NCBI RefSeq assembly: GCF_964204645.1 | Contig: NC_134029.1 | Location: 682,001 to 746,000, forward strand | Direction: 5' to 3' | Source: Tubulanus polymorphus | Lineage: Eukaryota; Animalia; Nemertea | DNA length: 64,000 bases | Shown here: positions 1 through 64,000 of the stretch, piece after piece | Layout: each line of letters opens with the position of its first letter | Position numbering within the stretch: the first letter of the stretch is position 1 | Made by a program: the position numbers and the translations under genes | Notes under the pieces: generated by a model | What the model was told of the DNA's origin: nothing | Database searches by the model: none | The model's input: only the letters and a program-made list of their open reading frames with translations

Positions 1-67
1 AATAAAACCGTTTTTATTTCATGCCTTTGTAATTTCTATATACACTTTACCATAAACGAACACCTAC

Positions 68-162
68 ATAGCAATAGTCACCAGTCGGGCAGATCTTTGG
101 TTGTGTGGCTTTGTTGCAACTGCTCTGACCCCAACATTGATAACATTTTCGTAACTTGTCTT
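68..162 (-). CDS. Exon 4: N-terminal half of LU domain 2 (gene continues beyond the window's left edge)
   Basis: Acceptor ttgtttcatttgcag|, donor |gtaggt (67). 95 nt, phase 1 to 0. Encodes (E)DKLRKCYQCWGQSSCNKATQPKICPTGDYCY, with the same length, phases and Cys positions (6,9,15,24,30) as exon 2. Confidence 0.88.
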
Positions 163-214
163 CTGCAAATGAAACAATTCCATTGTAAAACAGGACACAG
201 GTTCTGAAAGTTCA

Positions 215-305
215 GGACCCCAGTTCCACGGTTTAGGAGCTATACATTTGAAATGAACTGATTGTAACTCGGGGATAACCATAACTCGCAACTGTAGAAC
301 TAGGC
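215..305. mobile_element. Degenerate MITE copy inside intron 3 of the LU gene
   Basis: Ends ggaccccagttccac...ctgtagaactaggc are imperfect inverted repeats. Similar segments occur at ~13130-13156, ~21160-21240 and ~47875-47965. Confidence 0.6.
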
Positions 306-384
306 TTCGGTTTGTTATACCGGCAAATGAATTAGTTATTTGAAATTTATCAATAAATGTTATAGGATTCAAAAGTTAACTGAC

Positions 385-544
385 CACCGGGTGTGTATCC
401 ATTGCATCCGTCTGAATGACAACATCTTCCGTAGTAATAAATTGATTCCCTTCTCAAAGAGCTTAATTTACTTTGACAATAGGTGGCGTCGTAACAGCCC
501 TTCATTACACTTTCTGACCGACGCGGTTTTTTATAGTGCATAGT
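385..544 (-). CDS. Exon 3: C-terminal half of LU domain 1
   Basis: Acceptor ttatttttag|. Encodes TMHYKKPRRSESVMKGCYDATYCQSKLSSLRRESIYYYGRCCHSDGCNGYTPG, containing KGC and the diagnostic CCxxDxCN motif, which completes a 10-Cys domain. Probable phase-1 donor G|gtcagt at 384; if unspliced, the frame reads on to a stop at 350-352. Confidence 0.9.
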
Positions 545-672
545 CTAAAAATAAATTGATAATTAACAGAACAATTACAACAGAAGCGTCCTGAACGCGT
601 TACCTCGAAATTCTTTTTTATGAATGTCCCCGGGATTAACTAACACCTGTCCATGTAAGGATATATACTTAC

Positions 673-767
673 AATACATGTTTCAGTAGGTTTACACTTT
701 TGGCGTGATTGCGATGTCGCGCATAAATAGGCACCGCTACAACTATAACACTGTAACGCTCGTGCAC
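673..767 (-). CDS. Exon 2: N-terminal half of LU domain 1
   Basis: Acceptor atatttcag|, donor |gtaagt (672). 95 nt, phase 1 to 0. Encodes ARALQCYSCSGAYLCATSQSRQKCKPTETCI, with the LxCYxC start motif and 5 Cys. Confidence 0.92.
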
Positions 768-958
768 CTGAAATATATATTTTTGATTTTTGCAATATTA
801 TGTCGTAGAAATCTGTCCAAGAAAATAGACGATGAAAATCCATCGTTGTGAAAGAGAAAATCAGGATTCGAAACCAGTTAATTTACGAGAAGCCGATGGT
901 TTCAAAAATGAAAATTAAATTTTTCAGAAATCGGTTACTTATTTTAATATATACAAAC

Positions 959-1016
959 CCTGAAAGCATCCGACCAACACAACAACAGTGACTAAAACAT
1001 TCAAACCAGTATTCAT
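959..1016 (-). CDS. Exon 1 (signal peptide) of a multi-domain Ly6/uPAR (three-finger) protein gene
   Basis: ATG at 1016 reads MNTGLNVLVTVVVLVGCFQ-G, with a hydrophobic core. The 58-nt exon ends at a phase-1 donor G|gtttgt (958) and joins exon 2 in frame to give ...FQGARA/LQCYSC, a typical signal-peptidase context. Confidence 0.85.
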
Positions 1017-2225
1017 CTTCCAGCTTTTCTTCTACAATTTAAAGTCGATTACAATTCTAAGCCACCGGACGAGTTCTGTCACACGATTCTTTTTGAAAAT
1101 GACATAAATCTAGACGTCACATTTTTATTAATGATACTTTCCCATCAGGAAAAAAACTTACGCAACTGAATACATGTATTAATCGGGCTTAATTTGATCA
1201 TTAGATACATTAGATACATTAGATACACTATCATCCCAGTAGAACAAGTTGAACTATATTTAGGTAATAGCTAAAATGTATTTTTGACATCTTTTACTGC
1301 GATCATTAACCCCGTTCTCTACTGAAACATATGGATCGATAATCATCCTGTTCAAGGCCACCACTGTCTGTATGTGGCTTCGAGGGAGTGAATTAGCAAA
1401 AAGATAAACCACGCTTTTTCCCGATATATCGAATCATAATTCCAGGAATCTGAATTCGTTAAATTATATCTATATTCTGTTTATGATCTGCAACAGCCTA
1501 CACTACAGTATAACGCGTATCAGATACATGTATTTTGTGGCAGCCATCTCTCAGTAACTGAGTACATCCTGTTGCCGCTACTGCGCTAGCTGCTGCTGTA
1601 CTGCAAGATTCACTTATACTGTCAGCTACAAACTCACTATATTCACATAACATGTTTACCTTACCTTTTTTACCAGATATATCTATGTATGAATTCAATC
1701 CGTATCATTCCCGTCCTTATTTACTCCAGTCCTGGTTTTATCTATCTCCGCATTCTCGAATCAGACCAGGCACTCCGTATGAAACCGAGGCACTGGATAT
1801 ATCAATCAACTCCTCGGAGGATCAATGTCAAGGTCGAATAAACTTGCATATTGTCTCTTATGATATATAGAAAAGCTGTGACAATCCTGGGCTTGATTTC
1901 ACCCACGGGGCAGGCATTATCAATCGGAATTGATTTACTCCAATCCATTTTATATTTTGGATCCACGCTCCACGTCACAGTTCGCTTAGAGCCAAATTGA
2001 ACTCTAAGGAAGTGAAGGACTGCTGGTACGAGATCTTCACAGTTAAGAGTTAACTCATTAAAAAATGAATTAATTTTTACTATGCATTCAACTGTAACTC
2101 ATAACTTTCAAAGAGTTTAATTCACTTGGACACAACGTAGCGTCGTAACATCCTCGTTTAAGTTTTTCTAGTGTTTTCGATGCGGTATCGGTTAATTAGA
2201 ATTTCACGATAATGTCTGAAACACA

Positions 2226-2253
2226 TGACGTCACTTCACCCAGTCCCGGAAGT
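2226..2253. promoter_or_regulatory. Candidate promoter motif pair: CRE (TGACGTCA) and ETS (CCGGAAGT)
   Basis: Perfect TGACGTCA at 2226-2233 and CCGGAAGT at 2246-2253, about 1.2 kb upstream of the LU gene ATG. Function is unproven. Confidence 0.3.
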
Positions 2254-2439
2254 GGTTGTTTCCACAGTGATCTCCGTCGCTCTTAGATCCTAAAAGTGGT
2301 ACATCAGACATAAAGCTGCTTACTGTAGTTGTATATATAAACTGCCTCTAGACGAATTATTACATATTACTTACCTTAAAACTATAGGTAATGAAAACTG
2401 ATTATTTTCCAGGTTGTTTTTACTGTATTGGATTGATAG

Positions 2440-2712
2440 CTCGGAAAGATTCCATTTCCTTCCAGCGTTCGCACGACTACATTGAAACATTTATATCAAT
2501 CGCATTTTGCTTTAGAGCAGGAAAACCAGTTCATACGCATCTCATATTCGTCATTTCTCATATTTTCACTCGGAATATCGTGGATAAAATATGTGATTTG
2601 GTCATGCCAGCCTGAAGATTGTACATCACTACTGAGTCACAGAAGCTTCTCTCAGTTACATATCGTATGAAGTCATTTGGCGGACGTGCATTTGGACATT
2701 TGCACCCCCACC
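2440..2712 (+). mobile_element. Possible degraded 3' end of a non-LTR retrotransposon ORF2 (L2/Crack/CR1-like)
   Basis: Broken frames read KICDLV... and KLLSVTYRMKSFGGRAF, which resemble the LLxVPxxxxKxxGxRAF motif at the C-terminus of these LINE ORFs. Interrupted by stops. Confidence 0.4.
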
Positions 2713-2833
2713 GTGAACACTCCGTGATATTGACTCGCCGATTTCATAGGAAATGTCATCAAGATTCAAGTCACTACGATCTGTTCCTGGAGAGGGAAAA
2801 ATCTAGTACTATTTTCAAGATGCTACATACATT

Positions 2834-2987
2834 ACACTCTACCGCTATCCGCCCCTCACCCACACCCTAACACTCTACCGCTATCCGCCCCTCACCCACA
2901 CCCTAACACTCTACCGCTATCCGCCCCTCACCCACACCCTAACACTCTACCGCTATCCGCCCCTCACCCACACCCTAACACTCTACC
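2834..2987. repeat. 36-bp minisatellite, ~4.3 identical copies
   Basis: Unit acactctaccgctatccgcccctcacccacacccta. Confidence 0.95.
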
Positions 2988-3540
2988 CCTTCCACCACTA
3001 TCCCACGCGCGATTTACTCGATTCTGATAAAATAGTTGATTATCCGAATTGAGACTCGCGTGAAGAGAATGGAATGATTGTTTCAGAGTGAGTGAGATCT
3101 GCTGCAGGCTACATCACTAACAACGATCGACACGAGTTGAAGACGGATTGAAATCTAACAGAGGTAATTCATCGTTAACGCAGTGAAGTTCTATGTGAAG
3201 GGATTTAGGCTGATCTGTAGTCACTGGAGGAGAAACAGTAGATTTTTTTAAGTGTCAGTATCAAATTTGAAGTGTTAGTTTCAAATGATTAGTATGATTC
3301 TCTAAATGATTCTCTAAATAGAGAGACGCAATCGGCTGATGATGCAAGATATTTCTGTTGGGTTCGATAGAATTCTACTCGGACTGCAAAATTTAATTTC
3401 AATGTTTGATTTATCGTGACTATTTTCCTCGGCGCGTAATCTATTCTTCATGTAGAATTAAACTGTGTTCAACTAAAATTGATTTGGAAACAAAATGTAT
3501 ATCCTTGATTTCTGGCCACTGCAGTTCGAACACGCTGAAT

Positions 3541-3738
3541 ACCGAGTTCCCTGATTCTGAACTCGGTGAAATATTTACAGCAGTCTCAAACGCTACCGAG
3601 TTCCCTGATTCTGAACTCGGTGAAATATCTACAGCAGTCTCAAACACTACTGAGTTCCCTGATTCTGAACTCGGTGAAATATTTACAGCAGTCTCAAACA
3701 CTACCGAGTTCCCTGATTCTGAACTCGGTGAAATATTT
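3541..3738. repeat. 54-bp tandem repeat (~3.7 copies), each unit with a 9-bp hairpin
   Basis: Units start at 3541, 3595, 3649 and 3703; hairpin accgagttc-cctgattct-gaactcggt. Explains ORFs 3406..3873 and 3441..3701. Confidence 0.95.
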
Positions 3739-5270
3739 CCTGTAGTCCCAATACGCTACCGAATAAAGCGGAATGTTTCGTGTTCTGAATGCGCACAGTT
3801 TTTCTTGCATTTCTTCTTACAGTTTTTCTTACACTTCATATACAAAACTCTATTGAGAGGAAAATATCATTAAAAACAACTCTTCACCAAACGATACGAT
3901 ATAATGTTACAACGTATATGAATAATTGAGATAATGGACGCATCTTTCACAGTCGATCTAATGCGCGCAGTCGTGAATAGTAGAAAAACAAACTGCACTG
4001 CTTTCTCACAATCGTAACTGAAGAGTTTCCCACAAGAAAGTGACGCTAAACTTATCATTTATTCAAGTATATTCTTACTCGATTCTTACATTCGTTTCAA
4101 GTCTGGGAATTAGTTTAAAACTCACGGGACAATCCTACCGAAATATCTAACGTTTCGGAAAAAAGATCCAATATGGCCACCAGGCAGCAGTTTATTTCAA
4201 CGAGTAAAGGATATTGCCTGAACGGAAAATTCCACGAATATTGCATTTAGCTTTACCGTTTTTTTTACTCCTGTGAAAAAAACACCGTTCTTTTCATTTC
4301 TTCGAGTCGTCGAGAAAATCAATTTCAATTTGGCCGGTTAAATTGCCTACACGCCTCCTAAATGGCAACTTCGCATGTCCGCATTTTCTGGATGCTAAGT
4401 CGTCGGAAAACGATTGTTTTTCCTGCCTTCGCTTCTTGTTGGCGTCGATGATAGGAAAACGCCGCGTAACAAACGGACTGATAGCAACAACGGTAAAAAG
4501 GTGCGTGAGTTGTCACAGACAACCGTTGTCGGGTTGTAACATAATTGATTAATATTAAACCTCGTCAATTGCTACAATATCGGCCCAGACGCTGTTTTCT
4601 ATGTGGTCTGAAGCTCGCGCTGGAGCTGATAGAATATGACATGCAAATTTCAAGTAAATTAATAAAACCGTGAATGTTATAGAAATGTACAGCGCACGCA
4701 CTGTGAGCGGTCCTGTGTGATGTGTAATCAGTTATTGTAACAGTACCAGCCACTCGACGAAAAGGCCGTTTCATCGGACAGGAAACAGCGCTTTCTGGCT
4801 GACTGCTTTAATCATTTTGTTATTTGACAAACAAAAATTATATGACACATACATGACGCTTATGACTGCTGCGTGAAACACCGCTGAGCTGCCGAGCTGC
4901 AGTTCTCAATATTTACAGCCGATCAAAGCAAACCTTTTACATCGTTCACAGTTATTTCAATCAGAGTTTTACCATTTCTATTTAGGTTTCATCAACGGGA
5001 TTTTTTATTCATTTATCGGCTGGTGTGAAATGTGCATAAAACGCGTCAATATCATAAAAACATCCATCATCCATACATCGGATATCGTCGACCATTCTTG
5101 ATTACTTTCAGGGTTGTATTTGAATAGCAACCGCCGTCACCTCTATTAGTAACCAGTCCATCAATTCATTTAACAAACATTTACAACATTTTGTCGACGA
5201 TTTAAATCCGATTTACTCGACATTGTGCATTCGAAGCGCACCGATTCACAAAGATATAAGAATATAGATG

Positions 5271-5339
5271 TCTACCCTGGCATGCGAGTACGATGTTTAC
5301 CCAGGCACGCGAGTACAACTCTACCCTGGCACGCGAGTA
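5271..5339. repeat. Short ~24-25 bp tandem repeat, 3 copies
   Basis: Variants of tctaccctggcacgcgagtac. Confidence 0.8.
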
Positions 5340-5911
5340 ATATATATTACTCTCCGCAGTGAAAACGTCGCCGTATTTTTATCTGCTCACAATATTTTGC
5401 CGCGCGTCACTCATTGATTAATTTGTCGCATGTAATTGTTTAAAGTTGAGTCATTGGTCGCTAGAACGCTGTGTCGCCGCTGTCTGTAAAAGCTTTCTAT
5501 ATTCTATACACAGTTCATAAATGAAAAATGACGAACGATTTTCAATGATGAGATTTTGAGTCGAATGGTTATTTCATGCCAAACTGGGTATCGTATTGAT
5601 TCGACCACTCGTATTGTGTGTGTTACTGTGGTCTCTTGTAATCAGTTAATTCTCCAAGACTGAGAGAAAAATCCTACAATAATTCAGCGAAAGATGTAAG
5701 ACATCTTAGCCACGTACGTAACGCATGATGATGTCTAAAAGTATTCAGGCGAAAAGTTGCTCCAAATATATACACTTTTACTATAGAACTTTTCATCTAC
5801 GGCTGAATTTATCGTGAGATTTTTTACAATCATTCCCAAACAACTTCTAAGCGACTGAACCCAATTTTAGTGAAGTTCGACTCAAAGACGCCCAAATATT
5901 CGTTCATTCCA

Positions 5912-6220
5912 GGGGCCGGTTCCATAGTCATGGCTTAGACTTAAGACCAGTCTAAGACCAACTTAGTTCTATAGCCAATCTAACAGCTTAAGACCAGTCT
6001 AAGACCAACTTAGTTCTATAGCCAATCTAACAACTTAAGACCAGTCTTATGATTTAAGACCACTTTTGGACTTAAGTCACAACTGTGCCGGTTCCATAGT
6101 CATGGCTTAGACTTAAGACCAGTCTAAGACTATCTTATTTCTATAGCTAATCTAACAACTTAAGACCAGTCTTAAGATTTAAGACCAATATCGGACTTAA
6201 GTCGCGACTATGGAACCGGC
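5912..6220. mobile_element. Head-to-tail dimer of a MITE with 15-bp terminal inverted repeats
   Basis: gccggttccatagtc (5915-5929, again at 6087-6101) and gactatggaaccggc (6206-6220) are perfect reverse complements. Internal ttaagaccagtct subrepeats are present. Confidence 0.85.
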
Positions 6221-8804
6221 TGACTGGTGTTTAAACTCTATACCGGAAACTGTGAAATCGGGCCCTAACTTTCTTAAGTTAAGAAGTGTTGAAATAAACG
6301 ATTTGACTCAGAAGTCGAACTTAAGTCGAAGGCGTTGTTCACAGAATGACTTTAATTTGTATCATTGTGACGATAATGTGGAATACTGTGAAATGTTTTT
6401 CTACGCTTTCTTCGATATCCGTTGTTTTGGTCAATGTTTGGTATTTCTAATTGAAGAATATTTAAACACGACACTAGTTACACCAGAAATACATTCTCTT
6501 TGTGTATTTTTGGCGGTACGTATATTCCATATACTTGTATCGTTCTTAACGAATTGCGCCTGCGAGTTTTCAGATAGAATTACACAATTCTCTTTTAACT
6601 GTGAATACACAGCGTCCGGTGTCCGACTATCACTTTTCAAACTGATGAAGGATTCTCTCGTGATTTTAGGAGGAAGGATAGGGTTCACTTGTATTTATTT
6701 GATATTCGATTCGTTGTTCGTCGACGGTCCGTAAAATCAAGTAAATATACTGTTATGATGCGGGTCCGATTAGACTATTCAGATATACGGTAATTTTATA
6801 CTCCCGTCGCTGTCGTAACAACGCACCTCGTCTCATCGCCTACTCGTTTAATGGACTCGAAACATCAAAACCAGCTACAAACAACTCAACGACTGCAGTC
6901 AATTGCTTTAATGCTTGTTTTAGAAAGTCTCGCGGTTCGATATCTGTCTCGAGGGACGAGAAGTTTTATTCGTATAAAAAGTCGTCGAGGAAACCATTTG
7001 AAGAGATGCAGGGGTTATTACTAGATGACAACACACGTATATCGACAATACAGGTCAGGTATGCAGACCCTGTGACCCGTAAACGATCAGATTGAGAGCG
7101 CCAAGACTAAAATCACAAACCGTGGCCCAGCAGTTGTACAGTCGTGGTACTCAATATCAAAACTTTGTGGTGACCAGTGGTAACTATAGAGGTAGCTATA
7201 CGACTGCAAATTAGTTTAATCAAGTACCGTGCGTTTACTAACTCTTTGACTACGATGTCCCCGCGCACCCCCCCCCCCCCTCCCTCATCCCCCGCACCCC
7301 CAACTCATCCCCATTATATCAATTAACCAAACGAGTCTGTAACGTTTCGGAAGAAAAATGAAATTGACATCAAAGTAAACGACATCTTTCAGATGTTTGA
7401 AAACAACCTTCACGCCAACGATATGAGATTCTTTTAATCACAACGAGCAGAAAAAAACTGTTTATTTTGTTTCTTTAAAATGTTGTCGTTATCACGAGAA
7501 ACAATAAAGTCAGAGAATATGAAAAAAAATAACTCATTGAGCTGAAAATTCACTTCTACAAAATTGTAGAATCAGCAGGCGTTTCACAGTTAAGTGAAAT
7601 GAATCTGTATTTTTGAATGTTTTAGTTTTATCTAAAAGTTGTGTGTAGTCGCAAGTTTGTTGTGTGTAGTCGCTGCAGTACCTGAAAGATGTCAGAATGA
7701 TATCAAAAAGGAGTTTGCGTTATAGATAATTCATCGAATCGTCCTTCTATCAAGATATCGCTTCTGCGAAGTTAGTACCGGTATCTAATTCGGGAAATGA
7801 AAAGATGAATTTGTATTTGTCAATGTCTTAGTGCGCTATAAGCTTTGTAGAAGTCACTGTTGTAACTGGAAGATGTCAGTATAATAAACACAGTTGAAGA
7901 GAGAGAAAGTGTTGACATGATTTCACCATTAAATTCCCATTTCAAGCTGTATTCAGATTCAATGAGATGTTCACGCATTGCCGCACAGTCGACGCTCGGA
8001 GACCTTCGCAACCTCAACTCGATTTCTTCGCCCGAAGGAATAAACACAGCGTAAATCTAATTAACACAATTATAAAACTACGTGAAGCATGTACAGAATT
8101 GATAGATCGCAATACTGCACACTACACACTACACACTACACACTACACACTACAGTACGCGTATCGAGTCTCTATCCTCGTAAGTCGTGATCAGGCAAAT
8201 ATGCAAATATTTCTGTCTCAGATCAACACCTTTGTAAATATCAGTCACGCCTGGATTTCTGTAGCATTACATCAGAAAATCTCCTCGAATTGAAAACAAT
8301 TTATTCCAAATCGTCATTTAAAGTACAAATCTTTAAGGAATAAATCTGAAATGATTAAATTATGATGGGCTACTATGAAATTAATACATTCGTATTGAAA
8401 ATGGGTTCGAATCCTGATTTCAAAACCTGAGTCGACCACTATTTTGGGAAACTGTGGGTCCTCGGCTGTTTACACAGATATTGGGCCCTCGGGGATATAT
8501 AATACACGGTGTTATGGTAGGCGTACTGATGTTATTGTAAGGACCGGTTTATTTTACTTGAGTGTCGATTGATGTTTTTGCGTATAAACGACTTCCATTG
8601 AATACGACATTAATAATTCAGATAAACGACTGACGTCGTGAGTTTCACGTTCAATAATTCTTACTCGATACAAAATGAAATGTCTCCATTTCTGATATGA
8701 TATTAATTGGTTTATTGCCTCTGAGTCGCAAACTGAGCAGCGGAAAGTGCTACTCAACGGGTATAGGAGGGCAATCTCAATCAGCAGGTAAACGGTCTGA
8801 CGGC

Positions 8805-9110
8805 TGTACCGGGGCATGGGTCTGACAGCGCGAAGCGGGTACCGGGGCACGGGTCTGACAGCGCGAAGCGGGTACCGGGGCACGGGTCTGACAGCGCGGA
8901 GCGGGTACCGGGGCACGGGTCTGACAGTGGGGAGCGGGTACCGGGGCATGGGTCTGACAGCGCGAAGCGGGTACCGGGGCACGGGTCTGACAGCGCGGAG
9001 CGGGTACCGGGGCACGGGTCTGACAGTGGGGAGCGGGTACCGGGGCATGGGTCTGACAGCGCGAAGCCGGTACTGGGGCACGGGTCTGACAGCGGGGAGC
9101 GGGTACTGGG
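8805..9110. repeat. 33-bp GC-rich minisatellite, ~9 copies
   Basis: Unit gggtaccggggca(c/t)gggtctgacag(cgcga/cgcgg/tgggg)agc. Source of ORFs 8554..9081 and 8816..9175. Confidence 0.95.
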
Positions 9111-9842
9111 GTTTATTGGGTTTAAAGGGGTACTATGTTAGGGAGACTAACAATGGTGCATTGAGGGTACGATAGACTGAAATATGGAGGTAAGGTTTGG
9201 CGAGGAGCGCTGAAGGTACAGATGGTATGACAGAATGTTTTATAGTGAGATGGTTGTCGTACCCGGGAGTATGGTCGAGTCTGGCGGTGAGACCCGTGCA
9301 GAGTAAGTTGCTGTGACAGTATCGTGGATTCTCTATCGCTGATACAGTTTTTACCGTCACTCACAGCAAGGATTACTAGTTTTATAATAGAAATAGCGAT
9401 GATTATATCATACATATGACACCACAGAATAGGGATCAGTAAACCCGAACTGCTGAGACGTTGAAGGGCTACACTTGAGCCGCGCTGAGAATTAGCTGAC
9501 AATCACTGAAATAATCCTCTGAATAAGTACCCAAAAAACCAGTCAGAAATTATCATCTCTGACGCCTAGGAATCAGACAGTCATAGTACAATATATAATC
9601 CTGTGTACGATACTCGATTGGATTTAGAGATTTCTCGAGCGGTCGGGTGGTAAAGCCTTACTACTTATATGTGTTCCCTGTAGTGATCTAACATCCATCA
9701 ATGTCAATGACATTCACTGATCACTGTTTTCTGCTTATCTGGTTACACACCCACGTGGTCAATAGGTTTCCGCCAGTCTGAAATTGTATCTGACGTTTTA
9801 TCGTAGCTTAATGCCTGCTGAAATATCGAACAAAAAAAACCT

Positions 9843-9843
9843 A

Positions 9844-9935
<92 letters not shown>
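9843..9935. repeat. (GGCT)n tetranucleotide microsatellite
   Basis: About 23 perfect units. Confidence 0.97.
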
Positions 9936-10607
9936 TTGCTTCCTGAACTGTTATTCATGACAATTACGTAATTATGAAATTGAAGACTATTCTAGAGGTT
10001 TCATGCCGTAGACATTATTACGCACAAGACTCCGGCGCGCGAATAAAAGGGCTTTATATGACGATAATTGATCGTCACGAAGTTGACCAGATAGTGACCA
10101 GAAATAGCGTCGACTTAAGACTCTAGCTTTTGCAAAGTGCATTAAGACGGTACCTCAAACAACCTCTTTAGTCAAATCACTTGCTCTCAGCCTCTTCTAG
10201 CCTTCAAAGATTTTTCCACGGATACGTGGTCCATCAAATCTATTGTAATTAAGACCACTGACAGCATATATCGTTAAATCCAGGCTCGATTCCAGATGAG
10301 TTGTTATCCACCCAACACAGTAATAGTAGACTCAGTATTCATTCTCACCCTCTACGCTATGAGTCGCCGTTGTCTCGAGTTAAGCCTTCGGGTTACACCG
10401 AACTATATTGTAATAGGGAACTTGTCGGCCTTAAAAAGAAAATCTAATTTCATTAATTTTTAATCTGAAAATATTCCCCGAGCGAAAAAAAGTTGTAGAA
10501 AGAGAGAATGAGCTGTTCATCGAAGAATGAAAACCTTGAAGAAGAAGCTTTGGACAGAAAGTTCGTTGAATGCGGGTAGAAAGGTGAATCTTGCAGGGGT
10601 CATTATT

Positions 10608-10893
10608 GAGAGGCCGAGTAGAGAGGCCGTGTAGAGAAGCCGTGTAGAGAGGCCGAGTAGAGAGGCCGAGTAGAGAGGCCGAGTAGAGAGGCCGTGTAGA
10701 GAGACCGTGTAGAGAGGCCGAGTAGAGAGGCCGAGTAGAGAGACCGAGTAGAGAGGCCGTGTAGAGAGGCCGAGTAGAGAGGCCGTGTAGAGAAGCCGTG
10801 TAGAGAGGCCGAGTAGAGAGGCCGAGTAGAGAGACCGAGTAGAGAGGCCGTGTAGAGAGGCCGAGTAGAGAGGCCGTGTAGAGAGACCGTGTA
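10608..10893. repeat. 15-bp minisatellite, ~19 copies
   Basis: Unit gagaggccg(a/t)gtaga with variants. Confidence 0.95.
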
Positions 10894-11045
10894 CAGGGGT
10901 GGATTTAGACAAAGTCACTTTAAAATTCCGACCGTGTCGCCCGAAACGGTCGGAATTTTAAAGTGCCTTTTTATTTTTTCTCTGTATCATATATGCCCTT
11001 TTTATTGGTCGACATGGTCACAACATGCCCCTGGATCCGCCCCTG
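10894..11045. mobile_element. 152-bp MITE inserted in the minisatellite
   Basis: TIRs caggggtggat / atccgcccctg (1 mismatch). Flanked by direct gtgta (10889-10893 and 11046-11050). Internal perfect 20-bp inverted repeat at 10916-10935 / 10946-10965. Confidence 0.8.
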
Positions 11046-12092
11046 GTGTAAAGAGGCTGGAAAGGCCGTGTAGAAAGGCTAAAGATTTTAGACATCTAGC
11101 TTCAATAAAAAAACTTTATGGAAATCTCAATGAAACATGACTCGATTTGTAACTGATGATATGATCACAGCTGAGAGTGTGGAAATTGAAAAAGCATTTT
11201 TGACGCGATCGCCGTGTTTACCGTCATACTGGCGGTGATGTAATCTGAACGGAATTAAATCAGACTATTCTCATCATGTGAGCATCAGAACTCACTCAGA
11301 TCTGAGACAGGTGTCTAAATAAAATATAATTTACTGAGAGCATTTGTGTGTGAGAATTGTGAGTTATTTTTCGGGCTATAATTAGAAAATGTGTTGTATT
11401 AAGTCGTAGTATTTCGATGTTGACTCAGCGGAGAGCGAGGCTGTGATAGTCTCAGTGGATCTTTCAACCCCGACTCACGACGAGTATATATTCAATTTCA
11501 TACTTTTTAAGAGCTCAGAAATCTACAATAGATAGAAAAGGGTTTGAGTTCATTACAAACTATTGTAATGAGATAACGATAGCGGTCACCCGGCATCAGA
11601 CCACAATTAGGTTAGTAGCTCGAAGATGCGTAGGGCCGGACCCCAAAAATAGTACCTAGAGTGAAGAAGAGGTCCCCCATAAATGTTGCCATAATTTCTG
11701 CAAATGGGATAGGTAACGAATTTCGGTTATATGTATGAAATCCATTGATCCTGAGAGACAGATCGATGATGAAATAAGGGATTCCCTGGACTTTTTTTGC
11801 TTGGAGTAAGGGTACCAAACACGGTGGGGGATTCCCTTAGATATTTGGCCCGGATGTACTGGCATACCTGTACTGGGATACCCCTCCTTTCTAAAGGTTT
11901 GATTATTTCAAAAGTTAGGTTGGGTACGTGGGGCGAAAACCACTTCAATGCGTAGCTAAGATGCTGGCCTATGAGCCATAAGCAGGATTTCCCCTGAATT
12001 TACGCGCTTATATATGAACTAAACTCTCGAATTTCTTGTTTTTACTATAGGATATAGAAGATTTTGGAATAGTGGTCTGAGCTCACCCCTGA

Positions 12093-12396
12093 CCACACCT
12101 GACTGATCGCCACGCAGTTCACTGGTCACCACTGACACAAACCACCAAACTCATACAATCACCTGTACTCTGTGGTCTAGAGGTTAAGACAGTGGACTGA
12201 CAAGCCAGTGCCCCAGGTTCTAATCCCAGTGGATGCTGCAGCTAGGGTTAGAGTTGTAAGCCAGTGGTGGCTGGTGATACGGTTAGAGTTGTAACTTTAA
12301 TTTTTTGATAATTTTAGTAATGGTGATTTGGTTGTGTTCAGATAAGGATAACTAGCCTTTTATCGTCATTAGAGTGGCTACACCTGATTGGTCACC
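12093..12396 (+). mobile_element. Dispersed element with an internal tRNA-like module (copy 1)
   Basis: Head ccacacctgactgatcgccac, A-box-like tggtctagagg (12173), B-box-like ggttctaatcc (12216), then tagggttag. The head motif recurs at 12381-12396. Related to 56307-56470. Confidence 0.6.
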
Positions 12397-14525
12397 AGAT
12401 TTAGAATCATCGCCAGTCACTACAGCTCGTATTTGAGACTTGGGTTAGGTTTATGGACGACCAGTGGTTTCTTTTTTAAACATATTCACCATGCATCTGT
12501 ATGGAATTCTTTAGTAATAAATCTAACCAGATGCTGCGTGTAAAACCAGATGTACGTTTGAGTTTTATATTCTTACCCTAATTATATAAAAATAGGTGTT
12601 TTACTATGAATTCCTGTCGAACAGGTGGCATCTACTCGAACATTTGTATCAACACTGAATTTATACGAGTTCATTGATAAAATCAACACAAACGTGGTTC
12701 GAATATTTTCCGTATAGATTTCTAGCTCTTCTTTAGCCGTTTTTATCCAGATCTGTAGCTTCAGGCTTTTCGCAGGTTATTGTCACCACGAGCTCCAGCG
12801 CTAGAAACAAATAATCTTTATGAATAATCGACATGTAAAAAGCCTTCAATCTTGACGTATTGTAGCAGTCACAGTGTTTCTACTGATGACAGGCCTGTCA
12901 CGCAAGTTTCCTGTCTTTAGGTTTTGTTGTTGCATATTCTATTCAACCATAAGTTGCCTGAGATACTGTATATTCGCTAAGGGGAATTTCTAAATCAATC
13001 TAGATTTATAGCGATTCAGTAAAAAAAGCGATTCAAAAATGTTTTGACCAATTTTGACCAAATCTAAATGTGATTCGTAGTAAATTGTAACGATTAGCGT
13101 TACCGCGGGATAGGAGCTCGGTTAGATTGTTTAACTCACAACTGTGGAACTGGGTCGAGCTGATCTGAAAAACTTACAGGCCCTATCATTAAATCACGTG
13201 TCAATATGGTGTCCGCCACGTGGAAAAAGCAGCTGTACCATCCTCTAACGATGTAAGACGATGTTTTTCTCTGCTATACGTGGCTTAGTCAACGCGGCAG
13301 TGGTTTTTTTCTACTTCCAATTGATGGTTTGAATCGTGTGACAGTGACTGAGTATTTTTCTGTAGTTCTTCTCAACGCTGTGCACCTTATAGTTGATGGT
13401 TTGAATGTTGACAGTGACTGAGTATGTTCAGTTAGGTAGGTTTTATTGGCCTCGGACGCGACCAGCATGTGGTATTCACTCATCCTGACTCTGAAACACA
13501 CACTTCAAAATCTAATCATTTCGTGCGTATAAGATACCGCCGTCACAAATGCATTTTTCTGGTCAAATGTTCCTCTTGTTGAAATGGGTTTGAGAAATAC
13601 AAGTGGTTTAACATTTTTTAATAAAGGTCCCGAGTTTCCAGTGTACGTGAACAAATTGTTAAATGTACAGTACACTCAGACACACTTATATAAGTCGTTG
13701 TTTTCGGGACGATCTTTATATGTGAAAGACTTATCCAAATGACGGCTTGCGCACAATTTGAGACTAATAAAAAACTTCAGTAATTTGACGACCTATGACT
13801 TACTTATCAGATGACATAACCTAGTTTATGACTGTATGAGTATAATGTCTTAGTTCTTATTTCATTTTGGTTTCAACTTAAGTCACAACAATCCAGCTAT
13901 GTGGATACATCAGCATCATCTTATATCGCTCTATCAATCTGTGACACATCAGAGATCAGAGATCAGCTAATCGTGTTTATCAAAATCTGTGTCAATTCTC
14001 AGGCTAAGACGACCTCGAAAAATAATGTCTGTATCATCAGAATTTCAGACGCTTGCAATATCGGCGTCATCATTTCATGTTCAGTCAAATGCTGGTTTTA
14101 TAAACTATATAATAAAAGTCAACCTCTATGTTTAGATGAATCCCTAGCGACGAATGATTAATATGAACATCTCCCTCGAGTTTCAAATTCATAAAACTGG
14201 GCCTTGTTAGTTCCTTTTTCTTTATAATCGATTGGATAAAAACAACAGCGTCAGAGAAGCGTGTATAATACCAGTGCCAGCGCGTGTGTGAATTTGATTT
14301 ATCAGCTCGCCTAGACCGTATTATCTCTCCTGCTACGATCGCTCGGGTACTAATCGGAACTTCTAGTATGACTGATGTGCTAAAATTTTCATTGATTCTG
14401 TTTTGAAAGGCGTTGATTCTACGTTTTAATTCTATATGTCAAGCGATAATAAATGGCGTTGTAAAAGCGTTGTCGTCGCATTTGATGACACAATAGAAAA
14501 CCATCGCGTGCCGAAGTGTTACGTC

Positions 14526-14824
14526 GTGGGCTTCCGTAGTTTATGCAAATAATGCCGTGGTTTCAAGCTCCTCATTCCAACCTGTCCAGCGCGCCGCAGT
14601 ATCATCATATGGGCTTCCGTAGTTTATGCAAATGATACCAGGTTTTTAGCTCCTCCACTCTGTCTAGCTGGCCGCAGTGTTATCATGTGGGCTTTCGTAG
14701 TTTATGCAAATGACATGGGTTTCTAGCTCCTCATTTCATTCAGTCCAGCTGTCCGCAGTGTTATCATGTGGGCTTCCGTAGTTTATGCAAATGACGTGAG
14801 TTTCTAGCTCCTCATTCCATTCTG
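14526..14824. repeat. ~80-bp diverged tandem repeat (~3.7 copies) with an octamer in each copy
   Basis: gggctt(c/t)cgtagtttATGCAAAT at octamer positions 14543, 14626, 14704 and 14785. Confidence 0.9.
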
Positions 14825-17800
14825 TCGCCCGTAGTTAGAAAAAAAAACCCAGTCACCTTTATACATTGATCGATTATTTTGTATGCGTTTGATGTTGTTT
14901 TTCTAGTAAGCGACGTGAGAGTCAATTGGCTTATGACAGGAAACAGTGTACATTATTCAGTAAAGGTTCCCCGCCAGCCGTTCTATTGTCGACTTCATTT
15001 AGCTGTGGCCATTTTCGTTCAAATTCTCGATGTCGCCGTAAAAAGCTTTTTGCCGATATGCAGAACGCGATGGAAAATGCTGTTATATACAATAACGCCT
15101 ACGATCGAAGCCTCGGGGATTTTAAACCGCTCTGACCTCATGTCGTCCCGGGTCGTTGCCCCAGAAATTGAAAATCTTTAACTCATTCAGGCGAAATATG
15201 TGACGGATGTCGAATGTCGAATGTCGTATATCAAATGATTTCGGTCGCTTGTAATGACTGGTGTTTGTAATGACACCTGTCTAGCGTACACCGGGTTAAC
15301 TGATGTTTTCTATCGCGTCCTTTGCCGAAAGGGGAATTTTGACTATCGCCATCTCTCCTGGATGATGTGTGAATATCAGCTGCAACCTTAAGTTCATCCC
15401 TTTTATCACCTGAGATGTTGCGTATATTGTCCGCCAGTAGAATACATCATAAAGGATGGATATAGAATGTTTATTCTCTGTGGACTCATTCCCTTCTTCA
15501 ATTATTCACGTCAAGTTCTTTGGAAGTAAAAGAAAACATTAAAAATTTACTTAAATTTTTTTCTACATTTCCAGGTTGCGTAGTGCATAGTGTTTATAAT
15601 ACGCCCGAGGGTTTGGTTACCTTCAGAATTGCAGCTGAAAAGGCTCTCACTTGAGAACAATGTCAAATAGCAAAACAGTCTCTATCATCTGTGAACTCAT
15701 GTTTTGATTTGATAGCGCGTAGCTGGAGGCGAGTTTTCAATGTGTTTCTGTTTCAACATTTCACCCTAAAAGTCATCTTTACCTACCGGTAATATCAAAC
15801 TGTATTGTAAAATTGATTCGATTCTCAAACACAGTTAAAAATCATCAGACTCAAACATAAGTTTCATCATTCAAACATCAAGGCCTGCGCCGTCTAGGTG
15901 CCCGTAGTTCAAACAATAGAAACTCAAGCTGATGCGATCATGTGCAACTTGGTTCCTGTTTTTATTCACTAGTAAATGTTACGGTGAAATCGTTTTTCTA
16001 GAATTCTACCCACTTTGAAGTCGGAAGATTTTTCCGATTAAAATCTTCAATGCAAAAGTCTTCCGTGAGATTAAAAAACGATCTGATATCTAATCCATCT
16101 TCTGAGAGATTTCTAATGAGTAATATGATTTCATTCGTTGTGTAACCGACTGTAATCCGAATCGTTTAGCGTCACCCTGTATCAAGCAAAAGAGTTGGCG
16201 TTTCGTATTTTCTTCCGCGATGTTTTGCTTCATTGCCCGAAATCAGATGGAAAAAATATGGACAGATTTGTCTGAATAGAGACAGACGACGAGGACGGAT
16301 CGCGACAGCTGCCGCTACTACTACCTCGAAATAAAAGAAAAAATCATTAGTCTATTCTTTATATAATCTGTGGTGAACACAGCCTTATATACATTCACAT
16401 TATGTACATGTATAGGAGAACTTTCCCTTCGATTTCACGCTGTTAAAATCGTTACAAATCGACTTAAATCCGGATTCTTATCTCCGATTGAGTTCGTAAA
16501 CGATGGATGATTTTTAATTCGATGCAAAGTCGAATCGGAAAGATAAACTACGACACGAGTTTGAGTAGAACCGCGTCCAAACATCATCCAGCAGATTTAG
16601 AGCTTTCAACTTTTCGAAATTAATTTTCTGATTAAAAAAATGACGTCGAGCATTACTTGAAAATAACTTCAAACCATTGTCTACGACGTCTAAACAAGTT
16701 TTATGAATTCAATTTCGAAAATAAAAATGACAAAAGTGGACAATATTGTAAATATTGGTTATAGAACTCGGTGTGTCTGGCGACACCGTCGACTACAATG
16801 TGAACGGTATGTGACGCACGCGTTCGCTGTTAACACTACCCTCGATGAATGAGACAGCCAATTGGATGATCTATCCAGTCACATGACTCGACTCACCGGA
16901 GATACGGCGTTCTCCGTTCTCGCCAGTAGTACAGTTGTTGACGATGTCGATGGATAAACTATTGGAACTCTTCTCTCAAACCTCTCCTCACGGCTGCGTC
17001 TTCGATTGTCTAAATATATAGGACTTAATATCTCGGGACTATTCAAACTACAGGTTCGTACAGACGCTTTCATCTGACTTTATTTATCATATGTTTTCTT
17101 CTAATTGTCAATTGATTCAAAAATGGAACTTGTAAAGTTTTAGATAGTTTTTAATCTCCACTTCACTGATGTAGCATCTATAAGTTTGCGAGCAAGCTCT
17201 TGAAAATATCGATAGTATACATTTCTTGAAGGGAATAATTGAAATAATTTTCAATCTTCTGAAAGATGCAAAATATTTTGTAATAAAATATATAGAATGA
17301 TCTAGTTAAGAAACTGAGAGGAATTCTATAACGATATAGAAATGGGAAATAGAAATGTTGGCGATCGTCTTCGTAAACTGGTGGGGAATTGATTCGTAAA
17401 AATTTTCAAAAATCGGTTTTATCTTAACCTATGTACAGATTACTAAATCAGACTCAGATGCGGCTTTAAATTCCTTGATTTTCACACAAAATCGTTTAGA
17501 ATCGACCTGCAATCACAACTGGCTTGAATCATCGTAGTTAGGAACGATCATTGTGTTAATGACTTATCCAAATGGCGACTTACACTCAATAAATTGAATT
17601 GCAAATATAAATCGGGACTCTAAAATAAAGACGACTTGAAATAATGTGACGACTTCTTTAGCGAGTTTGACAGCATACTAAGAATATACCGTGTTCGCTG
17701 ATGACGACTATAATATAACCTCGTCATCATATACACGTAGAAAACTGTGGCCTTTTCTATTGACTTTCATCACGAAACTTCTAAAAAGTGACATGAAATA

Positions 17801-20296
17801 TATTTTTCGCGAACGGGCGCCATGTATTCACAGATAGAGACTATTAGTGATTTTAGTTTATGCTTCAAATGTTTTCTGTTTTTACTAATGTTCAATGTAT
17901 TGATATTTTACGTACAAATGGTAAAGTGTTTAGTTGGAGTTGCCCCACTCAGCCAGCTGGCCTAAAGAGTACACACTAAAGAGTGAATGGAGTCCCGGAC
18001 AGCGACACGCTCGGATCCGATCATTTTACTGCCTTTTCACTATCTGTTCATCGTGGTCGAATCAATACCTCGTAATTAATAATCTAATTTATTCATTGCT
18101 TTTTATACTTCGCGTAATCATCAACAGATGTTTCGATTCCCGTCGCGGATTTGAAAAAAAATGAAAGAAATAAACGAGGAATCCTTCTGCGCGAAATACC
18201 GCGCCATTTACCATCGAATATATATTTGAGGGACCCGAGAAATTGCGGTCCCTCCTGCGAGAGCTAAATTTAAATTTGAAGGACTAAATTCCAACCTACT
18301 ACACAGCGAAAGTACAAAATTCGGATCCGATTCTACTGCGATTTTGCGAGCATTTAATCGATCGGGAAATATGGATTCGAACCTAGTATGACTTTTCGCC
18401 ATATTTGGAAAATCTATAGATAAGTGTACATTCGGCGGAATGTATATCTACAATATTTACATTCGAAGGCAGTTGTCACTTTTCACACTTCGTAAACAAT
18501 GCTACTTACCCAAAACCATACATTTCACGCTATAAGAGGATGTTTTGTTATCTGTAAGGATGCGCCACATCCTACTTGAGCATCATCCATAGCGTGTATT
18601 TATCTATGCGAGGCCGCCTTAAAACGCGAGTGGCTTTTTTCAAAAACGTCACCGATGACATGTTATCTCTCGTTACAGCAGATGTGAGAACACATCGAGG
18701 AGATATTCTATCTATCTATCAATCTACGAGAGCGTGAACAGGTTTTTACACAAAGACACTTGAAAAATAGAAAGAAAAACGATCCGCGCAAAACCTTTCT
18801 AAATTACTGACAAACCGTGGCAACAAGTGTGGAAACCATCAGATATATCAAACTGTGTCATACAATGTACCCAGCCACTGAAGTGGTATCAAAAATCATT
18901 CGCTAACACCGAAAAAACTCGTCGTCAATTCTATAGGTCTTCGGAAACATCTGGTGTTTGATGTGGCAAATAGATCAGTAAGGAGAGAATGTCATCAGAT
19001 TCTCGATTCATTTCTGACATCGCTGTCAAGATTGTTTAGATATAGATTTATCGTGTGATGTGTGTTCAAGTAAAAGCTCAACACCACAAACACCGAATTC
19101 ACTTAGATTTCAATAATCACGTGATGGAGAAACAGAAAACCCTTTTGCTATAGACCACCAAGGACTGAGAATCTCAATAGAGTTTCGAGCATGAAATACT
19201 GATGAAACTTTCCTATGTTCAGTGAACTGGGTCCCGAGAAACAGTTTTCGAGTATTTTTGACGGCTGAACTGTTCTTCATTTACTCTTGTTGTTCAACTC
19301 AGTGAAACGATTTCTAGATTATTTTTGGAATGGTAGAATACCAGATGTCTATAAAGAATAGACTCAGTGCAGATTGAATTATGTTTTTGTACGATATAAA
19401 GTTCATTAGATGTGATTAAGATGCGGCAGTATCATCTAAACTGTGACACATAGTCAATAAAACACTGACTGCAAACCGCATCAAAATCAGCCTCAAAATC
19501 CACACAATTTATCATCAGTGCAGATATGATCTCGCACATTCTGATTGATCCACACTGCATCGCCTCAATTCACTATCATCGACCGAATGAATTCCAATCA
19601 TTTTGATGATAGTATTCATTACGACGATTGATTAAAACTTCGCGACTCTCAAAAACGAAAAATAAATAAATACAATGGAAATCCAATAACGTATCGAATT
19701 CTAAAAAAAAACTGTGGTATGAAATATGTGGCCCCTGTATTAAATATAGAGTCCACTTCGAGAGCATTAACTCTAAGCAATCCGCAGATGATTTTATATT
19801 GGTTGTAGAGCTAAGAATGGTCTAAGACTGGTCTTAAGTTGTTAGATTAGCTATAGGCTTGGTGCTGATTGGCTATAGATCCAAGAAATGAACGAGCTGA
19901 AGTTAGTATTAGAATCTAATGATACTTGTGGTACCGGGCATTGACAGTCAAACAACCGGCTCGTTAATAGACGCTACTTTTTGCGAAAGCACCTCCTCCA
20001 CGCAACATCCCGAGTACCGCTATTTTTGTCATAGAAAATTCATTAGATTACATCATTGTTTCAGCGACTTTATCATATATATATATGAAATAGTCACCAA
20101 TATTGGCGCTTTAAATTTTCGGAATTTTTCACCGGGAGACCCCCAAACCTCGCGCTCGCTGTTGCAACGTCGTCAAATATGTTCCGCTTTATCTAAATTC
20201 GCACCCAGCCAAGATAAAGGCTGCGTCCGGGGTACAGGGTGAATTGTAAGATTCAGTGATCTCTGCTCTCATCTCACTGATAGTATGTTCATAGAA

Positions 20297-20341
20297 CAGC
20301 AGCAGCAGCAGCGGCAGCAGCGGCAGCAGCAGCAGCAGCAG
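20297..20341. repeat. (CAG)n with CGG interruptions
   Basis: Read directly from the sequence. Confidence 0.9.
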
Positions 20342-21751
20342 GGAGTGAGAGAGATCAGTTATTAATGTGTAGATTATGTGATGTCACTGATAAAATGACG
20401 GATCATTTCTGTTAGATTGCCATTAATCATTTCTCATTAATTTTCTACTAATTAATGTCTGTTCCACTCATCCGTTATCTTCTATTCGACGTCGTACTCA
20501 TTCACCGAGAATCTATTCTTCCGAATCACGTCAAACTCTTTCCAAATGTTTAACGGTTGTTTTTGCTAATAATTGTTAATACGACACATAACGTATTGTG
20601 GGATGCGGACCGGATGACACTCACGCGGTCCGCAACGTGAGTTTGAAATCCGATACCGTTTGAATTTTGCAACCACTTCAGGGAGGATACGAGTTCAGTA
20701 TTTGTTGAAAAATTAATTGAACGTGTCTTTAAAATCGATATCGTTGGGCTCAGTTCTTTCTTCTGTTAGCTATGTATAGGTTACAATAGCACGAAATAGC
20801 GTGCGCTTCCTGTAGATCCTTAAAAGTTATAATAATATCAAATCAAAGGCTTAAAAAATGTTGATAAGAATTTGACACGCGATTGTGAATCGATGTGTGC
20901 TTTTGAAGAAACGTGTTCTAAATATCCTAAATACGAATAGATTTCAGCTTCGTATTTCGATATATTCTATATGTAAAATACAGGTTATTGGTGGTAGCGG
21001 TTGAATCATTCAGCGACTGTATCTACCATCAATAGCTCTAACCACCTACCGCGCCTGAAGGAAATTACCAACCTTACCACAAAATAGACAATCCGAACGG
21101 AGCAGTAGTAATCATTGAATCCACAAAATCCTTATCATTCCATTCAATAACAATAAACTGGTCCCAGTTCGACAGTTGTGAGCTGTTAGCTCTGAGTTGA
21201 AATCAGTTCATTTTCGATGAGTCAAATCTTGGAGCCCGGGTTCTGGGTCCAGTTCCGCATGTTTTCGGAAGTAGAGTTTGATACTAGAATTTACAATTCA
21301 TTTCCAATGAATAACTCAGAATCGGATCCTGATAGAATCATCTGGATTGGTTACATCTTCAATAGTCATTAATTCTAGTATTCACGATTAGGAAGATCAA
21401 TGTAGTTATTATACCAATCTTATTTTCAATAGGAATATTTTGTATTGATGATAGAAAAACCGGTGCACCTGCGAGTGTATACTGATCACAGTCTGGATTA
21501 GTTCTTAAAGCGGAGAAATGAAACATTGAATAATTATTACATCAATAACAAATAAAGTTGTGACCTCGCTGTTTGAGACCTCTGTATATGAGACATCTGT
21601 ATTGTGACCTCGCTAGCTGTGACCTCTGTATCTGAGACCGGTATATCTGAGACCCTGTATCATACTAAAAATCGAGTTCCTACTTCTCAATTATCTTTCA
21701 CTTTTTACCACAAATTCAAAATTAAATTGAACAACGATTGCTGTTCTTGGA

Positions 21752-21828
<77 letters not shown>

Positions 21829-21876
21829 GGCTGCTGCTGCTGCTGCTGCTGCGGCTGCTGCGGCTGCTGCGGCTGC
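21752..21876. repeat. (CTG)n trinucleotide repeat with CGG interruptions
   Basis: About 41 units; produces the poly-Cys and poly-Ala ORFs. Confidence 0.97.
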
Positions 21877-23940
21877 AGTTACATTACAGAAAACATGTCG
21901 TATTATATTGAATTCCGATGATAGTCGCTGATGTAGTTCGCTTTTATCTGTTTGTAAAGCTGCAAAATTTAACGTTCTATTGTGATATTTATTCAAGAGA
22001 AAGGGATATTTGAATATCAATATTTTACTACACGTGTTCAGCTCTGTGTGCGGTTTGTATGGACGAATTCATTGATCTCTACTGGTTTTACATCTGTACA
22101 TTTGACAGTCACCAATACATAGACATTAAACATGTCAATATTCGAGGTCCCAGTTACATACGATCAATGTACGAGGCTGCACTAAAGGCTATCCACCCAT
22201 TGCAGCATTAGATTTGTGTCAATTTTTAGGTGCAAATTTTGGATGTTTCTCTATACACGGATGAAAATCTCACAGATTCTTAAACGTAACCGCATTGTCG
22301 TGTTGTAAATGTTGTTCATAAGATTTTTAGAATATATGTTTTGACTTTCGGCAATGGCAGCCCTCCCTGCTAGATTGAAAACTCTAACACTTAGGATAAA
22401 AAGTCATTATCAATCTAACTATTGCAGCAGTTCAATAATTCAACTGATCTTTATTTGGACCATTCTATTCTTAACAGTTCATTTCAATTGATGCCACGGT
22501 TTGGACGTTAGAAGTCAGATATTTTTCAGGTCCGATACGGTCACCAGATACTCCACGCATAAAGACCGTATATTCACGAATATGTCGAATCTATTGGATT
22601 TTAAAATGTCCAGAACCAGACAAAACTGACCAAACAATGACATGATACCTTAACAGGCCACACCTATCACAAGCGGCTATCGCTGAAATATTCTACTGAA
22701 ACGATGCTCGATTCAATAAAAGTTTTATAAGCATTACGGAATTTTTATGGATCGGATTGTTTTAGGCAAACATAAACGCGCGGATAAAAGAGATGTCGGA
22801 TTTTCCAAACATTTGCCTCATTGGCGCTGTCCCGCTCTGATCCATTACAGCATCAATAGCGATTCGAAATAAAAAATTGTGTGAACTATTTGATTAGTTC
22901 CACGCGATAAATGTTGATGATGATGATGATGATGACAATAATGATGATGATGATGTTGATGATATTTTACTGGTAGATGACGTTATCGATTTTATTTACC
23001 CACATCAAACGCGTGTATAATGAATATAAAACAGACACACGCGAATAATGTAAATAATCTTCAGTTTACACAAATCATTGTAAATAGATTCATTAATTTC
23101 TCTCTGTTTCTGATGTCTCTGTTTTATTTTCTATGATGTTAGATTATTCCGTTTTTACATTTGACACATTAGACGCACACGCAGGCGTGCGGGGTACGTG
23201 GTGCGGGGTGCGGGCGGATGCTGGATGATATTTGAGATGTTTTATCGGGCGCTGTTTGATATATCGATGATAAGTTTTCAGCTCGTTTATTAACATTAGT
23301 TTGACTCGATTCTAAACGCAAATTACAAGCCGTAATTTTTAATCACGTTTATTTATATTTATTCGTCGTCATAAATTCAGAAGCGCCAACATAAAATAAT
23401 GAATCCATTTATATCCGCTATATTAAAATATATATAGATCGATGGTTTATTATATTTAGCAAAAAGATTTTAAATTCTTCATCGTTAAAAACTTCCTCAT
23501 TCCGCTTGTAAACATCTATCAATATTCTATACCTGTAACACCGCAATCCCTCTGTCCGATCTCACACTCTCATCACTAATGTATTTCTTTGTCACATTTT
23601 GTATGGCTTTGTATTAACACTTTTGTTTTATTATATGCCGAAGTTCAAAGCTTAGTTAAAAGCAACAATTATACCGAACAACAACTAAAAGATCTGTTTC
23701 ACTGATATTTCGGTATCGTGACCTCTCTTAACAAGGAGATGATGTAGACCTTGATAAATCGATTCACTGTATTCACGATTTCTTATAAATAGACATTTTG
23801 AAGGATGGATCGTTTTTGTTTGTTTGGCTCTTTGCAGAACTAAACTTTTCGTTGTTCGTTGTGAGTAGTTTTCCAGACGTTTTTACGATGAAAAAAAATT
23901 TAAACAGTTCGGAAACTGTAAACTCTGAAATGGCGTCCGA

Positions 23941-24029
23941 AGCAGCGGCAGCACCAGCACCACCAACTGCAGTACCAGCACCCCCAGCAGCAGTACCAGC
24001 ACCAGTAGCAGCAGCAGTAGCAGCAGCAG
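23941..24029. repeat. Degenerate CAG/CAC trinucleotide tract
   Basis: agcagcggcagcaccagcaccacca...gcagcagcag. Confidence 0.8.
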
Positions 24030-24794
24030 TATCTAATCTTGGTTGATGTAAGGCGAGACCTGGTGCAATATCATCATCATCAGATCTTCCGTCCGCATAA
24101 ACACTCATTCGTTATGAATAGGACGGAAATTAAAACATAAATATTGTCGGTAGTTGACGAGAGAGAGATAGATATTGATGTAGTACTGATAAAGTTTATT
24201 ACTGTAAGAGTCACAAATATAGAATATGAGAGTGAAAAACTGCTTGAAGCCCTCCCGACGACGGATGTGCACTTTTGCCCGTTTTGACGACGGGCGATTT
24301 AATCAAGCAAACGATATCAGTTTACTAAGTATTTCCCGTTCGTATCGTCGACAAGAGCACTCACCAATATCTCCTATCAACAAAACACTGAAATAAAATC
24401 AGCCCTTTCGATGTTCTAATTATGCCGATTCGAAGTGGCTTCGACGTCATACGACGACAGCGCTGACTGGTGTACATCAGTTCCGTAATATTGGTCATTT
24501 TATCAGACTGCGATTTTTTTCCGGTTGTTAAATGTGGGATTCGAACCTGATGGCTTAACGAAACTCGGTCATATAGCGGCTTTGAGGTCGTGTAGCCTAA
24601 CCAATATAGGGGTTCGGCAGTCGCGCATATCGTTCACATACGTCATTGTCTGTCAAATTCAATGAATACTGCAAGGTCACATGGTCGTCCTTTAGTTCTG
24701 GCGGACAATTGGCAGTCTGTGACGTCACGTACATGAACCTCGAAGCTACCACTATATACACAATAGTTATAGCGAAAGCCCGAACTTTAAATGA

Positions 24795-25701
24795 AATCTA
24801 AACATCACCCTCTTCTATAGAATCTAAACATCACCCTCTTCTATAGAATCTAAACATCATCCTCTTCTATAGAATCTAAACATCACCCTCTTCTATAGAA
24901 TCTAAACATCACCCTCTTCTATAGAATCTAAACATCACCCTCTTCTATAGAATCTAAACATCACCCTCTTCTATAGAATCTAAACATCACCCTCTTCTAT
25001 AGAATCTAAACATCACCCTCTTCTATAGAATCTAAACATCACCCTCTTCTATAGAATCTAAACATCACCCTCTTCTATAGAATCTAAACATCACCCTCTT
25101 CTATAGAATCTAAACATCACCCTCTTCTATAGAATCTAAACATCACCCTCTTCTATAGAATCTAAACATCACCCTCTTCTATAGAATCTAAACATCACCC
25201 TCTTCTATAGAATCTAAACATCACCCTCTTCTATAGAATCTAAACATCACCCTCTTCTATAGAATCTAAACATCACCCTCTTCTATAGAATCTAAACATC
25301 ACCCTCTTCTATAGAATCTAAACATCACCCTCTTCTATAGAATCTAAACATCACCCTCTTCTATAGAATCTAAACATCACCCTCTTCTATAGAATCTAAA
25401 CATCACCCTCTTCTATAGAATCTAAACATCACCCTCTTCTATAGAATCTAAACATCACCCTCTTCTATAGAATCTAAACATCACCCTCTTCTATAGAATC
25501 TAAACATCACCCTCTTCTATAGAATCTAAACATCACCCTCTTCTATAGAATCTAAACATCACCCTCTTCTATAGAATCTAAACATCACCCTCTTCTATAG
25601 AATCTAAACATCACCCTCTTCTATAGAATCTAAACATCACCCTCTTCTATAGAATCTAAACATCACCCTCTTCTATAGAATCTAAACATCACCCTCTTCT
25701 A
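24795..25701. repeat. 26-bp tandem array, ~35 copies, nearly invariant
   Basis: Unit aatctaaacatcaccctcttctatag. I saw one variant (copy 3, catcatcctc). No spacers. Confidence 0.98.
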
Positions 25702-26845
25702 AGCAGTATTTTTGTCTTCACATTTAGTGGTTTGGTTAACACGCCTCCTCCACAATAACTCTATTATCCATCTTTATGAAATGTATTCAAATTTCATTTG
25801 TATTTGCCGCCGCAGGTGCTGTTAGTATGAAATATTCCGTGTTTGGTATTTAGAAAGTTCAAGATGATTTCGATTGTTTTCCTCCCGTTAGAAATAGAAC
25901 ACGCGACTCGTTATTACAGTTTTAACTTACATTATACATTATAATGTCGTCGTTGATATTTGATAGGTACCTTCTGTAATTCAACAGTCGCCGATTATAA
26001 GTACAAAACACAAAATCATTTCATTCGGAGAAGATGAAATCAAGTTGTTTTATCTTAAAAATAGAATATATTTACTGGGTGCGGCGAAAAAAGTACAGTG
26101 ATTTCTATTAAGCAAAATAATAAATACATTTGCGAGTTGAATTCAAATCCCAGCGCAAAGAAATATCTTATTTTTCGGGTTTTTGACTCTGAGTCCAATC
26201 ATCATCAGAGCGATAATGAAGATATTTCATCAGATTTTGCATTTCTAATTCATCTATATATTGAGAGGAAACATCAGTCAGTCTACACTGCAGTCATACA
26301 GAGAACATTTACTTCAACTTCGGTTTGACGTTGATAATGAAATTATAAGTCCATTCCTGATGTTTTAGTCATACTCAAAATGTGCAAACGAGAACGATAT
26401 GAAACCGGATCCTACTGAGACCTAGAATTGAACTTTATTATTGAGTCAAATTCTGAACCCAAGTTTGAACTCGAAATGGATGCAGTTCATTTCCAATAGA
26501 ACGACAATTTTCATCGAATCCTGGCGAAAACTAGCAGTAAGGCTTCGAAACTGCCCCGGTAAGCGAGTAGTTGCTCAGCGCGTGCGTGGATAGGTATTTC
26601 ACATGGAAATACCGGAGACGCCCATTTAATGTTACGTAACCGCGGTAATCGTAAAATCTGAGATTGAGATAGAAATAATGACGCTATAAAGAAATTGAAG
26701 TTGATTGATATGTATATTATAACGCACGATCAGCTCGCATCATTAAAGAGATGATGTCAGTTGGGAAATAAAATTATTTCCTCGCTTTAGAAAATTGACT
26801 TTCTCTAAGCAATAACTATGTGGGTTGTATGACGGGCGCTCCGTT

Positions 26846-26902
26846 TGCTGCTGCTGCTGGTGCTGGTGCTGCTGGTGCTGGTGCTGGTGCTGCTGCTGCT
26901 GG

Positions 26903-26945
<43 letters not shown>

Positions 26946-26972
26946 ACTGCTGGTGCTGCTGCTGCTGGTGGT
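26846..26972. repeat. (CTG/GTG)n trinucleotide tract
   Basis: Read directly; produces the Ala/Gly and Cys/Trp ORFs. Confidence 0.95.
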
Positions 26973-29900
26973 GTAATTTTGAGTTCAAATTTCTTTGTGA
27001 ATTCTTCAGAATCTGCAATTGATTATCTATTATCTATTGAGAATAACACAGGGGCCGGTTGTGTCAGTTTTGAATTTAACCGCCCCTCTCGCAGACCAAT
27101 AGTATATGAATTACCGAGTTGACTCAATGATCCGTTGCGGTCAGGTATTGGTACTTACTTGCACAACGACAAAATGTCTCGAACCAGATCAGACAATGAC
27201 AAACACAATAGCGAATTAAGTCTTCATTTAATTCGATAATGCTGTAAATTCTAATCTAAGAGTTAATTCTGGTTTTGAAGGTGACACTTGTCTATACGAG
27301 ATGCTGGTGCCTGGGTGAGATACTCAGTTCTATCTGACTGCAGTCTAGTGTGACTGATCTCTCCACTGGAGTCCCGCCCAGTAATTACAGATAACATTCA
27401 CATGCTGACTATAAAATCCAACCCGTCAGCCCGTGTTGACAAGCACCCGTTAAAAATATAATGAATTCTCTATTTTTTCTTAAACATCGCATAAACATTG
27501 ACGACACCGGCCGGTCTTATTTTGATTAATATTTTTATAAGAAATATGTTAAAATTCGACCCTGTATTCATCAGAGTAACCAATACAACGATAGTTTATG
27601 ATACTTAGGTATATGTTACCGGAATATTGAAATATCGAACGACCGATGTTTGTGACAAGTTTCAGAGATAAGCAACTGATAAGATACGATATACCCTAGA
27701 GCAGGGAATTGCTGCATTATCAATGTGATGACTGAAAGAGTGAGAGAGATGGTCGTTTATTCAGACGTATCGAATATCACCTTCAGGGCTGTTGTATATG
27801 TACTGGTATTGCTGCTCTTCTGGAAGGTCGCTTCCCTGATATCAGTAGGGAAGTATTAGTTAATACATCCACGATATGAGTAAATACTACTGTGTCACTA
27901 CGAATGCTCTTGTATATTTACTTTGTATCGTTAACCTGCGGAAAACTGCGGATAAAACGACTCGCATCATTCCCGTCAATCTCAGCTGAATACTGTTATT
28001 TTGTAACGACGACGCCTTCGGTGTCAAAAACTGTGATTCCCGTGAAATCTCTAACGGGTCAGAGCTGCGCGGTCAAAGATTTATATGTCAGCTCTATTTA
28101 AATTATGCGCCAATCTAATGGCTTAAGACTATGTTAAAACCAAATTTTGGACTGTTCAATCGGAATCTGGAATCCTCAAGAGTCTACATCGTATGATACG
28201 CAAAAGACTGAATGAATATTCAGATTCTCTGTGGTTTATATAACAAAATACACTCGATACATTTTTAGAATCCCTTTTATCAGGTGTGGTTTTAGAGACG
28301 GCGCATCTTCGAGATCAAAAGCTTGACGTCGATTTTGCTATTGATTAAGGCAGAAAAAATGGATATACATTAAACAGTCTGTGGATACACCTCCCAGTCC
28401 AGCATCCACACCCAAAACACGCGACATAAAACATATCTTTGATAATCGAGGTAGTGCTATTAAAGTATTGTATTCCAACAGTCGCAAAATGGTTGATTTT
28501 TTTCTATTATTTTGATAAAGTGCGAAATGATCGATCGCATCAGAAGGCACTGAGACTTTATTTAGATCGTTGACTAAAGTGATTGAAGGGTGCCTCCCAC
28601 CAAAAGGATCTGTAGCGCAAAAAGACACATACCCTCAAACTATGTATTACAAACCGAATAAATTCACGGTAAAAACATCATGACTTTTTAGATGATTTGT
28701 GGATCTCCAAAATCAAGGCCAAAGTTGCCATTATCACTGGTTAAATTGGTAGATGTTCAATATTAAAGGAATGAAATATTATGAATATGATACTCGATTG
28801 TCAGATTTAAACTTGTAACTATTATTTCGGGTTCAGAAATTGATATCCTATTCTAATTAAAACGGTTATTAATAGACCACGAACCTCGGTGTTCTATTTA
28901 TATTATTATGGATTCGCCTGTAATCATCACCCGGGGCTCAATACATTATTAATTTGTAAATTAATTCTCCTAGCGCGAATAGAGAGAAGAGAGAAAGGAG
29001 AGAGAGAGGAGAGAGGGGAGAGAAGCGGTCGAGATTGAACAGATTAAAGACATTACGTGCACCGCTGTAAGATAATCCCTGGGCGTTTAATTCCAGCCAC
29101 GAGATGTCGGTTCAATGATGATTCAAAGTACGCCAGCTTTAAACTCTAACGATTCTAACGGTTCTAACAGTTTTCTCAGTTCAAATTTGGCACTTACAGA
29201 TTAAACACAGCTTGGCGCTACAGTTTAAAAATTGGAATCGAACTCATGTATGTAAAGTCAAACCAGCTGTTCACACTTTATACTTGTTAAAAGGTTGATT
29301 ATATTCAACCATGGACATATAAACTACATAGTTCATAGTGTCCTTGATTTAATACAAGGCCTAGATCCAAGTTGTTGGGTTGAATGCGGATCTAGAGTCA
29401 TCAAAACTCGATCGATAATTTTTGAACAAGTTCAAAATCTAACCGGAAACGATGGATCTAGGACCGGCTATGTCACGTGGTTGTTTGTCTGCTTTTATCA
29501 TCGTAAAGACCTGATATCTGATTTGAGTAGAAGTTTCTTATTTCGTTTAAATGTTGGTTCATTTGTTAAATGCCTGCAGTCATTAACGGCGACAAGTTGG
29601 TGACGTGTAGAATACTCGCTAACGTGTGCTCCGTGTATTTAAAACCCTAGGGGTAAGAATAGAAGGCGTTCGCTTCACAAATCGCGTGAAACCACGTTCA
29701 GATCTCTTTGAAATGTAAACTTCTCATCATTAATTAATACGAATTCAATTCAGACCCAGAAGCAAATCAAGAGTCGACTTCATTAGATAGAATAAAAAAC
29801 CGTGTTCGTTCGGTAAAAACATCGATTGGCTGAAGGGTAGAATATATTCTAGATTGATTACTATGGACGCCGGTTACAGAGACACCGACAATAATCATGA

Positions 29901-32900
29901 AAACTTCCCCTGACGTCTCGTTTCAGTTGATCATGTTTGAAATATTCATGTTCGGTTTGGTGGTTAATGATGTCCACTGCGCCACTATTACCGCTTCCAA
30001 CATCAAGGTTTTTAATTACAGTAGGAAGTCACGTGTCGAGTCCGTAATCAAAGATATCTGACTTCCGAGTTCCGGAGTCTAATCGGCTCCATGGTCAGCT
30101 GGACGCTATGTTTGCCATATGGTATTATTGTCTCATAATTGAGGTAAAGATTCTCGATGTGAAGTGGTTCGTTGTGTGAATGCGAATTCTAATTCCGTCC
30201 ATCCTTGAATTATACATGGATTAACAATCATGCAACAACCTTATACAGTTTAATGATCGTAAAATATCGAGTGTTATTTGTAGGGGTCTCGCTGAAGGCA
30301 TCGGCTTACGCGGTAGTCATTTACCCGCGGGTTTAAATGTCTACTTGAAGTTTACATCTGTTTAAAGCTTTGAGTCTTCCGTAAAGTGTCGTAATTCGAG
30401 ACGCCCCAAGAGTCAGACATCTTCACATTTCAATGAAATTAAACACACAATTTACTGAATGAAATTCTTCGTTTGTGTTTCAAGTGAAATTGTTGAACTC
30501 GAGTTTAATCGTTTCACCTGTTATTACTGCTTCGTCATACTCAAGTGGATCCGTAGTAGACATTTCATGTTCTCTGAATTTGGAATCAACTTTTCTCTCC
30601 GCTAAAAATAACTATAAAAACTATGATTAAAAGCAAATAAAATCTCTCGATGAAAATCGTAAAATCAGGATTCGAACCGTTAGATTTGTAATCGTTACAC
30701 CTGTGACGTTATAGTTTCATAAAATCTCTATTTTTTCTATCAAAAAAGGTTTTTAGGCGTTAAATTTCTAAAAATAAAATATGATATACATGAAAACACG
30801 GGATGTGGAAGAAACAACGGTACATGACAATTCAGAGCTATCTACATTTTATGAATATTTGGATATTTTTAAGTTAAGTTCGAGTATATAATTACATTTC
30901 ATACAAAAGAAAGATAATCATAAATTACTTATTGTTTACGACACAGACTATAAGTTTGATTTTGAATAAATGTATGTTGAAAAATAATTTTCGATGCATA
31001 AGAAACTTTGAATACGGGAGACATTGAATATATAAATTTCTAAGAGGGCCAAGAAGGCCGCAGACACGAACACAGCCAGAAAGTGAGGGCAGATTAACAA
31101 TGAGGCGACAGATTTCACTTTGAATTATAATTTTTAAGTTGAACAGATGCGACCATATTTAATCATACTACTTACAGTCGATTCATTGTGTCGACACTTT
31201 TCTCTTTTCTCATTTTTCCCGTCTCGATGTTGGCGGTTTTTTAAAAGACTCCGCGAGTCTTAATCATCTTAATCTCTGGATATTATTCCTGCTCATCGAA
31301 CCGGTTCAACATTGACAGATCACACGAAAACCTTTTATGATCAAAATCACGCCAAATGGAAATGTTTTGTGCGCAGAAATCGGAGATGGAGTCGGAGCTG
31401 AGAAAGCGTCGTCTTATCAAATACCCATCATAGGAAATTATACTCAGTCATTTATCAATTGTTTTCGCTGAGTTCCTCAGATCACAGTTCATTTCATCAG
31501 CGCATGACGTGGAAATCACTAATTCCGCAGCAAGGACGGATTAGGGGAAGCCCAGGGAGCCGCCTCCCTAGTTCAACACTTTCACAACCTGGCTAAAAAA
31601 CTAACAGAACATGAGAACGCCAAAAAATGTTTCGCTCGCTCGCCATGTACCATCTACATTTTATAATAGGTCTAGGAAGTTCTGCCTCCTCCAATTCTAA
31701 ATTCCAGCAGCCATCCCGGTCCAGTATCGCTGACACCGTGAGGACTCAGGCAGTCGTCCACAATCAAAGAAAAATATCAGGTTCCTAAATCGCTCGGCCA
31801 GTAGATGAGATAAAGAGTCATTTACATCAGAAAGAATTCTACTCTATCCTTGTGTCATGAATTTTATCTGACCCCAACCGGAACCAAACTATTCAGCTGC
31901 AGACGATCCTAACATGCATCACTTAAAGCTCATACTGTTTCTATCTCCCACGAGATTCTTGTCAATTGATTTTAGCTGTTCTATAGCTTCACGATGCGGC
32001 GGGGGGGGGGGGGTAGAAATGTAAACTCTCTCCCTTTCCCTCTCTCTCTCCCTCTCTCCGAGTCGTCAGGTTGTTAAGTTGGAGGCCAGTATGAAGGCTA
32101 TGTGATGTCTATGATGGGAATACGCGGACAGATTGTATGATACACCTGGGAACATTATTAGTGCGGTGTGTTGTACGTGTTGACTAGACGACCCTGTGTA
32201 CGTGTCTAACGGACATACCCCCCGTATAAATAATTAACAGTAGTTTTCTGTATTCGGTGCCTAATCAGACAAACGCCGCATTACCGAACTCTGATCAGAC
32301 ACTGTCACGTAACTCGACAGTCAACGCTGACGTACGAGCCATAGCGAGTGAAAGTTGAATTCGGTTTGCGGTATTTGAGGAATTTTAATTAGGTTTTTTC
32401 GCTACTGCAGATGTTCGTATACTCTTTACGCACACGTGGACTCCCGAAGTCTGATCGATGATCTGAGATAATCTTCAGTCACGTGTTTCCGTTTTTCAAA
32501 CACTACCGATGATGTCTTTTCCGTTTAACGGTTTTTCTGCCGATGCTGATATCGTGAGTCATATATAGCGCCTGTTTGAGACAGTCTCTGGCACGTACGG
32601 ACCCTGTCTTTAGCCCACTGTTGTTTCTATACATGAACCAGCTATAAACGACCAGTATGATTTACAGCTATACGCATAATCATGATTTCAATGAACTCAA
32701 AAACTTTAAAGAGTTTTTTACAACTTCGAAACAGGAATGACAGGAATGCCTATGTTGCCCTGTGAACCATTGTGGCGCTTTCATGACCAAAGAATTGTAT
32801 ATCAACATATTCAATTATACTTTTTTATTATACTCAAAGTAATTTCTATCGGCAATTCGTTTGTTGATTTTTCCTTACATGACTTTGAATTTCTTTTTCA

Positions 32901-33220
32901 TCAATTAAACGACAAACTTCAAACCTTTAAACGCGTCACGGTCGACCAATCAAACCGTGGATTAGAGAACTCTAGCGAGTAACCGTCCATTTCATATTCA
33001 TTTCTATAATATTTTATAATAGTTTAATGATTTTAACGTTTTTGTAATATTTTATTCGTATCTTACTGCGTAAATTGTAGTTTTCATGTAACGTGTTTAT
33101 GTAATATTAAAGTAAGAAACAAGTAAATATAGAAAGTGATGTGATGTTTTGAACTCTCTTTACACTTGTATATCGATGGGGAATGGGAATGCCTACGTGC
33201 CCCAAATTATACTTTCAAGT

Positions 33221-33377
<157 letters not shown>

Positions 33378-36300
33378 ATAATTTATCTGTATTTGTATTT
33401 TGTGAGTGTAAAGAAATAAAGAATCGGAAGGTAATAATCGATTTGACGATGATAGAGAAACTTTTCATTTCTAGACCGTCAAAGCGACTGTCTGTCTCTG
33501 CGTCTCTATTTCTGATCAAAAGAAAACCGAAATCTATGTATCGATAATCATATGATCGTTCAATTTGACTATTTAAAACTGCCGACAATTCCTACACTGA
33601 ATAATAAAAGATTTATCTCGTCTCCACCCATAGACCTGGCGACGGAAAAACGAGCTCGAACAGAAAGCTAAAATTGCTCTGACACACATTCGAAACATGA
33701 GAAAATCCGCGGTTAAAAAACCTGACAATAGATCGTCTACAATGCGTATACTTAACTCCATGGCTGGCCTTTTATTGTGATTTTGCGTGATTTGACGCGG
33801 TGTTATTTTACTTGAAAATTACACGTGATAAAAAAATAGCCGAGTGAAAGTCGTGGTTTATTCATTCTCACTATAGAAGCTACTGGGTATAGTGTGTGTA
33901 TATAGTGTTTGTGTCTCGACCCGGAGAGAGAAAGTGAAGCCGGTATTTATACCAGTCGCAGCTGATTACTGAAAATTACCCTTTATTTGGATAATAAAAT
34001 GTCGCTACCCGATCAGGTAATGGGAGTTTGTCGTGTTAAACAGAGAACCAGTCAGTAAGTAATAGTAGAACCAGAGACTGAGAGAGTGTGGCGTATTTTC
34101 ATTGCTGTCATTCATTTAAGTGTCAGGACTGAAACCTCGCCGATAAATGCAACTTGAAACGATGATAATTGATGGAATTTTGTCAAGATCAGGTAATGTC
34201 AGGATTTGAATTGAGCTTCTGAAATTTGGGATTTAGAATCTAAAACTTAACCGAAAATGATTTCGACAAAGTTTCGTAATTCGAATCACTTGAAACTGGC
34301 GAAAATATCATTGAATTTTGGTTTTTGTTCATCGATTTTATAAAGAAATACGCATTTTTGAAAAGCGATGACTGAGGTTAGAGTCGTTTCGGCTGTCGCG
34401 AGACTGAGTTCTTGTTTTCTCAGTCGACGCAGCCTCGAGGGCATCTCATCTGGCAATCTGCGAATGACTGCAATTTTTTCGTGACCTTTTTTTCTAACCA
34501 TAAACACGAATTGAGATGTGACTTTATAAATCTCGACCTTTCATAGAAAGACCAGATGTTTATCCACATTGTACCAGATGCACAAGACGATGCCGGATGC
34601 CCCGGGCTTAAATCCACTTTGCACCGATGTTCACGCACAAGAGGCAGCGGAACACATCCATTTACAATAAGCCACTCGCTGTCTTCAAGCAAAATCTGCT
34701 CCACATCCATTCTTAGAACGGTTTAACCCTGACAAGGATTGAAAGGTCACCGGCTATTGTTAGAATTCTAATACGCGGGATTGGACCGTTTAGGATAAGA
34801 ATAGCGAGTATTTTGAGGTTTCCAAAAACTGACATAGATTACAAATATTTCTATAAATCTATCAATCTTTGAGTCCGATTTAAACAATAATCTACAGCTG
34901 TGTGGAACTGGATGCACAAACTAGGAACCCGATTTTTGTTATTTTTGTAACGTAAAATTGGATTGTTTTGTCTAACAACATATTCACCCACTAGCTGTGT
35001 GTATAGCTGTTTGTTAGTCATATCTCTTACCTTTCTTTAGTTGTCGGATTCAGTTTAGGCTTTTATACAGTCAAAAACGGGTCTGAATAAAGTCAAACCA
35101 AGAGCCAACTGCCTCGAGTTAGTTTGTATTCATCATCAAGTAAGAAAAAGATGCTTTATACCTCAAAATCTATCTCGAACCGATATCTATTATAATAGAC
35201 GCGTATCTGGTATTATATAGTCTGTGTATGCCGTCTCTGCTCCGCGTAGACACACACACAGATTAGAGGACATGTTTTAATGCATCATAATCTTTTGACC
35301 GTCGGAAATATTTTCTAAGGACAATAGAGTTTTTATCCGTATCTAATCCGCATTATATTCTCACATGACGGATCTAGATTGAGATTTTAATGCGTTGATA
35401 TTTTTTTCCTTTAGAACCTAATTCTGTATTCATCCCTGTCCGTACTGAATACTAAATCGAGCTGCTTCGGATTTGGAATTTTCTTTTCGGGTGGAATTTT
35501 CAGAATTTAATTCGTCTTCAATTTACCAGGATGATAAATACATCATATATTACTAAAGGAAACATTTCACTTCCATATGATCTGCGTATAATTCAATGGG
35601 AAAAGTCCCTTTCGATTTGAAGAATTAACTCAGCAGTATTTCGACTAATTGTCATCCTATAGTCTCCTTCTCAACCAAAACGTCAAATAAATTAGCTCAA
35701 TGAAACATTTCAGATTTTTTTCTTTGTTATCGTAGGATTTTATCAGATCTTTATCGTTATACATCACGGACATATCGATGGTTATAGAGTTGTAGAATAT
35801 AGTATAGTGACCCTCTGTTGTGTATAACAGATATTCAGTTTGTTCGAGTCAGTCTAAGTGAATCGATGAATCAGTGAATTTTTATGCTTCTCGTTGTACA
35901 GATATTATGAATATTTTACGGTTTAATAATAAGTGCAGATTTGATGCACGTCCGCAACTCATAATAATACATAATCTACATGAAAATAACTACTGGACAT
36001 AAAACTTTATTACGGCGCCGAATATTTTCAGGACTGAAATAATTTCTTCCTGGTTTCATCATCTTCGTGAGTTCCTTTATCGTGACGTGAATGTTTGATC
36101 GATAATTACACAACACGATGTCTCCATTCATTAGGATTCTGATTTTATCAACGGTTTCTGTACTGAAAACATTCGTTGTAACTTCGTTCGACAGTAAAAC
36201 AAATATTGAGTCGTTCATGTAACACAAAATATGATTTCAATACATAATAACAATAATGATTTAGTGATCTATAGATTTAGGAAGGTTACATTATGGAGGT

Positions 36301-36429
36301 TTAAACACTGCTTTCAGGAATTTATATAGTTTCACCAGCATTTTTGGGAATTACATAGTTAATAGAACGATGACCACACCCAAACGTGGTGAACGGATAA
36401 TAAGATAAAATCCCACTATTTACAGATTA

Positions 36430-36520
36430 AAAGAATTTAAAAACCAGAATTTATTTATTCAACCAAAAATATATAAAAGACACGACGTTTCGATCTCACC
36501 CTAGAGATCATCGTCAGGTG
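36430..36520 (-). mobile_element. Probable Penelope-like element terminus with a hammerhead-ribozyme-like core
   Basis: Minus strand reads CTGACGA-T-GATCTC-tagggt-GAGATC-GAAAC-gtcgt-GTC, followed by a T-rich tail with AATAAA. Confidence 0.55.
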
Positions 36521-39044
36521 TTACGAGAGACCGAACAGACCGGACGGTTTGAGATGATTTCTGACCTAAGCGAACTGTTGATACAATTCAAATAATCCGA
36601 GTTCAAGAAAATAGATGATAAATAGGAACTGTTATTGCTAAGAGATTGGTTCATATTTCAAGCGTCGAAGTTGTCATAGAATCGTCACAGATACCTGAAC
36701 AATGACCATCTCCCTTCGCGCTCCTGAAACTTTGTTTCTAATTCTGACTAAACCTCCTCATTCTGTAACTTATACATCAAATTTCACTTTAAACCGATCC
36801 GGAATCAATAATGCGCCACAGCGAGTTTTTCATTGCACTTTCCGCCGACGTGTCCTGCCGTTTTTAATACGACTTTGATTGAACTTTGGATAATTGATGA
36901 GGGAAGAGAATAGTTGAGCTTTAGACATCCGAAAAAATCATCACCGAGCGATATCTCAAGGCTGTCGGATGAAAAGAGACATCGCGATTGACTATTCATT
37001 GGATAGCTTGCGCGTCTAGGTATCAATATTAAACAGATGTAGTCAGTGTGAGATCTGTTTAGGTTTGTTCTGCGGGGAATGAAACATTTGGCAATTTAAT
37101 CAGGTGTACGTAACGTTTTATTATTCGTACATAAAAAAAGAAAACGGCATGAAGCCGCTATTGTTTGGGGGGACAGGTTTTGTCGACGTAATAAAATGAT
37201 GGAAAACTACATAATACATGTCTATCGATTCTGTAATTTTCAAATATTATTTCAAATCTTCTCTAGAAATTATGAGCTTTCGTATGCGATGAGCAATATT
37301 TCAAGTTGAATAATTTTGAAGACGGTATCAATATTTGCATCCTCGGGATAGTGTTCCTTAGATTTGCCTTGAGACAATATGCGCGGTCATACCACATCAG
37401 TTGCTTATACCCAAAGTTACGAAGTTACCCAAAACCATGCCGCCTGCAGACTATGCAAACTGTATAAAGGCTTACTCCGTACACGAATCGCTATAAGACA
37501 GCGGCGCGGCTGTATCGGAGAGTAGAGGGTTAATATCGCATTGAGATACAGGATGCTGATGTAGTTATACGACGCGCAGACCCGCGACAACAGTCGTCAC
37601 TAATGACAAATCGAAATCAGAAAACGGGAAATTGAATTGACTTTAATAGAAAGACGATTTCGCATTAGAGATTTATATCTTATTCACTGCGGTGAAATCA
37701 TCCACGTTTTAGCTCCCTCTCTCCCGATACAGACAGACTTCAGTTGTCGATGATAATTTACTTCCAGTCAACCACCGATTTCTCTAACAAAACTAGAAGA
37801 AAACCGATAATGACAAAACTGCATTAGTGAACTTTTAATATTATTACAATTCAAGTTGAATTAATGCATCTTTCTTGTGTGAGTTTATTTTGGACTTTCT
37901 TTTTAAAGATTAACTTTTTCCATCGTACGTGAATATGCTTTTTAGAGACATTAGTCTTCGCCAATCCCTCGAGGGGCTCTCCCCAGAGGCAGTATAATAA
38001 TCAGGTGACAAAGTGCCATGAGATTCCTCGATTTTTTGTGGACGCTGAAACTAAGAAAGTCCATTTTCATTTTGCAATCCCTCCACTCGCTTAACGTCAC
38101 GTTTCTAGGACGATCGATGGTTTTTCCCTCGAATCAGGAAACCACTCAGGACGTTATTTTGTAGGCTCGATGTCCCTTTTCGCGAATAAAGGTGTCGATG
38201 CCAGAACTGAAGCTTTGACCAAGAAACGTTTGCCATCACGATTTTAGAGTCTTATCACGCAAAGGAATCATGGCCAGATTTTGGACGATCGAAAGTGTTT
38301 TGTTTTGCCAAATGAAATAGGATAATTCAAACAAGCGCTGTGTGTGGGGGAGATGTGTTGAGTTTCTTCTGCAAGTCGTTTTGTATTTCTCGCTCTGCAC
38401 TGAGAACCTTTTTCAGAACACTTTCAGTTCACACAGATAATTGACAGTAGAGGTTTTAGCGGCGTGACAATGAACGCTGGTTTCCTCGGATTGATATCAA
38501 AGCCCGAACACACACAAAACCAGTGATCAATAGAGATATAACAGTTACCGGTTCTTTCAACCGTATCAAAAACCACAGTTACTTTACACAGATTTTTACC
38601 ATCTCCTGTGGTTTCCTGTGTCCTTGATTGTGATTCCTAGACTTTTGGCTGCAAACCAAAAATAAAGCTAAGACTGGTCTTGCATTGTTAGATCGGTTAT
38701 AGATCGGTTATAGGACCAATTTGGACTAAGGCTTATACGCATTATTTGAATATCTATCTTCGGTTGAGTAATAGAAATGAATGACCTCCTCGTCCGGAAA
38801 ACATGCGCCATCCACGGGAACCGTGTCTCGGAGGTTAACAGAAAAGTCAGCTCAATTAATCACCGAATCACGTGATCTACGAGTAATTAAAGGTCTGATG
38901 TAAATACCAATCAAGTAAAAATCATCACCGCGCATGCGTCACGCAACAGATCATTGTCGGTTATAATTGGGAGCGCAGGATCGATAACGAGGCTACAGCG
39001 GAAGAAAATAGCGAGAATAATTATTCACCTGTGTTAGAATTAAT

Positions 39045-39435
39045 GGGAGAGATGTGGAGAGAAGAGAGAGGAAAGAGAGGAGAGAGAGAGGAGAGAGATG
39101 AGTGGGAGGAGAGAGAGAGGAGAGAGAGGAGAGAGGAGAGTGGGAGGGAGGGAGGAGAGAAGAGAGCGGGAGAGAGGAGAGAGAAGAGAGAGAAGAGAGC
39201 GGGAGAGAGGAGAGAGAAGAGAGAGAAGACAAAAGAGAGCGGGGAGTGAGAAAGAGAGGGGGAGAGAGAGAGGAGAGAGATGAGTGGGAGGAGAGAGAGA
39301 GGAGAGAGAGGAGAGAGGAGAGTGGGAGGGAGGGAGGAGAGAAGAGAGCGGGAGAGTGGAGAGAGAAGAGAAAAGAGAGCGGGGAGTGGGAAGAGAGGGG
39401 GAGAGAGAATAGAGAGAAAGGGAATGAGAGATGAG
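39045..39435. repeat. GA-rich polypurine tract with an internal ~100-bp duplication
   Basis: The block gagagatgagtgggaggagagagagagg...gagggagggaggagagaagagagcgggagag occurs near 39093 and again near 39275. Confidence 0.9.
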
Positions 39436-41108
39436 TGAGTAGACCGCGAAGACAGAGTAAAAAAATCTAGAAATTTTTCTATACCTTTCAATATAGCGAA
39501 ATACAAATGAAACGTTTCCGAAACGTTTTGTGTTTTGCCAGGATCAGAAAAAGTGACGAGGGTAAAATGTGATACAGTTTTATTAGTAGGTTAGCCGTGA
39601 TTATTGTATTTTCGACCCTGGCAGGTATTCAATAATTGAGCTGTTGTTGTTTTTACTATAATCATAATAATTACCGTGTGATATAGTTCTCTGTATTGTG
39701 TGTGTGTGCGTACTACGCCTACAGCTAGACCTAACCAGCATCGAGAATGATCTTCACTGAGCTCATGTCTCGAATCCCCTCTGGGGATACTTTCGTTTTT
39801 AAATCATTTCACGTGCAATTTGACATTCAATTTCCTGTTTTTTTCCGACGAGACCGACTAGCCCGACACATCCCCTCGATTCCTGTGGGTAATTACAGGC
39901 CAGATTTTATATCGTATGATATATAAAACCCCGCACTAAAACCACTGACGACAAGGATAAATGTGTAGATTGAAGAGATTATATGTGGTTTTTGCTTCGA
40001 GCTATCGACAGACTTGAAGTTTAGCTTTTAATGGCGCATAGTGGGAGCGTCAGGGTTTATAATCTAGACACCATGGTTGCACCAGTCACGAGGTAGGTTT
40101 CGATTGAACGAATTCCGGTTCCGGATTATTACGAACTCTTTGCCGGCCGTTTCTATCAAATCTGTAGTCTTGTCATGATTTAACTGAAAATACTAATTAA
40201 ATAGTGTAAATTATTCATTTTACTGTCATTCTTCCGGCATCTAAACATCGTAATCAGCGCCTAACAAGGTAAGACCTCCCTGAATGCCAAGTCTCTTTGT
40301 CACCGGTAACTTTAGTTTCCCTGATACAGGTGTTTATTGTTGAACTGTTAACACCTCCTACTGTTTAGAACGATCTATTACAGTAAGTTCTGATAGGAGG
40401 ATGATTTACGCTCTCTCCTCTCCGCCGCACACTGGTGTAATACGCGCAGAATGCTTCGCCACCCCCTCTACCACAGTTATACCTACACTGTAGGATTTAA
40501 ATAGTTCTAAAGCAAGGTGAGATGTTGGTTGCTGTTATATGTTCTGGACGCGGTAGTTTAGTAACCGGAGTAATTATCTAATGCCGCTGTATCTAACTGG
40601 GAGACTGGGGGATAGATCACCATTCTCCTATCTCCTCCTGAGTCTAGGTAAGTATTGGTATCATACATAGATTGATGGTTGTCTCGGGACTCGTAATGAA
40701 AATTGTAATCTCAGAGTCGTCAGACGTGAAACGTTGATGATTTCACGTAAGGGGTTCGGATTATTTTCGGTCATCAATAAATGGTGTGAGCCTTGTCGAT
40801 CTGAGATCTGTATTCTATAATTCTGCAGTTTAATGTCACTCTGTGGAGATTGTCGGCACCGTCACGTCTGTCTTACAGCTTCATAAATCTTTTATTTATA
40901 ATCAGACAAACGCTCACCCGCACCAATTCATCATCATTCTTGCTTTTTAATCTATAGAGTCTGCGGGTTTTTTAAATGCTGCCTCCAGTAGAAACCAGTC
41001 GTCGTCTAGAGGTTAATACGATTAAACACTGGCGCCTGTAGCTATGCATTTTAAATAGGATTACTTGGACATTTTTTGTAGAAGGACCGGTAGCCTGTAG
41101 TATATGCA

Positions 41109-41250
41109 GGGCCTAGATGCACAGTCGTGACCTAAGTAGAAGCTGCGGTCTTAAATCTTAAGATAGGGTGATAAGTTCGGATAGATCGGCTATAGAAGGA
41201 AGTTGGGCTCAGACCGGTCTTAAATCTAAGCCGTGACTGTGAAACTGGCC
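41109..41250 (-). mobile_element. Diverged, inverted copy of the 5912-6220 MITE family
   Basis: gggcctagatgcacagtcgtgac...agaccggtcttaaatctaagccgtgactgtgaaactggcc aligns to the reverse complement of 6087-6220. Partial copies at ~19805-19875 and ~38668-38735. Confidence 0.7.
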
Positions 41251-42733
41251 GTATCCTATCGCTCTGTGAAGTGGTAATTCTGAGACGAGTTTCTATTCAT
41301 GATTGGTCTTTGAGAATTCTTGTCGTTGATTCAGTCATACCGCGCCGGTTCAGAGATCGGTAAAAACGAAAAAAATCCTTTACGTAATTTACGTTTGAAT
41401 CGGAGCGAAAGGAGAGAAATTTGCTTTTGATTTGTCGGCGAATTTCTGACGCTGTTTTCTATGAGTGATCGTCATCATCGTCGCAAATTAAGGTTACTAC
41501 AAAATCCACTTGAAATCTTGAATCGTCGTTACATCATTTGTATCGTCTGCGAAGAACACGCGGAGTAACTCATCGATACACGAATCATGTACTCCGGCAC
41601 ACGATAATTGTATAAATCAGGGTTTTAAACCTCATCACATTCTATAAAACCCATCAACGTTTGTAGATCTAAGAAGCTCGTCCATTCACAGACCGGAGTT
41701 CCTCCGCGCACAAAACGTGATTCAAACTCGCAGTGGATGATTTTTTTTTCGTCCACTCGAATCGCGGTGAATAGAACTAAAATTACGCCGACGAAACGAC
41801 GACCACAAACCGTAAAATGCTGCTTACTTTATCCGAAAATTGCCATCGCTTACACGATTATTTTTTCCGGTGATATTTTATCGTCGGAACTCAATAGCAA
41901 CCGCGGTTCGTGACGTTGAAATCAAAACGCCATAATTTCACAAACGTCTTTTGAAAGATTTACTGATCTGCTCCTCAGCGGCGGTAGTGGTGATGATGCT
42001 GGCATATTCCAATCTTATCGAATCGAATCAACTCATCTCTGGAATGTTGACTTTAACTGAATTGTACACGCTGCAACTGTCCTAAAGATCTGACTCTGTA
42101 AACACAATCACTCTGATCAGTACTGTCAATAGATATACGCCGTGTAACAGTCACCGATGGTTCACTGTTGTTTGTCTTGTTTGTCCTGGTGTCGCCTCAT
42201 TCAACATACGATGAACGTCATCTTAAAGATGAATGGACCGATTTAAACCGGTCTCAGTTCAAATAATACGATAACTCGACGGACAAATATTCGCCGTATT
42301 CTCTCTCGCATACTGAAAAAATACCATTCGAATTTCTGGTGATCAGCTGCAGCGGCGTGTTGTAGTTTGTGTCGTCGGAATTAGCGGGAGTTTGATTGGA
42401 TTTTTACGCGCGCTGACACCGCGCGTTCTCTTGAGGAATAGGTTTTTACTCGGAATCAATCGTAGGAACTCCGTAGCTGACACACACACAGAAAAAAATC
42501 CTGTTTAGTTTGGTTATATTGAATTAGACTGGAGGATGTCGATGTAACGTCCCCTGGGTTTATTGTGACAGCTTGCGGTTTTAATACCACGTAACTCAAC
42601 CAATATGACGAGATCTAGTCGGGGAACTGATTTTAAAAGTGTAAATTGGCGCGGTGTGTTTTTATCGAGATATTTTTACAAGGAAAAAGGTCAGTTTTTA
42701 GATGATGAGGCGTCAATTTTCCTGCACAATATT

Positions 42734-43522
42734 AGAGGGAGAGGAAGAGGGAGAGGGAGAGGGAGAGGGAGAGGGAGAGGGAGAGGGAGAGGGAGAGGGA
42801 GAGGGAGAGGGAGAGCCAGGAGAGCCAGGAGAGGTAGACCCAGGGGGAGAGAGGGAGAGGTAGACCCAGGGGAGAGAGGGAGAGGTAGACCCAGGGGAGA
42901 GAGGGAGAGGTAGACCCAGGGGAGAGAGGGAGAGGTAGACCCAGGGGGAGAGAGGGAGAGGTAGACCCAGGGGGAGAGAGGGAGAGGTAGACCCAGGGGG
43001 AGAGAGGGAGAGGTAGACCCAGGGGGAGAGAGGGAGAGGTAGACCCAGGGGGAGAGAGGGAGAGGTAGACCCAGGGGGAGAGAGGGAGAGGTAGACCCAG
43101 GGGGAGAGAGGGAGAGGTAGACCCAGGGGGAGAGAGGGAGAGGTAGACCCAGGGGAGAGAGGGAGAGGTAGACCCAGGGGAGAGAGGGAGAGGTAGACCC
43201 AGGGGAGAGAGGGAGAGGTAGACCCAGGGGGAGAGAGGGAGAGGTAGACCCAGGGGAGAGAGGGAGAGGTAGACCCAGGGGAGAGAGGGAGAGGTAGACC
43301 CAGGGGGAGAGAGGGAGAGGTAGACCCAGGGGGAGAGAGGGAGAGGTAGACCCAGGGGGAGAGAGGGAGAGGTAGACCCAGGGGAGAGAGGGAGAGGTAG
43401 ACCCAGGGGAGAGAGGGAGAGGTAGACCCAGGGGGAGAGCCAGGAGAGGTAGACCCAGGGGAGAGAGGGAGAGGTAGACCCAGGGGGAGAGAGGGAGAGG
43501 TAGACCCAGGGGGAGAGAGGGA
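42734..43522. repeat. (GAGAGG)n hexamer followed by a 25/26-bp minisatellite (~27 copies)
   Basis: Hexamer at ~42734-42813, then the unit cagggg(g)agagagggagaggtagacc. Confidence 0.95.
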
Positions 43523-45141
43523 AAGTAAATGTGAGTTGAGAGAGGGATGTATTGATCTATTTGATCAATTTACACAAACACGAGAGAAAGTGTAGAAAGA
43601 TGAATCGACGCGCGTCGCCTGGAAATGTTTCAATTAAAATTGAAATTGATTCTCAAGTAGTTCATTGAAGTGAAGTAGATTGTAGAAGAATAGTTGAGAG
43701 GTTTAGAACCCGCCGCCGCGGGAGTGCGGTGTAGTGCCGTATAGTGCGGTAGTGATGGTGGTTTTTAATGAAATTGAGTCACAACCACGCGAAGTCATCG
43801 GGCTATTATTGTATGGTCGGTTTTGAGTTCAGTTGAAGCGACGTGAAAGACTCATCATTCCTGTCACTCTTCTGTCGTCTCTGCTGTCGTCGATTTGCTG
43901 TTTTTCAATTCAAATTGATGAGATATGAATTCATAGAAATAATCTACAATACAATTTCAATTTGAAGGAAAGGCTACAAACCGTTATATATACCGAGTTG
44001 GATAGGAAATATTACTATTAGATTGCACAATTTGTAAGGTTCTAGGATACAGAAAACTGCCTCACTCGCGTTTAACGTCGTAGTTTCTTTTGATATATAT
44101 CATGATAATGATAATGATAATGATAATGATATTAATACTTAATTTCGGACAACGGTCCATGAAATAAATCATGAATAAATTAGATTTTATAAAAGCGGTG
44201 ATTATACAATACCGAACAGATATACAATCTTTAGAGTCAGATTTTGTAAATTGATTCTGCGAAGAAATGAATAGTTTCGACTTTAAACCGTAGATCACTG
44301 GTATCTGCGTCTAATGCAGTGACGTATTTGTCGGTTAATTGTTGTTGATATGACGACTGATTGGAATGGTTTTTCTCTCCCCGAACTCGGTTACAGTTTC
44401 TATTTTATAATGAAGTTTTATCGTTATTTACGTTTTTGATTGCGACGATAAAACACGACTTTCACTGTCTCGCCGTCGGTTCAGCAGAGCGTTAGTGATT
44501 TTTACGACGATTTTCTGAGAGAGTGATTTTTACGAGTTCGGAACGGTGACGATTCTTCGACTCGGCGAGGCTATTGCTCTCAATTATCGCGGCTTACAGC
44601 TATTAGGCTTATACTGCTAGACGCTATATCATCCTTCAGTCCTTAATTGGACCCCCGGAACTACTGTTGCCCGATTGTTGTATCTCTGGACGATCAGTAC
44701 CTCGATTTAAGCCTGGTTAAGCTTCATTAAGCTTCATTATAGAAGTCATTAGATCTGTACAAATAGTCACGATCAGCACACTTATACTCGCCACCTTATT
44801 AACCCTGCGAACACTTATCCGATGGGCCACTAAGGAGACCCCTATCGCGGAGTCGTACGCCAACCAGTCCCTGAATGCTCTGTTTAAAAACGTGATATGA
44901 CGGTTACCATGGAGTCAAAGTCTTTATAGTCGACACCCGATAAACTGCCACCTCTGCCTAAGGCCAGGTTTTTTTGAACGGAACATCTGTATTCTGTTTT
45001 GGAACAATGAAGCCCCTGATATACCGCCATACTCCCTATACCGCCAAAATCCTGATGAAGGCTGATGGGCGAGATTAACTGCAAATCACGTGGTTGTAGC
45101 CAGAACTGGTGCCACCCTGTCCCTCCCTACGATCCCCCATC

Positions 45142-45337
45142 CCCTGAATATCATATCCCTGTAGGCCCTTCCCTCACCTCTGAGACCCCCTCCTGGATAT
45201 CATATCCCAGTAGGCCCTGCCCTCGCCTCTGAGACCCCCTCCCGGATATCATATCCCAGTAGGCCCTGCCCTCGCCTCTGAGACCCCCTCCTGGATATTA
45301 TGTCCCTGTAGGCCCTGCCCTCGCCTCTGAAAACCCC
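45142..45337. repeat. 49-bp tandem repeat, ~4 copies
   Basis: gatatcatatcccagtaggccctgccctcgcctctgagaccccctcctg, at 45196 and 45245 plus flanking variants. Confidence 0.92.
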
Positions 45338-45843
45338 ATTCTCCTGTAGATCAGTCCAAGTCGTCGATGAATCAGACATGAATTTTCTCCGCTGCTCGCA
45401 ATAACTGAGATGATGAATAGAATTGAGGTTTCGGTCGCGTTTTACGATCGTAAAATATGCGACATTATGAGCTGAGATGATGTGATCGGAGACGGAGTTT
45501 ACCTCATAAATATCATCACGAGTTTCTCTCGAACGAGCTGTTCTACAATCTTACCTCTATTCTGTAGAGTGTCGTATTAATAATTGATTCTATCTCCCAA
45601 TTGAAGACCGTAAAGAGTAAATCAAAAGTCGTTACAATTTAATTATTGAAACTCGATGTTTTGATTGCGTTGATCTAACGTGTTTGATAATCGCATTAGT
45701 CGATTTACGGTAATTACAGTAAATCTGCTAATACTTCATCCAGATTGCCGCCACTCGACGATCCATGGTTTCTGGAGAATTTAAAAAAAAAATGGTACAA
45801 ACCGTGATGCAGAAAATGTTTCCTGCGTTTCATCGAGATTAAC

Positions 45844-45848
45844 AAAAA
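45844..45848 (-). terminator. RNA Pol III terminator (T5) of tRNA-Ser
   Basis: TTTTT on the minus strand about 20 nt downstream of the tRNA 3' end. Confidence 0.75.
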
Positions 45849-45867
45849 TATCGTGAGAGGACATATT

Positions 45868-45949
45868 CGCTGCGAGTAGGGTTCGAACCTACGCGGGAAG
45901 ATCCCATTGGATTTCAAGTCCAACGCCTTAACCACTCGGCCATCGCAGC
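45868..45949 (-). tRNA. tRNA-Ser-TGA: tRNA-Ser, anticodon TGA (intronless, 82 nt)
   Basis: GCTGCGA-TGGCCGAGTGGTTAAGGCG-TTGGA cTTGAaa TCCAA-long variable arm-GTAGG TTCGAAC CCTAC-TCGCAGC-G. All stems pair, the A and B boxes are intact and the discriminator base is G. Confidence 0.97.
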
Positions 45950-47486
45950 TGGTTGACAATGACTGACATGGTGACGACCAGTGCAATGTTCAAAATTCGG
46001 AAAGTTTGAAGCAGTTCAGAATCTCGTTAACTCTGAACTTATGAATCTCTCGAGTGATTACTGCATCATTTACAGAACAAATCCTCGATCCCCTGCCGGG
46101 ACTCTTCAACGTTTAGGCGTTGAAACGAAAATCTTTGAAGAGTTCTGAAGTCTTTTTGTGGACTTATAAAAATCAATCCGTTCTGCTTTGAAGATGTACT
46201 GAACGCCTTCTTCTAGAGGGACCGCATCTAAAGCAGCTGGGGAACTTTTTATAGATTTCATATTGCGTTTATAGCATCTTCGAGCTTAAAAAGTTAAATC
46301 AGACCCACAAAACTGCGGTCGAGTCAATATTGGAAAAGTGACAGAAACCGAAGAGAGTTTCGAAATATCCGTTTTTCATGTTCGTCACTTGATAAAATAA
46401 TCATCGTCTTCGAATATTCGATAATCTTGAATGAGCGACGTTGTGGAAACTTGGTTAATGAATTCGTCGTAAAAACTATTGATAATCGAAGTACTACAAA
46501 CTCCTCACATATATAATAATAACCATGTCAATCAGTGTTTCATAATGATGAGACTTTTATACCGTCGCTAATTGACTCGCGCATCTTCCGCTGTCTACTG
46601 ATTCTTCAGAACATCTCTCAGAAATCTATTATACCGAATCAGAGTCTTTGTTGATTATAATCTACCCTGGGATTCGGTAGTTAGTCGTAGATATTAGGTT
46701 TATTAAAAGTTTGTTAAATTGTCTTTTTATGTTACTTCAGAGAGTTTTTCCAACGACTGTCTGTCTGTCTGTTTGTTTGTTCTGTAAAAACCTCTATTAC
46801 AACTCGCTTTCAGAGCTATTGGTCAAGCCGCGTATGAGAAAAGATTTTCTCCATTGACCACTCGTCGCGTTGGTCCGCCTCTCTACTGTGAAGGCAGTCA
46901 GTACAAATTATAATCATTGGACGCAAAAGAACACCAGAAACGGTTTATTATTGAGGCAGTTTTTGTCGTTATGTCAGTTTCCCTGGCGATGATCGTGACT
47001 TTCAGGACACGATGACGATTCCCAGTTCTCTACTAGGCTGGTAATCCAATATCGAGTTCTACCAATCAGCAGTGTCTCGGGAGACAAGACTCTATCTGTT
47101 CTACAACAACTGATTGCTGTAGATATCCCTGTAATTATTACTGATGATTCAACACTCATCAAACAAGAAGCCGTACGAGAATCCGATCCTTAACAAATTA
47201 ACCGCAAATCAGTTATAAATCTGTGTGTATAAATCGAATCAGTTGTGAGAAGGTCGCTGTGGGTGAGAGTTCTTAGAGAAACTACAGATGTAGTGAGTTG
47301 TTTAGAGGTAGTTCGTACACGGGTGCAGCTTGTAAACATCAATGCGAGTTGATTTCATGCCGGAAGACTCATCATCCTCTGCACGGTGTATCACTCATCA
47401 CATACCGTGTTTACATGCAGTTTATAAAGGTCTGGTTTATGCGGGCAGGTGCAAATCTGTGAAAATCTCCTATAGAAACCTGTAAA

Positions 47487-47523
<37 letters not shown>

Positions 47524-47726
47524 ATACGGTCTTGTCATTAGATTCGCGTAGATAATTAGGAATCCTATGGATTTTGTTTTCGCTAAGGCGTCAAAACGCA
47601 CGTTTAGAAGTTAGTATGTATATAAATATAGGAATCTGTATGATACCACTTTTGTTTATCTTTAACTGTTTTGTATTCAGAGATTTTATATTTTTCTCAC
47701 CTCTCCTTCCGTTTTTCTCATTTCAG

Positions 47727-47780
47727 GTCGCATCGATTGTGAAAATTACTGTATTCAGCGCAAGTGAATTCATCGATTTG
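47727..47780 (+). other. Candidate 54-nt internal exon
   Basis: Long polypyrimidine tract ending tttcag|, and consensus donor TTG|gtaagt. One frame is open (VASIVKITVFSASEFIDL). Confidence 0.5.
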
Positions 47781-50700
47781 GTAAGTAATATTAAATACTA
47801 GCGCAGTAGATCAGTGAATCGAATATTATATTACGCAATTCTACACTAGTGAATAGTATTGGTAAGAACTCTAGATCCAGTTCCACAGCTGTGCATGAGT
47901 TATACTTTAATTATAGAGTTAACTAATTAAAAATGAAGTAATTTGACTCTTCAGTCGAGTCCTAGTAAAACACCGTAAAACCGGCTCCATCCCCGCTGAA
48001 ACACGACTGAAAATTATAGTATTATAATATATAGAGTTTAAAGACGCTACCACTAAATCAGTTATTTCTATCGGTCAGTAACTCCATGTAAGGACACAGC
48101 CGACCCGTCGTCGCATCAGTAAACTTATTAATTCATATCTGAGCATTTCACTTTCGTGATTGCCCCAAGGATTAGCAGGATCAGCGATATATTCTATAGA
48201 ATATAGTATCTATAAGTTAATAAGTGACTAATCAGGGAGATCGAAGATACCTCCTGAACATTTCCGTCAAGATCATGGAGCGGGCGGCGTTTTCAGAACA
48301 AGTACTTAGAAATGTTAACGAAAATGTTATCGCTTTTAAGGAATAACTGCTGAGTTTCTGTGCGGGTAGTGTTAAAATAGTTCTCGCTCTGTCGGGGTTT
48401 TACAAACTGATGGGTAAAGAACACGTGTATAAAATGGATGTAAACATTAGACTGCGTCCTAAGAGAAAACCCTTTAACAGTGAAGTAAACGTTATTATCA
48501 GTTCCTGTTGTGTTGAAGAATACTTAACGATAAAGTGCGGTCCACTTGTCCGATACTTACCGGCTGATAAGAGTGGTAAGTCCAGAGTGGAGTGGACGCG
48601 AAAGGTCGCGCCGAGACGGTGAAATTAAGATTTCTATATCGAGCCTGCAGCCGCCAGTGTTAATAGTGATTTTATACGACCATTCTGGAGATTTGATTGA
48701 TAAACATTTGGTCGAGGATAGCAAACTTCACCATTCCTGCGGCTGTTATCATATTTCTCTACAGATTCTTGTGAAGCCGCGATCGCACGAGCGTTCTCGA
48801 CCCGGCTCAGATTTGGCCCGTACCAAAAAAGACCGGCGGACCATCGTTCACGTTGGTAGGGACTGTGCCTGTGAAAAACGTCAGACCCGTGCCACATTTT
48901 AGCACGGGTCAAAATATTCCGCGTAAATGCTACTATAACTGGTTCTGGAAGTGACTCACTTCGTTTGCCACAGCATTATTTTGATCCTCACAAAAATTGA
49001 ATTTTGCAAATTTCACGTCAAATTTTGACGACTGAATACCGATAATCTGCCATCATGAAATTCGTTTCACAGTCCATGCATATGTATGGTATCTGTGATG
49101 ACGTTTTATGTAACGTATCGATCGGTTCGTCTGATAACGGCTAAAACTCTCTACTGAAAATACTTCAAACAAGTTTTCAAAAACAGTTTTCATGTATATC
49201 CGAATTTCTGTTCACATATTGGTATATGATCTACTGTGAACCTATCGATGAATGAATAATTGAAAGAGCTATTACTCGTCTCTACTCGCGTGGTCGGCCC
49301 TTCTCAAATATAAAACACTCTTATCCTTTGAGATATTCATCTTATATTCAGCAGTAATTTCCTGTGAATTACGCCATTGAAAGTTGGTAACAGCGCTTAA
49401 AGACTGCTGTTAATCTATAGTGAGTCGATAAGGCGAATAGACGAACAAACAGTTTACAAATTGTCGCTTTCTCTTCTCTTGAGACCAGAAAGATGTTTGC
49501 CATAGTTATTTCTTCCTATTCCACAATTATTACTGATTACTGTTAAACTCATCTGCTTTCGCTCAGTGATGAAGATAATGAATGATTCCACAATCGATGA
49601 TATTTCAAAGTTTATCGGAAATTCACATTCTTTTAAAAAGATATAAATCTATTACTGTTTCTCGAGAGATGGGATTGAGAAAGATAGTCTCAAAACTGTC
49701 AGATAGACAAATTCATCCTTAGTTCGGCATGATGTCGACGACTCGTCCAAATGACGATTTACATTTAGTAGATTACATTGGAAATGTGAATTAGTAGAGA
49801 ATATAAAAATATAGACGATTTGAGAGTGACACGACGACGACTTATCCAAATGACGTCTCTCAGTAGAGTTTGACAGAACAGAGACTATTGATAACAAAGA
49901 GATTCAAGACGTGAATCAAAAATATCATCGGGTTAAAAATGTTTCATTGTTAGAAAACTGGCAGACAAGCGAATATCATACTTTGATACATATGATATTC
50001 ATACGATATTTATTATGCACTCAATAATTCAAATGCTGTTTTGAGAGAAGCAAACACTGTAGACAAGCATGTCTGCGTACACCAGCTTGTCGATTCTTGT
50101 AGGTTATTTTGTCTGTGCAGAAAACACTTTTAAAACGACCAATCGCTGTTTCGTTGACTAATAAACCGTTAATGCGAGGTATCATACTGCGGAGTACATT
50201 GTTGTTATTGAGTAAATTCGCGCTATTTTTACAATAGTTTCAGGTGCAGATACTTACAACGGAAATGACAGACTTTGAAGAATATCCACTCTACTATTTT
50301 ACGATAAGGCGTATTTAACGAGTGTTGTTTGAAACGATTTGAAGTCGGGGTGCAGCACTTCGGTCTCGGTTCTATAAGTGTCCATTGTTTCCAAAACGAA
50401 TCGTTGATAACTACAAACAGGAAAACTGTTTAAATTTTCATCGATGTTTGAATCGATAAAGCGGTAACTGCAGCAGCTTACACGGGTAAAACTTTACCAA
50501 TAACAGCCTATTAACTGTCTATATCTGGTCTATACACGCCGGCAAAACCGATTCCAGTTACAGAATTTTAAAATCTATTTTAAAAATATTCAAAAGTACA
50601 TAACCATAATTATATAAACATCAGTCGAAGTAGAGGGGGTAGCCTTCGGTGTCGCAATTATGTACTTCGATTTCGAGCAAACATTCCGCAAATTCGACCA

Positions 50701-53700
50701 TCTTTATTTCAAACCATTCGTTTCGTTCCCGGCAGGTGTGGTGGTTTTGTAAGCGACACAAGAAAGACATTTGGTTCATTAAGCATTCCCGTGATAGGAT
50801 TGTCCAACAAAGACAACACCCCAGACAAATGGTCACTTTTTCTCGATATAGATATATATGACATTACCGCGGAGGGCTTTTATGGAACATAGGTCTAAAA
50901 GTGGTAAGGAATCATCATCAGCAGCAGAAGCAGCAGCTGTAGTTCGGCGTCTATTACACGTACATCCATTCTAATGCATTAGTATCGTGTGGTTTGAATT
51001 ACTGATAGAAACTGTCAGTTACTGATGTCCCGAACTGATATCTCTACTACCGGTGATAGATTACGTTACACAGTCACCGATGCTTGTCATATCAGCCGTT
51101 GTCAACTTTGACTTTTTACCTCTGTTTGCCGCGTGTGCATGACAGTAGAAATAAATACCGCGATGCCGTGATAAAGTCTCACGCCCCCTTCCCCCGACCC
51201 CGACCCCCCATTCATTAATAAATTTATAACTTCTGAAATATATAAGATAAACAATTTCTATATCAATATTTTTTCAATTTTCTTATCATCTTCATTTGTC
51301 AATACAAATATATTTTGAACTATCTCTACAATTATAGGACGTGTTGTCTTGTTGTTAAGCTTGTCGGGAATAGAAATGGTAGTTTTCACACAGTTCGGTG
51401 ACAAGTTTTCTCTCACCACAGGAAACTTGTTTATTCACTATTCTACTAGTAATTACAATATTTTGATCATATATTTAACCAGCAGGGGACGTTTAAACCC
51501 GAGGGTATCTGTCTCGTTAAGTCTTAATGCGGCTGAAAGCGGTAAAATATGTCCTCCAGTGAAAATGTAAGTGTTGCAATAAAAATCAAGCGGTTTTTGA
51601 AATGTACCGTTAAATTTAAAAACGATCCAGCGATCTGTGAAACCTTTGTTATTCACGTTGTAACACGGCACCACTTTGTATCATGGTTATTGACAGTTTG
51701 TAAAAGAATAAAGACTTTATAAACCTTACAACGCCCTTAAACACTTCAAATTCTAGAGCGAACTATTGTAGAAATTCGGGATAGAGTAAAAAACAGGCAA
51801 GAACAAGAATAGCGCGAACAAATAGACAGAACAGTGAACCAGAGAACGAAGTCTGAACATTTTTAGTTCGTTCAAGATTCTAATTGATGTATTGTGTAAT
51901 TTCTTTGAACGTGTTCATCCTTTTCTTTAATCCGCACGTGTTTTTACTTCTAAAACACGACCCGGTGAGAAGAAAGAAAAAAGAGCGAGGGAAGAGAAAG
52001 AAGAGAGAGAGAGATAGAGAAGGAAAGCTCTCAATCGTAAACAGTAGAACCAGTAGAACCAGACACTATACCAGCGATTGATGTTCGAAACCTTTCTTTT
52101 ATTTATCTATATATATATATATATATAGTATACAGCAGTCTCACGTGTCGCAATAGATTGAGTTCTTTTCAACAAAAAACATTCCTGCATTTTTCTATCC
52201 ACCTAAACAAACAGAGAGCATCATCTTGTTTAGTTCAGTTGCGGCCTGTGTGTATTAAGTCATTCTGGCAAACTTTAGCGTTGATCATGATGAATTTATA
52301 TCGGAGTCGATTACAAAATGTTTCTAACGTTTGAATAATTCAGTCGCTTGTAAATTACCCATTTAATTTCGCAGCTAGAGTTTAATAGGTTTGTGTCGAG
52401 TCCCCGGTGAGATATCGGTTACAATCATCTCCAGCATCTCTACAGCTTGTACTGTAAAATTTAATTATCTTTTCACAACCCGTTGTGCGTACACAACCAA
52501 TTAGTCGCTGTGATTAAAATTACCCCGTACTCCTCAGAGATTGTGCTGTTATGTTTTAAAGAGTCCCGGAGGAAATTTCTAGTCGAATTCGTTTCGTATT
52601 CGGGCAGGTTTTGTTTTAAGATGTTATTTTGATGTTGTTGCCGTTTGTTTCAGACATCGAAAATGCATTTATTCTCTAGGAAGCAATCGATTTACATCCG
52701 GAAAAACCGTGTCCGTCTATTTGTGATTGTATTCAATGCAAACTTTTCACGGCAAACTTAATATCACACAGTTAAGATAGCATCACACAACAATATCCCA
52801 CGCCATATAGAAAAACAGCGCGAAATGTGCCCTTGAGCTTGGAGCTTATTCGACGTTTCGACTACAACCTTATAGCGACCTGCAGCAATACTATGTCTCA
52901 ACTGCTGAGTCGGGAATCTCTGAATAAGACTATTAGGAAAAAAACATTGAAAAAACTACGAGTTCAGGATGCTTGTATTCCTGAGGATAATGCATGATTA
53001 TTACGATAAAGTCGAAACATCAAATGAATACTAGTTCAAAGAATTATTTTGGACCCTTTTTATCGTCAGTGTAAGATTTGATATCATCTTTACAGCACTC
53101 ACTCGGCATAAAACCATACAATACTATATTATAGAATATATTCATATCAATATATTACGAAACACCATTAAAAAAAAATTAATTCATTCATTTTTATCAA
53201 TACGTTTCGCTTTGCGTCTTTTTCCACGATCGATGTCATTTTCAGCCAGCCACCATAATTCAGAGTGAATCTAACAACTTCTTCCTTCTGATCATGATCA
53301 GATTAAACTAAAACCGGCTATTGTCACTTATAAAGTCGACTATCTCGAATCGAGCTGTCACTTCGACGTAACTTGATCCAGCATTAATTTTTAATCGCAG
53401 CTGTTTATATCGTGCAGTTATTCTACATTGTTAACGAGTAGGAAGAATATTTGCGGCGTGATGTGACAGTTGTCAGTCAATCATACGTCCCAATCTCTGC
53501 ACGATATATAAATGTACAACCGATATTGAGATATTATTGAGATATTGAGATATTGAGAAAGAGAGAGAGAGAGAGAAATGAGCGATCACACACACACAGA
53601 CCAAGCTGACGGCGGCAAGCGGGATATGACGTATGCAAGAATTTGCTCGCTGGGAAATAAGATAATTTCATCGCCGGGAGTTGTGTCTAAATGTGTCTAA

Positions 53701-53787
53701 ATGCGACGGTGCGAAGTTATGTGTCAACATTGTACATCGTGCATATAACATTGATATACACATAATTGAATTCACAGTAATGAGTAA

Positions 53788-53933
<146 letters not shown>

Positions 53934-54748
53934 ATGTTTGAAAGATATCTAAACAGACATCTAAATTCTGTCTTACTCACCCCATCCCTCATTCCTCACT
54001 AACCTCCTTTCCTCTCTCCCTCCCTCACTAGCTTCCTTCCCTCTCTTTCTCCCTCACTAGCTTCCTCCCTTTCTTTCTTCCTCCCCTCTCTTTCTCCCTC
54101 ACTAGCCTCATGCGGTTTCTCCTCTCTCTCTCTCTCTTCTCTCTGCCTCTCGCAGTCGAATTGACTGTCGTTTTATCGTGCGACAGATAGATCACTATCA
54201 ACCGTCTTATTTCTACTAATTAGATTAACGAACTCTGGCAATCTGAATTGATCGTAGAGTGCTTCTAAAAACACTGTATCTCATCCACGACAACTCGCTC
54301 ATCTAACGACACTCTCGGGTGTAATAGGCAAAACCTCCGCTAATGGCATAATGGTATTAGACGTTAAGAAATAGCGAACCTACTCGGAGAAGTAGTACCG
54401 ATATACTGTATACGAGAGATTAGGCGTAAAGAATGAGTGGAATTATCCAAGGAAATCAAGCGATGTATATTAGCACTTGTGCTTAGATTAAAACATGTAC
54501 GACAATTGGTATGATGTGTACATCATCACGATCACCATCCGACTGAATGGACCAAATCCCCTCGTTATCCCGATGAGGAACGGGCGCATTTTATCATCAC
54601 CGTTGATGAAGACAATGATGACACTCCGGAGGAATCCGTCTGCGCATGTCTATAAGTCGTGCGCAGATCGACCGGAATTTCAACTAATCAAAACAATGAA
54701 AAAAAGATTTCACTTTTAATGAATCTAGAAACTGTAAGTTGTATAGAA

Positions 54749-54913
54749 GCGGCCATCTTGCATTTTTATAACTGGGTTTAGTGAATAAGTTCAAGCTCAA
54801 AACGGTTAGGTTTGAAAATCGGTGTCACATTTGCGTTTCTTGACTTCGCTCCCTCGATGCGGTAAAAGTCTCGCGAGATTTGATCAAAATCGTACGTGAT
54901 CCAATATGGCCGC
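54749..54913. mobile_element. Candidate MITE remnant bounded by 12-bp inverted repeats
   Basis: gcggccatcttg (54749-54760) / caatatggccgc (54902-54913), 1 mismatch. Contains TCTCGCGAGA at 54869-54878. Confidence 0.45.
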
Positions 54914-55377
54914 ATCTTGATGTACCGAGTTCGCTCTGATTTCGAAAAGAAAAAAAAACTCTTTCAAATCGAGAATTGATAATAAAAAGTGAAAGAATTT
55001 GGGTGGAGATGATATTCTATTTTCGTCGGTGAAATATCACTATAAATAGACGATGGTTCAGGGCGCGCGCTGTCGTATGAAACACGCCTAAGACATGATT
55101 AGTATTTTCCACGCAATTTCACACACGGCGCGATGCGACTGATTCAGCGTTCAATAACCTCTAAGCAGCAGCAGCAGCAGCAGCAGCAGGCCGCAGATCT
55201 CTTCCACTTCGAGTCTGAAATCACGCTTGATTTATAAACATTTATGATATTCCAGCATTTTCTATGTTTAATAGGAAGAAACCACTCTCCTCGGCGCGTT
55301 TACTTAAATTGAAATCGTGACTAAACATGACACCTTTTTACGCCCGGTAAATGGAAAATGATATTTTCCATTTTCAG

Positions 55378-55447
55378 ATTGCGACCGGGGTTCAATCCAT
55401 TAGTCAAATGAAATACATAAGATAATGCGCAGGGGATATCGTTAAAG
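55378..55447 (+). other. Candidate 70-nt non-coding exon
   Basis: Acceptor ttttccattttcag| and donor AAG|gtgaga. Stops occur in all three frames. Confidence 0.35.
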
Positions 55448-56306
55448 GTGAGATGGAAATTGATATTAGACGCTACTGAAGCGACGAATATCGAGGCATC
55501 GTGAAATTATATTTATTCAAAACTAAACTCGACGCCCGTCGGAGAAATTATCAATCTATTCCGATTTTTACGTATAAGTCTGACGTCATTTTGCACTCGA
55601 AATGATGACGTATTCCGCATCAGATGTCCACATTAAGTAGCCTGATACGCGAGACGCTCATTCGCTATTCTACGTAGATATTTTGTTCGTCTGATTTAGC
55701 ATTAATGTAACCTTCATTCGTACAGGAATAATCCGATATCTTATCATGTAACAGAATCCAACACAACAACCGCTTACTTTATACTCCGTTACAAACACCG
55801 TAGAAAGACTACTTAAACGCTTATTGTCTTCGATAAACGAAGATTGATAAGATATCGATAAACTAAACAAATGAAGACGGTTTTAATGTCCGTCGTATAC
55901 AATATATACAGAGACAGATATTACTATATAGCATTGCTCAATGTGAAATAGTAAACTATACCGGCTTCAGGTAAACAGTGGAGACCTTTTGTTATCAGTG
56001 TGGAACAATGTGAAGCACGGATTATTAGGATAAAAGGGAGGGAATCTCGAGCACCTTCTTAAACCCGAGTATTCAATAGTGAAATCTGATTTACTGCACG
56101 GAAATATACAATAATTATAGAACCAGCGAAAAGACTTTCCGCACGAAATCAAATCTTTATTAATATTTCAGTGATTAGTTAAGAAATGTTGTTATTTCCA
56201 GTCACTTTTATTTCTCACTTCATTTTCAGCTCTATCATTATCACGTTTCGGTAATCGATGCTTCTCTGAGTTGCATTTTCTTTTGGAGGGGGTTTATAGT
56301 TATCAG

Positions 56307-56470
56307 TCACCACACCTGACTGGTCACCACGCCACACCTGACTGGTCACCACCCCACACCTCAAGCTCACCAACCGGTTTTCTCACTACAGCCCTATGGT
56401 CTAGTGGTTAGCATGTTTGATTGCCTTGTTGGAGGCCCGGGTTCGAGTCCTGCTAGGGTTAGGTTTCAGG
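56307..56470 (+). mobile_element. Dispersed element with an internal tRNA-like module (copy 2)
   Basis: Tandem ccacacctgactggtcaccac head, A-box tggtctagtgg (56397), B-box ggttcgagtcc (56440), then tagggttagg. Confidence 0.62.
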
Positions 56471-56774
56471 TACTGATCAGAAGAACCCGTGATAAGGCAG
56501 GATTTCAGATAAATCGTTCGAATGGTCACCGCATTATGTTTTTATTTTTACGCGTAAATACGTCTGGAATGATCAACCGATCCGTCATTTAGTGCGTCCG
56601 CTTAATTTGAGAGGAAGAGCTAAATAACGGCAGTTAATTTCATCATAGTGAAACCAACACTAATGGACTTCCTCGCTTTTAGAGATACATCGTTTCAAGA
56701 CATGATCTTCTTACAATCGGAAATACGCGACCAGTGAAGCGCTCGTTCAGTGCGTCTGTTTACAGGGAGACAGA

Positions 56775-56856
56775 TCTCTCTCCCTCCCTCCCTCCCTCTC
56801 CCTCTCCCTCTCCCTCTCCCTCTCCCTCTCCCTCTCCCTCTCCCTCTCCCTCTCTC
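56775..56856. repeat. (CTCTCC)n hexamer repeat
   Basis: Read directly from the sequence. Confidence 0.95.
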
Positions 56857-58328
56857 GTCGAATCTGTCATATTCTATACATATAACAGATATGTCCGATC
56901 TGATAAAAATATAGTCGGTAAACCAGAGAAGCATCAGCATCACTAAACATATCTCTATATAATATTTGGGGTTTACTTTATAGACCAGCTTGTTGCACTT
57001 TACTTAAATTTTCAGTCCATTCACGGTTACCGTTCAAAGTAGACCTAGTCCCAACAGTTAATGTTCAAATATTTACTTCGAGAATTTTAACCGAGAATAT
57101 TTGAACTGTATCTTCGTTAAAAAGTGGGAAAAATAGAAATTCGGACATAATAAACAAATCTACTGATAAATCTCTAAGAATCGTAAGGTAAGGGCAGTGC
57201 CACTATTAGGTGCAATTCCTATTATTGATGGTTCAGAATTTAGTCGGAATCAAAGACATTTCCAGCAGCACTCCGATAACAAATCAATAACAAGACTCAC
57301 AATCTTTGATCATAGTTACTTATCAACTTATCAGCTTACCATCTCTAATCATCTTACTATCATTGACAGGTCGGGGCCTAATTTCGATCGATCTCGTTTA
57401 ATCTGATTTCCTTTTTGTGATGATGGACATCATCAAGGTCAAACCGTCAACCGATAATTCCGTCTGCTGGTTTATTGATTATTTATTGACCTGGATTGGT
57501 GACAAGATTCTGTAAGGATTCCTAAAGATTATTCGCTGGTTAATTCGCGTTTGATTACTAACGGCAACAACAGAAACCGACCACCTCGATTTCACAATAT
57601 ATTCCACTATATTTGGAGAAATATTTGCATATACGCAAATGAACGAAGCTTCGTCAACTCAGATGGCGCCACCAGCTGATTTGTCGATTGTGCGCGGTTT
57701 TTAATTAGATTTGAGGAAGGCGTCCCTGGAACGCGAACCTGTAAAGGCGTCCCTGGAAGGTCGTTTTTAACAATTTGTGCGGTTTACATGGCCATTGGCA
57801 TGTTCAGCAATATTTGCATTTTTAATTGCAGGCTGCAATCAGGTTTATGCGCACGGGTGACGTTAGTGAATAAAATTTGCTTTATGGTGAATAATTTGAT
57901 TAAATTGTCGCTATGGCGGTCGATGCGGCGCGGGTATTGACGAGATTACAGCACGTTCGTCGTGTCAGTAAGCGCGTTTTAAATTTAGTCGCCGCGTTCA
58001 ACAACATGTCAAACAGACGAGAAACAACTGAAACGACGAAACTGATTAAACATTTCAACAGCGATTCTGATGATGTTTAAATCCGTTGATGCGTGAAATG
58101 AACCCGATATTCCTCGCGTGTGTCAATAACCCATAAAATACGCAACATCGCAGAAACCAGTTGTATTTTAACCACTAATGAAATAGATAACCATATTTCA
58201 ACGAATCGTTATATTTCAAACCCTTAAAATTTAGAAATTAATTTATGATTATTTGTGTTTTCGTCTGGAGAAAATTCAATCCAGGAATTAACGAGAAATC
58301 CATTGATTTTTCTAAGAATATCTCTGTC

Positions 58329-58470
58329 CCGTGATACCCCGTGACACCCCATGATACGCCGTGATACCCCATGATACGCCGTGATGTCCCGTGATACCCC
58401 GTGATACCCCATGATACGCCGTGATGTCCCGTGATACGCCTTGATACCCCATGATACCCCGTGATAACCC
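58329..58470. repeat. 10-bp minisatellite, ~14 diverged copies
   Basis: Unit cc(g/a)tgatac(c/g). Confidence 0.92.
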
Positions 58471-61400
58471 GGTGTGGTCCAGCATAACATTGAAACATTC
58501 CCATCAGCAATTCAAAAATACAAACGCCGCCGCCGTTTACCTTTCAAACAGTTTATTATAATTGTACGCCCGGTGTAAGTAATCTGATGCATTAAATCCG
58601 TCGTAAAATTGAAATTTAGTTAATAGCTAAGTGGCCTTTATTGATTCAATACATCTTCACATTAACTGAGGCAATATTTTTTTACGATGATGATGATGAT
58701 GAGAATGATGATGATAACTGCGACGCCCTTTTCCCTCATTTCATCTCTTTCTCTATGTTTTAGATTTTAAAACATTATTATCGAAATTTGATCCGTTGTA
58801 TTTTCGTCTAGATAGTTATATGTTTATAATCGATCTGAACCAGAAGAAGCCGCGCAGAAAATGTATTTCTACTTTCGTATGTTCGTGTTTAACATTGACG
58901 AGATACTCTGAGTAAGTGTTGTTAAGTTAAGATGATAAAACAACATTATGAAGATGACTATAATGGGAATAGTGAAAAGTCAAATAAACTACAAATTCAA
59001 AAAATGTAAAACCCTCAATAGAATTTAAAAACACGAGAGGAGAATCTAACGTTTTGTCTCGATTCTATGAGCCATTTTCTAAATCATAGCCACTCCCAAA
59101 ATTTCACTCTATTGATATTAAACAGTCGCTTATGGAAACCCGCACTGCGACTTGCTCGGGGTTTTATTTCTGTTCGCGAGAGAGTGAGTTCTTCTTCTAT
59201 GTCTTTCATTTTTTTTCCTTTTCAACACGAGGAACTGAGAGATTAATATCGTCGAAAGGATTTTATCGATAATGATGAATTATATGCACCGCTATAAAGT
59301 GAAAAATCCTCCCGATAAATCGTGATAATAGAAATGCACTATACTCTGATTGGTTAATTAGTAGGTGATAGATTGATTTGCCGTAAGTCCTATGCGTCCT
59401 GTTCAATTGTCCGCTTTTTCGCTTTTTCCGTTGCGTTCTAAACGAAGTCATCTCTCAATGACAAATTCTTCTTCAGGTCGATAATCATCCTCGCTTGCCA
59501 GTGTAACCTCGGAAGCACCTCTCAGAACACGACATTATTAAATGATCAAATTTGATTTTTGTATTGCTTCTTAAATATTCGCATATTTTATTGCGAAATT
59601 TAGAAATCTGTAAATAAATATCATTATCAGAGAAAGTATAATCAAGATCCAAACTTTCAAAGATTAAACGTTGTCCGAAGTTTCAACCATCTTCAGGTGC
59701 GATGGCGCTTAGTTTGACCCAAAGTCAAATCATGTGTTTGTCCATGAACTCCGAGTCCATGGTTTATCGATAAATCGTACATGGTTAAAAAGAGATATGT
59801 CAATACCGATACACGCATCAATATAAGCACTGGTCAATACTCTGGTCAGCAGGCCTCTCCCGCTATCACGAGGGTACTAGATCTGTTTTTGGGATACTAA
59901 ACCTTGAAATGAAACTATGCCGACATGTTTCAAGAGATTTTATATCTTACCATTAGAATATATTTGATAAGATTTGTTCCTGTGTCTTCTTGATAGAAAG
60001 GTCAAAAACAAACTGGGATACCACCAAACTCTGAAGCGGCGGGATAGTGACAATATTGCATTTTGTATCCCGAGAAGAAGATATTCTATAGACATGCATT
60101 AATTAAGCGTTGGTCAGTCGGTCAGCTGCGATCAGACATACTGGTCAGGTGGTCAGCTATTCGTGCGGAATATTATGATGACCACCACATCATTAACTAA
60201 CACGTAGCTCAGGTGTTCTACTAATGTATAACTACTCCCTCGATGTGATCTTATATACGTCGGTGTAATTACTGAACTGTGTTTAAACCTGCTGTTGTGG
60301 AGGCGATTCCATTCCGTCCGTGACATTCCGTGTCTACATCGGCATGCAACTTTTCCAAAAGCAATTTGCGGCGAAGGCTTGGTAAATTTGATTTTGGTTG
60401 ATTGGTGCCGATATTATGTCGAGTTTCGTCTAGGAGATTGATGGACATACGGTTTGTCTTTTCACCCCTGATTATCTGCGTAATGTGACTATTTCACAGA
60501 AATATGTTGATTTATTGACTTCTCTGTAGAGGTTCGCGAATAGAGAAATTTACCAGACTAATTTACTGAGGAGGAGAGAGAGAGAGTGAATTCATTATTC
60601 AACTTGACTCGGACACAAATATCGTCAACTACTCGATTCACTCTGTACAATTCAATATGTGCCTCTCCCGATCTCTGATCGCTGACTATTTGAAATAACG
60701 ATAGAATAAGAAATAGAGGTTTCATGTAATATGATACAATCATATTACATAAAGCAGGATTATAGATAATCATTCAATGTGACTTGTGCCTTCATCGGAA
60801 GAATCTGAATTTAGAATTTCATTTTTTTTCAGTTGCGAATTCAAATATTCATCTAATCGAAGAAAATCGCTCTCTTTTTTCCATGTCTAAATCTGCCGAG
60901 TTTCTGAATTGTCATTGTAAGACCGCTCGCTCCTCACTCAAGCGGTCGATATTTCAAGGTTTCTTTGTCGGTTGTCATTTTAAGATACGCCGCACGCGGT
61001 AAACTATTGTCGTATATAAGACTATGAGAGACATGACAGATGTAGAATATTAAATACACCGTGAAGAAGAGACCTTGCACCTCGTTGAATACACGGAGAC
61101 CATGAAAATCAAACCAATTTTCCCTATTTCACACTATTGAGTGAGAAAATGAGAAAATTACCGTTCAATTTTCATCTAATCTCTGTTTAACTGTCAGAGT
61201 GTGGTCACTTTCACACCGACCTGCCATCACATCTTAACAACAGACTAACTATAGTCTAGTGGCCTGTTTGAGTTGACATGTTTTGGGTCTGATAGTAAAT
61301 AACTGATTATCAAATTAAATGTTGGCAGAGTAATTATAGGTAGCTCGGGTTAGTGCACAGAAATAGAACCAAAGTGTTAAAACTTCCGTGTTGTTTAGCA

Positions 61401-64000
61401 CAAGTAACCTTTGATGTATAATTAAGAACCGTGACAAACTGAAAGTGTGGAATTCAATGAATTTGTTTTGACATTAATATTCTCGGCATCAAAGCGAACT
61501 TTTCAATTTTTAATTCTGTTTGATCCATGGATCCTTTTAAAGCTAAAACAACACCTGAATCTTCGTATTGTCGAGAGTGTTAATCATTAAAGCTTTGAAT
61601 TATTCAAATAAACAGCAAATTCTACCTAAACAATAGTGAGCTCGGTGACTAGACGGGGTGGACCAAAACCTTAGAATGTATATACCCAGAACCACCAAAC
61701 TCGCCCCTTCCAATGATTGAGTTATGTGAGGTTGTGTATTTCGAATGCAACAACGAATGCGGAATATTTTTAAAAGCTGACAAATTCTCACATGGCTTTA
61801 CACCGAATTAATCCGTTCCTTTCAAAACTAGTTAATATTCGTGATCCGTACAGGACCCCTCGGTTTCTGCGCACCGCACGTAGAGCCATGCATCTCCACG
61901 CGTTAAATTAACTTCAATTCAATTAAGCCCATTTCGCCGTTAGACTAGATTAAATTAGTTCACATTTTGACCTCAGATTCTAATCAGGATTTCACGTAGA
62001 GACCACATAACGACCTACAGACTTATTTCCATAATAATTTCTGCAGTCGTTCAGATTAGAATCTCACGTCAAGCGCGCTATACAAGTTGACAGATTTGTC
62101 GACATGTGAAAATTAACCGCCATCCATTTTAGTATTGATCACGTCACTTGTTTTCTTGACTCGTTTATAGAAAAGCAGTAATAACAGTTCAAGTAGGGCA
62201 GTAATTTTCACAGTAGGAAGTTCCTCATTTGAAGGTGTGACGGTTCACTTTCCTACAGTTTAATTACTAGTTACCGTTGGTCATACAGTTCTTCTCATTG
62301 CTAAATCCGTAATAAGCTTTTATTTAAAATATTAAGCCGTCGTCTAGGGGTACAGACAACGATTACATAATTCTGAATACATATTTAGATTTCTAATACA
62401 AGATTAATGCGTTCAAGTGTTTGTTTCGGATAGACTTAATTCTAATAAGTTCAAGTGTTTGTTTCGAGTATTCATTCTAATAAATATTTATTTTGTATCT
62501 ATTCGTAATAACGAATAAAAGAATGATGATTTTTTTTTCAAATATTTTCATTGATTCTACATTTGTGGTCATATTTCTCTTGCAATACATTTCTATTCAT
62601 TACTCGAAGGCAATTATTTAGGAATCATATTCACTTTATTGGCGAAGCCTCCGAGCAGAATGATAAAAATCTATTCATCTGATAAATACGTATTTGAAAA
62701 TAATAAATTGAAACGATTAACGATTTGAAATGATAACATCGAAATTCATTGCATCTTCAATATTGAGTTTTCTATATATGTATGAATATAATGAGTGTAG
62801 GGCGTCAAACCGGCAAGGTGTCTCTACCATAACACAAGTATCTATTCGATCACGCAGACGCTGCTGCCAGTTTTCTACCCCCTCCGTCGCTTTTTAGATG
62901 AAGATCTTTGTTGGTGATCCGTAAATGTCACTCACGACGTGCACAAGTCTCGGCCATTAGAAGATTACATACGTGTTCTCTCGATAAAGAGAAAGGTGTC
63001 GTGAACCGTGTATTAAATGATACTAAAACCTCCTATAGAATCGAGGTGTCACAACCAGGCATTTATGACTTCCTCTTTAGGATTATCTATGACTATTTTA
63101 CGACTCGCGCTCCTATTATCAGCTGTTATTGACATGTGCGTTGTGTTTAAATTACGACTTTAACAGAAAATTGTTTTAATTGTTCGGGGGCAAAATCTTT
63201 TATACAATCGCAATTTGAGTGATTGATGGAACGCTACGAGTCCGTATTGCAAAGACTGAAATCCAGCACAAAAAGAAAATCCAAAATGTTTCCTCGAGCT
63301 AGTGACTTAGTGTAGTTTATTCGAGGTTTCGACTGTATCGTAAATAGTCATATCAAGGAATTACTATTAGGATATAAGAAATATTTCGGACTTTCAGCGG
63401 TCTTAATGTGGGATTTTCATATTACCACCAATTTTCAGATAGCCTTGTCTCAATGTCACCTCTCCTTCAGATCAGTTTGTGTCTGGTCACTTCAATCGAT
63501 ATTCTCTGATCGTTTTTTCATCTGTCCTATCATCTCTATCTAACGACCAATGTCACGTGACCGCACGCGTCTGCCCGTATCACAACGTCACGTGATATCG
63601 CACACGTGATCTGCAACAGACAGATATTCGATGTAAATCTGTCATGAGGAAAATGATAGCAGTTTGTGTCCGATGTGGGGTCTAATTACTCGAAGGAACG
63701 AAAACCGGTCAGACACAAATGATTGTATTCAACCAAGCGGACAAGTTTCCGTCGGGTTTTTCGTAAATACATGCTACACAAATATCAGAACTGTTTGGTT
63801 GTTTTCTCGTTTGGCAGCAATAATACAATTAAGTAATTGATTCATTAATTAAACATTCGTCGTGTAAAGGATTAATTAATTATGTATATGGGTTGTATGT
63901 GTAACTGTGAATATCACACCGATGTTTCTATGTAATACGTTTCATTCATAAGAATCTCGAAGATTCGTGTTAATTTCAATCGTAAGATTCTCTCTCCGAA

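Follow-up and report, generated by a model that had tools for sequence, protein, structure and literature searches.

What kind of gene lies on the minus strand at 68..1016 of the 64,000-nt stretch analysed here (the window, G000:C5:682001-746000), how many domains does it encode, and where would its product be located? The DNA comes from Tubulanus polymorphus, a palaeonemertean ribbon worm. An earlier note had described this locus as a hidden gene for a secretory-pathway protein with tandem three-finger domains built by exon-pair duplication, possibly with further domains and a toxin-like or mucosal role. Our analysis indicated that the locus is very probably a five-exon protein-coding gene, LOC141905939, which encodes a precursor with two LU domains and a GPI-type signal and is an ordinary member of a large known family.

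Gene structure and the public gene model

The exons were located on the minus strand. Exon 1 (1016..959, 58 nt) contained the ATG and the signal peptide; it encoded residues 1-19 and ended on the first base of the Gly20 codon. Exon 2 (767..673, 95 nt, phase 1-0) encoded the end of the signal peptide and the N-terminal half of LU domain 1 (LQCYSC; Cys 26, 29, 35, 44, 50). The C-terminal half of domain 1 (Cys 68, 74, 92, 93, 98; CCHSDGCN) and the interdomain linker were supplied by exon 3 (544..385, 160 nt, phase 0-1). In the case of exon 4 (162..68, 95 nt, phase 1-0), the N-terminal half of LU domain 2 was found (KCYQC; Cys 111, 114, 120, 129, 135). The donors of exons 1-4 were, in order, GTTTGT, GTAAGT, GTCAGT, and GTAGGT. 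The acceptors of introns 1-4 were ..TTTCAG, ..TTTTAG, ..TTGCAG, and ..TTTCAG, and all acceptors in the gene were pyrimidine-rich AG. The introns measured 191, 128, 222, and 85 nt in order, and two codons were split, GGT for Gly20 and GAA for Glu105. These four exons, their phases, and the GT/AG splice sites were as the earlier note described them.

Intron 4 occupied positions 1..67 of the window on the minus strand, which were the first 67 of its 85 nt. A downstream exon completing domain 2 had been predicted, and it was present in the flanking 10 kb on the left side of the window. Exon 5 was found 85 nt past exon 4, across the left edge of the window, at G000:C5:681746-681982 (L009 9982..9746, minus strand). 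The acceptor TTTGTTTCAG preceded its frame, and it was the sole open frame with a CCxxxxCN motif in these 10 kb. Its product of 78 residues consisted of the C-terminal half of domain 2 (SGC...CQSKL...CCATNGCN; Cys 153, 160, 177, 178, 183), followed by RPPGFSGSGYRLK, a hydrophobic end of 17 residues, and TAA. The coding sequence of 645 nt gave 214 residues. An AATAAA was located approximately 360 nt past the stop codon and was conserved in a paralogue on the same contig (C5:10057027-10057905). The 3' untranslated region also held a (TA)n microsatellite of approximately 45 nt directly after the stop (C5:681697-681741, L009 9697-9741), which was missing from the paralogue.

The 214-residue product was identical to RefSeq XP_074651154.1, "uncharacterized protein LOC141905939" of Tubulanus polymorphus (Nemertea). 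The exon translations matched this entry letter for letter at residues 1-19, 21-51, 52-104, 106-136, and 137-214, and residues 20 and 105 corresponded to the two split codons. The junctions are therefore shared with a RefSeq model built independently. The gene is annotated but unnamed, and the description of it as hidden did not hold. Searches on the genomic model were run exon by exon; full-length analyses were performed on XP_074651154.1 only, which was checked piecewise against the exons.

Relatives of the protein were sought in several ways. A word search with XP_074651154.1 against protein libraries returned only the entry itself, and the same search with exon 5 returned no candidate. A profile of C-terminal half domains (exon 5, the paralogue exon 5, and exon 3) was compared with 1.84 billion representative proteins and gave one strong match, XP_074651154.1 (E 1.8e-59). 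Two bacterial repeat proteins also appeared in the profile search (E 5e-6 and 5e-4) and were taken as chance matches of low-complexity Cys/Asn/Gly repeats. Close relatives appeared to be absent from the libraries searched, which perhaps hold few nemertean proteins; this would not imply that the protein is confined to the species. In the genome itself, at least seven more exon-level matches to UPAR_LY6 (PF00021) turned up on other contigs in a genome-wide six-frame scan.

The surroundings of the gene were also examined. Neighbouring paralogues had been proposed as a check. When the window and the 10 kb on its left flank were scanned for motifs, no further LU exon appeared, and a tandem paralogue cluster was rejected. 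Matches of the Cys-motif scan at window 23903-24070 and 26816-27019 were false; both are simple TG/GC-rich stretches of low complexity whose translations are strings of Cys/Trp. At window 3406-3873 and 8554-9175, open frames in both orientations encoded peptide repeats (TEFPDSELGEI; PRYPLRAVRPV), and these were probably tandem DNA repeats and not genes. An Rfam search of window 1-1400 gave nothing real. Intron 3 contained a dispersed element of approximately 100 nt at window 205-310, whose ends were inverted repeats (GTTCCACAGTT.TGAGTTA ... TAACTC.CAACTGT.GAAC). Copies were found in L003-L008 and in more than 20 other places, and the element resembles a miniature inverted-repeat transposable element. 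It was also present in intron 3 of the paralogue, which indicated that it is older than the duplication.

Domain family, fold, and origin of the two-domain layout

XP_074651154.1 matched Pfam UPAR_LY6 (PF00021) with 51.8 bits (cut-off 24.8, E 1.2e-13) in two stretches, the first at residues 23-99. Toxin_TOLIP was matched with 31.8 bits (cut-off 21.2), also in two stretches, and QVR (PF17064) was absent at E up to 10. Single exons gave UPAR_LY6 matches below threshold, as expected for half domains. Exon 3 alone gave E 5e-4 over profile positions 41-80 of 82, corresponding to the C-terminal half, and exon 4 alone gave E 0.031 over positions 3-30 of 82, corresponding to the N-terminal part. Exon 5 alone had no Pfam match, and exon 2 alone had none except Phage_GP58, which was taken as chance; in the full-length protein its half domain fell within the UPAR_LY6 stretch at 23-99.

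Both domains contained ten Cys at canonical spacing and ended in CCxxxxCN. LU domain 1 extended from Cys26 to Asn99 (Cys 26, 29, 35, 44, 50, 68, 74, 92, 93, 98; spacing 3-6-9-6-18-6-18-1-5), and LU domain 2 from Cys111 to Asn184 (Cys 111, 114, 120, 129, 135, 153, 160, 177, 178, 183; spacing 3-6-9-6-18-7-17-1-5). The motifs given for the Ly6/uPAR family are LxCxxC and CCxxxxCN (PMC4839075). LxCxxC was present in domain 1 as LQCYSC; domain 2 (LRKCYQC) kept CxxC with Leu one place further out. The linker from the last Cys of domain 1 to the first Cys of domain 2 was 12 residues long. Judged by the Pfam score and the Cys scaffold, the product belongs to the Ly6/uPAR (LU, three-finger) domain family. 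These results were consistent with the proposed secretory-pathway protein with tandem LU domains, a fixed Cys scaffold, and diverged loops. The further domains that had been considered were not found, and XP_074651154.1 held exactly two. The net charge was +7 for domain 1 and +6 for domain 2. A basic HYKKPRRS stretch had been offered as a functional clue, and we regard this as a guess.

A three-finger fold is likely. The AlphaFold2 model computed from one sequence alone was poor (mean pLDDT 56.7, pTM 0.32), and uPAR and C4.4A were among its weak structural matches. Foldseek ranked uPAR and long-chain alpha-neurotoxins highest for this model, at E values no better than 0.03. In the VIA-align comparison, domain 1 gave Z of approximately 4.7 against TEX101, kappa-bungarotoxin, CD59, Prod1, GPIHBP1, and CD177, among unrelated small folds, and domain 2 was badly modelled. 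The ESM Atlas held the sequence with its own model (pLDDT 0.72), and its neighbours by features and structure were all Ly6/uPAR, CD59, quiver-type, and arthropod multi-LU (DUF753) clusters. Each domain would form the usual five disulfides together with the three-finger fold.

We then compared the two domains exon by exon, and z values were obtained by shuffling the other residues with Cys fixed. Exons 2 and 4 were each 95 nt long, with entry phase 1 and exit phase 0, and had Cys at the same five positions. Only 2 of the 26 other residues were common (z 0.8), as the earlier note had observed, and at the level of sequence there is no similarity between them beyond the Cys scaffold. In the case of exons 3 and 5, 13 of 42 non-Cys residues were identical (z 6.7), including the common CQSKL.

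Within this genome, both domains were most closely related to a single-domain Ly6-type gene at G000:C6:19328458-19329440 (L017 2458-3440, minus strand). Its N-terminal-half exon measured 95 nt, with phase 1-0 (RALQCYNCPNFSSC), and its final exon encoded the second half domain with CCATDKCN, together with a hydrophobic tail. The signal exon of this gene was not found. Exon 5 matched its last exon with z 6.3 and exon 4 matched its 95-nt exon with z 4.1, and the similarity of this gene to either domain was comparable to that between the two domains. A typical Ly6 gene has a signal exon, two exons for the mature part, and the GPI signal in the last (PMC4839075). In LOC141905939 the signal exon was succeeded by two exons for each LU domain, and the fifth and final exon carried the GPI-type signal. 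Its exon pair corresponds to the standard Ly6 module; the pair was found in the C6 gene too and was not peculiar to LOC141905939.

Exons 2 and 3 together comprised 255 nt with phase 1 at both ends, so that a copy put in a phase-1 intron keeps the frame. The two-domain layout arose by doubling of this standard two-exon LU module. The sequences give no sign of a recent doubling of the exon pair. As for the proposed exon-pair duplication, the doubling itself was real, as indicated by exons 3 and 5, and is probably old; its lineage-specific character was not upheld.

Terminal signals, the sister copy, and alternative readings

XP_074651154.1 contained hydrophobic stretches at residues 4-21 and 198-214 only. 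The signal peptide was assigned to approximately residues 1-23, with a hydrophobic core at 4-21 and a cleavage-type motif ARA|LQ completed in exon 2. A GPI signal had been among the features to be looked for, and a GPI-type tail was found in exon 5. It consisted of GFSGSG at approximately 188-193, a short polar spacer YRLK, and the hydrophobic tail at 198-214. Both signals were judged by hydropathy and small-residue rules only. No N-glycosylation sequon was found in XP_074651154.1. The tail would be exchanged for a GPI anchor, leaving a mature protein of approximately 165-170 residues attached to the outer membrane leaflet of the cell. Other tethered Ly6 proteins act as binding or accessory modules, among them Lynx1 and quiver (on ion channels), CD59, and C4.4A. 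By analogy, the tethered protein might serve another surface protein, or a ligand, in the same capacity.

A partial sister copy of the gene, the paralogue mentioned above, was located 9.4 Mb away on the same contig (G000:C5:10057027-10057905, L010 7027-7905, minus strand) and comprised exons 3, 4, and 5 with the 3' flank. Its similarity began within intron 2 and continued through exons 3-5 and the 3' flank, and no counterparts of exons 1 and 2 were found within 12 kb upstream. The copy had an in-frame TAG at the 14th codon of its exon 3 and a 9-nt deletion in its exon 5. Its splice sites were intact, none of the Cys of domain 2 had been lost, and the hydrophobic tail was present. No protein from it appeared in the word searches with exon 5 and XP_074651154.1. 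Exons 3, 4, and 5 were 89, 87, and 82% identical between the gene and the copy, and the introns 75, 67, and 65%. The dN/dS value between them was 0.38, which indicated purifying selection. This value was below the expectation for a copy dead since the duplication; the sister copy may be only recently dead, or it may still use its last two exons.

These observations bear on two other readings of the locus. One is that the product is a soluble two-domain three-finger protein, a toxin-like component or a component of defensive mucus, and not tethered to the cell. The Toxin_TOLIP match above cut-off, the net basic charge of both domains, and the fact that GPI proteins are sometimes shed would fit such a protein. 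[quoted passage not shown] However, the 17-residue hydrophobic tail after small residues has the form of a GPI signal, and both the paralogue copy and the C6 single-domain gene have retained this form despite free sequence drift. Known three-finger toxins are single-domain proteins without such a tail. Since Toxin_TOLIP and UPAR_LY6 both model the same three-finger/LU fold, the Toxin_TOLIP match was no marker of a toxin. A secreted role is possible, and the anchor-type tail would count against it. Against the toxin-like or mucosal secreted role of the earlier note, the C-terminal anchor signal argues for a membrane tether, and we consider a soluble product improbable.

The other reading takes the locus as a decaying or unexpressed copy whose open frame was kept by chance. 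The broken sister copy and the lack of an orthologue in the protein libraries searched would fit this reading. Against this, the locus had five open exons, canonical splice sites, and all 20 scaffold Cys. Its exons were clearly better kept than its introns relative to the sister copy, with the low dN/dS value, and RefSeq models it as protein-coding. A decaying copy is thus very improbable. The preferred reading, a functional gene for a tethered two-LU-domain protein, was consistent with these data, and the RefSeq model and the sequence constraint suggested that LOC141905939 is expressed.

Comparison with known Ly6/uPAR systems

The protein was compared with single-domain GPI-anchored Ly6 proteins, namely CD59, Lynx1, the Ly6 antigens, and quiver/sleepless of Drosophila. 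They were alike in the signal peptide, the ten-Cys LU domain with CCxxxxCN, and the GPI-type tail. LxCxxC was common to them and domain 1. The gene plan, in which a signal exon precedes a pair of exons for each domain, was also alike (PMC4839075). However, these proteins have one LU domain, whereas LOC141905939 encodes two in tandem. Clusters of CD59, quiver, and UPAR/Ly6 were among the nearest ESM Atlas neighbours, while the QVR family of Pfam had no match. No solved member of the family gave a significant pairwise match (best E 0.07-1.5).

In the case of the mammalian multi-LU proteins C4.4A/LYPD3, Haldisin/LYPD5, TEX101, CD177, and uPAR, the tandem LU domains on a GPI anchor and the exon pair per domain were shared. 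The N-terminal LU domain of mammalian multi-LU proteins is invariably without disulfide Db3, formed by Cys7 and Cys8 (PMC7053344). In contrast to the first domain of the uPAR/C4.4A type, domain 1 of LOC141905939 kept both of these Cys (74, 92) and all ten Cys. Unlike the mammalian proteins, it also had no Ser/Thr/Pro-rich stalk and no N-glycosylation sequon. A phmmer search of PDB sequences gave CD177 with E 1.5, and uPAR and C4.4A were not listed at E up to 10. Since domain 1 had all ten Cys and there was no sequence tie, the gene was not filed with the uPAR/C4.4A group. Independent doubling appears more likely than orthology with the mammalian multi-LU proteins.

The value of this result is mainly in annotation, and there is little beyond it. 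The "uncharacterized protein" of Tubulanus polymorphus can be labelled as GPI-anchored with two LU domains. The 95-nt phase 1-0 exon common to unrelated LU genes of this worm showed that the two-exon LU module, and the ease of its duplication, are conserved well outside vertebrates. A larger meaning is rather unlikely. It would require that the protein is an independently evolved two-LU surface protein with five disulfides in both domains, a nemertean-specific tethered modulator of neuronal receptors or channels, or the membrane-bound precursor of a defensive secretion. If it is true, a two-LU protein with five disulfides in each domain would break the rule, derived from mammals, that the first domain lacks a disulfide. 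The ten Cys of domain 1 suggested that the first domain without Db3 may hold for the vertebrate uPAR/C4.4A cluster only.

The snake three-finger toxins were linked to this protein by the two Toxin_TOLIP matches above cut-off. Domain 2 aligned with long-chain alpha-neurotoxins through CC(A/S)T(N/D)xCN, with a pairwise E of only approximately 0.09. However, the toxins are secreted single-domain proteins without a GPI tail, whereas LOC141905939 encodes two domains and a hydrophobic C-terminal tail. For invertebrates, a survey from 2026 covers 387 genomes; it recorded three-finger proteins from all phyla and 58 genes for three-finger (LU-domain) proteins in its single nemertean genome (PMC13719153). 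The standard invertebrate architecture in that survey was a signal peptide, one to three LU domains, and a GPI site or a transmembrane helix (PMC13719153). The product of LOC141905939, with its signal peptide, LU domains only, and GPI site, was of the same architecture class.
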